Positions 1 to 64,000 of a stretch of DNA of 64,000 nucleotides are shown piece by piece. Position 1 is the first letter of the stretch. Each line of letters begins with the position of its first letter. The position numbers and the translations under genes are program-made. This stretch comes from Desulfobulbaceae bacterium DB1 (lineage in GTDB: Bacteria > Desulfobacterota > Desulfobulbia > Desulfobulbales > SURF-16), in the NCBI GenBank assembly GCA_001914235.1, contig MQUF01000003.1, positions 448,225 through 512,224 of the forward strand, in the 5' to 3' direction. Below the pieces are notes generated by a model. The model had not been told where the DNA came from. It did not search any database and was given only the letters and a program-made list of their open reading frames with translations.

Positions 1-46
1 CCTGGTGCAGGAAAAGGAAAATGCAAAAAAAGGAGGCGCGGCATGA
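1..46 (+). CDS. 3' end of an upstream gene (partial); possibly the ATPase partner of the following ABC-2 permease
   Basis: An open frame enters the window (..LVQEKENAKKGGAA*). Its TGA (44-46) overlaps the ATG (43-45) of the next gene in an ATGA junction. The product is inferred from context only. Confidence 0.3.
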   Translation, partial: LVQEKENAKKGGAA

Positions 47-783
47 AACGGTGGATCGCTTTCTGGAACATTGTGCTCAAGGATATGCGGGCCTATTATC
101 TGAAGCCGCCGAACATCAGCTGGGGGCTGATCTTTCCACTGGCCTGGACCGGCATGTTTTTCATCAAATCCGGCGGGGAAGTCGAAAACGTGCTGTCACT
201 GCTGCCCGGCGTGGTGGCAATTTCCATTCTGTTCGGCACCACTTCCATGCTGGCCGTCACAGTAACTTTCGAGAAGAAAAATCGCTCTTTTGAACGGCTG
301 CTGCTCGCCCCCATTTCCCTTGAGCTGCTGATGCTGGCCAAGACGGCAGGGGCGATTTTTTTCGGCATGGTCAATGCTTTTGTGCCGGTGGTCATGGCGC
401 TCTTTCTGACTGATCTGTCACAGGTGGCCTGGGATACGGTTGTTCCAGCTATCATCTTGATCGCCTTCACCTCAACCTTTCAGGGCTTGTTTATTGCGGT
501 GTCGGTGAACGAGGTTTTCGAAGCTCAGACCTTTTCCAATTTTTTCCGTTTTCCCATGATCTTTCTCTGCGGGCTCTTTTTTCCCATCTCGCAGCTGCCG
601 GTATTTTTGCGGCCCCTGTCGTACGTGCTTCCCTTGACCTACGGTGCCGACATTCTGCACGGCGGCTTTGTCGGCGGCGGAAGCCGGATGCCGATGCCGC
701 TGGATTTCGGCATGCTGTTTATTTTCTGCTCCGCACTTTTCCTAATTAGTCTGCGCAACATCCGGAAACGCTGGATTGCCTGA
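43..783 (+). CDS. ABC-2 type transporter permease
   Basis: 246 aa with about 6 hydrophobic segments. The N-terminus (WNIVLKDMRAYYLKPPNISWGLIFP) and overall pattern are typical of ABC-2 family exporter permeases. Confidence 0.8.
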   Translation: MKRWIAFWNIVLKDMRAYYLKPPNISWGLIFPLAWTGMFFIKSGGEVENVLSLLPGVVAISILFGTTSMLAVTVTFEKKNRSFERLLLAPISLELLMLAKTAGAIFFGMVNAFVPVVMALFLTDLSQVAWDTVVPAIILIAFTSTFQGLFIAVSVNEVFEAQTFSNFFRFPMIFLCGLFFPISQLPVFLRPLSYVLPLTYGADILHGGFVGGGSRMPMPLDFGMLFIFCSALFLISLRNIRKRWIA

Positions 784-883
784 CAAGAGCCCGGGACGAC
801 CGGCATCTTGACGGGCTACCATTTCAATAAAACGGCATGCTTTCTACAAACCTTTTTTCACCAAGCGGCGCAAAGGATAAAAA

Positions 884-1195
884 ATGATGGAATTACGAAA
901 TATTACCAAATCATACCGGGATCAACGGATCCTGGCTGATGTCAGTCTCGAAATACGGGAACGGGAAATGGTCAGCATCATGGGCAAATCCGGGCCAGGC
1001 AAAAGCACTCTGCTCGCCGTTATGGCAGGGCTGGTCAAGCCCGACTCCGGGCAGGTGCTCCTCTGTGTCTCCATTCTTTTCGACTTTTTAATCTTCATCC
1101 TTGGTGCGGCTTGTTTTTTTCTGCTCTTCCTGGCGGTGAGCTTTTTTTGTTTCCGTCGGATAAAGAAAATAAAACCGGATGAGTTTGCGGCGTAA
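884..1195 (+). pseudogene. Truncated ABC transporter ATP-binding protein (N-terminal ~60 aa only)
   Basis: [60 protein letters not shown] carries an intact Walker A. After about nt 1063 the frame becomes a non-homologous hydrophobic tail. No Q-loop, signature motif or Walker B is found in any frame downstream. Confidence 0.6.
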
Positions 1196-1527
1196 CCAAG
1201 CCGCGTGCCGCTTCTACACCTCAAATCATCCGGACTCTCAAGTGGTTTCCCTTTATTGGGGCTTCTCTCGTTTGCCAAAGGGGAGTATTCCATGCTGACA
1301 GCCGACGGAACGGCAATCTATTCCGTTGTTTCCGGCGCATGCACCAGGCCGAAGCCTCCCTGCACTCTGCTCATCCGCCATTATCGCCTCGGTTGTGCCC
1401 ATCGACTCGCATTCCCGTCGTTGCGCTCTTTTTGAGCGATTTTTCTGTTTTTGCGCTAAAATGAAAAAAACCGCCCCCCCGAACCTTTGCTCGGCGGCAG
1501 TGTCTTAAGGTGATAATGGAGAACAAT

Positions 1528-3651
1528 ATGAAAACACTTACAAGTATTCTTGTCTTTTTTTGGTTGTTGAGCCTCGGGCTTCCTGCTGCTTCCCATGCCG
1601 CCGATCTCGGCGAATTACGGCTCAGCCTTATTGAAGGGGATGTCCAGCAATGGAATATTGAGACAAATGAATGGATACCGGTTACCATCAACATGCCCCT
1701 TTACGAAGGGGACCGCCTTTGGATTCCCGAAGGAGGCAAAGCGGAAATCCAGGTCAGAAACGGATCATTTGTCCGCCTCAACGCCTATAGCTCCCTTGAA
1801 ATCCTGCGCTCCGACGGCAATTCACTCCAGGCATATCTGTCCGAGGGACAGGCATATCTCAACTTCAGCGGCCGCAAGGACACCATGCTGCAGCTTGATA
1901 CGCCGTTTTCTTCGACGCGTGCCTATGAAGGGACAAAGTTCCTGGCCGATGTGAACCGCACGGGTGAAACGAATATCGCTGTTTTAAGCGGCAAGGTCTT
2001 TATCGACAGCAGCCAGGGAAACGCTGAATTGATCAGCGGCCAGGAATTTTCCTTGGGTGATAAATATGCCAACATCGCTCCAATCGGCAGGCAGGGTGCC
2101 TGGGAACAATGGAACAGGGAGCGGGATTGGAAAATTGCCGACCGCCGGTACAACGATGAGTATCTGCCTGAGGAACTGAGTCCCTACGCCTCGGATTTCG
2201 ACCAGTACGGCAGGTGGGTGCACGTCAATGAATACGGCCATGTCTGGACGCCGACCCTTGCCGTGTCCTCCGGCTGGTCACCATACAGCCAGGGCCGCTG
2301 GATCTGGCGCGGCGGCGATTACGTCTGGATTTCCTACGAACCGTGGGGATGGGCCCCCTATCATTATGGACGCTGGTCGTTTGTTTCGTCAATCGGCTGG
2401 TGCTGGATTCCCCCCCCGCGAGGAGCCGTTTACTGGGGTCCCGGTTATGTCGGCTGGGTCTCGACCCCGAATTATGTCGCCTGGGTCCCGCTCGCCCCCG
2501 GAGATACCTACTACGGGTACGGCGATTACGGGCCTTCCAGCATAAACATCATCAACATCAATGTCCATAAACACTATCCAAGACGTTCCTACAGGAATCT
2601 GCGGGCAAGAAACGCGGTGACCGTCATCCATCATGACACCTTTTTGCATGGCAGGCGTCATGACCTGAAGGTGAAGGAAAACCCTTTTCTCAAGGATGTC
2701 CCCCATGTCGGCCGACCGACAATTCGCCCGGCAAAGGAAACCTATGCCCCGGTTCAGCGAAACATTGACGAATCAAAACGCCCGCCCGAATACATCCGCA
2801 AAACCAAGGTGACAACGATTCAGCAAGAGCGCCCCCTGGTGAAAGACAGAAACCTGCGGGTGCTTCAAACCGAGAGCTTCGAAAGGAGCGGCCGGGAATG
2901 GAAACGCGAACGCGGCCTGCCGTTTGACGAGGCGAAACAGGGGCAGGAAATAAAGAAACGCGGTGATTCGGGGAAACAGCAGGAAACAATCAAAAATCGT
3001 GAAATGACGGCGCCTTCGCCCTTACAGCAGCAAGAACGAACCAGGGAAGAACAGCGCACCGGCGGCGAACCAATTCGTCGCGAGCCCGATTATTCCAAGC
3101 AGCAACAGCTGAAACAAGGCGACAGCCCCACCCGGGATAACGCTTTGCGAGATCAACCGGGAAACGGCAAGAAGAAAGGACCAGGCCCTGAACTAAAAAA
3201 ACAGGATACCCCTGTCGTTGCGCCACAGACTTCCGGCAAGGCGCGAACTCCGGAAAGAGCGGAAAAGGCACCTGCTCCGGCTGTCGGCAAACCGATCACC
3301 GAGAGCAAACCGGCTCCGCTTCCCCCTCGTGTGCGCCAGGAGGAGAACCAAGGCGGAAAACAGGACCCAGCTCCTCATGGACAAGGCAGTCCGGATTGGA
3401 ACACTCATCCTCAACGAGGCCGGCAACCGATACCACCAGAGGTCAGACAAAATTCCGGTCGTGAGCGACCCTCCGACAACGCGATAACGGCCCCGGCACC
3501 ACGGCCGGGGCAAGCTCCCCAACCAGGTCAGGGAGACGCAAAACGGGGGAAACAGCCCTTCGGCAAAAACAAAAAAATTCCCCAGACTGAAGAAGGGACC
3601 GAGGCACAGGAAAATCTTCTCCTGTACCCGGCAGGCCCACCGATTCAATAG
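1528..3651 (+). CDS. Secreted FecR-domain / DUF6600-like protein with a long Pro/Gln/Lys/Arg-rich tail
   Basis: GGAG lies 6 nt before the ATG at 1528 and a signal peptide is present (LVFFWLLSLGLPAASHA). The Trp/Tyr/Gly-rich core (YGRWVHVNEYGHVWTP..WGWAPYHYGRWSF..GWCWIPP) is typical of the family. The C-terminal ~350 aa are low complexity. Confidence 0.7.
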   Translation: MKTLTSILVFFWLLSLGLPAASHAADLGELRLSLIEGDVQQWNIETNEWIPVTINMPLYEGDRLWIPEGGKAEIQVRNGSFVRLNAYSSLEILRSDGNSLQAYLSEGQAYLNFSGRKDTMLQLDTPFSSTRAYEGTKFLADVNRTGETNIAVLSGKVFIDSSQGNAELISGQEFSLGDKYANIAPIGRQGAWEQWNRERDWKIADRRYNDEYLPEELSPYASDFDQYGRWVHVNEYGHVWTPTLAVSSGWSPYSQGRWIWRGGDYVWISYEPWGWAPYHYGRWSFVSSIGWCWIPPPRGAVYWGPGYVGWVSTPNYVAWVPLAPGDTYYGYGDYGPSSINIININVHKHYPRRSYRNLRARNAVTVIHHDTFLHGRRHDLKVKENPFLKDVPHVGRPTIRPAKETYAPVQRNIDESKRPPEYIRKTKVTTIQQERPLVKDRNLRVLQTESFERSGREWKRERGLPFDEAKQGQEIKKRGDSGKQQETIKNREMTAPSPLQQQERTREEQRTGGEPIRREPDYSKQQQLKQGDSPTRDNALRDQPGNGKKKGPGPELKKQDTPVVAPQTSGKARTPERAEKAPAPAVGKPITESKPAPLPPRVRQEENQGGKQDPAPHGQGSPDWNTHPQRGRQPIPPEVRQNSGRERPSDNAITAPAPRPGQAPQPGQGDAKRGKQPFGKNKKIPQTEEGTEAQENLLLYPAGPPIQ

Positions 3652-3702
3652 TAGAATTCAGTTCGCGCCAAAGAACCCGGTGAAAAATTAAAAATTTCCG
3701 GC

Positions 3703-3737
3703 AAAAAAAAAGCCCCGTTGTGAAACGGGGCTTTTTG
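3703..3737. terminator. Bidirectional intrinsic terminator between convergent genes
   Basis: An A-run, the hairpin AGCCCCGT/ACGGGGCT with a 6-nt loop, then a T-run. It sits between the stop at 3651 (+) and the stop at 3755 (-). Confidence 0.75.
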
Positions 3738-3754
3738 CATTCGCGGGTCAGAAA

Positions 3755-3958
3755 TTACTTTTTCTGAACAACATTTGCGGCAGAGGGACCTTTGGGCCCG
3801 TCAACAACATCGAAGGAAACCCGGGCGCCTTCCTGCAGGGATTTGAAGCCATCGGCCTTAATTGCGGAGTGATGCACGAAAACATCCTTGCCACCATCCT
3901 GTTCAATGAAACCAAAACCCTTTGAATCGTTAAACCACTTCACTGTACCTTCAGCCAT
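3755..3958 (-). CDS. cspA: Cold-shock protein, CspA family
   Basis: [33 protein letters not shown] contains the RNP1 (KGFGFI) and RNP2 (VFVHH) motifs. Length is 67 aa. Confidence 0.95.
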
Positions 3959-4065
3959 CTTGTACCACTCCTTTGTGCTCGGTTCCTGGGCGGAACCTCT
4001 TTGTTAAAGAGCCGAGGCATCATTTGATACTTCGACTAGAAGTCTGGGTGTCCAGACAAAAACTG

Positions 4066-5337
4066 TTATCGCTGCGCAGTTTTGCTCATGCCGAAAACAG
4101 AGGAAGGCCCCCTGCCGGTTCGGCTTTTGCCGCGACTGACCGGGGCGGCCGCTTTCTTTCTTCTCGGCACGTCCCGTGAAAATCTTTCTCTTTTTTCTTC
4201 CCGGACATCATCTTCCGCGCCACAGGCACAAACAAAGGCCCCCTCCCGGTCCATTTTTTTGCCGAGATTGTTCTCAATGAGAGAAATCATTTTGCGGTCC
4301 TCGCTGGTGGCAAAGGTAAGAGCCGTTCCCGTGCGTGAAGCGCGCCCCGTGCGGCCGGTGCGATGGGTGTAGGTTTCCGCCGTGCTCGGGACATCGAAAT
4401 TAATCACATGGGAAATCCCGGAAACATCAATACCGCGTGCCGCAATGTCGGTGGCTACGAGAATAGTATACTTGCCGCTTTTAAATCCATCAAGAGCAAG
4501 TTGACGTTTCTGCTGGGACATGTTGCCCTGAAGGGAAACGGATCTGCAGCCCGTTTTTTCCAATTGCAGGGCCAAAGTCTTGGCTTTGTGCTTGGTTCTG
4601 GTAAAAACGATGGTTGAAGTCGGCTGTTTTTCCTGCAGAATTTTTCGCAGGAGAGCGGTTTTGGAACTTTGCTCCACAGGATAAAGCAGGTGCGTAATAG
4701 TGGTTGCCGGACGGTCATGATCGATCTGCACGGTTTCCGGATTGGTAAGGATATCCTCGGCAAGGTGACGGATCTCGGCCGGCATGGTTGCTGAAAAGAT
4801 CAGTGTCTGCCGTTTTCTGGGCAACTGTTTCATGATTTTGCGGATATCGGGCAAAAAGCCCTTGTCAAACATATGGTCCGCTTCGTCAAGGATGAGAATC
4901 TCAACCATTTTCAGGTCAATGGACCCATCATTGACAAGATCGAGCAGGCGGCCGGGGCAGGCCACAATGATTTCAACGCCCTCGCGAATCCGCTTGGCCT
5001 GTGCGTATTTACTGACCCCGCCATAAATAACGGCGCTTTCAAGATCGATGCCTTGGGCCATCTTGCCGAAATACTGGTGAGTCTGCTCGGCAAGTTCTCT
5101 GGTCGGTGCCACAATAAGGGCGCGGACTCTTTTTCGCGGACCGTTCATGAGGCGTTCCAGGGTGGGCAGCACAAAGGCCGCTGTTTTGCCGGTACCGGTC
5201 TGAGCCAGGCCAAGCATATCCTTGCCGGCGAGAACCGGGCCGATAGCCTTTTCCTGGATAGGGGTGGGGATGGTGTAGCCGCAATTTTCAACTGCGGCCT
5301 GAATCTTCGGGTGAAAATTAAACTTTGTAAAACTCAT
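4066..5337 (-). CDS. DEAD-box ATP-dependent RNA helicase (RhlE-like)
   Basis: Motifs AQTGTGKT, DEAD (ILILDEADHMFD), SAT and HRTGRTGRA, plus a basic C-terminal tail. The start is moved to ATG 5337 (MSFTKFNF), which is preceded by AAAGGAG. Confidence 0.92.
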   Translation of the reverse strand: MSFTKFNFHPKIQAAVENCGYTIPTPIQEKAIGPVLAGKDMLGLAQTGTGKTAAFVLPTLERLMNGPRKRVRALIVAPTRELAEQTHQYFGKMAQGIDLESAVIYGGVSKYAQAKRIREGVEIIVACPGRLLDLVNDGSIDLKMVEILILDEADHMFDKGFLPDIRKIMKQLPRKRQTLIFSATMPAEIRHLAEDILTNPETVQIDHDRPATTITHLLYPVEQSSKTALLRKILQEKQPTSTIVFTRTKHKAKTLALQLEKTGCRSVSLQGNMSQQKRQLALDGFKSGKYTILVATDIAARGIDVSGISHVINFDVPSTAETYTHRTGRTGRASRTGTALTFATSEDRKMISLIENNLGKKMDREGAFVCACGAEDDVREEKRERFSRDVPRRKKAAAPVSRGKSRTGRGPSSVFGMSKTAQR

Positions 5338-6183
5338 GTAACTCCTTTGGGTTAAAAAATGATGCGCCGGGATTGTTCCCGAAAAGGTGCACCTTGTCAC
5401 GCGGCAGTCTCTGCCGCGTTAATCTGTTTATTATTTATTTAATCAGGATTTTCAGTCGGTTGTGGGAAAAAGATGAAAAGTGCCAGACAACTTCAGGGAG
5501 GATTTCAATATCCTCGGTGAGGAATGCTTCGGACTTCTCCGTGAATGTTTTTTAGCCTGACGCTCATTTTTCAACCCGGTCCGGGTCGTTTGCCCCGGAT
5601 ACAGGGTGCTTGTTGCCATGAGCCGCCTGTCGCGAATCCCGTCATTCAGTGTTGCACCGGCGTTGTGGCCAACGGTACGTTTTACCATTCCTGCAAAACC
5701 AAAACATTTTGACTGCTTGGCAAAATAATCGATGTATTTCGGCGATTTATCAACACGCGACAAGGGATGCGAAGAATGATTCCAGCTGGGGTCTCGATCA
5801 TATAGTGAACCTGGTTCGGGCATACAGCCGCAATATGCTCTCCTTTGTAAGTGGTCGGCAGACGACTTTAACGATAGCAAACCAGGCAAATGCAACAACG
5901 TGGCGGGAATATAACGTGAAAGGAATATGCTTTTACTCCAAATATTATTTCCAGCATTTATAACTCGATAATTTCATAATGGCAACAGAATAATTTTACA
6001 TAATAATTTCACGAACACGTTTCCCGCCCTCAAAAGGCTCGCCTTGCCGGCTCATGAAATATATCTGGCTTTTTCCTGGATTTCATATTAAATAAAGAGG
6101 TTCGTCTTTATGGGAGTGGTTTCCAGAATGCCGCCCAGGCGGAGACTATTATTTAACGTACTCACTGAAAGGAGAATCTCCCT

Positions 6184-6639
6184 GTGACAACCAGCAATGA
6201 AACTTCAGCCGGCGACGATATTGATTCCCGTTGCTTGAAATGCAAGGCCGTCACCAATCATACCATCATCGCCATGATCGCCGGGCAGGTTGCAAAGGTG
6301 CAATGCAACACCTGCGGCAGTCGCCACAACTACCGTCCACCCATTGTCGAAAAGGCCACGACCCTGCGCCGCTCCGCGGGGAAAATCGTTGCCGGCGGTC
6401 GAATCGCCAAGCCCCGCATGACCAAAGGAATGACGGCTGCGGCCCTGTTTGATGAAATTCTGGCCGGCCAAGACATCGCCACGGCCAAACCCTACAGCAT
6501 GAGTGGCGATTTCAACTCCAACGACCTGCTCAATCATCCCACCTTCGGATTCGGGGTGGTGACCAAAAAAATAAATTCCACCAGAATAGAAGTCACCTTT
6601 AAAGAGGGAAGCAAGATTCTGGTCTGCAGCACAAGTTAG
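6184..6639 (+). CDS. Hypothetical Zn-ribbon protein
   Basis: GTG start preceded by AAGGAGA. A CxxC..CxxC pair is present (CLKCKAVTNH..CNTCGSRHNY). No family recognised. Confidence 0.55.
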   Translation: MTTSNETSAGDDIDSRCLKCKAVTNHTIIAMIAGQVAKVQCNTCGSRHNYRPPIVEKATTLRRSAGKIVAGGRIAKPRMTKGMTAAALFDEILAGQDIATAKPYSMSGDFNSNDLLNHPTFGFGVVTKKINSTRIEVTFKEGSKILVCSTS

Positions 6640-6894
6640 CTCCATGGCCCCTGCCCCTGTGACGCCGGGAGGGCATCTCTGTTTTCTTTGCAAAAAAGCG
6701 TCCTTTTTTTTTCCACCTGTGTTATCGTAAAATTTTTATTGAATTTTCCCTCTTGTCCTCCCTGACATGGGGCGAGTTCTTTTTACATATTTCATATTGA
6801 AGAGTCCCTGTACTCTGTGCCGCTGTCGATCATTTTTGTGCGTTTGGGGGGATGGCGTTAGTGCAATGAACGTACCTTACCGAGGAAAAAACAA

Positions 6895-7170
6895 ATGAAT
6901 ATTTATGTCAGCAACCTGCCCGTTTCAGTGAATGAAGATGAGCTGAAGGTAATGTTTTCACAATACGGCGAGGTTGCAAGTATCAACCTTATCAAGGACA
7001 GATTCTCCGGTCAGTCAAAGGGGTTCGGTTTCATCGACATGCCGAACAATTCAGAGGCTGACGTGGTTATCAAGTCCCTGAACAAAAGCACCCTTCACGG
7101 CCGTGTCATCAAAGTCATCCAGGCCGAACCGCAACGCAAGAAACCTACCCGACGGGGCCGCCGATTCTAG
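6895..7170 (+). CDS. RRM-type RNA-binding protein
   Basis: RNP2 NIYVSNL and RNP1 KGFGFIDM, with a basic tail (RKKPTRRGRRF). Length is 91 aa. Confidence 0.9.
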   Translation: MNIYVSNLPVSVNEDELKVMFSQYGEVASINLIKDRFSGQSKGFGFIDMPNNSEADVVIKSLNKSTLHGRVIKVIQAEPQRKKPTRRGRRF

Positions 7171-7246
7171 CGGGAAAGCATCCCCGGAAATTCCGGCAGA
7201 TTTTTTCCAAAATTCGACATGACGTGGCGCGACCGCAGGTTCGCGC

Positions 7247-7903
7247 CTACTCACCGTAATAAGCCGCAGCCAGATCCCGTCCGAGCTTCCTGAGAGCCGC
7301 CACGGTTTCCGGATTTTGCTCCAGGGTGTTTATGCCCACGTTCTCCGCCGCGGCATCCGGGCCGTGAATCATCTTGACGCCTGAAACCCGGCATTGGCTG
7401 CCGCTTTTGCATTTAACGCAGGGCACATTCCCAAGCACGGAAACTCCCCCCACGTAACGCATCCCCTCCTCCATCATACAAAACCGAATGGCCTGAAGGC
7501 CGTTTTCACCGGCGGGCGGCATGCCTTCCCTGCCCGGCGGAACAGCGCAGGTGACAACCGCGGCTCCCGGCTTGCCGGCCATCAACCCATGGCGATGCCG
7601 CAGGGCATAAAGCCGCTCCATGAAGGCCTTGGTGCGACTGTCCAGCGAGGAATACGGCGTATAGCCGCCGACAATGACAATATCCGCCTTGAATGCCTTT
7701 TCCGCCAGCATGACACCATCATCAGCAATGATGCAACGATTGGTTTTTACACAGCCCAGGCAGGCATTGCAGGGACTTATCGTATAATCGCTCAGCTTAT
7801 AAAACCACTGTTTGCCGGCCATGGTTGCCTCCATGACCATCCTGACCGCGCGATCCGTGTTACTGTTTTTGACGGGTGATCCTGATATTCCGAGCACTAT
7901 CAT
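7247..7903 (-). CDS. Iron-sulfur flavoprotein / NADPH-dependent FMN reductase family
   Basis: MIVLGISGSPVKNSNT flavodoxin-like N-terminus and a compact CNACLGCVKTNRC (CxxCxxCx5C) cluster motif. The start is trimmed to ATG 7903. Confidence 0.8.
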   Translation of the reverse strand: MIVLGISGSPVKNSNTDRAVRMVMEATMAGKQWFYKLSDYTISPCNACLGCVKTNRCIIADDGVMLAEKAFKADIVIVGGYTPYSSLDSRTKAFMERLYALRHRHGLMAGKPGAAVVTCAVPPGREGMPPAGENGLQAIRFCMMEEGMRYVGGVSVLGNVPCVKCKSGSQCRVSGVKMIHGPDAAAENVGINTLEQNPETVAALRKLGRDLAAAYYGE

Positions 7904-7956
7904 ACTGACACTCCGTGAGGGGAAAAAAGATTGAACCAGGGGTATTTCCAATAAAT

Positions 7957-7971
7957 GGCGGAGAGGGTGGC
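7957..7971 (-). repeat. Distal att-like copy of the tRNA-Ser 3' end
   Basis: Exact 15-nt match to 9184-9198 in the same orientation. It is intergenic, upstream of the trimmed flavoprotein start. Confidence 0.7.
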
Positions 7972-8187
7972 TGTCCAATCCGCAGCGCAACACCTTTAAA
8001 TTAATGCATTTTTATGTTTTGTTTAAAATTTCTACCCGTTATCCTACCCGTTTGTGTCGCCGGTGAATGGGTTGACCTTATTCGCTCTTTCCATACCAAC
8101 GGTTATTTTTTCACGCAAGAACTTTATCCAAAGATGCGGGAAGCAGAAAGGGTCTGCACTGAATGCAGGCCCTTTTGAGTAGTAAAA

Positions 8188-8715
8188 TCATGCGGGGCAA
8201 AAATCCGGAAAGGCGTTCAGCCACTCTTGCGGATTGAACTCAAGCCCCCTCGCCCGTTTGATCTTTTTCCTTTTGGCGGGAAGTTCCTTGAACATATCCA
8301 GGACACCGCCGCAAATCATGTGCTGTGCCTGCTCCGAAGCATACATCATATAGACGGACCGGAAAAGCCGGTCGTGGGCCTCGCCTATTTCCTTTTTCCC
8401 GTTCTCCCATCGCGAAACGGTCGCGGCGGTCACGCCAAGCAGAGCCGCCAATTCTTTGGCTTTCAAGTGCAAATCCTTTCGTAAAAATTTTATCTCTTCA
8501 GGTTGCAGCAGTGCTTTTCTCTTCTGGCAGATATACGCGCCTATGAGCCTATGCAGTTTTTGCATCTTCGGGATTGAGGCGTATCCTTCACCGCATGACG
8601 GGCAAGAATATTGCGTTATGCCGTGCAAGACGACATCAAGCCCGCACTCCTCGTAATGGTATGGCTTGTCTTTAATTACCTTTAGTTCCCCGCCGCATGA
8701 GTAGCATTTATTCAT
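8188..8715 (-). CDS. MqsA/YgiT-type antitoxin (Zn-ribbon plus XRE-family HTH)
   Basis: N-terminal CYSCGG..CPSCGE zinc ribbon, then an HTH (LKAKELAALLGVTAATVSRWENGK). The start lies 12 nt downstream of the toxin-like gene's stop. Confidence 0.8.
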   Translation of the reverse strand: MNKCYSCGGELKVIKDKPYHYEECGLDVVLHGITQYSCPSCGEGYASIPKMQKLHRLIGAYICQKRKALLQPEEIKFLRKDLHLKAKELAALLGVTAATVSRWENGKKEIGEAHDRLFRSVYMMYASEQAQHMICGGVLDMFKELPAKRKKIKRARGLEFNPQEWLNAFPDFCPA

Positions 8716-8727
8716 CGTGTCCGCCTT

Positions 8728-9033
8728 TCAGCCCAAAACGGTTATTATGGCGCAAGCCTGACGGCTGACAATGACAGTAACAACTCCGCCCTCGTCGCCT
8801 TCAAGATCATCGCCTTTTATCGTGTAGGCCCAACTGTGTGTCGTATCTTTCAATTCCTTTCTCGTAATTTTCCCCCGCGTCAAGATATGCTCAACATCCT
8901 GCATTGAATATCGGCGCTCTATCATCCTTTTCTTGGCGTGGCTACTGACAATAACCTCGCCGCCGGAAACAATATCCCGGATGATGGAGTGTGCTTTTTC
9001 GTTGTCGATTTCTTCTGCCGGGTTGAATGTCAT
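8728..9033 (-). CDS. DUF4258-like toxin component
   Basis: 101 aa. SHAKKRMIERRYSMQDVEHILTRGKI is characteristic of the DUF4258 family. The longer track ORF (to 9363) was trimmed because it runs through the tRNA gene. Confidence 0.7.
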   Translation of the reverse strand: MTFNPAEEIDNEKAHSIIRDIVSGGEVIVSSHAKKRMIERRYSMQDVEHILTRGKITRKELKDTTHSWAYTIKGDDLEGDEGGVVTVIVSRQACAIITVLG

Positions 9034-9113
9034 ATTCCCATAATAAACAAAAAGTTGACTTTGGCGCAAGTTTTTTGCGTTTGAGCTAATGGCTTTCTTC
9101 GGACTGCACAGGA

Positions 9114-9150
9114 AACAAAAAACCCGCTTTCCTTTTCTGGAAGCGGGTTT
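9114..9150 (-). terminator. Intrinsic terminator downstream of tRNA-Ser
   Basis: On the minus strand: AACCCGCTTCC-AGAAAA-GGAAAGCGGGTT followed by a T-run. Confidence 0.65.
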
Positions 9151-9183
9151 CTGTGTGTTGCTGGGTCTTGTTGGATGCTGATT

Positions 9184-9273
9184 TGGCGGAGAGGGTGGGA
9201 TTTGAACCCACGGTACCCTCACGGGTACACCGGATTTCGAATCCGGCTCATTCGGCCGCTCTGACACCTCTCC
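9184..9273 (-). tRNA. tRNA-Ser (anticodon CGA), class II with long variable arm, CCA encoded
   Basis: Reverse complement is GGAGAGGTGTCAGAGCGGCCGAATGAGCCGGATTCGAAATCCGGTGTACCCGTGAGGGTACCGTGGGTTCAAATCCCACCCTCTCCGCCA. It has a 7-bp acceptor stem, anticodon stem CCGGA/TCCGG with loop TTCGAAA, and T-arm GTGGG-TTCAAAT-CCCAC. Confidence 0.92.
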
Positions 9274-9546
9274 ATTGACCGGGGGCGCCGCCCTGCGGAT
9301 TGGTTCAACCATTGCTGAGCACCATCCGCAATGCAACTCTTCCGACACGCCCGTTTCCTCCATGATTAAAACAAATCCGCCTGAAAAACAACATGCATTA
9401 ACGATCCGCCGGTGAAAAAATTCAAATCAGGGGCAAGAAAAAAAGCAAACCCGTGCGGATATTTCCTGAATTGTCCGAGCAAATAAGGTATTCTCCCACC
9501 AATATAAAAAAACCGGCCGGATCGTCACTTCTCATACCGTAAAAAC

Positions 9547-10578
9547 ATGAATTTCCCGAGATCATTGCTTCTTTTGCTGTCAGGCTGCCTGTTGTGGGCC
9601 TGCGCGCCGCATTTCACAATTCCGGGGAAAACAATGACGGAACCGCGACTGACAGACACCCTTTTCATCAGCTTCGACGGCACCGAACTGCCGCTCAAAA
9701 CCTGGCTGCCGTCCGCTTCTCCCAAGGCAATCATGGTCGCCCTGCACGGCTACAATGATTATTCCAATTTTATCAAGGATGCCGCCGCGTTTTTCAATGA
9801 CAGGGGTATCGGTGTTTATGCTTATGACCAGCGGGGATTCGGCAGCGCTCCCCACCCCGGCAAATGGCACGGCCACGAAGCCATGGTCCGGGATCTCCGA
9901 ACCATTCTCCAACTCGCCCAAAATCGCCATCCGGATATCCCGCTCTATCTGCTTGGCGACAGCATGGGCGGCGCGCTGATCATGGCGGCGGACAGACCGG
10001 AAAATCCCCTGCCCGGGGACGGTGTGATCCTGGTGGCCCCGGCGGTCTGGTCGCGTGACACCATGCCCTTTTATCAACGCTGGGCGCTGTGGCTGGGGGT
10101 CCGGATCATGCCCTGGCTGCGGTTGTCAGGAAAAGGGCTCGACATCACTCCTTCCGACAACAAGGAAATGCTCCTCGCCCTGGGCCGCGATCCGCTGGTC
10201 ATCAAGGAGTCACGCATCGATGCGATATACGGCCTGGCGAATCTGATGGACGCGGCTTACGCGGCAGCATCCCGGTTTGACAGGAAGGTTCTTTTTCTTT
10301 ATGGCGCCAGGGATGAGATCATCCCGCCAAAACCGATGACGGATGTTTTCTCCCAAAGGCTGCACGGGCGTTTTGCAAACCGTCAGCGCCTCCTAGTGTA
10401 CCCAAAGGGCTACCACATGCTGCTGCGGGATCTGCAGGCGGAGGTTGTCTGGAACGACATCCTCTGCTGGCTGGGTTCCCCTGGTGAGACGTTCCCTTCG
10501 GTCCGGGAAAAGTCGGCCGTCGAAATAACCAATGAAAACGATTTGCAGGATGTCCTGAACCGGAAAAAAGCAAACTGA
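9547..10578 (+). CDS. Alpha/beta hydrolase (lysophospholipase / monoacylglycerol lipase-like) lipoprotein
   Basis: Lipobox LLLLSGC, an HG oxyanion motif (VALHGYNDY) and a nucleophile elbow GDSMGG. Confidence 0.85.
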   Translation: MNFPRSLLLLLSGCLLWACAPHFTIPGKTMTEPRLTDTLFISFDGTELPLKTWLPSASPKAIMVALHGYNDYSNFIKDAAAFFNDRGIGVYAYDQRGFGSAPHPGKWHGHEAMVRDLRTILQLAQNRHPDIPLYLLGDSMGGALIMAADRPENPLPGDGVILVAPAVWSRDTMPFYQRWALWLGVRIMPWLRLSGKGLDITPSDNKEMLLALGRDPLVIKESRIDAIYGLANLMDAAYAAASRFDRKVLFLYGARDEIIPPKPMTDVFSQRLHGRFANRQRLLVYPKGYHMLLRDLQAEVVWNDILCWLGSPGETFPSVREKSAVEITNENDLQDVLNRKKAN

Positions 10579-10755
10579 CCGGATTGCCGGCAAGGATAGC
10601 TGGCTTTTCTTTTTCCTTGCCGCCGCATCGTGAATTTTTTTTGAACTTAATCAGGAAAAAAGAGTCACAAAAAAGGAGATATGCATTATTTTTTTTGTTA
10701 CATAAACAAATCACGTTCCTCGAATTTCTTTTTCTGCCTCCCTGTGCGATTCACA

Positions 10756-11193
10756 ATGAAGCAATTTGGCTTGAAAACACTGACGCTGATCATTTCGCTT
10801 ACTGCGTATCTCTGCAGCTTTCCCGGTCTGGGAAATGCGGGCATTGTTTGCATCGGCGAGGATGGGCACGTCGCCATTGAGTCAACCGCGACCCCTTCTC
10901 TGCCGGTTCACAGCGCAACAGAAACCAGCCATGGTCCCGGGATCGAGCAGGAGAACCACTGCGAGGAAGAGTGCCGCTCCTGCATTGATTTTCCCCTGTC
11001 TTTCACCACGGCAGTCCAGCACATCTGCCAAAACAAATTCGAATTTACCCTCGAAAAAAACCCTTTGTACCGCTCACAGTCAGACATGCCGCACATTGCT
11101 GCCGCATATTCCGACCATCCATCTCCCCCTGCAAAAAAACCGGTCATCGACCAAAGCATCACCTCCCTGCGGACAACTGTTCTGCTTATTTGA
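10756..11193 (+). CDS. Hypothetical secreted Cys/His-containing protein at the head of the czc cluster
   Basis: Signal-like N-terminus MKQFGLKTLTLIISLTAYLC. Contains GIVCIGEDGHVAIES and HCEEECRSC. The start is trimmed to ATG 10756. No family recognised. Confidence 0.5.
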   Translation: MKQFGLKTLTLIISLTAYLCSFPGLGNAGIVCIGEDGHVAIESTATPSLPVHSATETSHGPGIEQENHCEEECRSCIDFPLSFTTAVQHICQNKFEFTLEKNPLYRSQSDMPHIAAAYSDHPSPPAKKPVIDQSITSLRTTVLLI

Positions 11194-11409
11194 TTCCTCT
11201 CGTTTTTCTCAAAAAAATCAATTTTCGTTGCCCAAACACACTTCATCCAACCCGCTGAAGTGAAACAAAAGATCCCTGCGGCTCTCTTTCCCTGCAAAGA
11301 TCGCGTGATGCAAATGCAGGCGAGCTCGTCTTGCCGCACGCCCCAAGGCAACGAAATGGCCGGTTATTAACACACCCGAAATTTTGAAAACGACAAGAGA
11401 GGTTTCATC

Positions 11410-11835
11410 ATGGCAATTCCCTATATCTACAAAAGCATTTCATTGCTCGCCGCTCTCGGCATGGCACTCTCGACCGGCGGTTGCAGTCCTCTTGGCCGCA
11501 ATTTGGTGCAAGAAGATACCGCGAAACTGGAATTCCGCACGGCGAGCAACAGCATTGTTGTCGGCTCAGCGAACGTTTACGAGAAAAACGACAAACTTAT
11601 CGTGTCCGGATCAGTCAACCGCGCATCAGGCAGCCGCGGCAGAATACGAGGCCATGTCGACATCAACGTCATCGATCCGGACGGCAAACTTCTTACAAGG
11701 CAAACAACAGCCCTTCTGCTCCCCGCAAATTCCCATTCAAACGGCAGGTCGTCCCGCTTTCTCGCATACCTCGACAGCGTCCCGCCTCCCGGCTCCGTTA
11801 TCCAGGTTGCCGCACATAAGGGAAGTCATCAGTAG
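11410..11835 (+). CDS. Hypothetical lipoprotein
   Basis: Lipobox LSTGGC after a signal peptide. Length is 141 aa. Confidence 0.55.
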   Translation: MAIPYIYKSISLLAALGMALSTGGCSPLGRNLVQEDTAKLEFRTASNSIVVGSANVYEKNDKLIVSGSVNRASGSRGRIRGHVDINVIDPDGKLLTRQTTALLLPANSHSNGRSSRFLAYLDSVPPPGSVIQVAAHKGSHQ

Positions 11836-11909
11836 GCAGCCCAGCCCTTCACCACGGATGGGCGCAACTCGTTGTCTTGCACCAATCACATGAGAAAGGA
11901 GAGTCCATT

Positions 11910-13229
11910 GTGAAACCGGATACAATCCATATAGTCTTCATTTTAATTTTATCCTGCCTTTCGCCATTTACCGCGGCCATGGCCGATACCGCGGCAAAAG
12001 AGCAAAGAAAATTCATCGAGCCGACCGGCAAAATCACCCTGGCTGATGCCATTGCAGCGGCGTTGGCCAACAATCCGGACATTGCCGCGGCATCCCACGA
12101 AATCAGTGCGCGTCACAACGCGCAGCTCCAGGAAGGAGTGTTCGCCAACCCGACATTTTTCAGTGAGTTCGAGGAATTCGGCGGATCGGGAAACTTCTCG
12201 GACGCTGATGCCCTCGGGGCCAGCGCCGGCATCAGCCAGGAAATACCATTGGCCGGCAAACGGGCCAAACGTGTCCGCATCGCCGAATATGAAACAACTA
12301 TCGCCGGCTTGCAAATGCAGGCAAAAATGCTGGCACTGACACGTGATGTGAAGAAAAAATTTCAGCGCGTCCACTCCCTTGAACAGCAGCTCCTCCTGGA
12401 AAATGAAAACATCGCACTGCTTCAGGATATCCAGGATGTCATTATCAGGCAAATTGCCCTGGGGGATATCCCGCCGCTTGATGAAAGAAAAGCGACTGTT
12501 GAACTCGCCTTGGCGAAATCCGCCCTGGCCCGGGCCGCGAGAGAGCTTGCAGTGGCCCGTATCGAGCTGGCTTCCAGCTGGGGCAGCAGGGAGGTCCATT
12601 TCGATCAAGTTGAACCCGTTGGTCGTGCAATACAGCCTCTCCCAACTGAAGACGAACTCTGGCGGGCGGCGCAGGGACATCCTGAAATGGAAATCAACCG
12701 TATCCGGGTCGAACGGTTCAAGGCATCACTGGCCTTAGCCCAGGCAAAGGCCGTTCCCGACCTGGAAATCGAAGGGGGCGTCAAATATTTTAATGAGTCC
12801 TCCGACCACGCCTATTTCATAGGATTCAGCATACCCATTCCGGTTTTTGACCGCAACCAGGGCGGCATTCGTGAAGCCTCGGAACATATCCGGGCAGGCA
12901 AAAAAGAACTCGACGGCACTGCCAATCGCCTGAGAGCGGAACTGGCTGTCCTGCGTGAACGCCTGCAAATTATCACGGCGGAATTAGAAACAACGGCAAC
13001 GACGATTCTCCCCGCCGCCCAGGAAGCATATGAAGCTCTCGCAAAGGCTTATCAAGCCGGAGAAAAGGATTACCTCGAGCTTCTTGATTCGCAGCGAACC
13101 CTGATTGAGGTCAAACGGCAAAATCTGCTTTTGCAGACTGAACACCAAGAACTGTTGGCCGATCTCGAAGCGATCACGGGAAAAGCTGCCGAATCATTTC
13201 CCCGGAACCATCCGACCCTTTCAGAGTAA
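11910..13229 (+). CDS. czcC: TolC-family outer-membrane efflux protein (CzcC-like)
   Basis: GTG start after AAAGGAGAG and a signal peptide. Two-repeat OEP architecture. It sits first in a C-B-A efflux operon. Confidence 0.85.
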   Translation: MKPDTIHIVFILILSCLSPFTAAMADTAAKEQRKFIEPTGKITLADAIAAALANNPDIAAASHEISARHNAQLQEGVFANPTFFSEFEEFGGSGNFSDADALGASAGISQEIPLAGKRAKRVRIAEYETTIAGLQMQAKMLALTRDVKKKFQRVHSLEQQLLLENENIALLQDIQDVIIRQIALGDIPPLDERKATVELALAKSALARAARELAVARIELASSWGSREVHFDQVEPVGRAIQPLPTEDELWRAAQGHPEMEINRIRVERFKASLALAQAKAVPDLEIEGGVKYFNESSDHAYFIGFSIPIPVFDRNQGGIREASEHIRAGKKELDGTANRLRAELAVLRERLQIITAELETTATTILPAAQEAYEALAKAYQAGEKDYLELLDSQRTLIEVKRQNLLLQTEHQELLADLEAITGKAAESFPRNHPTLSE

Positions 13230-13239
13230 GGAATATCTC

Positions 13240-14574
13240 ATGCGAAACAAAATTATTGTTTTCTTAAGCATCGTATTTTTTGCCGGTGTGCTCGTATCAT
13301 TGCCGCTGGCTTCCCAGGAAGAACGACATGATCATCCCGCTGATCGTGAGGAAATTTCCGACAATCATGCAACCCCACACGGCACTGCCGCAGAACCCCA
13401 TGACGACCATGACGGCCGTGTTGACCAGGAAGAGGACACTCACGCGGAACCTGTCGATAAATCCGACGGGGAAGCCGAACACGAGGAAGAAGAGTTGCTG
13501 CTCACCGATGAGCAAAAAAAAGAAATAGGCATTGCAACCGCACCGGCATCCTCGGGGAAACTCCACTCGGAGCTTACCTTGACCGGAGAATTGATGCTGA
13601 ATGAGGATGCCGTCGCCCATATCGTTCCCCGGGTAAGCGGTGTGGCCGTGCAGGTCGATTTCACCTTTGGGGACACGGTGAAAAAAGGAGATGTCCTGGC
13701 TGTGCTTGAAAGCGCGGAACTGGGCAAATCCATATCCGAATACATGGTAAGCCGTAAAATATATGAAAGAAAACGGAAACTGTATGAAGAAAAAATCGCC
13801 GGCCAGAACGATTACCTTGAAGCCCTCAATCGCTTTGAACAGGTAACCGCGGATCTCTACATGAAGCTGGGCAAAGAAAAATATCTTCAGGCAGCAAGGA
13901 TGTTTGAATCGCGTTACCTTCCCGCAACCGATGAACAGGCACATCCCCAGCCTCTCGCCGACAGCCTTGCCTTTGTCGAAAGGACAACCCGATACGAAAT
14001 TACCGCGCCGATAAGCGGCACGATCATTGAAAAACATCTTACTCGCGGCGAAAAAGTGGGAGAAGACGTCTCCGTCTTCACCATTGCCGATCTAAGTACG
14101 GTCTGGGTCGATCTGCAGGTGCCGACCCGCGATATCTCAAGCATTCAGCAGGGAATGAGTGTCGCCATTGAATCGCAGGACGGGCTGAAAACAGAGGGAA
14201 AGGTCGCCGCAATCAGTCCTGTCGTCGATGCCGAAACCCGTACCGCAACAGCAAGGATTGCCGTGGAAAATCACCGGGGCGACTGGATGCCGGGCTCTTT
14301 TGTCACCGGATCCATCCGTGTTTCCGACGAAAACCTGCCGCTTGTCATACCGCGTAATGCCGTCCAGGGCTTTGAAGGAAAAGAGATCGTTTTTCTGGCC
14401 GATGATCATGGCTTTCGCCATGTTCCGGTTGTCAGCGGCCGCCATGACCGTGACAACGTGGAAATTCTGTCAGGACTCCAGGTCGGCCGGCGCATTGTGA
14501 CAAAGGGTGCCTTTGAGCTGAAAGCCATACTCCAGACCAACGACATGGATTCCCATGCCGGACACGGCCATTAA
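13240..14574 (+). CDS. czcB: RND efflux periplasmic adaptor (CzcB-like) with His/Asp/Glu-rich insert
   Basis: Membrane fusion protein core (ITAPISGTIIEKHL..VWVDLQV). His-rich N-terminal region (HDHPADRE..HATPHG..HDDHDGR..) and C-terminal HAGHGH. Confidence 0.9.
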   Translation: MRNKIIVFLSIVFFAGVLVSLPLASQEERHDHPADREEISDNHATPHGTAAEPHDDHDGRVDQEEDTHAEPVDKSDGEAEHEEEELLLTDEQKKEIGIATAPASSGKLHSELTLTGELMLNEDAVAHIVPRVSGVAVQVDFTFGDTVKKGDVLAVLESAELGKSISEYMVSRKIYERKRKLYEEKIAGQNDYLEALNRFEQVTADLYMKLGKEKYLQAARMFESRYLPATDEQAHPQPLADSLAFVERTTRYEITAPISGTIIEKHLTRGEKVGEDVSVFTIADLSTVWVDLQVPTRDISSIQQGMSVAIESQDGLKTEGKVAAISPVVDAETRTATARIAVENHRGDWMPGSFVTGSIRVSDENLPLVIPRNAVQGFEGKEIVFLADDHGFRHVPVVSGRHDRDNVEILSGLQVGRRIVTKGAFELKAILQTNDMDSHAGHGH

Positions 14575-14585
14575 GGGAGGACGGC

Positions 14586-17500
14586 ATGATCAATAAACTT
14601 GTCGAGTTTGCCCTCAAATTTCCCGGCCTGGTCGTCGTCGGACTCATCGCCGTTCTTTCCCTCGGCATCTATAAATACCAGCATATGCCGGTGGACGCCT
14701 TTCCGGACATCTCCCCTGTCATGGTGCCGGTATTTGCCGAAGGACACGGCATGGCGCCGGAGGAAATCGAACGCCTGATTACCTATCCCATTGAATCGGC
14801 CATGAACGGTCTGCCCAAAGTCACGCAGATAAAGTCGACCTCCGCCTTTGGCATGGCTGTTGTCTATGTCTATTTCGAGGACGATGTTGATATCTATTTT
14901 GCCCGTCAGCTTGTTTCGGAACGTCTGACCAGCGCCATGGCGGAATTACCGGAAATGGACGAACCTCCCGCCCTGGGCCCTATTTCCACAGGTCTTGGGC
15001 AAATATTCATATATTATCTCAAGGCGGATCACGACAAAGTCAGGACAGACGGCAAGGATGTCAACACCTGGCTGCGGGAGTTGAATGACTGGGTTGTGAA
15101 ATTTCAACTGCAGACGGTTCCCGGGGTTACAGAGGTCCTTTCGATGGGTGGCCATGTCCTGCAATACCAGGTGAAAGCAAACCCGAATTCCCTCCGGCGC
15201 TATGGGTTGTCCCTGCAAGACGTGGTGGCCGCCATCAAGGAAAACAACCGCAATGTCGGCGGCCAGTTTCTGGTGCTCGGCTCGGAGGAGCATCTGGTGC
15301 GCGGCGTTGGACTGATTGAGCAGCTTGAGGAATTGCAGAATATACCGGTCAAAGTCAGCAACGGCACACCGGTTTTACTCAAGGATGTGGCTGATGTCGA
15401 TTACGGCAACGAAATCCGTCGAGGCGCCGTGACACTTGACGGCCGCCAGGAAGTCGTTTCCGGCATCGTCATGAAACTCTATGGGGAAAACACCTCCGAT
15501 GTCATCAAAAGACTGCATGCCAAGGTGGCCGAGGTGACAAAGGCGCTGCCCGAGGGTGTGGAACTCGTTCCCTATTACGAGCAGTCCGAACTTGTTGAAA
15601 ACGCCACAGGCACCGTCAAGTCGGCCCTCCTGCAGGGAGGAATCCTGGTTTTGTTCGTCCTGCTGCTTTTCCTCGGGAACTGGCGGACAGCATTCATAGT
15701 TGCCCTGTCCCTTCCCGTATGCGCCCTTTTGGCGGTCATCTTCATGGATTTGCAGGATATTTCAGCCAACCTGATGTCGCTGGGCGGCATTGCAATTGCC
15801 ATCGGCATGCTTGGTGACGGCGCCATTGTCATGGTGGAAAACATTTATCGCCACATGGGTGAACGCAATGAGCTGAATGAACCCAAACTCACGATTATCC
15901 GGAAAGCGGCACGCGAAGTGAGCAGGCCCATCGTCTTTTCCATTGCAATTATTATCGTTGTTTTTCTGCCGATTTTTACCCTGGAAGGCGTTGAAGGAAA
16001 AATGTTTTCCCCGCTGGCGTTTACCGTGTCCTTTGCCCTGTTGGGATCGATATTCGCCGCTCTTCTTCTTGCGCCTGTTCTTTCCCTTTTCCTTCTGCAA
16101 CACCGTGAGAAGAAAGAGTTCCGCCTCATCGTCCTGCTGAAAAACGCATACAGACCCCTGCTTGCCATGGCACTCCGTTTCAAAAAAACAGTGGTGGCCT
16201 TTTCCGCCGGTTGCTTTCTCCTCAGCCTTGCCTCCCTGCAATACCTGGGAACGGAATTTATCCCGACCCTGGAAGAGGGATCCATCTTGATAGGTGTTGC
16301 CATGGCGCCGTCCATTTCCCTGGAAAAGGGCACTGAAACCGTCATGGAAATCGAGCGTAAAATCCTGAAGTATCCCGAGGTGCTGGAAACGGTATCACGC
16401 GTCGGACGCCCGGAAGCAGGCAGTCATCCACACCCCGTCAATTACGCGGAGGTCCATATCACCCTGAAACCACATGACGAATGGAAGCGGTTCAGCAGCA
16501 AGGAAGAGCTTATCGCGGCCCTGGATAAGGAACTGCGGAAAGTACCGGGCGTCCAATTGAACTTTACCCAGCCCATCCAGAACGCTTTTGACGAACTTCT
16601 GTCCGGAATCAAGGCACAGCTTGCCGTAAAGCTGTACGGCGAAGATCTGCACATCCTCCGATCAAAAGCGGATGAAATCAAAAAAGCCATAGACAATATC
16701 CCGGGGCTTGTCGATCTGTCCGTTGAGCAGAGCTTTGGACAGCCCCAGGTTCAGGTTGTCGCGGACCGCGCCGCCTGTGCCCGATACGGCGTCAGCGTCA
16801 GCCGGATTCTTGAGATGGTGGAGATGGCGGTTGGAGGAGAGGTCATCGACAATATTTATCTCAACACGCGACGCTTCGGCATCCATTTACGGTATCAGGA
16901 GAAGTTTCGCGACAACCCCCAGGAAATACGAAACATTTTGCTGTCAACGGCGGACAATAACCTTATCCCTCTCGGGCAGGTTGCGGAAGTGCTTCAGGTG
17001 ACAGGCCCCATTCAGATCAACCGGGAAAAAAATCAGCGCCGCTGGATTATTCAGGGAAATATTCGCGGTCGGGACATGGGAAGCGTTGTCGAGGACATCC
17101 AACAGAGGATTGCGGAAACGATAACTCTGCCGCCCGGATACACCATCGAATATGGCGGGCAATTTGAAAATCAGCAGCGGGCAATGTCCCGGCTGGCCCT
17201 CATTGTACCCATTGTCATCGGCAGCGTTTTTCTCATGCTGTGGATGACATTCGGCACATTCCGCCATGCCTTCATCATCATCTTCAATGTCCCCCTTTCC
17301 CTTATCGGCGGCATAATCGGGCTCTTTCTCATGAAAGAATATCTCTCTGTTCCCGCTTCTGTCGGATTCATCGCCCTTTTCGGCATCGCCGTGCAGAACG
17401 GCATGGTCCTGGTGAGCTATTTCAACGACTTGCGAGACCGAGGAAAAGCGATCCACGAGGCGGTGATGGATGGCGCATTGCTTCGTTTGCGGCCGGTGCT

Positions 17501-17696
17501 GATGACTGCGGCCACAACAGTTCTCGGCCTGCTGCCGCTGCTTGCCGCCCAAGGCATCGGTGCTGAAATCCAGCGTCCGCTGGCCTCTGTTGTTATCTTT
17601 GGGCTCACCACCTCCACCATGCTCACCCTTTTTGTCATACCTGCCGTGTACAGCTGGATAGAAGACTACAATGAAAAAAGGAGGGAAATCCGATGA
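14586..17696 (+). CDS. czcA: Heavy-metal efflux RND transporter, CzcA/CusA family
   Basis: 1036 aa with 12-TM RND topology and family-typical N-terminus MINKLVEFALKFPGLVVV..AFPDISPVMV. Confidence 0.95.
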   Translation: MINKLVEFALKFPGLVVVGLIAVLSLGIYKYQHMPVDAFPDISPVMVPVFAEGHGMAPEEIERLITYPIESAMNGLPKVTQIKSTSAFGMAVVYVYFEDDVDIYFARQLVSERLTSAMAELPEMDEPPALGPISTGLGQIFIYYLKADHDKVRTDGKDVNTWLRELNDWVVKFQLQTVPGVTEVLSMGGHVLQYQVKANPNSLRRYGLSLQDVVAAIKENNRNVGGQFLVLGSEEHLVRGVGLIEQLEELQNIPVKVSNGTPVLLKDVADVDYGNEIRRGAVTLDGRQEVVSGIVMKLYGENTSDVIKRLHAKVAEVTKALPEGVELVPYYEQSELVENATGTVKSALLQGGILVLFVLLLFLGNWRTAFIVALSLPVCALLAVIFMDLQDISANLMSLGGIAIAIGMLGDGAIVMVENIYRHMGERNELNEPKLTIIRKAAREVSRPIVFSIAIIIVVFLPIFTLEGVEGKMFSPLAFTVSFALLGSIFAALLLAPVLSLFLLQHREKKEFRLIVLLKNAYRPLLAMALRFKKTVVAFSAGCFLLSLASLQYLGTEFIPTLEEGSILIGVAMAPSISLEKGTETVMEIERKILKYPEVLETVSRVGRPEAGSHPHPVNYAEVHITLKPHDEWKRFSSKEELIAALDKELRKVPGVQLNFTQPIQNAFDELLSGIKAQLAVKLYGEDLHILRSKADEIKKAIDNIPGLVDLSVEQSFGQPQVQVVADRAACARYGVSVSRILEMVEMAVGGEVIDNIYLNTRRFGIHLRYQEKFRDNPQEIRNILLSTADNNLIPLGQVAEVLQVTGPIQINREKNQRRWIIQGNIRGRDMGSVVEDIQQRIAETITLPPGYTIEYGGQFENQQRAMSRLALIVPIVIGSVFLMLWMTFGTFRHAFIIIFNVPLSLIGGIIGLFLMKEYLSVPASVGFIALFGIAVQNGMVLVSYFNDLRDRGKAIHEAVMDGALLRLRPVLMTAATTVLGLLPLLAAQGIGAEIQRPLASVVIFGLTTSTMLTLFVIPAVYSWIEDYNEKRREIR

Positions 17697-18034
17697 AAAG
17701 AATTGTTGCCGTCATCAAGCCCATTATGCTGGATGACGTTATTTTTGCCCTGCATCAGATTAAGGATTTTCCCGGCGCCACCATGACGGAAGTCCGTGGA
17801 ATGGGACGGGGATTTCAACGGTATGTTCAGCAAAACAGTCCGGATTTTGCATTCGGGTATCCGGCGCAAGTGCGCATCGAAATTATTTGCCGGGAAAATC
17901 AAACAGAGGCGATTGTCAATACTCTTGAGCAAAGCGCCCGCACGGGAAAATCCGGAGACGGTAAAATTTTTATTTCCCCTGTGGATGAGGCTGTCCGTAT
18001 ACGAACAGGCGAACGTGGCGATGGGGTGATCTGA
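17693..18034 (+). CDS. P-II (GlnB-like) family protein coupled to czcA
   Basis: MKRIVAVIKPIMLDDVIFAL..GDGKIFISPVDEAVRIRTGERG matches the P-II fold signature. Its ATG overlaps the czcA stop (ATGA). Confidence 0.85.
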   Translation: MKRIVAVIKPIMLDDVIFALHQIKDFPGATMTEVRGMGRGFQRYVQQNSPDFAFGYPAQVRIEIICRENQTEAIVNTLEQSARTGKSGDGKIFISPVDEAVRIRTGERGDGVI

Positions 18035-18149
18035 CGTTATTTTGAGCCGTCGTTGAAAATCAGGGGGCGGAAGCCGGAATGAAGAATCATCAAATCAACC
18101 ATTCCGCCTCCAGCCTCCTGAATTCTCGCAAAAAGCCGCGGGAAAAAAA

Positions 18150-18566
18150 CTATTCGCTCGAAGCGCTGCGGCAGGCCTCATCAAGACGGGTTTCAACGTA
18201 GCGGACAAGTTCATCATCCCGCTGTTCAATATCAAAGCAGACGGCATCCTCACCGAGCAGACCACCGGGAACAAAAGCACCTTTTTCTTCCGGGTCGGTT
18301 ATCATTTCGCTGTAAAAACACACGGAAAGCCAGCGCGGGCTGTCTTCAATCACATCGACCATGACAAAAAGCCCTTTTTTTTTCTGCGCGGCATGGACAG
18401 CCCGGAGTGAATAGGTGAGGCCCGGCCTGGGGACGAATGCCAGGGAGACTCCCTCTTTTCGACCGAGGTATTCCCTGAAACGCCAAAAGACATCTCGGTT
18501 TCCTTCAGGCGTTTCCTGCCACTCCTTCATAAAAGCAATAAGCTCTGAATCCGTTTCTTTTCCCAC
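18150..18566 (-). CDS. Hypothetical protein
   Basis: 138-aa ORF with coding-like composition. No motif recognised. Confidence 0.45.
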   Translation of the reverse strand: MGKETDSELIAFMKEWQETPEGNRDVFWRFREYLGRKEGVSLAFVPRPGLTYSLRAVHAAQKKKGLFVMVDVIEDSPRWLSVCFYSEMITDPEEKGAFVPGGLLGEDAVCFDIEQRDDELVRYVETRLDEACRSASSE

Positions 18567-18643
18567 ATCAAACTCCTCAGTAATTCATTTTTATATTTTT
18601 AATTTCTTTTGTGACGCAACACAAAAAAACAAATGTACCCAGC

Positions 18644-21100
18644 CTAAAAACGAATGATCGCCCCGGCCCCCCAGCCGAAATCGGAATGCCATTGGCCGAT
18701 CAGGGAAAAACTTTTCGACAGCATGTACGTGAGGCCCGCCTTGCCTTCCCATTGTGCGGCATGGGTATCATATTCGGCTTCACCGATCAGGGCCAGGCGC
18801 GGGGTCAGGGCGAATTCCTTGTCAAAGGAAAAACGACCGCCGCCGTCGCTGTCCAGCCAATAGCGGGACTCAATCAGCAGCGGCAGCAGCCAGGTGACAC
18901 CCACAACTCCACGGGAATGTTCCGTATCGCTGCCCTGCCCCAGCATATCGAACCCGGCAAACACGGTGAAAAAACGATTGATATACCTGTCCCAGGACAG
19001 AAATCCTTCCCACTCATTTTTATCGACACGCTGCCAGCCCGACTCCCATTCCGCTGAAAGGGTGTTGCGGGTGCCGGCAGCCGTTAAAAAAACCTCGGCC
19101 ATGTTGCTTGTCAACGCAGCCTCGCCCCAGGAGTGCCACATATCAATGTAAAGTTGCGGACGGATGGCGGCAACCTCGTCCGGCATCACAAAATTATCGT
19201 AGTGAAGCAGGCGGGCCATGCCGCTTTCCATGTGGTAAAGGAGATGGCAGTGAAAAAACCAGTCTCCGGTTTCGTTGGCGTCAAATTCGATAACCGTGGT
19301 GGACATGGGAGCGACATTGACCGTGTGTTTCAGCGGCGCATGATCGCCCTGTCCATTGACAACCCGGAAAAAATGGCCGTGCAGATGCATGGGATGATGC
19401 ATCATGGTGCGGTTGATCATAATGAAACGGACAATCTCGCCCTGGCTCACCGGAATGACGTCGGTCTCGGAAAGCGCCTGGTTGTTCATAAACCAGACAT
19501 AGCGTTCCATATCCCCGTCCAGGGTTAGCCGGATTTCCCGCACCGGCCTGTTGCCGGCAAAGGCGGTTGCGGAGACGGCCCGCAATTTTTCATAAGGCGG
19601 CCATGGACGGCTCTGATCCATGCCGTCCATGGCAAGACTGCCGGCCGAGGAAACATCGGAAGCCATCGGCCGGAAATCAGCGCCGTATTTTTTGCCGTTC
19701 CGTTCACCCCGGTCTCTTGTCCTTTGCTGTTGCGGCGCCATGTCCCCCATGTCATGACCGGCGTGGCTGACAACAGGTTGCGCCGCTTCACCTTCCCCCC
19801 TGCTTTCCGTGGTCGGGGCGGCATGACTCTCCATACCATGCCCCGTATGCGGGGAACCCGCGCCATGATCCATGCCGGGCATAACCGGTTTCTCCATCAT
19901 CTCCATCCGGTCCATGCCATGCCCCACATGACCCATGTCACCCATGTCATCCATGCCGCCCATTGCCGTCATGCCGGGTTTGTCGAACATGCCGGCGGAG
20001 ACCGCATCATCATCCATGCCCATTGAGGCCGCCGGGTTCAAAGCGAACAGGGTGCCCAGGCTGAGATCGCCCATGGCATGATAGAGATTCGGTTTCGGCA
20101 CATCGGGCGCGGGACGGGAATCACCAGTGCCGAGCCACACCGAGGTGAAACCCGACCCATCGTGGGCGGTTGCCCGCAATTCGCAAGCGCCTTTTTGCGG
20201 AACCGTGATGAGCACGTCATAGGTCTCCGCAACGCCGATGAGCAAACGTTCCGTTTCCACCGGTTCCACATCGATACCGTCGGCCGCGATGATCCGCATG
20301 GGGCCGCCGGCGAATTCAAGGTGAAAAAAGGTGGTGGAGGAGCCATCAATGATTCGCAACCGGATTGTTTCTCCCGGTTGGGCGTCAAGATGCATTTCCG
20401 TGCTGCCGTTGGCAAGAAAACGGTCATAGGCGACATCGGCGATGTCCATGGCCGGCATGCGCCCCAGCTCGCGCTTGAAATAATCGGCAAGCATGCCGAG
20501 ACGAATGGCGCCGACTATACTTTGCGCGCTGCCCTTTTCAACGGCAAACCACTCGCTGCCGCGTTTCAGGGTGCGGATAATCTGGTGCGGGTCTTCATCG
20601 GCCCAGTCGGAAAGCAGGATCACATAATCACGGTCAGCCGGGAAACGGGGAACAGTGGGCTCGATGACAATGGCGCCGTACACGCCGCGTTGCTCCTGCA
20701 GACCGGTATGGGAGTGATACCAGTAGGTTCCGCTCTGCCGAATGGGAAACTCATAGGTAAAAGTAGTACCCGGGGCGATTGGCGGAAAGCTGACATACGG
20801 AACCCCGTCCATGCCGGGGGGCACCAGGATGCCGTGCCAATGAAGAGAGGTTTCGACAGCCATTCTGTTGCTGACGTGAATACGGGCGAGATCCCCCTCC
20901 CGGAACCGTAATACCGGACCGGGAATGGAGCCGTTGATGGTCATCGCCGTGGTCGGCGTGCCGGTGATATCGACAGCCTGAGAGGCAATTTCAAGGTGGT
21001 ACTGACTGGTTTTCGCATGCACCGTTGCCAGACCGAGCAGGACCATGATGACGGTGATCACGGGTTGCCATAAAAAGAATATGCGTTTTTCCCGGGGCAT
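18644..21100 (-). CDS. Multicopper oxidase (CopA-like) fused to a C-terminal CopB-like outer-membrane domain
   Basis: Cu-site motifs HWHG, YWYHSH, HPMHLHGH and HCHLLYHMESGM, plus a Met/His-rich linker. The last ~190 aa resemble the CopB barrel (..GVVGVTWLLPLLIESRYWLDSDGGGRFSFDKEFALTPRLALIGEAEYD..) and end in a terminal Phe. The start is set to ATG 21100, after AAAAAGGAGA. Confidence 0.85.
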   Translation of the reverse strand: MPREKRIFFLWQPVITVIMVLLGLATVHAKTSQYHLEIASQAVDITGTPTTAMTINGSIPGPVLRFREGDLARIHVSNRMAVETSLHWHGILVPPGMDGVPYVSFPPIAPGTTFTYEFPIRQSGTYWYHSHTGLQEQRGVYGAIVIEPTVPRFPADRDYVILLSDWADEDPHQIIRTLKRGSEWFAVEKGSAQSIVGAIRLGMLADYFKRELGRMPAMDIADVAYDRFLANGSTEMHLDAQPGETIRLRIIDGSSTTFFHLEFAGGPMRIIAADGIDVEPVETERLLIGVAETYDVLITVPQKGACELRATAHDGSGFTSVWLGTGDSRPAPDVPKPNLYHAMGDLSLGTLFALNPAASMGMDDDAVSAGMFDKPGMTAMGGMDDMGDMGHVGHGMDRMEMMEKPVMPGMDHGAGSPHTGHGMESHAAPTTESRGEGEAAQPVVSHAGHDMGDMAPQQQRTRDRGERNGKKYGADFRPMASDVSSAGSLAMDGMDQSRPWPPYEKLRAVSATAFAGNRPVREIRLTLDGDMERYVWFMNNQALSETDVIPVSQGEIVRFIMINRTMMHHPMHLHGHFFRVVNGQGDHAPLKHTVNVAPMSTTVIEFDANETGDWFFHCHLLYHMESGMARLLHYDNFVMPDEVAAIRPQLYIDMWHSWGEAALTSNMAEVFLTAAGTRNTLSAEWESGWQRVDKNEWEGFLSWDRYINRFFTVFAGFDMLGQGSDTEHSRGVVGVTWLLPLLIESRYWLDSDGGGRFSFDKEFALTPRLALIGEAEYDTHAAQWEGKAGLTYMLSKSFSLIGQWHSDFGWGAGAIIRF

Positions 21101-21174
21101 TGGCGTCTCCTTTTTTGCCGGTCGCGCTTCCACAGACATGATGAATCAATCCTACATATTCACCGGGCAAAAAG

Positions 21175-21804
21175 TCAAAAAAATTCCCGGCCGGATTTCC
21201 CATGGGCATCAAAACGCTCCATGGACTGCCCTCGGGCAATGATACTTTCCAGCTCGGAAACCTTTTTCGCGCAGATACCGACAATGTCCGCCATCATTTC
21301 GGAAACCTGATCATCCTCGCCCAGAAGAGTTTGCGCTTTGCGCAGCAAGTTTTCCCCTTGGGCCAGGTAGCTCTCCATATCTTTATGCAACAAGGCCCGG
21401 TTCTTCTGCTTCTGCTGCTCCGCATCTATCACCGGCAGCAGCCGCTGAATGGAAACCTCCACCAGCACATCCCGCGGAATGTTCCGTTGCCGGGCAACCA
21501 GGTCCAGCACCTCCAGGGAGCGCCTGCTGAGCACAAAGGTCTTCTGCCGCCGCTCCCCGTTTTCCGGGCTGTACTCATGGGCCTTTTTCGCAACTTTATC
21601 AAGCACGCTCACATCCTCGACAAGCTGATCGAACAGGGATTTCTGCTTGAGATTAAGATGCGCGGCAACGATGCCCAGAAGGTCAATGATATGGATCGGC
21701 AACCTGAAGGTGGCCCGCACCGACTGCTTTCCCTTGAGCCCTTCCGCGGAAATAAACAATCCCGCATATTCGGAAGAATTTTCCCCGTCTTTTGTTTTTC
21801 CCAT
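21175..21804 (-). CDS. Hypothetical protein, predicted helical/coiled
   Basis: GAGGGAGG precedes ATG 21804. Length is 209 aa. No family recognised. It lies 74 nt upstream of the oxidase gene on the same strand. Confidence 0.55.
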   Translation of the reverse strand: MGKTKDGENSSEYAGLFISAEGLKGKQSVRATFRLPIHIIDLLGIVAAHLNLKQKSLFDQLVEDVSVLDKVAKKAHEYSPENGERRQKTFVLSRRSLEVLDLVARQRNIPRDVLVEVSIQRLLPVIDAEQQKQKNRALLHKDMESYLAQGENLLRKAQTLLGEDDQVSEMMADIVGICAKKVSELESIIARGQSMERFDAHGKSGREFF

Positions 21805-22000
21805 AATGACCTCCCTCACAGGACCAGTTATCTTATATTACTATATTTATTTTTACATAAAAAGTAATTAATGAGAAAAAATCATAAAAAATAAATATGC
21901 GACATTGACAACACTCTTGATGTAATTATTTTTTTATCAAAGAAAAGCGCAGCAAAAAAAGTCTGATCCCAAAAATGAAAATAAAAAAAGGAGGTACACT

Positions 22001-22447
22001 ATGTGGACACGGTGGAATGACATTGATCGCATGTTTACTGCCATGGATCTGCTGCAATCCAGAATGAACCGGATTTTCCCTGATTACGACAGATTCCGGG
22101 TAATGCCGGCCGGCTGGGGCGTGACGGAAAGCGGACCCAGGACAAATCTCTACGATGCCGGTGACCATTTTGAAGTCAAGGTCGAAGTTGCGGGTCTTGC
22201 CAAAGAGGACCTCAACATCAAGATTCAGGGCAACTATCTTGAGATAAGCGGCACCAGAAAAGCGGATGCGCCGGAAGGATACACCGCCCACCGGGTGGAA
22301 CGTGGCACCACGTCCTTCACCCGCAGTTTCACCCTGCCTGCGGATGTCAATGCGGACAAGGTGAAGGCAACGCTGCTGAATGGACTGCTGACTCTGGCAT
22401 TACCGAAATCAGAGGCGGCAAAACCGAAACAGATCACCGTCAACTGA
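22001..22447 (+). CDS. Hsp20/alpha-crystallin small heat-shock protein
   Basis: AGGAGG RBS. Alpha-crystallin domain (FEVKVEVAGLAKEDLNIKIQGNYLEISG..FTRSFTLP..GLLTLALPK). Confidence 0.9.
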   Translation: MWTRWNDIDRMFTAMDLLQSRMNRIFPDYDRFRVMPAGWGVTESGPRTNLYDAGDHFEVKVEVAGLAKEDLNIKIQGNYLEISGTRKADAPEGYTAHRVERGTTSFTRSFTLPADVNADKVKATLLNGLLTLALPKSEAAKPKQITVN

Positions 22448-22477
22448 TATCCCGGACGAAACAAAAGGAGAATTGCC

Positions 22478-22864
22478 ATGACCGATAGAAACGATATTGT
22501 GAAAAGAGAAGAAACCATGCCGGAAAGAAGCCGTGAGTTGCCGGCAGTTGTGCCTCTTGTCGACATATATGAAAATGAGGATGAAATTCTGCTTTACGCC
22601 GATATGCCGGGCGTGGAAAAAAACAACATCACCATCAATATAGAAAACGGCAAACTCGCCCTCTCCGCCATCCGCAAAATTACGGCAAGCGGCGCTGCGG
22701 GCTGGGAGGAGTTCAGCGACGTGGAGTATCAACGAACCTTTTCCGTGCCCCAGGCCATTGATGTCGGCAAAGTCAATGCGGAATTAAAAGACGGCGTCCT
22801 GCGTCTCCACCTGCCGAAATCAGAGGCGGCAAAACCGCGGCAGATCGAAATAAAAGCCGGCTGA
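22478..22864 (+). CDS. Hsp20/alpha-crystallin small heat-shock protein (second paralogue)
   Basis: ILLYADMPGVEKNNITINIENGKLAL..YQRTFSVP..GVLRLHLPKSEAAKPRQIEI. Confidence 0.9.
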   Translation: MTDRNDIVKREETMPERSRELPAVVPLVDIYENEDEILLYADMPGVEKNNITINIENGKLALSAIRKITASGAAGWEEFSDVEYQRTFSVPQAIDVGKVNAELKDGVLRLHLPKSEAAKPRQIEIKAG

Positions 22865-22936
22865 TACAGCTGCACTTGCGGCAGGAAAACAAAAACACAA
22901 CCTGACTTCCGCTAAAAACGGGGCAGGCGTACTGAA

Positions 22937-22972
22937 AACGGGAAATCATCAGGGCATGGTTTCCCGTTTTTT
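22937..22972 (+). terminator. Intrinsic terminator after the hsp20 pair
   Basis: AACGGGAAA / TTTCCCGTT stem followed by a T-run. Confidence 0.7.
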
Positions 22973-23106
22973 ATTGCGGGCAAACCGCAAGCAGACAAGA
23001 CGATGTGACACGAGACCGTTGATATTTTGTCAAAATAGTGTTGTTATGATAATGGAAATCACGACAATTTTCTTCCCTTGCAGCAAGAAGCTTTTTTTAC
23101 GGAATC

Positions 23107-23835
23107 ATGCGACTGGCCATTATTTCCGACATCCACGGCAATTACCGGGCCCTGCAGGCTGTCTTGCGGGATATCGACGCCATCGGCGTGGATGATATCA
23201 TCTCGCTGGGTGACAATATCGGCTATGGACCGGAACCGGAAGAGGTGGTGCAGACCCTGCTGCAACGAAAAATCGATTCGGTCATGGGCAATCACGAGCT
23301 CGGCCTGGCCAGCGCCAGCGCCTTGCAACGACTCAATGCGAGTCCACGCCTTTCCCTTGAACTCACCCGGCAACTGATGACAAAAGAGTCCCTGCAATTC
23401 TCCATATCCCTGCCGCCCTTTCTGGTCCGCCACAAGACCCGTTTTGTCCACGGCTGCCCACCCGCATCAATTACCGCCTATCTCTGGAACCCCACCGAAA
23501 CGCGACTGTCGCGGCTCTTTGCCGGTTATGCCGAAACCATCTGTTTTTTCGGCCATACCCACAATCTCTCCCGCTTTCAAAGGCGAGCGGAACGCTGCTT
23601 CACGGAAAACGCCGGCCTGGGGGAATTTGCATTGCTGCCGGATGCCCGATACATCATCAACCCCGGCAGCGTCGGGCAACCCAGGGATACAATCAACAAC
23701 AAGGCCAAATACGGCATCTGGCATATGGATACGATGCTTTTTGAACAGCGGGCCGTGAGCTATGATGTGCAAGCCACGGTTGCCCTGCTCGCGGAACGCG
23801 AATTCCCCTCATCGAACGCGATCAGGCTTCTTTGA
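23107..23835 (+). CDS. Metallophosphoesterase with PPP-like motifs (possible Ser/Thr phosphatase partner)
   Basis: Motifs ISDIHGN (DxHG), SLGDNIGYG (GDxx..G), MGNHE (GNHE) and GHTH. Confidence 0.85.
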   Translation: MRLAIISDIHGNYRALQAVLRDIDAIGVDDIISLGDNIGYGPEPEEVVQTLLQRKIDSVMGNHELGLASASALQRLNASPRLSLELTRQLMTKESLQFSISLPPFLVRHKTRFVHGCPPASITAYLWNPTETRLSRLFAGYAETICFFGHTHNLSRFQRRAERCFTENAGLGEFALLPDARYIINPGSVGQPRDTINNKAKYGIWHMDTMLFEQRAVSYDVQATVALLAEREFPSSNAIRLL

Positions 23836-23848
23836 GCGAAATCAGGTC

Positions 23849-25172
23849 ATGGAAAAAATAGGTCGCTATCACATTCTACGCAAGCTCGGCAGAGGAGGAA
23901 TGGGCTCGGTCTACAAGGCCGTCGTACCGGTCATCAACAAGGTGGTGGCGATAAAAGTCCTGGACCCCTTTGAAACGCTCGTCGCCCTCCTTGGAAATGA
24001 AAGGTTGCGGGAAATTTTCACATTCGAGGCGGTGACGATGGCCGGCCTCCACCATCCCGGGGTGGTCGATGTCTGGGACTTTGGAGAAGACGAACAGGGA
24101 CGGCCTTATTTTGTCATGGAGTTCTTCTGCAATAACCTGGGCAATATGACGGGCGAGAGCTTCCAGATGGAAAAGGCCTGCCGCCGCATCAACCCGGACA
24201 AGGTCCTCAGCTATGGCAGGCAGATTCTCGATGGTCTTGCCTGCCTGCACCACAACCAGATTATCCACCGGGATATCAAGCCGTTCAACATCCTGATAAC
24301 AGATGAAGACCGGGCCAAGATCTGCGATTTCGGCATGGCGCTTTCAAAAGGATTTTCTTTTTCCGAACCAAAAAAAAATGCAGATCGGGTCACCTTACTA
24401 TGCAGCCCCCGAACAGGCGAGTCATCCGGACAGGGTTGACGGCCGGGCCGACCTCTATTCAGCCGGGGTGCTGCTTTACCGCATGCTGACCGGAGAACTG
24501 CCGAGCATGCGCAGTTTTTCCCTGAGCCGGGTGAATCCCCTCTATGATAATGCCTGGGACGATTTTTTTTCAAGGTCGCTGAGCCTCCATCCCGACAATC
24601 GTTTCCAGACGGCTGACGACATGGCGGAGGGTTTGAATCGACTCCATGTCCACTGGCAGACCGTCACCAGGCAGCAGACGTTGCAAAACCCAAAAAAGAA
24701 AAACGAGAAAAGGATCATCCTGCGCAAGGAGCCGAAAAACGTCTGCGGGAAAAAGGCCCGGATCCTTTTCGGCCTGAACGAAATGCACCGCCCTGACAAC
24801 GCCGTTCCAAACCACTTCATCAATGCGGAAAAAGACATCATCCTTGACGAGGCAACCGGGCTTTTCTGGCAGCATGACTGCAACCAATACAGCCTGTCCT
24901 GGCAGGCAGCCGTGGACTATGTCGCAACCCTCAACAGTCAAGCGTTTGCCGGCAAAAACAACTGGCGGCTGCCCACGGTAAACGAACTCGTCTCATTATT
25001 GCGCGAAGAGGCCTGGCAATCCGCAACAACCCCCTTTGCCGATCGGGGAAAATGGTTGTGGAGCTGCGATCGCCATGGCGAAAGAGATGCCTGGTATGTC
25101 AACATGGATATGGGTTTTGCCGACTGGCAGGATATCACCTGCCGCAACTTTGCCCGGGCGGTCTCCGGCTAA
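23849..25172 (+). pseudogene. Ser/Thr protein kinase with C-terminal DUF1566-like domain, reading frame broken in an A9 run
   Basis: The first frame carries GRGGMGSVYKA, VAIKVL, HRDIKPFN and DFG. The next frame carries SPYYAAPEQ and the rest of the kinase. The DUF1566-like end is NNWRLPTVNELVSL..WSCD. The switch occurs at A9 (24370-24378); A8 would give one continuous frame. Confidence 0.8.
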
Positions 25173-25911
25173 CCCCCATCCCCGTGGACGGGAACAACGA
25201 AGCATGAAACTTTAAAAGAAATAGGCCATAGTTATCTTCTTAATTTTTCTCGACAAAAAAAGAAGGAGGATAACCATGTGATCAACGGCAATTATTTTCC
25301 CCGTTCCCGCGACAATTAAAATTCCAAAAATCGGATTTAAGCTGCCCACTGTGACCGAATAAGGACAAATCAGGTGAAGCTATTATTTTTTTGTGCTATT
25401 ATAAAAATTGTTCACTATCTTCACCAGCTTCGTCTTTTAGAGGGGGTTTTCTCAGAAACACTCACAGATGTCGAATCCGCGTTTTTCATCACTTTGTGAG
25501 TTTCCGCCCTTCATGAGGATATACCCCGATTTATCCGAATCTTCCGACGGTCGCTTAACCGCGAACTGATCTCTTTATATACCCCGAGGGAATTTCTTTG
25601 GGGAAATTTATCATTCAAAGTGCATCTCCGCACCGGCACTTTCTCGCTTACAGGACTGGAGCAATTTTCATTTCCGGCTGCAACCCTGCGAAAGCAATGT
25701 ACTCCACGGTTTCCGGAAGACGGATTACTCTTCCTTGACGTTTGTTGTCCCGCAAATCTTCGCCAGGCGATGGCTCTTTAGTCGCATCACGGATTTCGGC
25801 GCGTCAAGAGTCATGGCAGAACAGTTTTCATCCGGGCATCACCAATCAGACTCGACGCCGAGGTCCGGCCGCCGGCCTGAAGAACATTCATCTCTTATGA
25901 GGAGCAAAACC

Positions 25912-26040
25912 ATGAGTAAAGAACAAAAAAACATAAAGGCGGATAAAAAAAAACCGGCTATGAGTCCAAAAGAAAAGAAAGCTGCGAAGAAATCCAAGAA
26001 GGAATCGAAGAAGCTTTTTGCCTTTGACAAGACGAGCTGA
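25912..26040 (+). CDS. Hypothetical 42-aa Lys-rich small protein
   Basis: AGGAG lies 7 nt upstream of the ATG. Sequence is MSKEQKNIKADKKKPAMSPKEKKAAKKSKKESKKLFAFDKTS. Only context and RBS support it. Confidence 0.4.
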   Translation: MSKEQKNIKADKKKPAMSPKEKKAAKKSKKESKKLFAFDKTS

Positions 26041-26186
26041 ATTTGACTCACTCCGGGACTCTGCCTTTTTTTACCCTGATGACCATCAATACCCGCCGAA
26101 ACAGCTCATCAGGGTAAAATTATGCCCGACAGAGAATTGACTGATGGCGCTGAAAGCGGGCGGTATAAATTCCCCGAGTCTCACAG

Positions 26187-26498
26187 GTGAGCCGTTCCGC
26201 CGACTTCCTCGGATTTAAGCCGGGAGTATGTCATCGTCATAAAAAAATTGGATTTTCAGAACGCACACGGAATGTGCTGCGTAACGACCGGGATACCGAG
26301 CTCCTGCGTTCGGAACTGTTCAGCATCGAACAGCTGAAGCGTCACGCGGTAACCTTGGCCGGCCGGCATAGAATCAACCCACGTTCAGGTCCGGACAGGT
26401 TGCAGCCACGCCTGGCGGACAATCCGCGCGTCCTGCTGACAGCCTATGAAATTGTGACAGCTGCCGCAGCCACGCCGGACCGCCCCGCAGATCGATAG
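26187..26498 (+). pseudogene. N-terminal relic of a cyclic beta-1,2-glucan synthase / GH94-type giant protein
   Basis: LRSELFSIEQLKRHAVTLAGRH..GPDRLQPRLADNPRVLLTAYEIV resembles, from memory, the conserved N-terminal segment of NdvB-like proteins. The ORF stops after about 100 aa and abuts the next gene. Confidence 0.45.
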
Positions 26499-26505
26499 AA
26501 ACGGT

Positions 26506-26853
26506 TCATTTATCAAAACAACCGGCAAGCAATTTACTAAAAACAATGTTTGAGTCCTCGAGAATATGGGAGTGAAGTTTTTTGAACTGCTCCATCAATT
26601 CTTGGGCAAAAGGCGTCAACCGTGACCCTTTTCCTTCCCGCACCACCAAGGTTTTTCCCAATCTCTCCTCCGAGGCCTTGATGCGGCCCCAAAGGGCCCG
26701 GTAGCCCATCTTCAGCTCCTTGGCCGCCGCCTGCAGTGATGAATGGCGGGCCACCGCATCGAGAATCCGGTAACGCCCAAGTCCAAATACCACCTTCCCT
26801 TTTTCATCCTCGATCCAGATTTTTGACCGTATGATAAACTGCTCACCTGCCAT
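26506..26853 (-). CDS. ModE N-terminal-like winged-helix regulator (LysR-type HTH, molybdate-regulator family)
   Basis: FGLGRYRILDAVARHSSLQAAAKELKMGYRALWGRIKASEERLGKTLV matches the ModE/MopA N-domain pattern. It is divergent from the formate dehydrogenase gene. Confidence 0.75.
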   Translation of the reverse strand: MAGEQFIIRSKIWIEDEKGKVVFGLGRYRILDAVARHSSLQAAAKELKMGYRALWGRIKASEERLGKTLVVREGKGSRLTPFAQELMEQFKKLHSHILEDSNIVFSKLLAGCFDK

Positions 26854-27099
26854 AAATTCCCCCACCGTTTTAATTTTTTTTCCCGCATCAGCCGTGATAT
26901 TGCACGTCCTTTTACCCTGTTTATCAATACTTTTCCAGCGGACCGTGATTTACCATAGGTACATATGCCAATATTGACATAATAAACAATGAAAGGTAAG
27001 AGTAGATCCGGGTCAGATGTCTCTGAACGACCGCACCAGCAGCAAGCGCAAGAAGAATAACCAACCAGAATCGATACAACCAAACTGAAACCGTGTGCA

Positions 27100-30000
27100 A
27101 TGAAACTAATTACCTTTTCCATTAATGCAGTCGAATTGACGGTAGCCGGCGGCACCACCATTCTGGACGCCGCGGAAAAAATCGGCATACCCATACCAAC
27201 CCTTTGCCGTGTAGCGGACAAATCCGAGGCAGACTGCGGCATCTGCGCAGTGGAATGCGAAGGCAGCGAAGAATTGCTTCGGGCATGCAGCACGCAGGCT
27301 GCAGCCGGCATGGTCATCCGCACGGACACCGAAACGGTGAAGAAATACCGGCAAAAGCAACTGACTCGCCTCGCGGCAACCCATTTCGGCGACTGCAAGG
27401 CTCCCTGCAATCTGACCTGCCCCGGCCAGATTAATGTCCAGGGTTATATCGCCCATGTCGCAAAAGGACAGTATGAAGAGGCGGTTCGCCTGATCATGGA
27501 ACGCAACCCCTTTCCCTTTTCAGTGGGGCGTGTCTGCCCCCGTTTCTGCGAAACCCGCTGCCGGCGCATTCTGGTTGATGAGCCTGTTTCCATCAACCAC
27601 CTGAAACGATTTGTCGCGGACTGGTGCATGGCGAACAAGATTGATCTCAAAATCCGCCGCCGATCGCTGACCGGAAAAAAAGTGGCGGTGGTGGGCGGCG
27701 GCCCGGCGGGGCTCACCGCCGCCTACTTTCTGGCCGAAAAAGGTCACGCGGTTACGGTGTTTGAGGCCAATGACAAACTTGGCGGCATGCTGCGCTATGG
27801 CCTGCCGGAATACAAGATTCCCAAAAAGATCCTGGATTACGAAATCAGCAGCATTCTGCGCCTTGGAATCTCAGTACAGCTCAACCAGCACTGGGGGAGA
27901 GACTTTACCCTGGCAAGCCTGAATGAGCAAGGTTTTGACTCGGTGCTGCTGACCATCGGCACCACCGTTGACCAGCCTCTTGAAATTCCGGGTGCAACCC
28001 TGAACAATGTGCTGCCGGCTACCCGGTTTCTCCACATGGTCAATGAAGAGGTGGGAAGGGATTACGGCCGAAGAGCCGCTGTGATAGGCGGCAACAATGT
28101 GGCCATGGAAACGGCCCGCTGCCTGCTCCGCAACAATGTGGACCAGGTGACCATCATCTATCCCCGGGCGCAGCTCGAGATGCCGGCCAACCAGCGAAAC
28201 ATCCGTGAGGCGGAAAGGGAAGGAGTTCAGTTTCTACTCATGGCCTCCCCCATTCAGATCATGGAAAAAGACGGCGGTCTCGAGCTGGAACTGATCCGCA
28301 TGAAACTGGGAGAGGCTGACGCCAGAGGAATCCGCCTGCCGGTGGCCATCCCCGGATCCGCCAATATTCTCAAGGTGGATACGGTAATCTATGCATTGGG
28401 ACAGTCGGCCTGCGGGGAAGAGGGCATTCCCGGTGACCGGCAGGCGGACGACCTTGAATTCACCCCCGGCAACATTATCAAGGCCAACCCGAGAACCTCG
28501 CTTACCAATCTTGCTGATGTTTATGCCGCAGGCGATGCGACAAGCGGCCCCCGATCCGTCATCCAAGCCGTTGTTTCAGCCCGGCGAGCCGCGGAAAACA
28601 TCCACGCCGCACTTATGGCGGTGAGTAAAGAACCGGCCGACAGCCGTTTTAATTTTTCCCGCGGCCGATCATTTGATGACGTTGACATGCGCAACTTCGA
28701 CGGGGTCAAGGTGCGATTGCGGGAAAAAATGCCGTCACGGCCGCCGGAGCGATGCATCCAGGATTTCGACGAGGTCAAACTCGGTTTCACTGAACAGATG
28801 GCCAGGCGGGAGGCGGCACGATGCCTTTCCTGCGGCTGCACCGCTTTTGACCGGTGCGATTTCAAGCGACTGTGCATCGAAAATTTCGTTGATCCGAACA
28901 AAACCGGCATGGGGACGTCCCCGCGCTACAAAAAGGATCTGTCCCATCCTGTCATTGCGGTTGATCTCGACAAGTGCGTCTTCTGCCGGCGCTGCGTCAA
29001 TTCCTGCCAATACGGGGCCCTGGAGATGTCAGCCGCCTCCCTTGACAACGAAGGCCGGCCCCAGGAAATACGTCTTCGTTTCAATGAAAAATGCACCCAC
29101 TGCGGCCAATGCGTCGACAGCTGCTCAACCGGCGCCCTGAACAAAAAAGACATGTCCGTGCCGATCACGGGCGAAGCGACACGGGAGATACGCACCACCT
29201 GCCCTTACTGCGGGGCCGGCTGCCAGATGCTGCTCAAGGTGAAGGGCAATACCATCATGGAGGTGGAGTCGGAGCCTGATCTGGCACCCAATTACGGCGC
29301 GCTCTGCGTTAAGGGACGCTTTGCCTTTAACTTCATTCATCATCCGGACCGTCTGACTCGCCCGTTGATCAGGCGGAACGGCCAGCTGGTGGAGACCTCC
29401 TGGGAAGAGGCCTTAAATCATGCGGCAAAACGTTTTTTTGATATCAAGGCGATGTATGGCGCGGACGCCATTGCCGGATTTTCCTGCGCCCGGGCAACCA
29501 ACGAAGAAAATTATCTGATGCAGAAATTCATGCGTACAGCGATCGGCACCAACAATATCGATCATTGTGCACGACTTTGACACGCGCCAACCGTGGCCAG
29601 TCTGGCCATCACTTTCGGCAGCGGCGCAATGACAAACTCCATTGCCGATGCAGTCAACGGCAAAACCGATCTCTTTCTGATGATCGGCAGCAATCCCGAC
29701 ACCAGCCATCCCACCATCGGCCTGCGCATCCACCAGGCCGTTGATCGAGGAGCCAAGCTGATCGTCATCGATCCGCGCAAAACAAAACTTGCCGAGCGGG
29801 CCGATCATTGGCTGCGCATTCTTCCCGGTACCGATGTGGCAATGCTGAACGGACTGATGCACATCATCATCGAGGAGGACCTCTGGGACAAGGAGTTTGT
29901 CGCGGAGCGTACCGAAGATTTCGATGAGCTGCGCACCCTGGTGAAAAAATATCCGCCGGAGATGGTGGCCCGCATCACCGGCATCACCGCTGAGCAACTG

Positions 30001-31236
30001 CGCCGTGTGGCCCGCATGTATGCCGCTCCGGGCCGGCACGCCATATACCACGGGATGGGAATCACCCATTACACCACCGGCACCGATCGAGTTAAATCCA
30101 TCGCCAACCTGGCGATGCTCTGCGGCAAGGTCGGGATGGAGGGCGGCGGCTGCAACCCCCTGCGCGGACAGAACAACGTCCAGGGCGCCTGCGACATGGG
30201 CGCCCTGTTCAACACCCTGCCGGGCTACGGCGGGCTGGATGACGACGACCTGTTCGATTGCTACGAAAAACTCTGGAATGTCAAACTGCCGCGGCGTCCC
30301 GGCAAACCCGCCACCGAGGTGTGGGACAACATCATGAAGGGAGACATCCGCGCCCTCTACATCTTCGGGGAGGATCCGGCCATTGCCGACGCCAATATCG
30401 GTCATGTGCGTCAGGCACTGGAGGAAGTCGATTTCCTGGTGGTGCAGGATATTTTTCTCACTGAAACCGCCAAGGCAGCGGACGTGGTGTTTCCTGCCGC
30501 CTGTTTCGCCGAGAAAGACGGCACCTTTGCCTCCACCGAACGGAGGGTGCAGCGGGTGCGCAAAGCGGTGGATCCACCCGGTGATGCGAAACCGGACTGG
30601 CGGATCTTCTGCGAACTGTCCCGTAAGATGGGTTATCCCCTCGAGTACGAAAGCGTTGAGCATATATTTCAGGAAATCGCTTCCATTCTCCCCCAATACC
30701 GGGGTATAAGCTATAAACGGCTTGATACCGTCGGTCTGCAGTGGCCGGTGCCTGATGCGGACCATCCAGGCACCCCGGTGTTGCATATCGGCAATTTCAC
30801 CCGGGGCAAGGGCTTATTTGTTGCCGAGGACTATATCCCGCCGCAGGAACCGGTAAACGATGAGTACCCGTTGCTCTTTACCACCGGCCGCCATTATGCC
30901 CGGTACAACTTCAGCAGCATGACCGGCAAAACCCTGGAGATCGATGATATCGCGCCCGAGGCACTGGCTGAGATCAACCCGAAAGACGCCGAACAGATGG
31001 GAATCAACGAAGGCGACATATTGCGCCTGACATCGCGGCGCGGCGCAGTCACCATCAAGGCGACCATTACCGATCGAACCCAGCAGGGCACCGTTTTCAC
31101 CACCTACAACTACCATGACACGCCGGTCAACCTTCTTACCCTGGATGCACTGGATCGTTTGTCCCGTACCCCGGAATACAAGCTCTGCGCAATCAGAGTA
31201 GAGGTGGTTGAGAAAAAAACATCTTGTGAGAGATAA
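27100..31236 (+). CDS. fdhA: Selenocysteine-containing formate dehydrogenase alpha subunit fused to 2Fe-2S ferredoxin, GltD-like NAD(P)H-FAD oxidoreductase and 4Fe-4S domains (TGA 29578-29580 read as Sec)
   Basis: Track ORFs 27100-29580 and 29593-31236 are in the same frame and are joined by ..[32 protein letters not shown], the FdhF/FdhA Sec motif. N-terminal 2Fe-2S region (CRVADKSEADCGICAVEC). GltD-like dinucleotide folds (VAVVGGGPAGLTAAYFLA, AAVIGGGNVAME). Two CxxCxxCxxxC ferredoxin motifs, then the MopB cluster CPYCGAGC. Confidence 0.9.
29578..29620 (+). promoter_or_regulatory. SECIS element for the FdhA selenocysteine codon
   Basis: Hairpin TGGCC-AGTCT-GGCCA begins 16 nt after the U of UGA. 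G and U sit at positions 23 and 24 from the UGA, the same positions as the SelB-contacted G23/U24 in the E. coli fdhF apical loop. Confidence 0.75.
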
Positions 31237-31283
31237 GTTCCCGCTCATAGCACGAAGCATTTTTTTAACGTGGAGGAAATCAC

Positions 31284-31967
31284 ATGCTGATTCATGACTG
31301 GATGGCAAAGCAGGTTGTCACTGTTGATGAAAACACATCACTGATGCTGGCAACCCGGACAATGAAGGAAAATTCGATACGCCGCCTGCCGGTTGTCTCG
31401 AACGGCAATCTTGTCGGCATCATCACCGACCGGGACGTGAAGGATGCTTCCCCAGCCAAAACAACGACGCTTGATGTGCATGAACTGTACTATCTGATGT
31501 CGGAAATGAAGGTCAAGGACATCATGACGTCCAATCCCATTGTCCTGCACGGACATGAATCATTGGAAAAAGCGGCGGTCATCATGCTTGAGTGCAAAAT
31601 TTCAGGGATACCGGTTGTCGACAACGCAGGACAGATCATCGGTCTGCTCAGTGAAACCGATGTCTTGCGCGGTTTTATCCACAGCACGGGTATCAAGGAC
31701 GGCGCCATGCAGTATGTCTTTGACCTGAAGGATGAACCGGGCGCCGTCACCCATGTGGTCAAGATCCTGCGCGAAAATAATGCCAGGGTCATCAGTGTTC
31801 TGACCTCCTTTGAAGATGCCCCGGAAGGCATTAAAAGGGTGGCTGTCAGGGTTTTGCCGGAAAATATCAATGCCGTCGAAAGTTTATCAAAAATACTCGC
31901 CGAGAAATTTACCGTTGTTTTTCAAGGCAAGGATGAGCTGAAAGACATGCCGACCAGAAAAGCCTAA
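31284..31967 (+). CDS. CBS-pair plus ACT-domain protein (AcuB-like)
   Basis: Two CBS repeats (VVTVDENTSL..RRLPVV..LVGIITDRDV and IVLHGHESL..GIPVVD..IIGLLSETDV), followed by an ACT-like C-terminus. Confidence 0.85.
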   Translation: MLIHDWMAKQVVTVDENTSLMLATRTMKENSIRRLPVVSNGNLVGIITDRDVKDASPAKTTTLDVHELYYLMSEMKVKDIMTSNPIVLHGHESLEKAAVIMLECKISGIPVVDNAGQIIGLLSETDVLRGFIHSTGIKDGAMQYVFDLKDEPGAVTHVVKILRENNARVISVLTSFEDAPEGIKRVAVRVLPENINAVESLSKILAEKFTVVFQGKDELKDMPTRKA

Positions 31968-32223
31968 CACCATCGGTGAAAACAAGGGCCGCGCAACGAT
32001 CAGCCGGCGGCCCCTCAGCTCCTTCCACGCAAACAAGACCGACAATACGGACTGCCTTCCAAGAGACAGCAATTCGCCGCTGCAACATTTCCCTTCTCCT
32101 TGCTGTTTTTTCTCTGCCCGGCAGTGCCGCGGATCTTGACATTTTTCACCTTTTCGACGCACCATGAAAAGAGTGCGAAACAAACACCCAACGCCTGGAA
32201 ATTTCACCCAAAAGGAGAAAACG

Positions 32224-32814
32224 ATGCTGGAAACCGGAATTTTACTCCTCCTGCTTGCCTCAGCCGTTCTCATGGTTATCGTCTTCTACAACCGTCTGAT
32301 AACCTTACGAAACCGCTACAAAAACGCATTTTCCCAGATCGACGTGCAACTGCAGCGCCGTTATGACCTGATCCCCAATCTGGTCGAAACCGCCAAGGTC
32401 TACATGAAGCATGAACGAGAAACGCTGGAGGCTGTCATTACCGCCCGCAACAATGCCTCCTCGGCCGTTCGCCGGGCATCTGCCGACCCGGCCGACGCCA
32501 CGTCAATGCAGGGCCTGTCTTCCGCCGACAACCTGCTGACCGGAGCGTTGAGCAGGCTTTTTGCCCTGGTGGAATCCTATCCCGACCTCAAGGCCAACCA
32601 GAACATGATGCAGCTTCATGAAGAGCTCAGCTCCACGGAAAACAGGGTTGCCTTTGCCCGTCAGGCATTCAACGATTCGGTCATGCAGTACAACACGGCG
32701 CGAGAACAGATTCCGGTGAATATCATTGCCATCCTGTTCGGCTTTGCCGAAGCGCCGCTGTTTGCAGCAGATGAGCCGGAAACCAGGAAAGCCCCGAAAG
32801 TCTCCTTCACCTGA
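32224..32814 (+). CDS. lemA: LemA family protein
   Basis: AAAAGGAGA RBS and one N-terminal TM. YNRLITLRNRYKNAFSQIDVQLQRRYDLIPNLVETAK is the LemA signature. Confidence 0.9.
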   Translation: MLETGILLLLLASAVLMVIVFYNRLITLRNRYKNAFSQIDVQLQRRYDLIPNLVETAKVYMKHERETLEAVITARNNASSAVRRASADPADATSMQGLSSADNLLTGALSRLFALVESYPDLKANQNMMQLHEELSSTENRVAFARQAFNDSVMQYNTAREQIPVNIIAILFGFAEAPLFAADEPETRKAPKVSFT

Positions 32815-32833
32815 GGCAAACCGATTCACGTCC

Positions 32834-34822
32834 ATGCTTGATTTTTTTGAACGCCAGGAGTCCGCGCGCCGCAATACCTTTCTTCTGCTTTTTCTTTTCT
32901 TTCTGGCAGTGGTGGTGATCGTCGGCGTCGTTCACTGGAGCGTCGCGCTTTTTCTGCTCTTTACCCCGCGCTATGCCATGACCGCACAGTCATTCGGCAG
33001 CCTGTTGACTGACCCGGACATCTCTCTTGTCACCATACCATCCGTCCTGCTCCTGATCTTTATCGGCAATGCCTATAAGTTCTTCACCCTGCGCCGGGGT
33101 GGAAGCGATATCGCCCTGCGCCTCGGCGGCCGGCTCGTCCTGCCGGACACAAGGGATCAACGGGAACAACGGTTGCTGCATGTGGTCGAGGAAATGGCCC
33201 TGGCCTCAGGACTTCCGGTTCCCCTTGTTTATGTGCTTGACCGGGAAAGCGGCATCAATGCCTTTGCCGCGGGCTTTACTCCGGCCGATGCGGTCATTGC
33301 CGTCACCGACGGCGCGCTGGCCCTGCTCAACCGCGATGAACTGCAAGGGGTCGTGGCCCATGAATTCAGCCATATCCGCAACGGCGACATGCTGCTCAAT
33401 ATTCGACTCATCGGCATCGTGCACGGCATCCTGCTTCTTCATCTTGCCGGCGGGTTTATCCTGCGGAGCTTTGAAACAAACCTTTTTAACAAACGAAGGC
33501 AAAACGGGGCAATCATTATGGCGGTCGGGTTTCTCCTCTATGCTCTCGGCTTCATCGGCGGGCTGCTGGCCAAACTGATCAAAATGGCCGTATCACGCCA
33601 GCGGGAATACCTGAGCGATGCCTCGGCGGTCCAGTTTACCAGAAATCCCCTCGGCCTTGCCTCGGCGCTGAAAAAGATCGGCGGCCTGACGCTTGGATCA
33701 AACCTGCGCCATCCCTTGGCTGAAGAGGCAAGCCACATGTTTTTCGGCAACGGCCTGGGCGACAGCCTGCTCGATATTTTCTCCACCCACCCGCCTCTTG
33801 CCAAAAGAATCCTTTTGCTTGATCCCGCCTTTGACGGCACATTTCCCCGAGTCAAACGGATTGTCGAGGAGATACCCGTTGCCGTGAAAAGGGCCGCGCC
33901 TCCGCCGCCGATGGCGCAGTCGGCAATTGCGTCCGCGGGAAACCTTGCCGGGGCCGCGGTTCCCGCCAATGTTTCAGCCGCGGCGGAACCGCATTCTCAA
34001 TCGCCAAACCACACCCCGGAACAGGTGATCGACCATCACATGCGGGAACGACGAAAAATGCTTGCGACCATACCGGAAATTGTCCGCAAGGCCTGCCGTG
34101 ACAACTACGGTGCCCAGGCAGTGGTGCTGAACCTCCTCTTCAGCCCGGAAGAAACGGTGCGGACTGCGCAATGGGAACTCGTCAGAAACTTTGCCGACCT
34201 TAAACTCGTCAAGGAAACGGAAAGACTCTTCCCCCTATTAACCACTGTTTCCAGATCAACACGGCTGCCGCTGATCGATCTCTCGCTGCCTGCCCTCAGA
34301 CTGCTCGACGAAAAGCAATACCGGGAATTCAGAAAACTTGAAAAGCACCTTGCCGACGCCGACCAGAAAACCGATCTTTTTGAATACATGCTGCATCGTG
34401 TCCTGGTGAGCCACCTGGAGCAGAATTTCGCCGCGCACCAGCCAAATGATGGGCAAAACGAACCAAAGGGGAATTTTGCCTGGGCATGCTCGATCGTCTT
34501 TACCCTCCTGGCGAAACACAGTTATAATAATGACGGGCAAGAAGCACGGGCCGCCTTTGACAGGACCGTATCTCGCATTGCCGCAGGCAAGCGGGACGGA
34601 ATTATTTTTCTGGCCGATCCCCGCTTGCATCCCCTCCGGGATTTTGATCGTGCCCTGCGGATCCTGGCGGAAACGGGACTAAGCAGCCGAAAAAATCTGC
34701 TTGCCGCCTGCCTGGAATGTATCACCAGGGACGGCCGAATCAGTTCGCAAGAGGCGGAACTGTTTCGCGCCATCGGCGAAGGACTGCATTGTCCGATACC
34801 AGCGCAACTCATTGCCTGCTGA
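32834..34822 (+). CDS. M48-family Zn metallopeptidase (HtpX-like) with a long C-terminal extension
   Basis: N-terminal TM segments and HEFSHIRNGD (HExxH). The ~330-aa C-terminal region is of unknown function. It directly follows lemA. Confidence 0.85.
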   Translation: MLDFFERQESARRNTFLLLFLFFLAVVVIVGVVHWSVALFLLFTPRYAMTAQSFGSLLTDPDISLVTIPSVLLLIFIGNAYKFFTLRRGGSDIALRLGGRLVLPDTRDQREQRLLHVVEEMALASGLPVPLVYVLDRESGINAFAAGFTPADAVIAVTDGALALLNRDELQGVVAHEFSHIRNGDMLLNIRLIGIVHGILLLHLAGGFILRSFETNLFNKRRQNGAIIMAVGFLLYALGFIGGLLAKLIKMAVSRQREYLSDASAVQFTRNPLGLASALKKIGGLTLGSNLRHPLAEEASHMFFGNGLGDSLLDIFSTHPPLAKRILLLDPAFDGTFPRVKRIVEEIPVAVKRAAPPPPMAQSAIASAGNLAGAAVPANVSAAAEPHSQSPNHTPEQVIDHHMRERRKMLATIPEIVRKACRDNYGAQAVVLNLLFSPEETVRTAQWELVRNFADLKLVKETERLFPLLTTVSRSTRLPLIDLSLPALRLLDEKQYREFRKLEKHLADADQKTDLFEYMLHRVLVSHLEQNFAAHQPNDGQNEPKGNFAWACSIVFTLLAKHSYNNDGQEARAAFDRTVSRIAAGKRDGIIFLADPRLHPLRDFDRALRILAETGLSSRKNLLAACLECITRDGRISSQEAELFRAIGEGLHCPIPAQLIAC

Positions 34823-34845
34823 CAAAAAACAAGAAGGAACATGGT

Positions 34846-35334
34846 ATGAAAAAATACTCGGCAATCTTTTTCCTGCTGTACACGCTTCTTTTCCAGGCAG
34901 CGCCCCTTTTCGCGGCAAGCGAAAATTCCGTTGAGCCGGAGCCGGAGCCGCCCTCTGCGCCCCTGCAACAGATCCTGCCGCCAACCATTGATGCCGACAA
35001 AGAAAAATTGCGGCAAGACGCACGGGAACTCAGCCGGAACTTCCGCCAACTGTTTACCAACCTTTCATCCCTCAGCATGAAACTGGCCAAATCCGTGGTG
35101 GACTATATTGCGGAGTGGATAGAAATCAATTATGAAAAACTGACCGAGGAAAAACAGGAAAAACTGCGGCAATTTCTGAAAAAAATGCAAAACGAATACA
35201 GCAGTATGAAAGACATGTCGGCTCAGACCATGCAGAAATTCCTGGAAGATTTTCGCGACTTGCTCGAACAGCTCGAAACGCCGGACGACCCTCTTCCTGC
35301 CGGTAATGGACCGGAAAACATGGAGCGCATATAA
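34846..35334 (+). CDS. Hypothetical secreted helical protein
   Basis: Signal peptide MKKYSAIFFLLYTLLFQAAPLFAASE, followed by a charged, helical sequence. Confidence 0.55.
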   Translation: MKKYSAIFFLLYTLLFQAAPLFAASENSVEPEPEPPSAPLQQILPPTIDADKEKLRQDARELSRNFRQLFTNLSSLSMKLAKSVVDYIAEWIEINYEKLTEEKQEKLRQFLKKMQNEYSSMKDMSAQTMQKFLEDFRDLLEQLETPDDPLPAGNGPENMERI

Positions 35335-35393
35335 ATCCGACTCCTTTCGCCGGTTGTCTGCCCGCCCGGCCACTGACGCCCCAAAAAAAACGC

Positions 35394-36170
35394 ATGAAAT
35401 CGCCCGCCATGAAAAATCCGGCCTTGCCGCTTCGAGTTCTGCTCCTGCAGGCACTCTTCATCCTTGCTTTCCCGACCCTATCCAGCACCGCGCCACCCCC
35501 TTTTTTTCCCCATGGAGAAAAACTCACCTTTCAGATACGCTGGAGTTTTCTGCTGGCCGGGCACGCCACCCTTGAGGTGCGGCAAGGAGAAATAATAGAC
35601 GGAGAAACGGCCAGCCACTTTGTCATGACGACCCGCACAACCCCTTTTATCGACACCTTTTACAAGGTGCGCGACGTGATTGAATCCTACACCAGCCAGG
35701 ATATGCACCACTCCCTGCGCTACATCAAGAAACAACAGGGCAAAACAAAACGGGATATCATCGTCACCTTTGACTGGAAAAAAAACCAGGCCCGCTATGC
35801 AAACTTCGGCAAGCCGAAAACACCCATTCCCATTCCTCCGGGCACCATCGACCCCCTGGCCGCTCTTTATTTCATTCGCCAGTCGGATTTCAACCACGGG
35901 CCACTGATCGAGCGTCCCGTGACAGACGGAAAATACAACGAAATCGGCAAAGCAAAGATCCTGCGCCGCGAAGAAGTCCATGTTCCCGCCGGAATCTTTC
36001 AAACTATCGTCGTTCAACCAAACCTCGCCAAGGTGCGTGGCGTTTTCGAAAAAGACAAGAATTCAAGCATGTTGCTCTGGATTACCGATGACCGGAGCCG
36101 CCGGCTGGTCAAGGTAGCAAGCAAGGTTAAGGTGGGAAGTTTCGTGGCGGAACTGATCGCTTCAGAATAA
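35394..36170 (+). CDS. DUF3108 domain protein
   Basis: Signal peptide, then FPHGEKLTFQIRWSFLLAGHATLEV.. and the ..FYKVRDVIESY.. pattern typical of DUF3108. Confidence 0.7.
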   Translation: MKSPAMKNPALPLRVLLLQALFILAFPTLSSTAPPPFFPHGEKLTFQIRWSFLLAGHATLEVRQGEIIDGETASHFVMTTRTTPFIDTFYKVRDVIESYTSQDMHHSLRYIKKQQGKTKRDIIVTFDWKKNQARYANFGKPKTPIPIPPGTIDPLAALYFIRQSDFNHGPLIERPVTDGKYNEIGKAKILRREEVHVPAGIFQTIVVQPNLAKVRGVFEKDKNSSMLLWITDDRSRRLVKVASKVKVGSFVAELIASE

Positions 36171-36260
36171 ATTTGACTCTGATTGACATTTTCCCCCTGA
36201 ATCATTAAAATAGTAAATATAGTAATTTTTCTTCATGTTTTTCCATTCAGGGAGGCGGTT

Positions 36261-36866
36261 ATGCAGGTCAACAACAAGCCATCCAATATTCCTTTCAAAA
36301 CTCCCGCCGAGGTTGACGGACAGAACAGGCTGCAAACACGTCAGGCTGCGGCAGGACAAACGCAGCAGACTCAAATCCTTGCCTCCGGGGACAAGCTGTC
36401 CATTTCCGGCGAGGCAAAGGCATTAAGCAACAACCAGAATGCCGCCTATGACGCAACCACCCCGGCACGGAACCAGACGCAGGTGCGGGCGCGGACAAAT
36501 GCGGCGGATGTTGCCGATAACAGCAGCAACACCGCAGCCCAGCTCCGAACCGCGCAAGAGCAGACAATGCGGATGAATCAGCCCCCTGCGCCACCCGAAC
36601 AGCCCTCGGAAACGGCGGCAAGCCGACCGGAACCGACCAGCAACGGCCAAACCGCCCCGTCGGCGCCGCCAAATACCTTAGCGCCCTCCGCCCCGGAGAG
36701 CACGGCACCTGCAACCGCAACCCAGCGCCCGGAGCCCGCTGCTCCCCCGATCCAGACCCTGCCCCCGCAGAGCATGAATACGGCCCAGAAAGCGGCGCAG
36801 GAAAGCCCGATATCCGCTGCGGGCGGTATGGCTGCAGGACCATATAATATCAACCTCACGGTTTAG
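36261..36866 (+). CDS. Hypothetical low-complexity (Ala/Pro/Gln/Thr-rich) protein
   Basis: GGAGG RBS before the ATG. 201 aa, largely low complexity. Followed by a strong terminator. Confidence 0.45.
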   Translation: MQVNNKPSNIPFKTPAEVDGQNRLQTRQAAAGQTQQTQILASGDKLSISGEAKALSNNQNAAYDATTPARNQTQVRARTNAADVADNSSNTAAQLRTAQEQTMRMNQPPAPPEQPSETAASRPEPTSNGQTAPSAPPNTLAPSAPESTAPATATQRPEPAAPPIQTLPPQSMNTAQKAAQESPISAAGGMAAGPYNINLTV

Positions 36867-36890
36867 ATTTAATCGCTCCTCTTTCCGACG

Positions 36891-36931
36891 GCAGCAGCCT
36901 CCAGCATGATGGACGGCTGCTGTTTTTTTTT
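36891..36931 (+). terminator. Intrinsic terminator
   Basis: CAGCAGCC / GGCTGCTG stem followed by T9. Confidence 0.8.
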
Positions 36932-37265
36932 GCCCTCCCAGCCCCATGCGATAATTTATCCTATGGCAAGACGTTTCGAGTCAATGATTGCCGACCAGGC
37001 CCTTTATTCGGCCAAATACAAGGGGAGAAACCAGGTAGTTTCATTTTCGAGTGCAAGCCGGCCTTCGAAGTGAAGCGCACTTGAAGCACTTCCCGCCTTT
37101 TTCCATCTCCTCCCTCGGCTATCATGCCGCTTCTCCTCAAACCGAACAAAATTGTTCGCGCCGAACTCGTTTTGCCGAAAAAGAAATGGGACAAACGACC
37201 ACCCCGTGGTACAATCCCGGCGACAAACGGTCTTTCTGCAAACAACCCCATGAACACACTGTAAA

Positions 37266-38864
37266 ATGAAAAAGAAACTGAGCAGCTATATTGCCGGCGC
37301 GTTTATCATCAATGTTTTCGCCATCCTCAGTGTAGGCGGCATCTGTACCTTGATGGTCAAAGACATGGTGACGAATATCGCCCGTCTGGAAAAGGAAAGC
37401 GGGAATGTCTCCACAATTTACCGACTGAACAACAAAATCCAGCATGCCGTCTTCATGGTTCACAATTCCATCGTTGATTATGATGAAACAGCGGAAAATG
37501 AAATCATGGCCACCATGGCCAAGGCGGAAAAAGACCTGCTCGACTATATGGGAAGTGAAAAGAGCGGGCACAATCTTCATACGCAGGAGGAATTCATTCT
37601 CCTGGAGAAACTTCACGACAATATCAGCGGCATCAAAACCCTTCTGCCCGAAATTTACCGCAACCTCACCCTTGCCGAGCCCCAGGATGAGAACGGGTTC
37701 AAACTGCTGGAAAAATATGCCTTTCACGCCCGGAACCTGACCCAGTCCATCAACGATGTTCATTTCAAAGTCGTGTCAGGCCTGGTCAAGGAATCTTACA
37801 ACAAGATGTTTTTCATCCTGCTGCTCTACCTGACCTGTTCGGTGGTGGGGATCCTCGCCTCCTGCGTCGGCTATGTGGTGTTAAGCCGTCATACGATCAA
37901 GCCGATCATCAATCTTGCCACCGCGACCCGCAGAATTTCCGGCGGCGATCTCGGTATCCGGGTTGCAACCGATTCCGAAACCGAAATCGGCACTCTGTAT
38001 CAATCATTCAATGCAATGACGGAAAAGCTGCAGGAACATCAGCGAAAACGGGAAGATTTCAACCGGATGCTGGAAAAACTGGTAAAGGAAAGGACCCGGG
38101 AACTGCTCGAATCAAATGAGTCTTTGTCCCGTACCCAGTCGGAACTGGTCAGGATGGAAAAAATCGCCACCCTGGGCCAGATCGCCACCTCGGTCAACCA
38201 CGAAATCAAAACACCGCTGAATGTCCTGTACATGAATCTGCAACTGCTCATTCGCAAGATAAACCAGTGCCCCATGGAAGGGGACTCGCTGAAACAGGGC
38301 ATGCTCGGTCTGACCGAGATCATCAATAATGAAATCGGCAGAATCAATGAAATAATTGAAGAATTCGTCAAATATGCCCGTTTCCCCGCCCCGAAAATCA
38401 AAGAAAGCGATATCAACAAAATACTTACCGACATCGCGGAGATGGTCACCCAGAATGCACGGGAGGCGGACATCAGCATCGATCTTCAGCTTGATGACAA
38501 TTTACAGACCTGCCCGGTTGATGCTAAGATGATGATTCAGGCTCTGCTCAATCTCTGCATGAATGCCATCCAGGCCATGCCCTACGGCGGATCCTTGAAA
38601 ATTGAAAGCAAAAAACTGGAATCATGCACGAAAATATCGATCATCGATACCGGACAGGGCATTGAAGCGGCCGACCTTGACCGCATCTTCGATCCCTTTT
38701 TCACCAAAAAAGACGGAGGCCTGGGTTTTGGGCTTGCAATTGTCCAGCGAATCATCGAAGATCACCGTGGTTCCATTTCCTGCCGGAGCGAGGTGGAAAA
38801 AGGGACCGAATTCACCATCATTCTTCCGACAACGACAAAGGCAATCTGTCAGGATATCATATAA
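37266..38864 (+). CDS. Sensor histidine kinase (periplasmic sensor, HAMP, HisKA, HATPase_c)
   Basis: Two TM segments flank a ~150-aa loop, followed by a HAMP domain. H-box SVNHEIKTPLN, and N/G boxes (LNLCMNAIQA, DTGQGI, GGLGFGL). Confidence 0.9.
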   Translation: MKKKLSSYIAGAFIINVFAILSVGGICTLMVKDMVTNIARLEKESGNVSTIYRLNNKIQHAVFMVHNSIVDYDETAENEIMATMAKAEKDLLDYMGSEKSGHNLHTQEEFILLEKLHDNISGIKTLLPEIYRNLTLAEPQDENGFKLLEKYAFHARNLTQSINDVHFKVVSGLVKESYNKMFFILLLYLTCSVVGILASCVGYVVLSRHTIKPIINLATATRRISGGDLGIRVATDSETEIGTLYQSFNAMTEKLQEHQRKREDFNRMLEKLVKERTRELLESNESLSRTQSELVRMEKIATLGQIATSVNHEIKTPLNVLYMNLQLLIRKINQCPMEGDSLKQGMLGLTEIINNEIGRINEIIEEFVKYARFPAPKIKESDINKILTDIAEMVTQNAREADISIDLQLDDNLQTCPVDAKMMIQALLNLCMNAIQAMPYGGSLKIESKKLESCTKISIIDTGQGIEAADLDRIFDPFFTKKDGGLGFGLAIVQRIIEDHRGSISCRSEVEKGTEFTIILPTTTKAICQDII

Positions 38865-38873
38865 GGTGCACCC

Positions 38874-40214
38874 ATGCCGCAGACCACCATACTGATTGTC
38901 GATGATGACAAAATGACACGGCAGACGCTTTCCCTGGCTCTTGAGGATCATTATCAGACCATGACGGCCAAGGACGGGAAAACCGCCCTGGAAACGCTCA
39001 GGGAGCAGGAAATCGACATCGTCCTTTCCGATCTTTTCATGCCGGGGATGAACGGCATTGAGCTGCTTGAGCAAATCAATCAGTTGCCGGAAAAGCCGCC
39101 GGTCATTTTCATAACCGGCCAGGGCACGGTCGAAACCGCCGTGCAGGCCATGAAACTGGGCGCCTATGACTATGTCACCAAGCCGATCAACATCGACCGC
39201 CTGTGTCTTATCATCGAAAAAACCCTGGAAAATAAACGACTCAAGGAAGAAAACATCCTGCTGAAGGAAAAGATAAAGGAAAACTATCCCGACCTTTCCC
39301 TTATCGGCGATTCCCCGGTCATGCAAAAGGTCAAGGCACTGGCCCATCAGGTGGCCTCCACCACCGCAACCGTGCTCATTGAAGGGGAAAGCGGCACCGG
39401 CAAGGAACTGATCACCAACATCATCCACTACAACAGCCCGGTGGCCCACGGTCCGTTCATCAAAGTCAACTGCGCGGCCTTTGCCGAAGGCGTGCTGGAA
39501 TCGGAACTTTTCGGTCATGAAAAAGGTGCCTTTACCGGCGCCGTGGCCGCGAAGAAAGGCCGTTTCGAGCTGGCCGACAACGGCACCCTTTTTCTCGATG
39601 AAATCGGAGAAATGCCCCAGTCGATCCAGGTCAAGCTGCTGCGCTTTCTCCAGGAGCAGACCTTTGAGCGGGTCGGCGGCACAAAAACCCTGAAGGTGCA
39701 AGTGCGGATTATCTCCGCCACCAACAGAAACCTGACGGAAATGATCAAGGAAGGGACCTTCCGGGAAGACCTTTATTACCGCCTCCGGGTGGTCAAGATC
39801 GAGATGCCCCCTTTACGGGACAGACGGGAAGACATTCCTCCCCTGGTGGACAATTTTCTGAAGAAATTCTCCCACCGGCACGGCAAACCGATTCAGCGGG
39901 TGTCGAACGAGGTTATGAACCTGATCAAACAGTATAACTGGCCGGGCAACATTCGGGAATTGATGAACTGTATAGAGAGCTCGGTGGTCATGGCGCGGGG
40001 CGACACGCTGACCATCGATTCCATACCGGAATACCTGACCTATACCGAAAATGGTTCGGAACCGGAAAGCAAGGAAGGGGCGCTGCATGAAATGGAGCGT
40101 CAGCTTATCACCGATGTGCTCAACAAAACGGCAGGCGACAAGGTGCGGGCGGCGAAAATTCTCGGCATCGGCCTGCGCACCCTGTACCGCAAACTGGACA
40201 GATGGGAGATGTGA
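38874..40214 (+). CDS. Sigma54-dependent response regulator (NtrC family enhancer-binding protein)
   Basis: Receiver domain (ILIVDDD..DIVLSDLFMPGMNG). AAA+ domain with GESGTGKE and the GAFTGA loop. C-terminal Fis-type HTH (AAKILGIGLRTLYRKL). Confidence 0.95.
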   Translation: MPQTTILIVDDDKMTRQTLSLALEDHYQTMTAKDGKTALETLREQEIDIVLSDLFMPGMNGIELLEQINQLPEKPPVIFITGQGTVETAVQAMKLGAYDYVTKPINIDRLCLIIEKTLENKRLKEENILLKEKIKENYPDLSLIGDSPVMQKVKALAHQVASTTATVLIEGESGTGKELITNIIHYNSPVAHGPFIKVNCAAFAEGVLESELFGHEKGAFTGAVAAKKGRFELADNGTLFLDEIGEMPQSIQVKLLRFLQEQTFERVGGTKTLKVQVRIISATNRNLTEMIKEGTFREDLYYRLRVVKIEMPPLRDRREDIPPLVDNFLKKFSHRHGKPIQRVSNEVMNLIKQYNWPGNIRELMNCIESSVVMARGDTLTIDSIPEYLTYTENGSEPESKEGALHEMERQLITDVLNKTAGDKVRAAKILGIGLRTLYRKLDRWEM

Positions 40215-40251
40215 TCAGCCAATCATCCCGATTCGGTGCAACGCCGCCTGA

Positions 40252-42141
40252 TCATCCATTTTTCTCCGCCGGGGAAAACAACGCGTGCGCGGCCTTGATT
40301 GCGGCGCAAGCCGGCCCGTCGTCAGGCGCGAGGGCGGAATCCCCGGCTATCCTCTTTTTCGAGGTGCATTCATAGACGATCTCCATTTCCTCCCGATCCA
40401 GGGTCTCATTAAGCAGCAGCATATCGGCCAGATAAATGACAAAGTCCTTTTCCGCTGTTAATATTTCCCGCGCCTCCTGGTAGCAGGATTCAACCAGTCT
40501 TTTCACCTCCCGGTCTATCCGCTGTCCCGTTTCTTCACTGTAGGCGGACCTGTTCAGCTGTTCCCCGAGAAAGCCCCCATCGTTCTGCAGATAGGCCAGC
40601 GGTCCGATTGCCTCACTCATGCCCCACTGGCACACCATCTTGGTGGCAAGACTGATGGCCTGACGGAAATCGTCCTCCGCACCGGTGGTCTGCTGTGACA
40701 GGCAAATCTCCTCCGCCACACGACCGCCCATGAGAATCTTGATGCGGCTGAGCAGGTATTCCCTTGAATAGGCGTGGCGATCAGTCAACGGCAATTGCTG
40801 GGTATGACCAAGCGCCTTTCCCCTGGGGATGATGGTAATCTTATGGACAGGATCGGTTTCCGGCAGGTGGCGGGCGAGCACCGCATGGCCTGATTCATGG
40901 TAGGCCATGGTCTTGCGATCCTTCTCGCTGATGACAAGCCCTTTTCGTTCAACCCCCATCAGGATCCGGTCCTTGGCCTTTTCCATATGCTCCGGCCGGA
41001 TGGCGCTGTCGCCCATGCGTCCGGCAATAAGAGCCGCTTCGTTCATCAGGCTTGCAAGCTCGGCGCCGGTGAATCCCGGGGTGCTGCGCGCCACATTTTC
41101 AAGATCCATGTTCTCGGCAAGCGCCAGTTTCTGGGCATAAACCCGGAGAATCTGCAGCCTGCCTTTGACATCGGGTGGGAGAATACTGATCTGCCGGTCA
41201 AAACGGCCCGGCCGCAGCAGGGCCGGATCAAGGATATCCGGCCGGTTGGTGGCGGCGAGAATAATGATCGTCTCTTCAGTGGAAAAACCATCCATTTCAA
41301 CCAGCAGGGCGTTGAGCGTCTGGCCGCGCTCATCCTGCCCGCCGGTCATGCTGCCCGCACCTCGGTGCCCTCCCACCGCATCGATCTCATCAATAAAAAC
41401 AATGCAGGGCGTATTTTTTTTCGCCTCCTTGAAGAGATCCCGCACCCTGGAGGCGCCGACGCCGACAAACATCTCGACAAAATCCGAACCGCTGATGGAA
41501 AAAAAGGGGACGCCGGATTCTCCGGCGATGGCGCGGGCCAGCAACGTCTTGCCTGTGCCCGGCGGGCCCTGAAACAGGATGCCGCGCGGGATGACCGCCC
41601 CGAGTTTGCTGTATTTTTTGGGCCGCTGAAGAAAATCAATCACCTCCAGCAATTCCTCCTTGGCCTCCGGTACCCCGGCGACATCACGAAACGTCACCTG
41701 TTTATACTTTTTCTGGGGAGTAAAATGGGCAAGCTTCTCCCTGCCGAAATCCGCCTCGTTTTCCCCGGTCCCATGATTGCGCAGCAGGGAAAACCAGACA
41801 ATGAGAATAAGCATCATCGGCACGGCGAGTTCGGCAACCTGCCACAGCATTGCCGCCTTTTTCTCCGCCGGCAGAACAACAACATTCTTGGCAAGCAGCC
41901 TGGGCAAGAGGGAAGGGACATCCGGGGCAAACGAGGAAAACTCGCGGCCAAATGTATCGGTAAGGGAAATTTGCCCCTGATCAAGGCGGACCTCGGCTAT
42001 TTCGCCTCTTTCCAGGGTCTCAAGGAATTCGTTGTAACTGATTGGCGGAAGACGGTTTTCAATAGTCCAGAAGACGGCAACGATCCCGCCGACGACAATC
42101 AAGGCCACAACGGCAAACAACGTACGAATAAAAAGGGTCAA
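40252..42141 (-). CDS. ftsH: ATP-dependent zinc metalloprotease FtsH
   Basis: GPPGTGKT Walker A, the SRH region and HESGHA zinc site. The track ORF uses a TTG start with GGAG upstream. Confidence 0.93.
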
Positions 42142-42297
42142 CTCGGCAGACTCCGTTAAGGTGGATTGACGGTCACGACATCATCGACACAAAAATATAC
42201 TATATAATGGCAACGTATTGCTTGCAAAAGTTATTCCGTAAATCTCCGCCCGCCGAACAGCCCAAACAAGGGCATCCAGCCCTTTCCGGAATCTCCC

Positions 42298-42334
42298 TTT
42301 TGTCAAAATGACAAAACAGCATGCCATTTTGACA
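42298..42334. promoter_or_regulatory. Candidate enhancer (UAS): overlapping dyads TTTTGTCA-AAA-TGACAAAA and TGTCAAAAT-N16-ATTTTGACA
   Basis: A perfect 8-3-8 palindrome at 42298-42316. A further inverted 9-mer lies at 42326-42334. The centre is about 85 nt upstream of the sigma54-type promoter. Confidence 0.45.
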
Positions 42335-42388
42335 ACAAAAAAGACCGCCATTTCTCACAACATGTCGGAACAACACAAAAAATACCTT

Positions 42389-42404
42389 TGGCACGATAAT
42401 GGCA
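42389..42404 (+). promoter_or_regulatory. Candidate sigma54 (-24/-12) promoter
   Basis: TGGCACGATAATGGCA has a perfect -24 TGGCAC and correct GG-N10-GC spacing. The -12 element is TGGCA rather than TTGCA. It lies about 72 nt upstream of ATG 42477. Confidence 0.55.
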
Positions 42405-42476
42405 ATAAAACACAAGCAAGAGACACAACAAACAAATAATCCAAAACAGAAAGCATCAGCACCATGGAGGAAGCAA

Positions 42477-42710
42477 ATGAAAGCAACGAACCCCGAAGCC
42501 AAGGCCCAGGTAAAAAAACGCTCCACCGTTTCAAGTTCGGAAAACATCCAGGCCAAGGTTGAAGTTTCCAAGGGCGTTGTCATTGCGCTGGGCACAGCTC
42601 CGGCGCTGATCGGCATCTGGGCGGCCGCCTGTTTTGTCGGAGGTCTCGTTGCAAGCGGCGGTCCCATCGGCATGGTGAAAAGCTGGTTTTCGGCAATAAG
42701 CGGCATGTAA
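42477..42710 (+). CDS. Small (77-aa) C-terminally membrane-anchored protein, paralogue 1
   Basis: GGAGGAAGCAA precedes the ATG. A polar N-terminus is followed by ALIGIWAAACFVGGLVASG..WFSAISGM. Confidence 0.6.
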   Translation: MKATNPEAKAQVKKRSTVSSSENIQAKVEVSKGVVIALGTAPALIGIWAAACFVGGLVASGGPIGMVKSWFSAISGM

Positions 42711-42771
42711 GGATCCTTAAGCAATTTATTCCGAATGTAATCGACGACAACTGATGCAACGGAGGTGCCCC

Positions 42772-42996
42772 ATGAAAGAAGCAACATTGACAAAAAAACA
42801 AAACAAGGCACGGACAGGTGAACATATTCAGGCACAGACGGGTCTTGACACGTTTGCCACAGGCACCATCTCCGTCATGGGCGGCATTTCCGCCATCATC
42901 GGCATCTGGGCTGCAGCCTGCTTCATCGGCGGTCTTCTCAGCAGCGGCCCGGTTGAATTGGCTTACGGATGGTTCAGGGCGATAACCGGCCTGTAA
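42772..42996 (+). CDS. Small (74-aa) C-terminally membrane-anchored protein, paralogue 2
   Basis: GGAGGTGCCCC precedes the ATG. AIIGIWAAACFIGGLLSSG..WFRAITGL shares an almost identical core with the preceding gene. Confidence 0.6.
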   Translation: MKEATLTKKQNKARTGEHIQAQTGLDTFATGTISVMGGISAIIGIWAAACFIGGLLSSGPVELAYGWFRAITGL

Positions 42997-43163
42997 AACC
43001 CGCCCCGAGAGTGAGCATGCTGCACAGACAAACAATCCCTCCCCCTGAGTCCCGCCAACGAATGGACAAGAAAAGCACGCGGCAGAGCCGCGTGCTTTTC
43101 CCTGTTTGCGACGCAAATCACCTTCGTCTCAGCCGCCACTGTTGAGCCGAGGAAACCAAAGAA

Positions 43164-44627
43164 ATGAGCAAATCGTCTCCCAGCTTCATGAAAGCGGCGG
43201 TCAATCGAATTTCCCGCAGCAAACTTTCCGTTATCGGCGCGGTTCTCCTCATCTTCGTCAGCCCGATTCTCAGCCTCTCCGTTTTTCTCGACATTCAGGG
43301 CATCGTCAATAATCCCTATTTCGGCTTTCTTATTTATCTTGTTCTCGGACCGCTGTTTCTTTTAGGCATTATCCTGCTTTTTATCGGCATCATTACCTCC
43401 AGGGGCAAGGAGGACATCGGCCTCTTCACCTTTGAATACATCGAAGAACAACTCGCCCGTCCCGGCCGTTACAGCCGTATCCGGCGGCATCTTTACTTCA
43501 GCGTCACCCTCACCCTGGTGACCCTGTTCCTGGTCGCCCTTGTTTCCTATACCGGCTTTCACTATACGGAATCAAATGCATTCTGCGGCCAGTTCTGCCA
43601 TACGGTCATGGAGCCGGCTTTCACCTCGCACTCCAATTCCCCGCACTCTCGGATTTCCTGCGTCAATTGCCATATGGGCAAAGGTTCCCGGTGGATGACC
43701 AAAACCAAGTTCTCCGGTGTCAAGCAGCTTTTTGCCGTCATGTTCGACACCTATCACCGCCCCATCCGTCAGCCCATCGACACCCTGCGCCCGACACGGG
43801 CTACCTGTGAGGAATGTCACCGTCCAGACATGTTTCACGGCGACAAACTCTATATCAAGGACCGTTTTTTACCTGACAAAGACAACACCCACGTCCAGAC
43901 GGCGCTGCTTATGCGGATAGGATCGGGCGGCTACCTCGGCAGAAAAGCCCACGGTATCCACTGGCATGTTTCCGAGGACAACCAGGTTTTCTACAAATAC
44001 AGCGATCTGCATCAGGAGGAAATCGCCCAGGTCTGGCTGCAGAACGGAAACAAGAAAACCATTTACAGCAAAACCGCCTTGCAGCAGCAGGTACCGGCAA
44101 CCCTGTTGAGTGGCACTGTCCGGAAAATGGACTGCATGGACTGCCATAACCGGCCCACCCACGTTTTTCTCAGCGCGGAAGAGGCATTGGACGAAAAAAT
44201 TCTCATGGGGGTTATTCCCCGCACCATCCCCTTTATCAAGAAAAACGGGGTTGAAATCGTCAGCCGGCACTATGATTCGGTGGAACAGGCACTGGAAGCC
44301 ATTTCACAAGATCTGTTCCAATGGTACGAAAAGAATTATCCGGATTTCACCTCAAGCAAAAAACATCTGCTTGACAAGGCGGTCGCTGGAATCCAGCAGG
44401 CCTACCGGGAAAACGTCTTTCCCGATATGGAGGTGGGCTGGAATACCTATGACAATTTTATCGGCCACAAGGACGGAAACGGCTGTTTCCGTTGTCACAA
44501 GGGAGAGCACGTCAGTGAAGAGGGCAAGGTGATCAGCCATGATTGCGACAGTTGCCATGTGATTCTGGCGGAAAACGAACCCCAGCCCGATGTTCTGCGC
44601 ATTCTCAAGGAAGAAGCCGCCAAGTAA
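43164..44627 (+). CDS. Membrane-anchored multihaem c-type cytochrome (NapC/NirT-like N-terminal module; 5 CXXCH plus 1 CX3CH)
   Basis: N-terminal TM segments. Haem sites are CGQFCH (CX3CH), CVNCH, CEECH, CMDCH, CFRCH and CDSCH. Confidence 0.85.
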   Translation: MSKSSPSFMKAAVNRISRSKLSVIGAVLLIFVSPILSLSVFLDIQGIVNNPYFGFLIYLVLGPLFLLGIILLFIGIITSRGKEDIGLFTFEYIEEQLARPGRYSRIRRHLYFSVTLTLVTLFLVALVSYTGFHYTESNAFCGQFCHTVMEPAFTSHSNSPHSRISCVNCHMGKGSRWMTKTKFSGVKQLFAVMFDTYHRPIRQPIDTLRPTRATCEECHRPDMFHGDKLYIKDRFLPDKDNTHVQTALLMRIGSGGYLGRKAHGIHWHVSEDNQVFYKYSDLHQEEIAQVWLQNGNKKTIYSKTALQQQVPATLLSGTVRKMDCMDCHNRPTHVFLSAEEALDEKILMGVIPRTIPFIKKNGVEIVSRHYDSVEQALEAISQDLFQWYEKNYPDFTSSKKHLLDKAVAGIQQAYRENVFPDMEVGWNTYDNFIGHKDGNGCFRCHKGEHVSEEGKVISHDCDSCHVILAENEPQPDVLRILKEEAAK

Positions 44628-44681
44628 ACGCCGGCAGGCTTGATTCAAAACAATAACGACATACCGACGGAGTAGTTTGCA

Positions 44682-46124
44682 ATGAAAGATGATGAGCCAA
44701 ATAACGACCAGGAAAACGACTATCCAAAAAATTATGACCACGAGGGAGCCTTTGACCGCCTGCTGAAGGGGCTATGGCGCTCACCCCTGGGCGTTTTCGG
44801 TGTGGCGCTGACCACTATCAGCATCACCCTGATGATGATCGGCACCATCATCGACATGACCGGCCTGATCGACAACCCATACGCATCCCTGGTGACATAC
44901 ACCATTCTGCCGGTGGGCATGCTGATAGGCCTTGCCCTGATCCCCCTTGCCGCTTTCCTGCGCAGACGGAAATGGCATAAATACGGTGTCGACCGCGACC
45001 ATCTGCAGCTCAACCTGAGTAACCCCAAACACCGTCTGGCCCTGATCGGCTTCATCGTTCTTTCCGTGACCAACGTGGCTATTCTCGCGGTCATCGGTTA
45101 TGAAGGCTATCATTTCACCGATTCGTCCTATTTCTGCGGTGTCGTCTGCCACCAGGTGATGGAACCGGAATATGTGGCCTATAAGCGTTCCCCCCACTCC
45201 AGGGTGGCCTGCGTCGAATGTCACATCGGACCGGGAGCGGAATGGTACGCCCGCGCCAAGCTTTCCGGATTGCGCCAGGTGGCGGCCGTTATGCGCAATA
45301 CCTACAGCCGGCCCATTCCCGCCCCGGTCCATGAGCTGCGTCCGGCCAGGGATACCTGCGAACAGTGCCACTGGCCGGATAAATTTCACGGCAAAAGGAT
45401 AAAAAGATTTGTTTCCTTCAGCAACAATGACCAAACAAATCCGGAAATCACCGAAGTTGCCCTGCATATCGGCGGCCACAACCCCGAAACGAACGTCTTT
45501 GAAGGAATCCACTGGCATGTCAGCCATGAGGTGGAAGTAAGCTATCTGGCGGCGGACGAAAAACGCACGCAAATCGCCAAGGTCAGGGTGAAACGACCGG
45601 ACGGGACCGCGGATGAATTTATCAAGGGCGACATTGAAGTCCCGGCAACCGAGGAAGAAAACTGGCGGGTAATGGACTGCATCGACTGCCATAACCGCCC
45701 CACCCACATTTACAATATGCCGGAAGAAAGGGTTGATTTCGGTCTGCTCAGTAAAAAAATCAACCCTGAAATCCCCGGCATCCGCGAGGACAGCCTCAAG
45801 GTAATCACCAAGGAGTATGCATCCCGCGAGGAGGCAAAGGCTTCCATGACCAACGACCTGATTTCCCTGCAAAAACAACGGGATGCCGGGATGGCGGAAA
45901 CAAACAAAAATGATCTGCTCAAGGCCGGCGATTTCCTGCTGGAAGCATACCTCGGCAACGTCTGGCCGGAAATGAAGGTTGCCTGGGGTACCTATCGCGA
46001 TCATCTCGGCCACCAATGGGCTGATGACGGATACGGCTGCTGGCGCTGCCACGACGAAGAGCACGTCAACAGCGCAGGGGAAACCATTTCCCAGGATTGC
46101 TCCATCTGCCATGATGAACCCTGA
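44682..46124 (+). CDS. Membrane-anchored multihaem c-type cytochrome, paralogue of the preceding gene
   Basis: Same architecture and motif order: CGVVCH (CX3CH), CVECH, CEQCH, CIDCH, CWRCH, CSICH. Shared blocks include SPHSR..C.ECH.G, MDC.DCHNRPTH and GC.RCH. Confidence 0.85.
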   Translation: MKDDEPNNDQENDYPKNYDHEGAFDRLLKGLWRSPLGVFGVALTTISITLMMIGTIIDMTGLIDNPYASLVTYTILPVGMLIGLALIPLAAFLRRRKWHKYGVDRDHLQLNLSNPKHRLALIGFIVLSVTNVAILAVIGYEGYHFTDSSYFCGVVCHQVMEPEYVAYKRSPHSRVACVECHIGPGAEWYARAKLSGLRQVAAVMRNTYSRPIPAPVHELRPARDTCEQCHWPDKFHGKRIKRFVSFSNNDQTNPEITEVALHIGGHNPETNVFEGIHWHVSHEVEVSYLAADEKRTQIAKVRVKRPDGTADEFIKGDIEVPATEEENWRVMDCIDCHNRPTHIYNMPEERVDFGLLSKKINPEIPGIREDSLKVITKEYASREEAKASMTNDLISLQKQRDAGMAETNKNDLLKAGDFLLEAYLGNVWPEMKVAWGTYRDHLGHQWADDGYGCWRCHDEEHVNSAGETISQDCSICHDEP

Positions 46125-46209
46125 TCATTCCGCTTGATGATTGACCGGCCCGGTTCCTTTCCGCTCTCGTCAGGGGGGGAACCGGGACGGCAATTTATGA
46201 AAAAAAATA

Positions 46210-46326
46210 CTCATCACCGGCGGACGGGTCAGCGACGAGGAAATCCGTGTGCAGGTCTCTGCCCTGCACACGGAAAAAGATATTGATTTTGTGCTCCATG
46301 TGTTACAAGGGTTGAAAAAGTCATAA
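46210..46326 (+). pseudogene. C-terminal relic of a class-II PLP-dependent acyltransferase/aminotransferase (BioF/Kbl-like)
   Basis: LITGGRVSDEEIRVQVSALHTEKDIDFVLHVLQGLKKS* resembles the family's conserved C-terminus (R.. .SA.HT..DID). Nothing upstream of it is in frame. Confidence 0.45.
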
Positions 46327-46394
46327 TCGGCCCAGGCCGGCAAAACCCAACCCTTTTCGTGACGCCAGTGCACTCAGAAACAGACGCAAATCAC

Positions 46395-47501
46395 ATGAAT
46401 GGGCGCAGACGCGCCTGGCTGCTGCAACTTTACCGGGAACACCGGCAGATCAGCCTGCTGCACCGGCTGCATCTTTCGACGCCGATCATTGAAATCAGCG
46501 CGGCCTCGACATACTGGGGAAGCTGGCAGTCGGCGGGCGGCGCCATCCGGATCTCTTCCCGGCTCATCGAACTCCACACCTGGGACGTGGTGATCAATGT
46601 CCTCAAACACGAGATGGCCCATCAGGCGGTAAGCGAGCTTTTCCACAGCCGGGAAGGCCACGGCGACCTTTTTGCCAGGGCCTGCGACATGCTGGGAGTC
46701 CCGGACGGTTTCAGGGAAGCCGGCGGCGATCTGCCCCGTTCCCTGCCGACCATCCACGAAAAAGCACAAAAGAGTCCGCAACACGCCCTGCTGCTGAAAA
46801 TAGAAAAAATCCTGGCCCTGGCCCGCTCAAGCAATGAACATGAAGCGCAGCTCGCCATGGAAAAGGCCAACCAGCTCATCACCCGCTACAACCTTGCCCG
46901 GGTCACCACGGAAAATGACACCGGTTACGACTGCATCATCATCAATCACAAGAAGAAACGGATCGAAAATTACCAGCGGAGAATCTGCGCCGTCTTGAGC
47001 CGCCATTTCTTTGTCCGTATCGTGCTGGCCGATCTTTATGATCCGGATCTCTGCTGCAGCCACAAAACCATCGAAATCCTGGGCGCCCGGGAAAACGTGC
47101 TGACCGCCGAATACGTCTATCATTTTCTTCTTTCCCGCATGGAGTCCTTCTGGGAAGAGTTCCGGCGCCGCAACCAAACCGGCGGCAACAGGAAACGATC
47201 CTACTGCCTGGGACTGCTGGATGGATTTGACGCGAAACTTACGGCCGGGGAGCAGGAAAACGCCGTTACTCCAAAGGCAGCCGCCGGTCAAAACATTTCC
47301 GCCCTGGTCTGCGAAGCCGACAGAGGGCTGAGCCTTTTCATCCGCAGGCGCCATCCCCGCCTGGCGCGCAGGAGCCATGCCGGGGCCGGCGTTTCCCGCC
47401 GGGAGTATGAAGCCGGCAGGCAGGACGGTGACAAACTGGTGCTGCACAAGGTGATGGAAAACCATGACGGCAACCGGGGCAAAATGCTGCCTTGTCGGTA
47501 A
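46395..47501 (+). CDS. SprT-like Zn-metalloprotease domain fused to a DUF2786-like domain
   Basis: Contains HEMAH. The later segment LLLKIEKILALARSSNEHEAQLAMEKANQLITRYNL is typical of DUF2786. Confidence 0.7.
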   Translation: MNGRRRAWLLQLYREHRQISLLHRLHLSTPIIEISAASTYWGSWQSAGGAIRISSRLIELHTWDVVINVLKHEMAHQAVSELFHSREGHGDLFARACDMLGVPDGFREAGGDLPRSLPTIHEKAQKSPQHALLLKIEKILALARSSNEHEAQLAMEKANQLITRYNLARVTTENDTGYDCIIINHKKKRIENYQRRICAVLSRHFFVRIVLADLYDPDLCCSHKTIEILGARENVLTAEYVYHFLLSRMESFWEEFRRRNQTGGNRKRSYCLGLLDGFDAKLTAGEQENAVTPKAAAGQNISALVCEADRGLSLFIRRRHPRLARRSHAGAGVSRREYEAGRQDGDKLVLHKVMENHDGNRGKMLPCR

Positions 47502-47524
47502 TTCAAGAAAAATCACCGCTTCCC

Positions 47525-47851
47525 ATGAAACCGAAAAATATTTTTGCCGATATCCCCGCGAAACTTCAGGATGAACATTTTGAGGCCGTTCTCCAAACCA
47601 ACGCACTCCTGCTGGAACGGATCATCTCCAGGGGGCATGCCACTCCTCCCGGCCAGTGGTATGATCAGGATCGGGATGAGTGGGTCTTGCTGCTTGCCGG
47701 AGGTGCGGCGTTACGCATTGATGGGCAACAAGAACTCATTGTCCTGCGTCCCGGGGATCACACTCTCCTGCCCGCCCGTTGCCGCCACCGGGTCGAGTGG
47801 ACTGACGGGAAAACGGAAACCATCTGGCTGGCGCTTCATTACAAAAGCTGA
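47525..47851 (+). CDS. Cupin-domain protein
   Basis: 108 aa. EWVLLLAGGAALRIDG..LRPGDHTLLPARCRHRVEW shows a cupin beta-barrel pattern. Confidence 0.7.
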   Translation: MKPKNIFADIPAKLQDEHFEAVLQTNALLLERIISRGHATPPGQWYDQDRDEWVLLLAGGAALRIDGQQELIVLRPGDHTLLPARCRHRVEWTDGKTETIWLALHYKS

Positions 47852-48738
47852 AACAGCAGCGGCAGGGTGACAAAAGAAAGAAAGATCCCCAGTCCCACCA
47901 GGGCGGCGGTCAGCTCCGGGGCAAGCCCCGCCATGATGGCAAGTGCCCCGGCTGAAACCATGGGCGGCATTCCCGCCTCAAAAACGGCTACCCGAGCCGC
48001 CTCGCTATCAAAACCAAAGAGCCGGCAGACGGCAAGAGCCAATAAGGGCGCCAGCACCAGTTTCATCAGCAGCCCGGCTGACATCGGCTTCAGCACCTCC
48101 GGCTTTAAGCGCAGGGTCAGCTGATATCCCACGGCAATCATGACCACCGGCACCAGGGTTGCGGCCAGTGCCTGCAGCAGGGCGGTCACCGCACCCGGAT
48201 AGGAAAAAAAACGCAGGGCAAAGGCAACGAGCAGGGCAAGAAACGCCGGGAAGGTGGCGATTTTTTTGACCACCGAGCTCACGGTGGGCTTGTCCCCTGT
48301 CTGTCCGTAGAGAGCAATGATCAGCGACCCGTAGGTGGCAAGGCAGAGAAAGGAACCGAGCTGATCATACAGCACCGCGTACGGGATCCCCTGCTCCCCG
48401 AAAAAGGCCCGCACCATGGGAATGCCGAGAAACGAGGTGTTGCCGAGGGGTACGAGCAGCAGCAGGGCGCCCAGAGTCCGGTTATCCCAACGGCAGCAGC
48501 GGGAGAACAGGAAAACCAGGGCGGCGGAAGAAACGAGCATGAACCAGGGCATCAGGGCGGTGACGAGGAGCTCCCGGGAAAACACCAGCTCAGGCACCTT
48601 GATCAGCACCAGGGCGGGCAGCGAGACATAAATGACAAACAGGTTCAAAACCTGGGCGGTGTTGTCCGGAAACAGGGGCAGACGCCGCAGACCCATGCCG
48701 ATCAGCAGAAAGGATATGGTGAGAATGAAGTTTTCCAT
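47839..48738 (-). CDS. AEC (auxin efflux carrier) family transporter
   Basis: 299 aa, polytopic. The N-terminus MENFILTISFLLIGMGLRRL..LNLFVIYVSLPALV is typical of the family. Confidence 0.85.
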   Translation of the reverse strand: MENFILTISFLLIGMGLRRLPLFPDNTAQVLNLFVIYVSLPALVLIKVPELVFSRELLVTALMPWFMLVSSAALVFLFSRCCRWDNRTLGALLLLVPLGNTSFLGIPMVRAFFGEQGIPYAVLYDQLGSFLCLATYGSLIIALYGQTGDKPTVSSVVKKIATFPAFLALLVAFALRFFSYPGAVTALLQALAATLVPVVMIAVGYQLTLRLKPEVLKPMSAGLLMKLVLAPLLALAVCRLFGFDSEAARVAVFEAGMPPMVSAGALAIMAGLAPELTAALVGLGIFLSFVTLPLLFQLL

Positions 48739-48756
48739 GAATGCGGGGAATGCCGG

Positions 48757-49227
48757 CTATTTCCCTTCCTGCTCCTGGAGAAGATCCCCCAGGTATTGGG
48801 CGGACTCGCCCACCAGTTCAACGCAGATCCGGCGGCGGCCCTCGGGGTCGGCATAGTATTTTTTGACCTCTTCCCTGTTTCTCCAGTCCACCCGGGCAAT
48901 ATCGCAGCAATTGACGCTGCCGTGGTCTCTTGTCAATTCATCGAATTTTTTCATAAACTTATGACTGAGGAGCCACATGCGGGGATCTTCCTTTTCCTCC
49001 AGACTGCTCCTGCTGTAAAGCGAAGAGATCATCGCCACGGCGCCGAGCAAAATACCGCAGGCACCGCCCGAACCGGCGATGCCGCCGCCGAAAGCGCCCA
49101 CCGCCTTGACGGACTGTTCGTCCACTCGCCCTGCTTTTTCCTGGCCCACGGCAAGGATCGCCTGGCTTCAATGAAACCGTTTTGTAAAAAGTTCCACGGC
49201 CTTCAGCCGCATCTCTTCCGAATTCAT
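48757..49227 (-). CDS. C_GCAxxG_C_C family redox protein, candidate selenoprotein (in-frame TGA 49168-49170 at the first conserved Cys position)
   Basis: The track ORF (48757-49149) lacks the family N-terminus. Extending the same frame upstream gives ATG 49227, preceded by GAGGTG. The extension reads MNSEEMRLKAVELFTKRFH-TGA-SQAILAVGQEKAG... The family pattern here is F..G..C(S/A)(Q/E)(A/S)(I/V)L. GGACGILLGA and the later Cys residues follow. Sec decoding is independently evident in this window (fdhA). Confidence 0.6.
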
Positions 49228-49311
49228 ACTTCGCACCTCGGATATGTGTTGACGGGAGATTGGTTCATTGCAAACCGGCCAATGTACCGCATTCCCATCA
49301 TTCTGCCCAGC

Positions 49312-49827
49312 TTAAAAATCATCTCCGGGCGGGCCGTTTTTTTCCGGATCAGCAAATCTTCCATCCGACTTGTGCCGCCTCACGGCTTGCACCGCTTCTT
49401 CAAGCCATCCGGTACGGATGTCCGCCTGCCCGTCAAATTCCGGCACATGGGGTTTGATATCGAGCAGCGGCGTGCCGTCAAGAATATCAACATTCTCTAT
49501 TTCAAGCACACATCCCGCAACCCGGAGAAGCTTGACCACGGACATGCCGATGGGGTTGGGACGACGTGGGGCGCGGGTGGCAAAGACCCCGCGCGGCACG
49601 GTATCGAGAAAGGGAACAACCGTCAGCTGGAAACCCGAACTCCGGTGAAAATGGTAAAGGAGGACAATATGGGAAAAGCCCTCAAGGTCCTGCAACCCTG
49701 CCGCGTACTCAGGAAACACCACCACCCGGCCCTTGATGCCGGATGCACCGGCGGGTTGAATGGGCATGTCCTGCCGCGATGCGTGGGGGGAATGGATAAT
49801 TCCTATCGGCACATATTCGATTTTCAT
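49312..49827 (-). CDS. trmO: tRNA (N6-threonylcarbamoyladenosine(37)-N6)-methyltransferase TrmO (YaeB/TsaA family)
   Basis: PIGIIHSP..FSHIVLLYHFH..RAPRRPNPIGMSVVKLL..LDGTPLLDIKP. Confidence 0.85.
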   Translation of the reverse strand: MKIEYVPIGIIHSPHASRQDMPIQPAGASGIKGRVVVFPEYAAGLQDLEGFSHIVLLYHFHRSSGFQLTVVPFLDTVPRGVFATRAPRRPNPIGMSVVKLLRVAGCVLEIENVDILDGTPLLDIKPHVPEFDGQADIRTGWLEEAVQAVRRHKSDGRFADPEKNGPPGDDF

Positions 49828-50051
49828 AATGGCTCAAACCTCCCTGAGATTACATGCATGGGAAACACAAAAAACAACGAAGTGAAGCAGCAATCCGTCC
49901 ATTCCTTCTTCCCTGTTAAAAGGCTGCATTGTCCAAGGATTGTCAAGTTTTTTCCCCCAGACAAGGGGTATGTCCTCTTTCCACCGGGCTGTTGCCTTGC
50001 ATTTTCACAAACCTGATTTTTATCATTTGACCTCTGCAACCTGCCGGGCTT

Positions 50052-50852
50052 ATGATCAAAGAAACAGCGCGCAGCAAACGCAAAAGGATCAAGCCAACCA
50101 CGCGAGAAATTCATTTGATATTATTACATATTTTTTCAATTATCCTGTTATCGTCCTTTGTGCCCGCCCCACTGGCCGCAGGCGGCATGGAAACCATGGA
50201 TGCCGGCAAATTCTCCGGTGCAACAGCCGACGAGCAGCTGCCCGCGGGATGGGAGCCCCTCCATTTCAAGGACATCCCCAGCCATACCGAATACAGCCTG
50301 ATCCAGGACAACGGCACCACCGTGGTTCAGGCCGTAAGCCGGGCATCCTCATCCGGGTTGACCCGTAAAATCAACATCGATCCACAAGAATATCCAACCC
50401 TTTCCTGGAGCTGGAAGGTGTCGAACATCTATGATAAAGGAGATGTCACCCGCAAGGACGGCGACGATTACCCGGCCAGAATCTATATCACCTTTGCCTA
50501 TGATGCCGATAAGGTCGGGTTCTGGGAGCGGGTGAAATTCAACACGGTCAAATTCATCTACGGAGAATATCCGCCCATCAATGCCATCAATTATATCTGG
50601 GCGAGCAAGGCGCCGCAGGAGCTGATCACCCCCAACCCCTTTACCGACCGGGTCAAGATGATCGTCATTGAAAGCGGCGCGGGAAAAATCAATCAGTGGA
50701 TCCATGAAAAACGCGATATTGTCAGCGATTATCGGCAGGCATTCGGCGAAGAGCCGCCGCTTATTTCCGGCATCGCCATCATGACCGACTCCGACAACAC
50801 CAGGGAAAGCGCCACCGCCTGGTACGGCGACATCGCCTTCTCCCGAAAGTAA
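50052..50852 (+). CDS. DUF3047 domain protein (secreted)
   Basis: Hydrophobic N-terminus. ..PAGWEPLHFKDIPSHTEYSL..PTLSWSWKVSN..GDDYPARIYITF matches the DUF3047 pattern. Confidence 0.7.
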   Translation: MIKETARSKRKRIKPTTREIHLILLHIFSIILLSSFVPAPLAAGGMETMDAGKFSGATADEQLPAGWEPLHFKDIPSHTEYSLIQDNGTTVVQAVSRASSSGLTRKINIDPQEYPTLSWSWKVSNIYDKGDVTRKDGDDYPARIYITFAYDADKVGFWERVKFNTVKFIYGEYPPINAINYIWASKAPQELITPNPFTDRVKMIVIESGAGKINQWIHEKRDIVSDYRQAFGEEPPLISGIAIMTDSDNTRESATAWYGDIAFSRK

Positions 50853-50872
50853 CGACCCTTCGAGACCGCGCC

Positions 50873-51595
50873 ATGGGACACAAATCCCGTCATCATCATG
50901 AAAAACATGCCGAACTTCCCCGCCGAGCCGAGCGGCTGGAGGAAAAACCATTGACTCTTGCCCTGGTGGTCAAGGGTGATACCGACGGCTGCGAAGAAGC
51001 GGTTTGCAGCACCCTGTCGGCAAACCTCGTGCCGGGGGTTGACATGGAAATTCTGCACAAAGGCGTGGGCGACATCTGCAAAAACGATGTCCTGACCGCG
51101 GCAAGCGGCAGCCGCCTGGTGGTGGGTTTCAATGTGGGCGTTCATCCCAGAATAGACGAACTCTGCCGGGAGCTTGATGTCGAAATCCGCCTTTACTCGG
51201 TCATCTATCAACTGCAGAAGGATATTACCGAGATTGCCGAAAGCCTCCTTCCCCGCGAAGAAGAGGAAAAAATCCTCGGCAGCGCCAGGGTCATCGCCCT
51301 GTTCAAAAGCAGCCGTAAAGGCATCATTCTCGGCTGCCAGGTACAGCAGGGACGTCTGCAAACCGGCGACCGTTTCCGGATCATCGCCGCCATGGGGCCC
51401 ATCTACTCCGGGGTCATCGAGTCACTGCATATTGAACAAAATGTGGTCACCAGGGCGACACCCGGTCAGCAGGTGGGTCTGAAAATAAGGGATTTCAAGG
51501 CGGCCAAACTGGATGACTATGTTGAATGTTATCAACCCATTCGCCCTTCGACAAAGGCCAGGTGGCAACCCAGTGGAAAAATTCTTTATCTGTAA
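50873..51595 (+). CDS. Stand-alone paralogue of the IF2 C-terminal domains (C1/C2), no GTPase domain
   Basis: LALVVKGDTDGCEEAV..ILHKGVGDICKNDVLTAASGSRLVVGFNV..VEIRLYSVIYQLQKDI..LGSARVIALFKSSRKGIILGCQV..G is collinear with the E. coli IF2 segment [58 protein letters not shown].. Confidence 0.7.
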   Translation: MGHKSRHHHEKHAELPRRAERLEEKPLTLALVVKGDTDGCEEAVCSTLSANLVPGVDMEILHKGVGDICKNDVLTAASGSRLVVGFNVGVHPRIDELCRELDVEIRLYSVIYQLQKDITEIAESLLPREEEEKILGSARVIALFKSSRKGIILGCQVQQGRLQTGDRFRIIAAMGPIYSGVIESLHIEQNVVTRATPGQQVGLKIRDFKAAKLDDYVECYQPIRPSTKARWQPSGKILYL

Positions 51596-51854
51596 CGCCA
51601 TTTTTCTCGCCCGCCGCAAAAAAAATGAAACCTTTTCCCTTCTCCGTTGTCTCATGAATTTCAAATACCGGACACGCATTTTTTTCGCGTCAACCTTGAT
51701 GGATTCGTAAAAAGTCTTTTTTTCAGCACTGAGGGCGCAGACGACACAGAGAAAATATCTTGAATTACAGTCAGTTATCTCCGTGCACTCCGTGGTCTCC
51801 GTGGTTGTTTTTTTAGTTTTTACGAGACCATCAACCTTTTCAATTTCTTTCGCC

Positions 51855-52784
51855 ATGATTGAAGTAAACAATTTAAGCAAAAATTACGATGAGGTCGCCG
51901 CCCTGTCCGACGTGACGTTTTCCGTGCGGGACGGCGAGGTGATCGGCCTGCTCGGGCCTAACGGCGCCGGGAAAACCACCCTGATGAAAATTCTCACCGG
52001 CTATCTTCAGCCCGATGCCGGATCTGCCAGGATCGGCGGCCATGATGTGCTGGAAGAAAGCGGCGCCGTCCAGCAAATGATCGGTTATCTGCCGGAAAAT
52101 GCGCCGCTTTATCCGGAATTGACCGTGCAGTCATACCTCAGGATGATGGCCGACCTGCGCCGGATTCCCGAACAGGACCAGCCGGCGCGACTCTCCGAGG
52201 CCATTCGCGGCGTCGGCCTTGAAGAACGGCTTACCCTGCCCATCGGCACCCTGAGCAAAGGATACCGGCAGCGGGTGGGACTGGCCCAGGCCATGCTCCA
52301 TCATCCCCGCCTGCTCATTCTCGATGAACCGACCAACGGACTTGACCCGACCCAGATCGCCCTGGTGCGCAACCTGATTAAAAAACTGGCCCGCACCAGC
52401 ACGGTGATGATTTCCACCCACATTCTCTCCGAAGTGGAAGCCACCTGCGACAGGGCGATTATCATCATCAAGGGCGAAGTCAAGGCCGATGCCCGACTCT
52501 CCGACCTTGCGGCAACGAGCAGCGCCCGTTTGATTCTGGCGACTGCTGACTCGCAAGGCCCCCTGAAGGAACTCGGCCGCCTGGAGCAGGTGCGGGAAGT
52601 GAGCTGCACCAGCCTGCCGAACGGCCGCAGCTCCTATCTCATCAAGACGGTGGGCGACACGGATATTTGTCCCGATCTGTACCGGCTTGCCCGGGAAAAG
52701 GATTGGCCCCTTTGCGAACTGCACCGGCAGACCCGCACCCTGGAGTCGGTTTTTAACGAGCTTGCCGCCGGAGGTGTCCAATGA
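51855..52784 (+). CDS. ABC transporter ATP-binding protein (GldA-like)
   Basis: Walker A GPNGAGKTT, signature LSKGYRQR and Walker B LLILDEPTNGLD. The start is trimmed to ATG 51855. Confidence 0.9.
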   Translation: MIEVNNLSKNYDEVAALSDVTFSVRDGEVIGLLGPNGAGKTTLMKILTGYLQPDAGSARIGGHDVLEESGAVQQMIGYLPENAPLYPELTVQSYLRMMADLRRIPEQDQPARLSEAIRGVGLEERLTLPIGTLSKGYRQRVGLAQAMLHHPRLLILDEPTNGLDPTQIALVRNLIKKLARTSTVMISTHILSEVEATCDRAIIIIKGEVKADARLSDLAATSSARLILATADSQGPLKELGRLEQVREVSCTSLPNGRSSYLIKTVGDTDICPDLYRLAREKDWPLCELHRQTRTLESVFNELAAGGVQ

Positions 52785-55702
52785 AGCAGATTCTCGCCAT
52801 CACCGGAAAGGAGCTGCAGACCTCTTTCGGCACGCCGATGGCCTCCATCTTCATCGGCTTTTTCCTCCTCTGCTCTCTTTTTTCCTTTTTTTGGCTGGAA
52901 ACATTTTTTGCCAGAAATATTGCCGACATACGGCCGCTGTTTTCCTGGATGCCGTTGCTCATGATCTTTCTTGCCGCCGCGCTCACCATGCGCCAGTGGA
53001 GCGAAGAGCAGAAAATGGGCACCCTGGAGGTGCTGTTGACCCTGCCGGTGCGCATCCATCAGCTTGTCATCGGCAAATTTCTTGCCGTGCTGCTGCTCAC
53101 CGCCTGCGCCCTGTTTCTCACCGTCGGCCTGCCAATCACGGTATCAATGATGGGCAATCTTGACTGGGGCCCTGTGATCGGCGGTTACCTCGGCGCCCTG
53201 CTCATGGCGGCTGCCTACATCAGCATCGGTCTTTTCGTCTCCTCCCGCACGGACAGCCAGATCATCTCCCTCATGCTCACCGTGCTGCTGGCCGGTTTTT
53301 TCTATCTGATCGGTTCAACCGGCATTACCGATTTTTTCGGCAACCGCGCCTCGGATTTCCTGCGCGCACTCGGAACCGGCAGCCGTTTCACCAGCATCGA
53401 ACGGGGAATCATCGATCTGCGCGACATCGTCTATTACCTGAGCATCGCCCTTTTCTTTCTCTGCCTGAATATCTTCTTTCTTGACCGAACCAGATGGAGC
53501 TTCGGCGCCACCACCGCCGCCTACCGCAAAAAGGCGCTTGCCGCCGTTCTGCTGATCAGCGCAAACCTTCTGGCCGCCAACATCTGGCTGGCCCAGGTCA
53601 ACACGATCCGGGTCGACCTGACCGGCCAGAAGATATACTCCCTGTCGCCGGCTACCCGGGATATTATCGCCAATCTGCCGGAACCGCTTGTGCTGCGCGG
53701 CTACTTCAGCGCCAAGACCCACCCCCTGCTTTCCCCTCTGGTTCCCCGCATCAAGGATCTGATGAGCGAATACCAGCACGCTTCCAAGGGCACGGTGCAG
53801 GTCTCTTTTGCGGACCCGAAATTTGACGAGGAACTTGAAAGCGAAGCAAACCAGCTCTACGGCATCAAACCTGTTCCCTTTCAGGTTGCCGGACGCTATG
53901 AGGCATCGGTGGTCAATTCCTATTTCCACATCCTGATCAAATACGGCGACCAGCATGCGGTGCTGGGTTTTAATGACCTGATCGAAGTCAAACCCCAGGC
54001 CGACGGCACCCTCGATGTCGCTTTGCGCAATCTGGAATACGACCTGACGAAATCCATCAAGAAAGTAGTCTACGGTTTTCAGTCCCTGGCCTCGGTTCTC
54101 GCTGAAAACCCGGACAAATTCAACCTTGTTTCCATTGTTACCCCGGATTCCCTGCCCGAACCTTTCCGGCAACTGCCGGCCACAATCAGCACCGTGCTGG
54201 AAAAACTGGAAAAAGAGTCCGGCACCCGACTTCACGTCGAGGAAATCAACCTGGACGGCCAGACCGAGGAAGCCCGGGCCGCTGTTGCCGGCAAATACGG
54301 AATCGAGCCGATCACGGTATCTTTCTTCTCGGATGATACATTTTTTCTTCACCTGATGCTGACAACGGCTGACACCATGGAACGCATCTATCTCACTCCG
54401 GATATGGGCGAGGCAGAGGTGCGCCGGGAAATCGAAGGGGCAATCAAACGAAACGGCACCGGTTTCACCAAAACCGTGGGTGTCTGGACCCCGGCGAATG
54501 CGGAAAATCAGCCCATGCTGCAGCACGGCCCCGAGGACAGTTACCAGATCCTTCAGCAGCTGCTGAAGGAAAATTACAACCTGAAAAAAGTGGAGCTCGC
54601 CGCTGGACGGGTGCCGGGGGACATCGACGTTCTGCTCCTGGCCGCGCCCCGGGAAATGAAGGCAATCGACCTGCTGGCCGTTGACCAGTTCATGATGCAG
54701 GGTGGCGCGGTGGTGGCCCTGGCCGGGAATTACCTGCTTGACCTGTCTCCTTCCGCCCAGACCCTGCAAGTCAAAAAGGTCAAGGACGGCCTGACGGAAC
54801 TGCTCGCATTTCACGGCATTACGGTGGATGAAACGCTGGTCATGGACAAGCAGAACGAGCCGTTCCCCATTCCGGTCACCCGCGATCTCGGCGGGCTGGT
54901 CATCCAGGAAATCCAGCGCCTCGACTACCCTTTTTTCGTCGATGTCCGGCCGGAAAACATGGCGCAGACCAACCCGATAACCGCAAGTCTTCCCGCGGTC
55001 ACCATGAACTGGGCTTCCCCCGTGCTGATCGACGACACGAAGCTTGCGGGCAGGCAGGTCGCCGTGCTGCTCAAGTCAAGCCCGGAATCCTGGCTTCATG
55101 AAGGAACGTCCATCGAGCCTGATTTCAATCGTTATCCGAACAGCGGCTTTGCTCCGGGCGCTGATTTTACGCAGCAGAATCTCGCGGTGGCGGTCAGTGG
55201 AGCCTTCACCAGCTTCTTTGCCGATCGTCCCGACCCCAGACTGGAAAAGCCGGCGGAGAAGATGGAAGAGGATGAGTCCGAAGCAATCAAAGAATCGCCG
55301 CTGACACTTGAAGGCGAGGAGGATCAGGAGATCAAAGCGGCGCCCATCCCCCTGCTCCGCAAATCACCCGGGACCGCCCGGCTGGTGGTGGTCGGTTCAT
55401 CCGAATTCGTCAACGACACGGTGCTCAGCATGTCCCAGGGTATGGGAATGGACCGCTTTCTCAACAGTCTTGAGTTCGTCCAGAACATCATCGACTGGTC
55501 GGTGGCGGATGAGGATCTCTTGACCATCCGCTCCCGCGGCTCCCACGCCAGGCTGCTGAAACCCATGAGCCGGCAGGAACAGACCTTCTGGGAGTGGCTG
55601 AACTACGGCCTCGCCATGGCAGCCCTTGTCGGACTTGGCATGTACGGCGCCGGGAGACGAAGAAAGGAACAACCCATGCGGCTGGTGGGGGAAAAATCAT
55701 GA
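52781..55702 (+). CDS. Fusion of an ABC-2 permease (GldF-like) with a GldG-like large extracytoplasmic domain
   Basis: ATGA overlap with the ATPase gene. The first ~250 aa form a polytopic permease. A ~700-aa soluble region follows, ending in a terminal TM (FWEWLNYGLAMAALVGLGMYG). Confidence 0.8.
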   Translation: MKQILAITGKELQTSFGTPMASIFIGFFLLCSLFSFFWLETFFARNIADIRPLFSWMPLLMIFLAAALTMRQWSEEQKMGTLEVLLTLPVRIHQLVIGKFLAVLLLTACALFLTVGLPITVSMMGNLDWGPVIGGYLGALLMAAAYISIGLFVSSRTDSQIISLMLTVLLAGFFYLIGSTGITDFFGNRASDFLRALGTGSRFTSIERGIIDLRDIVYYLSIALFFLCLNIFFLDRTRWSFGATTAAYRKKALAAVLLISANLLAANIWLAQVNTIRVDLTGQKIYSLSPATRDIIANLPEPLVLRGYFSAKTHPLLSPLVPRIKDLMSEYQHASKGTVQVSFADPKFDEELESEANQLYGIKPVPFQVAGRYEASVVNSYFHILIKYGDQHAVLGFNDLIEVKPQADGTLDVALRNLEYDLTKSIKKVVYGFQSLASVLAENPDKFNLVSIVTPDSLPEPFRQLPATISTVLEKLEKESGTRLHVEEINLDGQTEEARAAVAGKYGIEPITVSFFSDDTFFLHLMLTTADTMERIYLTPDMGEAEVRREIEGAIKRNGTGFTKTVGVWTPANAENQPMLQHGPEDSYQILQQLLKENYNLKKVELAAGRVPGDIDVLLLAAPREMKAIDLLAVDQFMMQGGAVVALAGNYLLDLSPSAQTLQVKKVKDGLTELLAFHGITVDETLVMDKQNEPFPIPVTRDLGGLVIQEIQRLDYPFFVDVRPENMAQTNPITASLPAVTMNWASPVLIDDTKLAGRQVAVLLKSSPESWLHEGTSIEPDFNRYPNSGFAPGADFTQQNLAVAVSGAFTSFFADRPDPRLEKPAEKMEEDESEAIKESPLTLEGEEDQEIKAAPIPLLRKSPGTARLVVVGSSEFVNDTVLSMSQGMGMDRFLNSLEFVQNIIDWSVADEDLLTIRSRGSHARLLKPMSRQEQTFWEWLNYGLAMAALVGLGMYGAGRRRKEQPMRLVGEKS

Positions 55703-56658
55703 AAAAGAACATAAATCGCATCCTTTCCATCCTGCTGATCGGCCAGCTGGCGCTGATCGCCATTTTCTACTGGCCCGGCAAGGAAAAGAAAACGGCGCCA
55801 ACCGAACTTGTCACGGGCCTCAACGCCGAATCGGTGCGGGAACTGACCATTACCGACGACGAGGGGAAAACCCTTGCATTGGCAAAGGATAATGCCGGAC
55901 AATGGCAGGTGACCAGCGCGACGCCTTTGCCGCTGCCCGCCGACGGGAAACAGATGGAACGCACCATCGCCTCGCTCACCTCCCTTCAGTCGCAGCGGCT
56001 GGTGACCCGCACCAGGGCAAGCCATGTCCGTCTGCAGGTGGATGACCGCGTTTTCTCCCGCAAGATCACCCTGCGCGGCGAAAAGGATAAAAGCAGCACC
56101 CTCTTTCTCGGCACCACCCCCGGCCAGCAGACGACCCATGTTCGGGCGCAAGGTTCCGATGATGTGTATCTGGCCAGGGGAATTTCCGCCTGGGAGCTGA
56201 TTACCGAGCAGGATTCCTGGATCGCCAAGGAATATGTGGCGATTGACCGGGAAAAATTACAGGAAGTACGGCTGACAAACGGACATGGCTCCTTGACCCT
56301 GATACGGGAGCAAGGCAACTGGAGGCTGGCCGGTGCCGACGAAGCGAGCTCCGCCGTTGCTGAGGATGCGGTTGACGCCCTGCTGCAAAGGGCGACTCGC
56401 CTTACCCTGCATGAATACCTGGGCAAGGACAAACCAACGGACGCCCTTGACGCGGCCACCCTGACCCTGGTCGCGGAAGGCCAAACCGTCACCGTTGATA
56501 TCGGCAGCGGCCGGAAGGATTACGACAATTTTCATGTCATCAAGTCGTCGGCCTCGCCTTTTTATGTCACGGTCAGCGACTACCAGATCAAACCGCTCCT
56601 TGACATGACCAAGGAAGGTCTGGCCGCTCCGAAGAAGCCTGAGCCGGAACAGAAATAA
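55699..56658 (+). CDS. DUF4340 domain protein (GldG-system accessory)
   Basis: ATGA overlap with the upstream gene. An N-terminal anchor MKKNINRILSILLIGQLALIAIFYW is followed by repeated beta-rich modules. Confidence 0.7.
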   Translation: MKKNINRILSILLIGQLALIAIFYWPGKEKKTAPTELVTGLNAESVRELTITDDEGKTLALAKDNAGQWQVTSATPLPLPADGKQMERTIASLTSLQSQRLVTRTRASHVRLQVDDRVFSRKITLRGEKDKSSTLFLGTTPGQQTTHVRAQGSDDVYLARGISAWELITEQDSWIAKEYVAIDREKLQEVRLTNGHGSLTLIREQGNWRLAGADEASSAVAEDAVDALLQRATRLTLHEYLGKDKPTDALDAATLTLVAEGQTVTVDIGSGRKDYDNFHVIKSSASPFYVTVSDYQIKPLLDMTKEGLAAPKKPEPEQK

Positions 56659-56784
56659 TCGCCCCTCGCAACCTCCCCAAACCAGACACGAACGGGGCAG
56701 GAAAAAACACAGGGAATTGCGCTTTCCTGAAAAACAGAGCAATGCACAATTCCCCGTTCAGCCCTTCAAACCCGAACCGCTTCC

Positions 56785-58665
56785 TCAGGGCAAGGTCACC
56801 TGCAGATCCGCATCCTCGCTGAGGGTGTAATCCACCTTGTTGTAGGCGGCGTCGATGGTCTGCACCCGGATATTGTAGGTTCTGCCGGCAAGGGTATAGA
56901 CATGACTCATGACGGCAGCGGCCGGGTTGCTGTACACAGTGCTGCGGCGATCACCCCAGTAGACATAGGCCCTTTGCACATTCTCCGGGAAAGCCGCATT
57001 CAGGCTTACCGTCCTGCCGTTGACCGCGGTGGTGAAATCGATGACCGGGGCCTGCGATTCCACCAAGACCGCGGCGGCATTGACCACGGCGGTCGCGCTT
57101 TTGCCGCTCACCGATTCACGCATGGTCAGTGTCGCGCTATAGGTCCCCTCGCTGTCATACTGGTAAACGATACTCTCATTGCCGTTGCCGCCCGTGATGC
57201 TGCCGGTTCCCCCGAAGTCCCAGGTGTAGCTGCAGGTGCGCGCTAGCGCCACGCCATTGACGGTTTCGTAGCAGGCGGAACGGCTGGCGTCAAAACTCAC
57301 CGTCCGGTCCGTGTCAAGGGAAGAAAGGGCTGAGACATGCGGCACAACGCTTATCTCAACATAGTTCTCCCATCTGACCGGGTCTGAATATCCCCAGTAT
57401 GCATGGCAGGAGTTGGACGAACAGCTGCCGCCGCCCTCGGCCGGGGTATAGGTGAATGACAGAGCCTGATCACCGTCTCCGTTTCGCCCCGGAAAAGTCG
57501 GGCCAGGCGCGACATTGACCGTGCCGTTGTTATGGCTGGCGCTGATGTTTGATCCATCCGTGGTCGTCTCATAATGGCAGGTCTGGCAGCCATAGCCGAT
57601 CTGGGTGTGGCGCCCGTGCCGGTCATTTTCCCCTTGTGCCGGTGGATAGTCATGGCAGGAATTGCAGCTGGGAAGAAAACCGTTCTTGTGCTCATGACAG
57701 GCCAGACAATCCTGACCCGCATTATGCTCAATACCGGAACCATCTGCCCGCCAGTAATTGGTCGTGGTGTGACAGACCTGACAAATGCCGTCCGGGGTGG
57801 AATCCGTCCCTCCTGCCCCGAGCCCGTCGTTTTTAGCCGCATCCTGACGGCCGAGAAAACGCACGGGAGAGCTGGTCCAGCTGGATGGAGCCGTCGTATC
57901 GGTATAGATTCGGGACAAAATTTCCTGGCCGTAAAAAACCCTGAGCACACCAGGAGGGTACGGCTCGAAAACATCATTTCTCAATTGTCCCTTGATCACA
58001 ATCGTGCTGGTGCCGTCAGGGTTGGTGGCGGCATCGAGAATTTCGCCGTACCAGACACGGGGGCGATTGCCTGGGTCACGAATAATCTCCAGCATCAGCC
58101 CGCGTTCCGGTCCTGTTTTCTTATTCCAGCTGCCGAGATCGTTCCACTGTACCGCATTGACCGTCATCTGCACCCCGGAGAAGGTTGTCGTATCCATGGC
58201 CGGATCCCAAACCCCGGCGCTGGTATATGTCCCCTCGGCAATTGCCGGGGTAAGGAGCGGGTTGACATGACCAATCTGCGGCGGATGAAATTCGGCATTC
58301 TGGCTGGGGCCGTGATGGCAGGAACCGCAGCCCCGGATCAAGGTCCCCCTGGGGTCGCTGCCGAGTGCGGCGGCGGAATGCGATTCCATGGCCGGTGCGG
58401 AATGCAGGCTGTAGGGAGGCCCGTTTTCATTGACATGACAGCTTGCGCAAAGAAAACGATTGGAATAAAAGGACCAGCTTCCCGTGACCCCGTCATCCGT
58501 ATGGCAGTTCCCGCAGTCGCGGAAACTGAAACCATCCGAGTTCATATAACTGGTTGCGTTATGAGGCGACTGCTCATAAAAACTGTAGGTCAACTGGGCC
58601 GCGGCCGCCCCAGGCATGGCCAGAACCACCAGCAGGGGCAGACTCTTCATCATTTTTTTCTTCAT
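56785..58665 (-). CDS. Secreted multihaem c-type cytochrome (7 CXXCH plus 1 CX4CH) with two C-terminal PKD/Ig-like domains
   Basis: Signal peptide present. Haem sites are CGNCH, CASCH, CGSCH, CQVCH, CLACH, CNSCH, CQTCH and GGGSCSSNSCH. The PKD-like segment is CSYTWDFGGTGSITGGNGNESIVYQYDSEGTYSATL. Confidence 0.85.
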   Translation of the reverse strand: MKKKMMKSLPLLVVLAMPGAAAAQLTYSFYEQSPHNATSYMNSDGFSFRDCGNCHTDDGVTGSWSFYSNRFLCASCHVNENGPPYSLHSAPAMESHSAAALGSDPRGTLIRGCGSCHHGPSQNAEFHPPQIGHVNPLLTPAIAEGTYTSAGVWDPAMDTTTFSGVQMTVNAVQWNDLGSWNKKTGPERGLMLEIIRDPGNRPRVWYGEILDAATNPDGTSTIVIKGQLRNDVFEPYPPGVLRVFYGQEILSRIYTDTTAPSSWTSSPVRFLGRQDAAKNDGLGAGGTDSTPDGICQVCHTTTNYWRADGSGIEHNAGQDCLACHEHKNGFLPSCNSCHDYPPAQGENDRHGRHTQIGYGCQTCHYETTTDGSNISASHNNGTVNVAPGPTFPGRNGDGDQALSFTYTPAEGGGSCSSNSCHAYWGYSDPVRWENYVEISVVPHVSALSSLDTDRTVSFDASRSACYETVNGVALARTCSYTWDFGGTGSITGGNGNESIVYQYDSEGTYSATLTMRESVSGKSATAVVNAAAVLVESQAPVIDFTTAVNGRTVSLNAAFPENVQRAYVYWGDRRSTVYSNPAAAVMSHVYTLAGRTYNIRVQTIDAAYNKVDYTLSEDADLQVTLP

Positions 58666-59007
58666 TTTTTTCCCTTTTCTTCATCTGAGCCGGGCCGGCG
58701 CAGCATAACCGGGCATTGACTGTTTCGTTATACCGGGATGTGCTGCGCCCCCGGATCCTCAACCAAGATTGCATGCAAGAAAAAATCCACCATACCACGA
58801 TGTGGTAAATATTTTTTTCGTAATAATATCCGCATTTTCGAAACAAACACCGGGCGCAACAACGCCGGGATCGGGATTATTGCGTCCTTTCCCCCCAAAA
58901 AACAGGGCCACAGGGTTATTTACCCCAACGCTTGGGTAAACTTACGGAATCGATAGGGATATGATGCGGACAACAACAGAAAAGGAGAGGTGCGTGAGGG
59001 AAGGTTT

Positions 59008-59053
59008 AAAAAGGCTGCGGCAGCTTCCTGCAATACAAGAAGCTGCCGCAGCC
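59008..59053 (-). terminator. Intrinsic terminator after purC
   Basis: 15-bp stem GGCTGCGGCAGCTTC / GAAGCTGCCGCAGCC, followed by a T-run on the minus strand. Confidence 0.75.
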
Positions 59054-59105
59054 GGACTTACGGGGGAGAAGCCCTTTCATTTTATTGAGGTTTCTCCCGC
59101 ATCTT

Positions 59106-60005
59106 TCATCCGGCCAGGGTTTTGCCGGTAATTCTCTCCAGTGCCTCAAGGTAGCGGGCGCTGGTTTTATTGATGATATCCGCCGGAAGTTTCGGTGCCG
59201 GCGGCGTTTTCGGCCAGTCAAGGGAAGACAGATAATCCCGGAGAAACTGCTTGTCGAAACTGGCCTGGCCCCGGCCGATCTGATAGTCGTCTTCCGGCCA
59301 GAAACGGGACGAATCCGGCGTCAGCACCTCATCGATGAGCATCAGCCTGCCCTCATGCCAGCCCAGCTCGAATTTCGTGTCGGCAATGATGATCCCCCGG
59401 CTGCGCGCATAATCGGCCGCCTTGCGATACAGCTCGACGCATACCCGGGAAATCTCCGCTGTTTCCTGTCTGCCGACGATCTCCTCCATTTTCTCCAAAG
59501 AAATGTTTTCATCGTGGAGCCCCAGCTCCGCCTTGGTGGAAGGGGTAAAGAGCACCTCGGGCAACTTCTCCGACTCCCGCAACCCATCAGGCAGTTTGAA
59601 ACCGCAAACCGTGGTGTTTTCTTTATATGCGCTCCAGAAAGAGCCGGAAATATAACCGCGGACAATGCATTCCACCGGCAGGGGTTTGGCCTTTTTCACC
59701 AGCATGCTGCGTCCCCTGAGTTGATCGGCGTAAGGGGCGCAGACCGCCGGATATTCGGCGGGATCGGCGGAAATGAGATGGTTCGGGATAATGTCGGCCA
59801 GATAGTCGAACCAGAAAAGAGAGACCTGGGTCAGCACTTCGCCTTTATGGGCAATGGGATCTTCCATGACAACATCAAAGGCGGATATTCTGTCGGTTGC
59901 TACCATGAGGAGCTTGTCCTCAACCTCGTAGAGATCGCGAACCTTACCGCGATGGATTAATTTCAGATCCGGGAAATTGGTTTTGGTAACCGGGGATGCA
60001 CTCAT
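59106..60005 (-). CDS. purC: Phosphoribosylaminoimidazole-succinocarboxamide synthase
   Basis: [26 protein letters not shown]..; 299 aa, long-form SAICAR synthetase. Confidence 0.95.
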
Positions 60006-60103
60006 CGTTAAACCTCAGCTTGCTGGAATATTATTTTGATTTAGAAATTGCAGAAAACAGCACGAACCACTCCTGATGCCGCAAACTCACTTTACCGTTT
60101 CTT

Positions 60104-61957
60104 TCATCGAAAAAACCATTTTTTTATGTCGGCTTCGCTAAAAAATTTCACCACCGGCCGTCCGTGCGGGCAATGGGAAAAAATACCCGCTTCCTCCATC
60201 CTCCGGACAAGCTCTTCTCCCTCTTGGGGCAGCAACGGATCATTGGCCTTGACCGCCGCCTTGCATGCCATCAGGGCAAGAATATCATCAATCCGCCGGG
60301 CGGTCACTTTTTCTTTGCCTTCGCGGTTGAGGAAACAGTCAAAAATACCGTTGATGATTTCAAGCGGGCCGAGATGGCCAAGTATGGCAGGCACCGCCTT
60401 GACGGCATAACTCTGACCGCCGAATTCCTGGATGTTCACGCCGAGCCGCCTGATTTCCTCGGCATGGGCAGTCAAGACCTCGATCTGGGCCGGAGTACAT
60501 TCGATGATCTCCGGGAACAACAGCGACCGGCCAGGCAACCGCATGTCATGATACTGATTTTTCAGCTTCTCGAAAAGCAGTCGTTCATGGGCGGCATGCT
60601 GGTCGATCACCGCGATGCCCCCATCGGTTTCACAGAGAAGATACGACTGAAAAAACTGCCCGACATAGCGAAGTCGTCGACCTGTCGTTTTTTCCGGTTG
60701 CACGCTTTTGTCCTCCGCGTCCATCGCCTGCGATGGTGGAGGATGAACGCCGGGCGGTGGAGGTTCGGCAACGGTCAAAACGGCCGGCGCGTTCACCGGA
60801 ACGGACGGCCGGGTCGTCTCAACAAAAAGCTTTACCGCCGGGACGGACAAGGAATCGGGCGTATCCCGGCGCCGGGGTGTTGCCGGAGAACTTGCGGCCA
60901 GGCCTGAGAATGGTTGCTTTTCACTTTTTTCAGGCCTGCCGAAGAGAGAAAACCGGACCTCGTTCTGATAATTTTCCATTGCCCGGCCCACGGCATAAAC
61001 CACCATGCGGTGGACATGCTGGGAATCGCGGAAGCGGATTTCCTGCTTGGTGGGATGGACATTGACATCAACCAGCCGCGGATCAAGGGCAAGAAAGACG
61101 GCGCCGCCGGGCTTCCGGCCCTTCATGAGAAAATTATGCATCCCTTCGGCAACCGCATGGCTGATCACACGATCCCGCACCGGCCGCCGGTTGACGAAAA
61201 TTTTCAGGCGCGCCGCAGGGGCCGCACCCTCATCCGGGGGCAGCAGAAAACCGGAAAGTGCCATTTCCCCTTCCCGCCCCTCGACAGGGATCAGATTTTT
61301 TTTCAGATGGGGGGCCATAATCTCGCGAACCCGCCACTCCAAGCTCTCACACCCGGCGGCAAAGGAAAGCACCTCTTTGTTGTCAACCGCACAGGTAAAG
61401 CCGATGGCCGGATAGGCAAGCGCACTGTTGATGACGATTTCGTCAATATGGGAAAGCTCGGTGCGGGTTGTTTTGAGAAATTTCCTGCGGGCCGGGACGT
61501 TGCCGAAAAGATCATGAACCTCCATGATGGTCCCTGGACCGCAACCCATTTCATGAACCTTATGGAGCTGCCCGAAACGAACCTCGGCCCGGTTGCCCAA
61601 CGGCGCGTCGACGAGCCGGGACGTGATGGTCAGCCGCGACACCGAAGCGATGCTCGGGATGGCCTCACCCCTGAAACCAAGGGTATTGATCGCGGCAAGC
61701 TGTTCGGCGTTCCACAGTTTGCTGGTGGCGTGGCGTTCAAGGCAAAGGAGCATGTCGTCCTGGTCCATGCCGGAACCGTCGTCAATAACCCGGATCAGCC
61801 GGCTGCCTCCCCCTTCCACCTCGACCCGGATCCTGCCGGCCCCGGCATCAATGCTGTTTTCCACAAACTCCTTGACCACGGAGGCCGGTCTTTCCACAAC
61901 CTCGCCCGCGGCAATCTGATTGGCCAGATTTTCCGGCAGAATTCTGATCTTGGACAT
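60104..61957 (-). CDS. mutL: DNA mismatch repair protein MutL
   Basis: MSKIRILPENLANQIAAGEVVERPASVVKEFVENSIDAG (GHKL ATPase N-terminus) and the conserved C-terminal dimerisation domain. Confidence 0.95.
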   Translation of the reverse strand: MSKIRILPENLANQIAAGEVVERPASVVKEFVENSIDAGAGRIRVEVEGGGSRLIRVIDDGSGMDQDDMLLCLERHATSKLWNAEQLAAINTLGFRGEAIPSIASVSRLTITSRLVDAPLGNRAEVRFGQLHKVHEMGCGPGTIMEVHDLFGNVPARRKFLKTTRTELSHIDEIVINSALAYPAIGFTCAVDNKEVLSFAAGCESLEWRVREIMAPHLKKNLIPVEGREGEMALSGFLLPPDEGAAPAARLKIFVNRRPVRDRVISHAVAEGMHNFLMKGRKPGGAVFLALDPRLVDVNVHPTKQEIRFRDSQHVHRMVVYAVGRAMENYQNEVRFSLFGRPEKSEKQPFSGLAASSPATPRRRDTPDSLSVPAVKLFVETTRPSVPVNAPAVLTVAEPPPPGVHPPPSQAMDAEDKSVQPEKTTGRRLRYVGQFFQSYLLCETDGGIAVIDQHAAHERLLFEKLKNQYHDMRLPGRSLLFPEIIECTPAQIEVLTAHAEEIRRLGVNIQEFGGQSYAVKAVPAILGHLGPLEIINGIFDCFLNREGKEKVTARRIDDILALMACKAAVKANDPLLPQEGEELVRRMEEAGIFSHCPHGRPVVKFFSEADIKKWFFR

Positions 61958-62082
61958 GGTTCATCAACTTTCTGAGTTGGTTGCGTTCTGAAAATACAAT
62001 ATACGGCGCACGCGCAAACGGTTACCCACGAAGCCGCTGATCCGATTTCCTTGGATCTCTGCAGCACCCGCCTTTGCCTGTC

Positions 62083-63447
62083 TTATTTCAAATACGCATG
62101 TATATAGAGATCCATCCAGCTTTGATCCCACCACTCAATGGGATTTACCAGAATACCGTTTACCAGCATGCTGAAATGGAGATGGTCGCCGCCCGCCATT
62201 CCCGTTGTGCCGGTGGCGCCTATCACCGCATTTTTTTCCACCATGTCGCCGACCGCCACATTAATCGAACTGAGATGCGAATAAAGACTGGACACCCCCA
62301 GACCGTGATCGAGAATGACCATATTCCCGTAAATGCCGAGATAATCGGCAAAGAGCACTTTGCCCCGGTTGGCGGCCTGCACCGGATAACGCTCAGTGGC
62401 GGCAAGATCGATTCCCAGATGCACCTGCTTGTCCACCTCCTGGTCCTGATAATAATAGGTGCGATGATCGGCATAGCCGGCACGGTTGCTGCCCTCCATC
62501 CGCCCGAAACGACCATCCCACAGTTTCTCGGGCACCGATGCCCGGCACAGTTCCATTATTTTCTGATTATTGTCGAAACGAACCTTGTTATTGACAAACA
62601 GATACTGTTCCAGTTTGCTGCCGGTCATCTCGGGGTAATGCTGGGAAAATTCCGGAATCTTTGCATCCAGGAAACCGTCAGATACACTGATTTTATCGTG
62701 CTTGAAATTGACTTTTTTAAACACCATGCCGAACGGTGAACTGCCGACATTCCCCGCCTGATCAACCGCCTCAATCCGCGCCTGACGGATTTCGTCCGCA
62801 TCAAACGCCAAGGCGACTATTGCCCCATAAAGCCCTTCCTTGGCCGGAATGGGGAATCCGGGATGGTAGGAATCGTTGAGAAATACGCCATGCTTGGCAA
62901 CCGGTTCGCTGATCCTGTAGGTAATCATTCCGGCTCCGCCCGGCTTGATATAACGGGAGGAATCAACCAAACTCACCTGGGGTGGCCGGGTATCGAGGGT
63001 CACCGGGAAAATCAGCTGCACAACATTGCCGCGGGCAAAATTCCAGAAAGAAAAATCCCGTGCGGTGAAAACAATTTCCGCCGGGCCGTCCTTCAGTCCC
63101 AACACCTTGCTGTCAACGGTCACCTCTGTCTTGACGGTATGTTGCCCGGCGGACCTGAAATACCCCTGCCTTTCATAATCTTGCGCCAGAAGCTGTTTTT
63201 CCACGCCTCCCTGACGCACAACAGTACCAATATGGCGTATGCCGCTTTTTTCATCGTTGACCTCAAAGGCAATCCGCCGTTGACTGCTGATGAGATCAAT
63301 ATTTCCGGCAATATCGATGCGGGGTTTTTCCCACTCAAGCAGCAGAAAAAGAAGAACTGCCGCCGCAACCAGCAAAAGAAAAGGAATAAAAAGGAAAAAA
63401 GTCGATTTCCTGTTGATTGCCCGATCCACACCTAAGGATTTTGACAT
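62083..63447 (-). CDS. M23 family metallopeptidase (membrane-anchored)
   Basis: N-terminal TM. LytM motifs HLGIDLAA and GGDHLHFSMLVNG. The start is trimmed to ATG 63447, after AGGAG. Confidence 0.85.
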   Translation of the reverse strand: MSKSLGVDRAINRKSTFFLFIPFLLLVAAAVLLFLLLEWEKPRIDIAGNIDLISSQRRIAFEVNDEKSGIRHIGTVVRQGGVEKQLLAQDYERQGYFRSAGQHTVKTEVTVDSKVLGLKDGPAEIVFTARDFSFWNFARGNVVQLIFPVTLDTRPPQVSLVDSSRYIKPGGAGMITYRISEPVAKHGVFLNDSYHPGFPIPAKEGLYGAIVALAFDADEIRQARIEAVDQAGNVGSSPFGMVFKKVNFKHDKISVSDGFLDAKIPEFSQHYPEMTGSKLEQYLFVNNKVRFDNNQKIMELCRASVPEKLWDGRFGRMEGSNRAGYADHRTYYYQDQEVDKQVHLGIDLAATERYPVQAANRGKVLFADYLGIYGNMVILDHGLGVSSLYSHLSSINVAVGDMVEKNAVIGATGTTGMAGGDHLHFSMLVNGILVNPIEWWDQSWMDLYIHAYLK

Positions 63448-63753
63448 GATAAAAGCTCCTGAACCTTCATTTAGCGAGTAGTAACGTAAAAAAAAGATGG
63501 GCCGCCCATTCCCGTTGTTCCACTGCGTGGCGGCAAAAAGAATCGCCTGCGAGACAGACACTGAACACGAATTTGCAAAACCCGGTCAACATACCATGTT
63601 CTCCATCAAAATAAAACCTTTGCGTCTCTGTTTCTTTAACGTTACATTACTCGTTACATTCAGTCCGGCATCCGGAGATGCACCCCCTTTCGAGCATCCT
63701 GTCCGGCGTTCCGGCGCACCTGCGTGGATTCAGCTTCAACCTTATCCGTAGGC

Positions 63754-64000
63754 ATGAAAACTCATTTTCACACGATCATCATCGGCGCCGGCCCCGGAGG
63801 GCTTTGCTGCGCGGAAAAACTCGGCAGGCAAGGCGCCGAAGTTCTTCTGCTTGAGCGCCGCAAATCCATCGGCCCCAAAGTGTGCGCCGGAGGAGTAACC
63901 TGGTCGGGGCTTGCCCGCCATCTCCCGCCGCATCTCATCGAAAAGGAATTTCATTGCCAGCATGTGCGCTCGGCCCGGCAACAAACCGTTGTCAGTGCTC
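63754..64000 (+). CDS. FAD-dependent oxidoreductase, geranylgeranyl-reductase family (5' partial, runs off the window)
   Basis: MKTHFHTIIIGAGPGGLCCAEKLGRQGAEVLLLERRKSIGPKVCAGGVT contains a GxGxxG FAD fold. No stop occurs before the window end. Confidence 0.7.
   Translation, partial: MKTHFHTIIIGAGPGGLCCAEKLGRQGAEVLLLERRKSIGPKVCAGGVTWSGLARHLPPHLIEKEFHCQHVRSARQQTVVSA

Follow-up and report, generated by a model that had tools for sequence, protein, structure and literature searches.

An in-frame UGA at the first invariant cysteine of a C-GCAxxG-C-C family protein of Desulfobulbaceae bacterium DB1 is very probably decoded as selenocysteine

In the 64-kb stretch of Desulfobulbaceae bacterium DB1 DNA analysed here (‘the window’), a gene of the C-GCAxxG-C-C family carries an in-frame TGA close to its 5' end. 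Is this TGA a stop codon, with the protein starting downstream of it, or is it read through as selenocysteine (Sec)? The mechanically generated list of open reading frames contains just a 130-aa piece starting at GTG 49149, and the best database match is the 130-aa ‘hypothetical protein BM485_04680’ of Desulfobulbaceae bacterium DB1, identical except for the start residue. When the minus strand is read directly, ATG 49227-49225 opens a frame of 156 codons that closes with the stop codon at 48759-48757, and the sole interruption of this frame is TGA 49170-49168, with 19 sense codons (MNSEEMRLKAVELFTKRFH) before it and SQAILAVGQEK... after it. As judged from the sequence, there is no ribosome-binding site (RBS) ahead of GTG 49149, and GAGGTG lies ahead of the upstream ATG (Table 1). 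An earlier sequence-only reading of this DNA had pointed out the upstream ATG with its GAGGTG and the in-frame TGA, as well as the read-through product with MNSEEMRLKAVELFTKRFH and SQAILAVGQEK... on either side of it; the coordinates are exact and the translation agrees with ours. The same reading had described the GTG-started frame as devoid of the N-terminal Cys helix and, accordingly, the 130-aa product has neither the first invariant Cys nor the first helix.

Table 1. Features of the selenoprotein candidate locus and of the second Sec gene; positions are those of the window.
Feature	Position	Strand	Remark
Shine-Dalgarno GAGGTG	49234..49239	-	6-nt spacer to the true ATG; read directly from the sequence
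Full CDS, 156-residue C-GCAxxG-C-C family protein (predicted selenoprotein), stop codon included	48757..49227	-	
UGA codon 20, predicted to be read as selenocysteine	49168..49170	-	homologous to the family's first invariant Cys
Best-supported candidate SECIS hairpin, UCCUUGCC / GUG loop / GGCCAGGA	49139..49157	-	exact register inferred
GTG, Val27 codon and apical hairpin loop	49147..49149	-	false public start of the 130-aa ORF
Cys57, second invariant Cys, in C-G-x-x-x-G motif	49057..49059	-	C57, G58 and G62 invariant in alignments
Cys107, third invariant Cys	48907..48909	-	invariant alignment column
Cys135, fourth invariant Cys	48823..48825	-	invariant alignment column
AEC/Mem_trans permease gene	47839..48738	-	18 nt downstream of the selenoprotein gene
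Sec-containing fused formate dehydrogenase fdhA	27100..31236	+	TGA 29578-29580, SECIS 29575-29633

The full-length protein belongs to the family. With codon 20 translated as Cys it scores 74.7 bits against PF09719 (C_GCAxxG_C_C; cut-off 27 bits), residues 18-147 matching profile positions 1-116, as compared to 59.9 bits for the 130-aa piece, the match of which begins at profile position 12. The TIGR01909 score likewise increases from 51.8 bits (130-aa piece) to 59.7 bits (codon 20 as Cys; cut-off 47.4), and the NF045669 score increases from 58.3 to 76 bits once the 26 upstream residues are added, although 76 bits is short of the 103-bit cut-off of this model (DVU_1555 family C-GCAxxG-C-C protein). 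Since the PF09719, NF045669 and TIGR01909 scores all rise, the family signal in the upstream extension is real. The four-Cys pattern of the family, C...G-C-(A)-x-x-G...C...C, is present as U20, C57-G58-I-L-L-G62, C107 and C135, with the Ala of the family's G-C-A motif being Ile in the DB1 protein. Replacing residue 20 by Ala lowers the score in each of the three NCBIfam models, by 4.9-6.9 bits. Over the extension, the consensus of full-length Cys homologues reads MxPEEMRxKAIDLFxKRFHCSQAxLAVGQEK. Among the best 43 matches, four are 129-133 aa long and span 76-83% of the query, and the remainder are 151-191 aa long, with Cys at position 20 in those aligned. The proposal that the TGA sits at the first invariant Cys of the family is thus borne out both by the profile match, which runs from position 1, and by the alignment of the Cys homologues. 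Separately, residues 24-108 of the DB1 protein give a weak, below-cut-off match to the Pfam domain DUF5714 (E=0.0076, 16 bits), and the two may be remotely related, sharing one helical fold.

We then surveyed orthologues, using one genome per species, which yielded 80 loci, mostly from Desulfobulbia, Syntrophobacteria or Desulfobacteria. The codon at the first Cys position is TGA in 35 and TGC or TGT in 44 of the 79 species representatives, one further locus being cut off. The DNA of three short orthologues (72-82% identity) has the same TGA, a conserved 19-codon frame from ATG and the same N-terminus. For Sec and Cys forms together, the start codon lies 19 codons upstream of the Cys1 codon in 68 of the 69 distinct sequences and 20 codons upstream in the remaining one, and in most of these sequences the homologous start is preceded by a purine-rich GGAG/GAGG element. 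In the TGA forms, the 18 codons that separate start and TGA have a dN/dS of ~0.16 (with dS saturated in many pairs), which points to purifying selection on the codons upstream of the TGA. In a neighbour-joining tree the TGA and Cys states are interspersed, and parsimony requires at least six Sec/Cys switches. The TGA carriers include MAGs of Desulfocapsa sulfexigens and the isolate Desulfogranum mediterraneum DSM 13871; the Cys carriers include Desulfobulbus species and D. japonicum, so that a single genus, Desulfogranum, holds both a Sec form (D. mediterraneum) and a Cys form (D. japonicum). With the TGA in 35 of 79 species and the upstream frame conserved, a pseudogene, a sequencing error or a truly shorter protein cannot explain the pattern. 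Some of the Cys forms nearest to the Sec forms, found in Syntrophobacteraceae (e.g. loci L030 and L037), retain most of the hairpin described below, a remnant that may reflect a recent Sec-to-Cys change.

Insertion of Sec at a bacterial UGA calls for a SECIS hairpin downstream of it. Numbering from the U of the UGA as 1, the relevant stretch is UGA AGC CAG GCG AUC CUU GCC GUG GGC CAG GAA. Straight after the UGA (49140-49166, minus strand), the motifs GCCAGG, CCUGGC and GCCAGG follow one another. This succession therefore allows three mutually exclusive hairpins, each of which is 91-93% paired over 30 TGA orthologues. In the 14-32 register, which starts 10 nt after the UGA, 91% of cells are paired. 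The minimum free energy (MFE) fold of 66 nt contains pairs 14-17/29-32 and 19-21/25-27 with the GUG loop at 22-24, the loop starting 18 nt after the UGA; in the 38-nt context of the DB1 sequence the MFE structure is a different fold, marginally more stable than the 14-32 hairpin. The DB1 stem has one U·C mismatch in 8 bp, which stems from the CUU Leu codon, and most orthologues have CUG for CUU, resulting in a perfect 8-bp stem, UCCUGGCC/GGCCAGGA. In the DB1 sequence the stabilities over the three registers are -8.2, -6.5 and -3.5 kcal/mol, and 28 of the 31 TGA forms have 14-32 as their most stable register.

The other two registers pair just as consistently. Positions 5-11 with 19-27, the hairpin that the sequence-only reading had drawn as GCCAGGC-GATCCTT-GCC(G)TGG(G)C, has 93% of cells paired in the TGA orthologues; it can indeed form, yet it is the least stable of the three and the best in just 1 of 31 sequences, so that as the SECIS we set it aside in favour of the better-supported 14-32 register. 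The third hairpin (5-10/15-20) is also 93% paired in the TGA orthologues. It forms alike in Cys forms with the same peptide (0.93 vs 0.91), and because it is formed equally in TGA and Cys forms we regard it as a by-product of the peptide sequence; furthermore, its loop is too near the UGA, and it too was rejected as the SECIS.

Over 45 nt, TGA forms and Cys forms are alike in overall folding energy (p=0.19), and we therefore used register- and codon-specific tests. To separate Sec-specific constraint from constraint on the protein, the comparison was limited to orthologues encoding the same L-A-x-G-Q-E peptide. Among these, the TGA forms make 7.6 of the 8 pairs and the Cys forms 5.9 (p=2e-5, uncorrected for phylogeny). 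The difference can be followed codon by codon (Fisher tests, uncorrected for phylogeny like the Mann-Whitney tests): Ala is GCY in 16/17 TGA forms vs 4/13 Cys forms (p=4e-4), Val is GUG in 14/17 vs 2/13 (p=6e-4), and Gly is GGY in 17/17 vs 2/13 (p=1e-6). The predicted upper stem and loop are thus built from synonymous sites that are fixed in TGA forms only. Pair 19-27 shows two G-C to A-U double changes among the 30 TGA orthologues; covariation in the 14-32 register does not exceed the shuffle background significantly (38/500 and 75/500), nor do the shuffle controls give significance for either of the other registers. RNAalifold returned a weak alternative consensus of -3.3 kcal/mol with no covariation. 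Searching 48900-49300 at E<=10, we found no match to an Rfam SECIS family, SECIS_3 (RF01989) included; on this target the gathering mode gave a tRNA only and the E-value mode a chance snoRNA only. The bSECISearch model expects the apical loop at 16-37 nt from the UGA, a range into which the 14-32 loop falls, and 14-32 is the only register with its loop (18 nt after the UGA) near the distance seen in the fdhA SECIS (19 nt, see below). On the strength of Sec-specific codon choice, stability and geometry, we place the putative SECIS, with moderate confidence in the exact register, at 49157-49139.

The window contains a second gene in which UGA is predicted to encode Sec. The fdhA product is a fusion of 2Fe-2S, GltD-like FAD/NAD(P) and 4Fe-4S domains with a molybdopterin formate dehydrogenase, and its TGA falls at a break in the molybdopterin profile, between positions 81 and 98. 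Downstream of the TGA come codons for H-A-P, yielding the motif U-H-A-P; a UHxP motif is given for FdhA in a 2026 review (PMC13188914). Rfam SECIS_3 matches the fdhA element with 41.7 bits (E=1.6e-8), in E-value mode only because the gathering score is higher, at 63. In its folded form a 7-bp stem carries a GUC triloop, which begins 19 nt after the UGA. The motif, the profile break and the SECIS_3 match agree with the earlier suggestion that Sec decoding in the window is evidenced by fdhA, and this predicted Sec-containing enzyme indicates that the genome decodes UGA as Sec. Two other ORFs considered as fdhA, 21819-18644 and 1183-3651, were rejected. The first of these corresponds to an 831-aa multicopper oxidase (18644-21139, minus strand), preceded in another frame by a 214-aa ORF (21175-21819, minus strand), both unrelated to the selenoprotein gene. 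Domain scanning of ten large ORFs and a tRNA search did not identify selA, selB, selC or selD in the 64-kb window; its one tRNA is a 90-nt tRNA-Ser(CGA) (9184-9273, minus strand), not tRNA-Sec. A crude scan of the window for a TGA followed by a hairpin recovered fdhA, a candidate at 25567 and six further matches. At 25567 (plus strand) a TGA is followed, at SECIS distance and within an open frame, by an 8-bp hairpin, CCCCGAGG-GAATTT-CTTTGGGG. The flanking translation looks non-coding, and we treat this candidate as a chance occurrence rather than a Sec gene.

What speaks for the TGA being a genuine stop is the public record: GenBank and nr annotate the gene and its orthologues in this manner (six entries, 129-136 aa), and the 130-aa ORF alone clears the PF09719 and TIGR01909 cut-offs. 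If so, the product would be the 130-aa protein initiated at GTG 49149, or else the gene would be a nonsense pseudogene, with the upstream frame a relic. Such a product would, however, be without helix 1 and the first invariant Cys and would be initiated at a GTG without an RBS in preference to an ATG that has GAGGTG; a relic would decay, which is at odds with the dN/dS over the 18 upstream codons; and the TGA is accompanied by an intact upstream frame in all 35 species, across the at least six Sec/Cys switches. We consider a genuine stop highly improbable. A TGC or TGT turned into TGA by faulty sequencing or assembly would be conceivable for a single window that apparently comes from a metagenome-assembled genome, but the identical codon is present in 35 independent assemblies, that of the D. 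mediterraneum isolate among them, which refutes this explanation and leaves it a negligible probability.

Read-through of the UGA by a near-cognate or mis-charged tRNA that inserts Cys or Trp would yield a full-length protein without selenium. Sequence tools cannot tell which residue is inserted, and the Cys forms of 44 species are evidently functional. Against this, SelB-dependent decoding is favoured both by the hairpin, which lies at SECIS distance and is under synonymous constraint in Sec forms only, and by the presence of fdhA as a second Sec gene in the window; Sec-independent read-through is inefficient in bacteria, and it would not explain why TGA has been kept repeatedly over TGC or TGT. 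We judge selenium-free read-through improbable. Decoding as Sec is, by comparison, very probable: the gene at 49227-48757 (minus strand) would encode a 156-residue cytoplasmic C-GCAxxG-C-C protein with Sec at UGA codon 20. This is what the sequence-only reading had put forward, namely a hidden selenoprotein in which Sec replaces a redox Cys, and it had named three observations that would count against it: homologues aligning without the upstream extension, the lack of a SECIS-like structure, and orthologues having a stop with independent start sites. Instead, the Cys homologues cover the extension, a SECIS-like hairpin with Sec-specific synonymous constraints is present, and the 35 of 79 species with TGA at the same codon share a homologous upstream start.

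Mechanistically, SelB and Sec-tRNA(Sec) would bind the hairpin at 49157-49139 as the ribosome reaches the UGA, resulting in Sec insertion, and Sec20 would then form a redox or metal-binding site with Cys57, Cys107 and Cys135. The structural evidence comes from a Cys homologue 65% identical to the DB1 protein, which is predicted to be all-helical (pLDDT 94), with the four conserved Cys/Sec positions at or near helix N-termini. In the PDB it has one significant neighbour, the split-Soret cytochrome c of Desulfovibrio desulfuricans ATCC 27774 (1h21, entitled ‘a novel iron centre’), with a Foldseek probability of 1.00 and a TM-score of 0.68 over the query. In HMM searches, E values of 0.01-0.03 were obtained for the GGI...CGALxGA motif and the vicinity of the last Cys. 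The identity is 18%, and while split-Soret cytochrome c has 247 residues and two c-type haems, the 156-residue DB1 sequence lacks the CxxCH motifs expected of a di-haem c-type cytochrome and has no signal peptide. The two have only the non-haem, iron-centre domain in common. The non-haem centre is reportedly Cys-ligated. The DB1 protein most likely serves in the cytoplasm as a small redox or metal-centre protein, and Sec20 would there take the place of a Cys thiolate. It is possible, though on balance doubtful, that Sec20 ligates an iron or iron-sulfur centre and that this centre is homologous to the ‘novel iron centre’ found in split-Soret cytochrome c. If true, these small proteins would be free-standing Sec-ligated Fe(-S) proteins, and the centre would have its potential or reactivity adjusted by the repeated Sec/Cys switches in Desulfobacterota (at least six in 79 species).

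The genomic neighbourhood is of limited help. The downstream AEC permease gene is probably co-transcribed with the selenoprotein gene. In a synteny comparison, linkage to the TrmO-like and AEC permease neighbours is conserved in the closest clade only, and since it is confined to this clade, synteny offers no family-wide functional clue.

The public entries retrieved for TGA orthologues are all truncated alike, at 129-136 aa, and nr entries are still in this state (136 aa for D. mediterraneum, 131 aa for ‘Desulfobulbus marinus’); gene callers probably repeat the false start in every TGA-bearing orthologue. The truncated entries would thereby lack the very residue that is most likely catalytic or metal-binding. 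The value of the result is mainly practical: it provides a corrected gene model, in which the false GTG start turns out to be the loop of the putative SECIS. In addition, the natural Sec/Cys series (Sec in 35 forms, Cys in 44, at least six switches, contrasts within a genus) can be used to study Sec retention. The family is also connected with split-Soret cytochrome c, by way of its iron-centre domain. We do not see a new kind of system here.

How does the DB1 gene compare with known systems? As a putative bacterial SECIS, its hairpin resembles the E. coli fdhF, bSECISearch and SECIS_3 elements in starting ~10-11 nt after the UGA, in having an apical loop that begins with G-U and sits 16-37 nt from the UGA, and in sharing the design of the fdhA element; these distance rules are those of the bSECISearch model and of the minimal fdhF SECIS. 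It differs in that its loop is just the 3-nt GUG, in having no Rfam match and in a register that covariation leaves unproven. Among curated models, the HUGP/GUXX-star fusion selenoprotein NF045501 has a homologous N-terminal half, with DB1 residues 4-125 matching positions 8-131 of the 236 in the profile; its H-U-G-P falls on H19-U20-S21-Q22. The score of the DB1 protein shifts by -5.0 bits upon the C20A substitution, by -4.7 bits upon H19A and by +7.3 bits upon S21G+Q22P. The DB1 protein is not a full-length member (37 bits vs a cut-off of 325): it has no C-terminal GUXX-star domain and has HUSQ in place of HUGP. As HUGP coincides with H19-U20, Sec at this position of the fold has therefore already been curated.

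Selenoproteins of the C-GCAxxG-C-C family itself have been described before. Zhang & Gladyshev 2007 (PMC1976440) report three genes for a Sec-containing ‘putative redox protein’, accompanied by SECIS-like hairpins, from the delta-1 symbiont, a deltaproteobacterium, of Olavius algarvensis. A 2022 review (PMC9312934) has C-GCAxxG-C-C (pfam09719) among the prokaryotic selenoproteins, and PMC13188914 distinguishes two C-GCAxxG-C-C subfamilies, forms 1 and 2, such forms being defined by a differing Sec position or motif and form 2 deriving from the GOS study of 2008. The DB1 protein is presumably form 1. Like the published members it has this domain and size, contains a single Sec that pairs with Cys in homologues, is encoded by a gene with a SECIS-like hairpin following the UGA, and comes from a member of the Desulfobacterota; unlike them, the DB1 gene and its 34 TGA orthologues appear only as truncated ORFs in the public records retrieved. 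Given that C-GCAxxG-C-C selenoproteins have been published since 2007, that NCBIfam names TIGR01909 ‘C-GCAxxG-C-C family (seleno)protein’ and that HUGP falls on H19-U20, the gene is almost certainly an unannotated member of a described selenoprotein family, and its truncation a fault of database annotation and not new biology.

What the first reader, a model, noticed from the sequence alone, without database searches (positions are those of the whole stretch)
50873..51595. Orphan IF2 C-terminal (C1/C2, fMet-tRNA-binding) protein without a GTPase
The 240-aa ORF is collinear with the last ~210 residues of bacterial IF2 but is considerably diverged (KGDTDGCEEAV versus [11 protein letters not shown]). 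It has a unique His/Arg-rich 35-aa N-terminus. It is uninterrupted and starts 20 nt after the DUF3047 gene. This looks like an old, maintained paralogue rather than a fresh fragment. A free C2-type domain could bind initiator tRNA or compete with IF2.
Basis: partly seen in the sequence, partly recalled or inferred. Interest (0 to 1): 0.55.

Follow-up and report, generated by a model that had tools for sequence, protein, structure and literature searches.

The report
Stand-alone IF2 tail protein, no GTPase
This is a real, conserved gene for a small protein made only of the last two domains of bacterial initiation factor IF2, kept under selection in about 74 uncultured sulfur-cycling bacterial species, with IF2's formyl-methionine pocket rebuilt, so it probably binds RNA at the ribosome without GTP and does something other than IF2's normal job.

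Summary
Window 50873..51595 (+) encodes a 240-aa protein that matches only IF2 domains C1 and C2 (Pfam IF-2 E=4e-23; TIGR00487 profile 368-579/587; E. coli IF2 688-883). It has no G domain and starts 20 nt after a DUF3047 gene.

It is not a fragment. More than 120 clusters of ~240-250-aa homologues exist. About 74 species-level genomes carry it, all MAGs or SAGs of Thermodesulfobacteriota and Nitrospirota. The family is monophyletic on a long stem against 91 full-length IF2s. dN/dS is 0.10-0.26, most loci have a Shine-Dalgarno-like motif, and no locus has G-domain remnants upstream.

The fold is IF2 C1 + C2 (AlphaFold pLDDT 85; Foldseek TM 0.6-0.7). The residues that cradle fMet in IF2 are replaced by other, family-invariant residues: Arg-Phe to Ile-Glu, Arg-Gln to Ile-Ala, Glu-Cys to Gln-Val. 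The scaffold of the pocket and the Tyr near the sarcin-ricin loop are kept. C2 is more basic, and the protein has basic tails.

My best reading, which is inferred, is a GTP-independent tRNA-3'-end and ribosome binder with changed ligand specificity. I found no published description. I could not show directly that a full-length infB sits in the same genome.

The parts
50873..51595 (+). Complete gene for the 240-aa stand-alone IF2 C1-C2 paralogue (stop codon included)
   Evidence: ORF. IF-2 domain and IF2 C-terminal matches. Family of ~240-250-aa homologues. Identical product found in independent assemblies.
50873..50950 (+). N-terminal basic His/Lys/Arg-rich tail (residues 1-26), predicted disordered
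   Evidence: pLDDT is below 50 for residues 1-23. Across the family the tail has a median length of 31 aa, 36% K/R/H and a median of 5 His; its sequence varies but its start M-(G/S)-H-K is conserved.
50951..51244 (+). IF2 C1 (domain III) alpha/beta domain, residues 27-124, including helix 12 (residues 111-124) with the conserved Tyr112
   Evidence: Pfam PF11987 E=4e-23. The AlphaFold model shows four strands flanked by helices, as described for IF2-C1. Y112 aligns with E. coli Tyr772, the residue near the sarcin-ricin loop. The IF2-invariant Glu (E. coli E730) is Lys70 here.
51263..51541 (+). IF2 C2 (domain IV) beta-barrel, residues 131-223
   Evidence: Aligns to G. stearothermophilus IF2-C2 (1d1n), E=1.3e-11, without gaps. 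The AlphaFold model is all-beta with pLDDT above 90. Foldseek top hits are IF2 and mitochondrial IF2. Median net charge is +4, against -1 in canonical IF2 C2.
51293..51304 (+). Pocket strand beta1: I141-A142-L143-F144, in place of IF2 R654-Q655-T656-F657 (G. stearothermophilus numbering)
   Evidence: Alignment. fMet pocket residues from the review. Near-invariance within the family.
51428..51439 (+). Beta4-beta5 loop: H186-I187-E188-Q189, in place of IF2 R846-R847-F848-K849 (E. coli numbering), the loop that cradles fMet
   Evidence: Alignment. Pocket definition. H186, I187 and E188 are at least 90% conserved in the family.
51467..51478 (+). Beta5: Q199-Q200-V201-G202, in place of IF2 (Y/M)-E860-C861-G862
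51542..51592 (+). C-terminal tail (residues 224-240) carrying the family-specific W231-x-P233-x-G235 motif
   Evidence: W231 is invariant; P233 and G235 are at least 90% conserved. The motif is absent from all 91 full-length bacterial IF2 representatives. pLDDT is 93 for residues 231-240, with a short strand at 237-239.
50052..50852 (+). Upstream co-oriented DUF3047 gene, 20 nt from the paralogue's ATG. It is probably co-transcribed here, but it is a neighbour only in the window's subclade
   Evidence: Pfam DUF3047 E=9e-82. It is the immediate upstream neighbour in the window, L005, L008-L010, L020 and L085-L087 only.

Best explanation
SHOWN. The ORF is a genuine, independently translated gene. 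Its product consists only of IF2's two C-terminal domains: the C1 alpha/beta domain, the helix-12 linker and the C2 beta-barrel. These are flanked by a disordered basic His/Lys/Arg tail of about 26 aa and by a short conserved W-x-P-x-G tail. The protein belongs to a discrete, monophyletic family under purifying selection. So far the family is found only in uncultured Thermodesulfobacteriota (Desulfobulbia, Syntrophobacteraceae, Desulfobacterales, Desulfosoma) and Nitrospirota (Thermodesulfovibrionales, Sulfobium and relatives).

INFERRED MECHANISM. The protein acts without GTP as an RNA-binding module at the sites that the C-terminal half of IF2 uses.
- C2 keeps the hydrophobic scaffold of the acceptor-end pocket (F144, I152, C155, S184, G202). 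The surface loops that hold A76-fMet in IF2 are still the most conserved part of the protein.
- The chemistry of that pocket has been re-specified. The Arg-Phe/Tyr pair that cradles formyl-Met is Ile-Glu. Arg-Gln on strand beta1 is Ile-Ala, the type of residues that line the methionyl pocket of eIF5B. Glu-Cys on beta5 is Gln-Val.
- The ligand is therefore most likely a tRNA 3' end that is not formyl-methionylated, that is, an aminoacyl end with a free amino group or a bare CCA end.
- The retained Tyr112 (equivalent to the Tyr near the sarcin-ricin loop), the more basic C2 and the basic tails would replace the missing G2/G3 anchor on rRNA.

Functionally I expect an accessory factor or modulator of initiation or tRNA handling at the IF2 site, not a second IF2.
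For: - Domain content and fold.
- Family size, uniform length of ~240-250 aa and taxonomy.
- Monophyly and long stem. All 72 paralogues form one clade. Mean paralogue-to-IF2 distance is 1.52 substitutions per site, against 0.96 among 91 diverse IF2s.
- Purifying selection. NG86 dN/dS is 0.10-0.26 for pairs with dS of 0.1-0.5.
- Translation signals. An SD-like motif precedes the conserved ATG in 43 of 56 loci.
- Pocket mapping. The G. stearothermophilus pocket R654/Q655/F657/G667/E713 corresponds to I141/A142/F144/G154/Q200. The E. coli pocket S844, R846, R847, F848, K849, F804, F809, I812, C815, E860, C861, G862 corresponds to S184, H186, I187, E188, Q/K189, F144, K149, I152, C155, Q200, V201, G202. 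The replacing residues are invariant or at least 90% conserved in 121 family members.
- Paralogue-only conserved positions cluster on this face of C2: I141, A142, L143, R148, I151, F168, A173-P176, H186, Q199.
- The eIF5B methionyl pocket Val989/Ala990/Phe992 and its correspondences with EF-Tu.
- Tyr772 near the sarcin-ricin loop is conserved as Y112.
- Charge. C2 median net charge is +4, against -1 in IF2. The tails are basic and the median pI is 9.0.
Against: - No binding or ribosome-association data exist, and all carriers are uncultured.
- The pocket-ligand inference rests on sequence correspondence and one AlphaFold model (pTM 0.57; the inter-domain orientation is uncertain). I had no coordinates to inspect.
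- The eIF5B equivalence of I141/A142 is a positional inference, not a structural alignment.
- No translation-related gene is a family-wide neighbour. Neighbours are conserved only within subclades.
- Conservation of Y112 and of the K-x-D-x-x-G motif could be purely structural.
- The His-rich tail is short or absent in many Nitrospirota members, so it cannot be essential to the core function.
Confidence: 0.5

Rival explanations
1. IF2 mimic or antagonist. The protein binds the ribosome only, with C1 near the sarcin-ricin loop and uS12, and C2 on H89/H71/uL16. It blocks or tunes IF2 action or subunit joining, for example under starvation, without holding any tRNA end. On this view the conserved C2 face is an rRNA-contact or protein-contact surface.
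For: - The C1-C2 architecture and the Tyr near the sarcin-ricin loop are retained.
- IF2 domain IV contacts uL16, H89 and H71.
- The protein carries extra positive charge.
- The fMet-cradling residues are lost.
Against: - The residues conserved only in the paralogue sit exactly on the beta1-beta2 and beta4-beta5 pocket that binds A76-aminoacyl in IF2, eIF5B and EF-Tu. That argues for a small ligand or 3' end rather than a flat rRNA contact.
- There is no regulatory or stress context around the gene.
Confidence: 0.2
2. Off-ribosome adaptor. The C2 barrel presents an aminoacyl-tRNA end or a peptide/protein C-terminus to another enzyme. One candidate is the RimK-family ATP-grasp ligase encoded nearby in one large clade. 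C1 would then serve as a docking domain.
For: - A RimK-family ATP-grasp gene (Pfam RimK E=7e-18), or a very diverged homologue of it, lies within 0-4 kb of the paralogue in 16 loci. These belong to two sister clades, in different arrangements.
- RimK-type enzymes modify ribosomal protein bS6 (NCBIfam names).
Against: - The ATP-grasp gene is absent within +-8 kb in the window's clade and in the Nitrospirota clade, and absent from the whole 64-kb window.
- The Syntrophobacteraceae version has lost recognisable ATP-grasp motifs.
- No other recurrent partner was found.
Confidence: 0.1
3. Split infB. In these lineages IF2 is encoded in two pieces, and this protein is the C-terminal half, working in trans with a truncated G-domain protein.
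For: I could not retrieve the infB genes of the carrier genomes, so truncation of the canonical gene is not directly excluded.
Against: - A split IF2 would have to keep fMet recognition, yet the pocket residues that are near-universal in IF2 are replaced.
- The family sits on a long stem outside the diversity of 91 IF2s.
- The carriers are a patchy subset of two phyla.
- The family has its own N- and C-terminal tails.
Confidence: 0.03
4. Recent infB fragment, pseudogene or assembly artefact.
For: None beyond the bare fact that the ORF covers only the IF2 C-terminus.
Against: - The same ~240-aa gene occurs in ~74 species and in more than 120 90%-identity clusters.
- dN/dS is 0.10-0.26.
- tblastn with five full-length IF2s finds no G-domain or G3 remnants upstream in any of 80+ loci or in the window.
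- Three independent assemblies hold the identical gene and the same neighbours.
Confidence: 0.01

Closest known systems
Bacterial IF2, C-terminal half (domains C1/III and C2/IV; studied in isolation as IF2 C and IF2 C-2 of Geobacillus stearothermophilus)
   Same: - Same two domains in the same order, with the helix-12 linker.
- 28-30% identity, with a gap-free alignment to E. coli IF2 688-883.
- Shared core motifs: K-x-D-x-x-G, GFNV, Y-x-V-I-Y, and F-K...G-x-x-x-G-C.
   Different: - No N, G1, G2 (GTPase) or G3 domains.
- The fMet-cradling residues are replaced: R846/R847/F848 to H/I/E, E860/C861 to Q/V, R654/Q655 to I/A.
- The IF2-invariant Glu in the 'ITESD' motif is Lys.
- C2 net charge is +4 rather than -1.
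- It has its own basic N-tail and W-x-P-x-G C-tail.
- It is not in a nusA-infB-rbfA context.
Mammalian mitochondrial IF2 (e.g. PDB 6gaw, 6rw5, 9ojm)
   Same: - Best sequence match in the PDB (E=1.5e-27).
- The alignment runs through to a C-terminal extension in which W-D-P-G of mitochondrial IF2 aligns with W231-Q-P-S of the paralogue.
- Foldseek TM-score about 0.67-0.71.
   Different: - Mitochondrial IF2 is a full GTPase.
- It keeps K-H-H-K-D-D and D-C-G in the pocket region.
- The tail resemblance may be coincidental and was not followed up structurally.
eIF5B/aIF5B domains III-IV
   Same: - Homologous two-domain module.
- The methionyl pocket of eIF5B is lined by Val989-Ala990-x-Phe992, and the paralogue has Ile141-Ala142-x-Phe144 at the positionally equivalent strand.
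- An acidic residue (Asp1041 in eIF5B, Glu188 here) sits where IF2 has Phe/Tyr (positional inference).
   Different: - eIF5B/aIF5B are GTPases.
- They have two extra C-terminal helices that bind eIF1A/aIF1A.
- Sequence similarity to the paralogue is much weaker (E about 1e-6 or worse).
EF-Tu domain II (acceptor-end binding beta-barrel)
   Same: - Same barrel fold and the same face used for A76-aminoacyl binding.
- The EF-Tu motif G-V-E-M-H-R aligns positionally with the paralogue's S-L-H-I-E-K.
   Different: In EF-Tu the barrel works together with the G domain and domain III. Here there is no G domain.
N-terminally shortened IF2 isoforms made from internal starts in infB (E. coli IF2-beta and IF2-gamma; own knowledge)
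   Same: They are shorter IF2-derived proteins present beside full-length IF2.
   Different: Those isoforms come from the infB gene itself, keep the GTPase and G3 domains, and are identical in sequence to IF2. This protein is a separate, diverged gene that starts at C1.

Membership tests
Translation initiation factor IF-2 (infB; NCBIfam TIGR00487 equivalog) | Whole-protein score above the curated cut-off | tested here: not met
   124.8 bits against a cut-off of 424.4; only profile positions 368-579 of 587 are matched.
Translation initiation factor IF-2 (infB; NCBIfam TIGR00487 equivalog) | GTPase (G2) domain with the G1 motif GHVDHGKT, plus the G3 beta-barrel | tested here: not met
   The protein starts at C1. 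There is no G1 motif anywhere in the window. tblastn with five full-length IF2s finds no G-domain or G3 remnants upstream in the window or in the paralogue loci.
Translation initiation factor IF-2 (infB; NCBIfam TIGR00487 equivalog) | C1 (Pfam PF11987) followed by the C2 beta-barrel | tested here: met
   PF11987 E=4e-23. C2 aligns to 1d1n, E=1e-11. AlphaFold and Foldseek results.
Translation initiation factor IF-2 (infB; NCBIfam TIGR00487 equivalog) | Conserved fMet-A76 pocket residues (E. coli R846, R847, F848, K849, E860, C861; G. stearothermophilus R654, Q655, E713) | tested here: not met
   They are replaced by H186, I187, E188, Q/K189, Q200, V201, I141 and A142, all conserved within the family.
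Translation initiation factor IF-2 (infB; NCBIfam TIGR00487 equivalog) | fMet-tRNA binding and GTP-dependent subunit joining | not testable with these tools
   This needs biochemistry. GTP dependence is impossible without a G domain.
Pfam PF11987 'IF-2' domain-containing proteins | Score above the Pfam gathering threshold | tested here: met
   81.9 bits against 27. The same domain is precomputed for all 120 listed homologues.
eIF5B/aIF5B | G domain, plus domain IV with two C-terminal helices that bind (e/a)IF1A | tested here: not met
   No G domain. The region after the barrel is a short tail with a 3-residue strand, not helices. Only weak partial matches to the aIF-2 models.
Pseudogene or fragment of infB | Relaxed selection, disrupted upstream IF2 coding remnants, sporadic occurrence | tested here: not met
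   dN/dS 0.10-0.26. No remnants upstream. About 74 species carry intact ORFs of uniform length.
Anti-phage defence or mobile-element cargo | Match to defence-system models, or location on phages or plasmids | tested here: not met
   PADLOC gives 0 families. tblastn against plasmids and phages finds only canonical infB at 34% identity or less.

The most novel reading that the evidence does not exclude
A GTPase-free descendant of IF2 has evolved into a new translation or tRNA-handling factor. Its C2 pocket now recognises a tRNA 3' end that is not formylated, for example free-amino Met-tRNAi or another aminoacyl-tRNA. This would give some anaerobic sulfur-cycling bacteria either a formylation-independent, energy-free route to position or protect a tRNA on the ribosome, or a dedicated trans-acting brake on IF2.
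Probability: 0.2. Interest if true: 0.75.

Novelty: new variant of a known kind. Interest (0 to 1): 0.5.

Why it matters
IF2 is one of the two universally conserved initiation factors, and its C-terminal half is normally slaved to the GTPase. A separately encoded, selected C1-C2 module with a rebuilt aminoacyl pocket would be a natural experiment in what that half can do alone. It could bind ribosomes or tRNA ends without GTP. It might reveal an unrecognised accessory step in initiation, a regulator of IF2, or a tRNA-end chaperone.

The find also matters for annotation. Some pipelines call these 240-aa proteins 'translation initiation factor IF-2', which is misleading.

The limits are that the family is small, is confined to uncultured lineages, and has no functional data.

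Tried and rejected
1. infB in the window. I searched all six frames for the IF2 G1 motif and found none.
2. G-domain remnants near the paralogue. A motif scan and tblastn with five full-length IF2s over 80+ loci found only selB in L029 and genuine infB in the actinobacterial loci L079-L084.
3. A family-wide operon partner. I clustered all ORFs within +-5 kb of the paralogue in about 75 loci. Only subclade-specific synteny emerged: DUF3047 and an ABC/GldG-like/DUF4340 set in the window's clade; Rho_N-like, TerB, PilZ and RimK-like genes in another; proC and an M16 peptidase in Syntrophobacteraceae.
4. Defence, plasmid or phage origin. All negative.
5. RNA elements around the gene. Rfam found nothing, and the promoter/terminator scans were not above the shuffled background.
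6. Literature precedent. I searched for truncated, paralogous or G-less IF2 and found only N-terminal truncations and isoforms, with no stand-alone C1-C2 protein.
7. The mitochondrial IF2 C-terminal W-D-P-G resemblance. The papers I could read did not describe its role, so I dropped it.
8. Direct proof of a full-length infB in a carrier genome. This was not achievable. The top full-length IF2 representatives carry no organism names. I had no lineage-specific IF2 query, so I ran no further search on a blind guess.
9. My first NJ-tree script timed out. I redid it with a faster distance calculation.
Full report
OBSERVATION

Window 50873..51595 (+) is an uninterrupted ATG-started ORF of 240 codons. 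The upstream gene at 50052..50852 is a DUF3047 protein (Pfam E=9e-82), and its stop lies 20 nt before the ATG.

The product matches IF2 in several ways:
- It matches Pfam PF11987 'IF-2' (the C1 domain) at E=4e-23 over residues 7-118. It also gives weak EF-Tu-domain-2-type barrel hits at residues 146-207.
- It matches NCBIfam's IF-2 equivalog at E=4e-36, but only across profile positions 368-579 of 587, at 124.8 bits against a cut-off of 424.4.
- Against PDB sequences it aligns without net gaps to E. coli IF2 residues 688-883 of 890. Its best hits are mammalian mitochondrial IF2 (E=1.5e-27).

So the described object is there, at those coordinates, and is far beyond chance. The 'unique' N-terminus is about 26 residues long rather than 35. 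Its last part still aligns with the basic linker that precedes C1 in mitochondrial IF2.

IS IT A FRAGMENT, AN ARTEFACT OR A GENE?

A search of 5.8 billion proteins returned 642 relatives. All of the best 120 are 205-308 aa long, mostly 240-250 aa, at 98% down to 48% identity. Their sources call them either 'hypothetical protein' or, misleadingly, 'translation initiation factor IF-2'.

A scan of one genome per GTDB species found the gene in about 74 species (L005-L078). After that, identity drops from at least 42% to 32-34%. Those weaker matches are ordinary 900-aa actinobacterial infB genes that carry the GHVDHGKT motif.

All carriers are MAGs or single-cell genomes. They belong to:
- Desulfobulbia/Desulfobulbaceae, Desulfurivibrio, Syntrophobacteraceae, Desulfobacterales and Desulfosoma, all in Thermodesulfobacteriota;
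- Thermodesulfovibrionales, Dissulfurispiraceae, Ca. Sulfobium and 'Nitrospiraceae', all in Nitrospirota.
Three records are closed MAG chromosomes.

Several lines of evidence show a real gene:
- In every locus the maximal ORF is only about 225-300 aa.
- tblastn with five full-length IF2s finds no G-domain or G3 remnant upstream of any paralogue or anywhere in the window. The only exception is an unrelated selB gene in L029.
- The window's exact 240-aa product, with the same TrmO-DUF3047-paralogue-ABC neighbours, occurs in three independent assemblies of different sequencing runs. This rules out misassembly.
- Pairwise Nei-Gojobori dN/dS is 0.10-0.26 for pairs with unsaturated dS of 0.1-0.5.
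- An SD-like motif precedes the conserved M-(G/S)-H-K start in 43 of 56 loci where the start could be placed. The window's own copy lacks one and may rely on coupling to DUF3047.
- An exhaustive profile search of 1.84 billion representatives shows about 20-25 paralogue clusters at 50% identity, scoring 336 down to about 190 bits. Full-length IF2s follow from 182 bits down.
- In a neighbour-joining tree of the C1-C2 region, all 72 complete paralogues form one clade. That clade is separated from 91 diverse full-length IF2s by the longest internal branch. Paralogue-to-IF2 distances (mean 1.52 substitutions per site) exceed those among the IF2s themselves (0.96).

'Recently disrupted infB' is refuted.

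ANATOMY

AlphaFold2 with the 121-sequence family alignment gives mean pLDDT 85. The model has these parts:
- residues 1-23: disordered;
- residues 27-124: a four-stranded alpha/beta domain, matching the published description of IF2-C1;
- residues 111-124: helix 12;
- residues 131-223: a beta-barrel;
- residues 237-239: a short strand in the confidently modelled C-terminal tail.

Foldseek against the PDB returns only IF2, mitochondrial IF2 and then a/eIF5B as top hits (TM 0.6-0.7 normalised to the query, 28-30% identity).

I compared 72 paralogues with 91 IF2s column by column.
- 26 positions are conserved and identical in both. These are the fold-defining motifs K-x-D-x-x-G, GFNV, Y-x-V-I-Y, F144, G150, G154-C155, G160, S184, G202 and D215/E218.
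- One position is conserved in both but differs: the IF2-invariant Glu of 'I-T-E-S/T-D' (E. coli E730) is Lys70.
- Eight positions are conserved only in IF2, including K, D and E of the 'S-L-K-R-F-K-D-D-V-x-E' loop.
- 27 positions are conserved only in the paralogue. They are concentrated in C2 (I141, A142, L143, R148, I151, F168, A173-M-G-P176, H186, Q199), plus W231, P233 and G235 in the tail.

None of the 91 bacterial IF2s has the W-x-P tail.

The N-terminal tail has a median length of 31 aa, 36% K/R/H and a median of five His. It is short in many Nitrospirota members. C2 carries a median net charge of +4, against -1 in IF2. The median whole-protein pI is 9.0.

THE fMet POCKET

A review of G. 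stearothermophilus IF2 places fMet in a pocket formed by R654, Q655, F657, G667 and E713. The 70S-IC cryo-EM study of E. coli IF2 defines the fMet-A76 pocket in three parts:
- S844, R846, R847, F848 and K849 on the beta4-beta5 loop;
- F804, F809, I812 and C815 on the beta1-beta2 loop;
- E860, C861 and G862 on beta5.
In that structure fMet is cradled by R847 and F848.

The gap-free alignments give these correspondences:
- Kept: F804=F144, I812=I152, C815=C155, S844=S184, G862=G202.
- Changed: F809 to K149, R846 to H186, R847 to I187, F848 to E188, K849 to Q189 (Lys in most members), E860 to Q200, C861 to V201.
- In G. stearothermophilus numbering, R654/Q655 become I141/A142.

The replacing residues are themselves invariant or at least 90% conserved in the family. 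The scaffold of the acceptor-end pocket is thus retained and still under the strongest constraint. Its polar and aromatic lining, which recognises formyl-Met, has been exchanged.

By positional correspondence with the eIF5B/EF-Tu comparison of Kuhle and Ficner:
- I141-A142-x-F144 resembles the Val989-Ala990-x-Phe992 lining of eIF5B's methionyl pocket;
- E188 sits where eIF5B has Asp1041 and EF-Tu has His273;
- I187 sits where EF-Tu has Met272 (EF-Tu motif from my own recollection).
All of those factors bind aminoacyl ends with a free amino group. This last step is my inference and was not checked by structural superposition.

Tyr772 of E. coli IF2 lies on helix 12 close to the sarcin-ricin loop. 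It is conserved as Y112.

CONTEXT

No gene is a family-wide neighbour. Synteny is clade-specific.
- The window's clade has DUF3047 upstream, and an ABC ATPase, a 970-aa GldG-like protein and a DUF4340 protein downstream.
- A Desulfobulbaceae-type clade has a Lys-rich Rho_N-like small protein upstream, and DUF1955-like, receiver, TerB and PilZ genes downstream.
- Syntrophobacteraceae have proC and an M16-type peptidase nearby.

The only association that crosses clades involves a RimK-family ATP-grasp ligase. It lies 1-2 kb upstream in eight loci. A strongly diverged homologue of it sits immediately divergent from the paralogue in eight Syntrophobacteraceae loci. It is absent around the window's copy and in Nitrospirota.

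The paralogue is not found on plasmids or phages and matches no defence-system model. Rfam and the promoter/terminator scans add nothing.

WHAT IT MOST LIKELY DOES

What is shown: a selected, independently translated, G-less C1-C2 protein with a conserved but chemically re-specified acceptor-end pocket, extra positive charge and family-specific tails.

What I infer: it binds RNA without GTP. Most likely it binds a tRNA 3' end that is not formyl-methionylated, on or near the ribosomal sites used by IF2's C-terminal half (sarcin-ricin loop/uS12 for C1; H89/H71/uL16 for C2). It would act as an accessory factor or modulator rather than a second IF2 (confidence about 0.5).

The rivals are:
- a pure ribosome-binding IF2 antagonist (0.2);
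- an off-ribosome adaptor, possibly linked to the RimK-like ligase (0.1);
- a split infB (0.03);
- a fragment or artefact (0.01 or less).

The split-gene idea is disfavoured because a trans-acting IF2 half should keep the fMet residues. It is not directly excluded, because I could not retrieve infB from a carrier genome.

COMPARISON WITH KNOWN SYSTEMS AND NOVELTY

The protein is homologous to IF2 but fails the defining features of IF2 membership: the curated score, the G and G3 domains, and the fMet pocket. It does meet the Pfam IF-2 (C1) domain definition.

The closest analogues are:
- the isolated IF2 C and C-2 fragments used in vitro;
- mitochondrial IF2, which is the best sequence match and has a similar W-x-P-G end;
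- eIF5B domains III-IV;
- EF-Tu domain II.
Natural short IF2 isoforms (own knowledge: E. coli IF2-beta and IF2-gamma) keep the GTPase and are products of infB itself.

Three full-text literature searches, plus a check of a 2026 comparative study of IF2 extensions, found no description of stand-alone C1-C2 proteins. I therefore rate it a new variant of a known kind.

It is moderately interesting (0.5). The family is clean, ancient-looking and mechanistically suggestive, but it is small, restricted to uncultured anaerobes, and so far has no functional handle.

Noticed in passing
L022:5625-6416 (+) and homologues in L024, L025, L030, L033, L037, L043, L074; diverged homologues at L049:906-1667 (-), L032, L038, L039, L040, L044, L046, L047: A RimK-family ATP-grasp ligase gene (Pfam RimK E=7e-18) lies 1-2 kb upstream of the IF2-C paralogue in one clade. 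A strongly diverged copy with no Pfam hit is the immediate divergent neighbour in the sister Syntrophobacteraceae clade. It is absent near the window's copy and from the whole window. RimK enzymes glutamylate ribosomal protein bS6, so a ribosome-related link is conceivable.
   Followed up: partly
L029: about 5930-7900 (+), just upstream of the paralogue at 8001: A selB-like gene (GHVDHGKTSLIRALTG... motif) ends about 100 nt before the paralogue in one Desulfobulbaceae MAG. This is a single case, so it is probably coincidental.
   Followed up: no
window 51563-51577 (W231-G235); PDB 9ojm/6rw5 alignment: The family-specific C-terminal W-x-P-x-G tail aligns with the extreme C-terminal S-W-D-P-G of mammalian mitochondrial IF2. 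None of 91 bacterial IF2 representatives has it. I do not know whether this is homology or coincidence, or what the tail does.
   Followed up: partly
L059 (CP070731.1, 1215066-1231686): The record is titled 'Flavobacteriaceae bacterium bin416 chromosome', yet its paralogue and neighbouring genes group with Desulfobulbaceae-type loci (L022 clade). The taxonomic label or the bin looks suspect.
   Followed up: no
L075:8049-8894 (+): In one Nitrospirota MAG the paralogue matches only residues 39-192 inside a 281-aa ORF. This may be a frameshifted or decaying copy, or a sequencing error.
   Followed up: no
window 46359-47501 (+): A 380-aa protein combines SprT-like/YgjP-like metallopeptidase, DUF2786 and DUF7168 matches, which is an unusual domain combination. 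It lies 3.4 kb upstream of the finding.
   Followed up: no
window 49312-49827 (-) and 48757-49149 (-): A TrmO-type tRNA methyltransferase N-terminal domain gene and a C_GCAxxG_C_C redox protein gene lie just upstream of DUF3047 on the opposite strand. TrmO is also present in the independent assembly L085. It is the only tRNA-related neighbour, and it is seen only in this subclade.
   Followed up: partly
window 48796-50016 (+): A 406-aa mechanical ORF runs antisense across the TrmO and C_GCAxxG genes. It is almost certainly not a gene, as are the other long antisense ORFs in this 54% G+C window.
   Followed up: no
window 51783-56658 (+): Downstream lies a cluster of an ABC ATPase, a 973-aa GldG-like ABC-associated protein and a DUF4340 protein. 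The cluster is conserved downstream of the paralogue in about 12 loci of the window's clade. There is a 187-nt gap after the paralogue's stop and no convincing terminator.
   Followed up: partly
window 9184-9273 (-): tRNA-Ser(CGA) is the only RNA gene detected in the 64-kb window.
   Followed up: no
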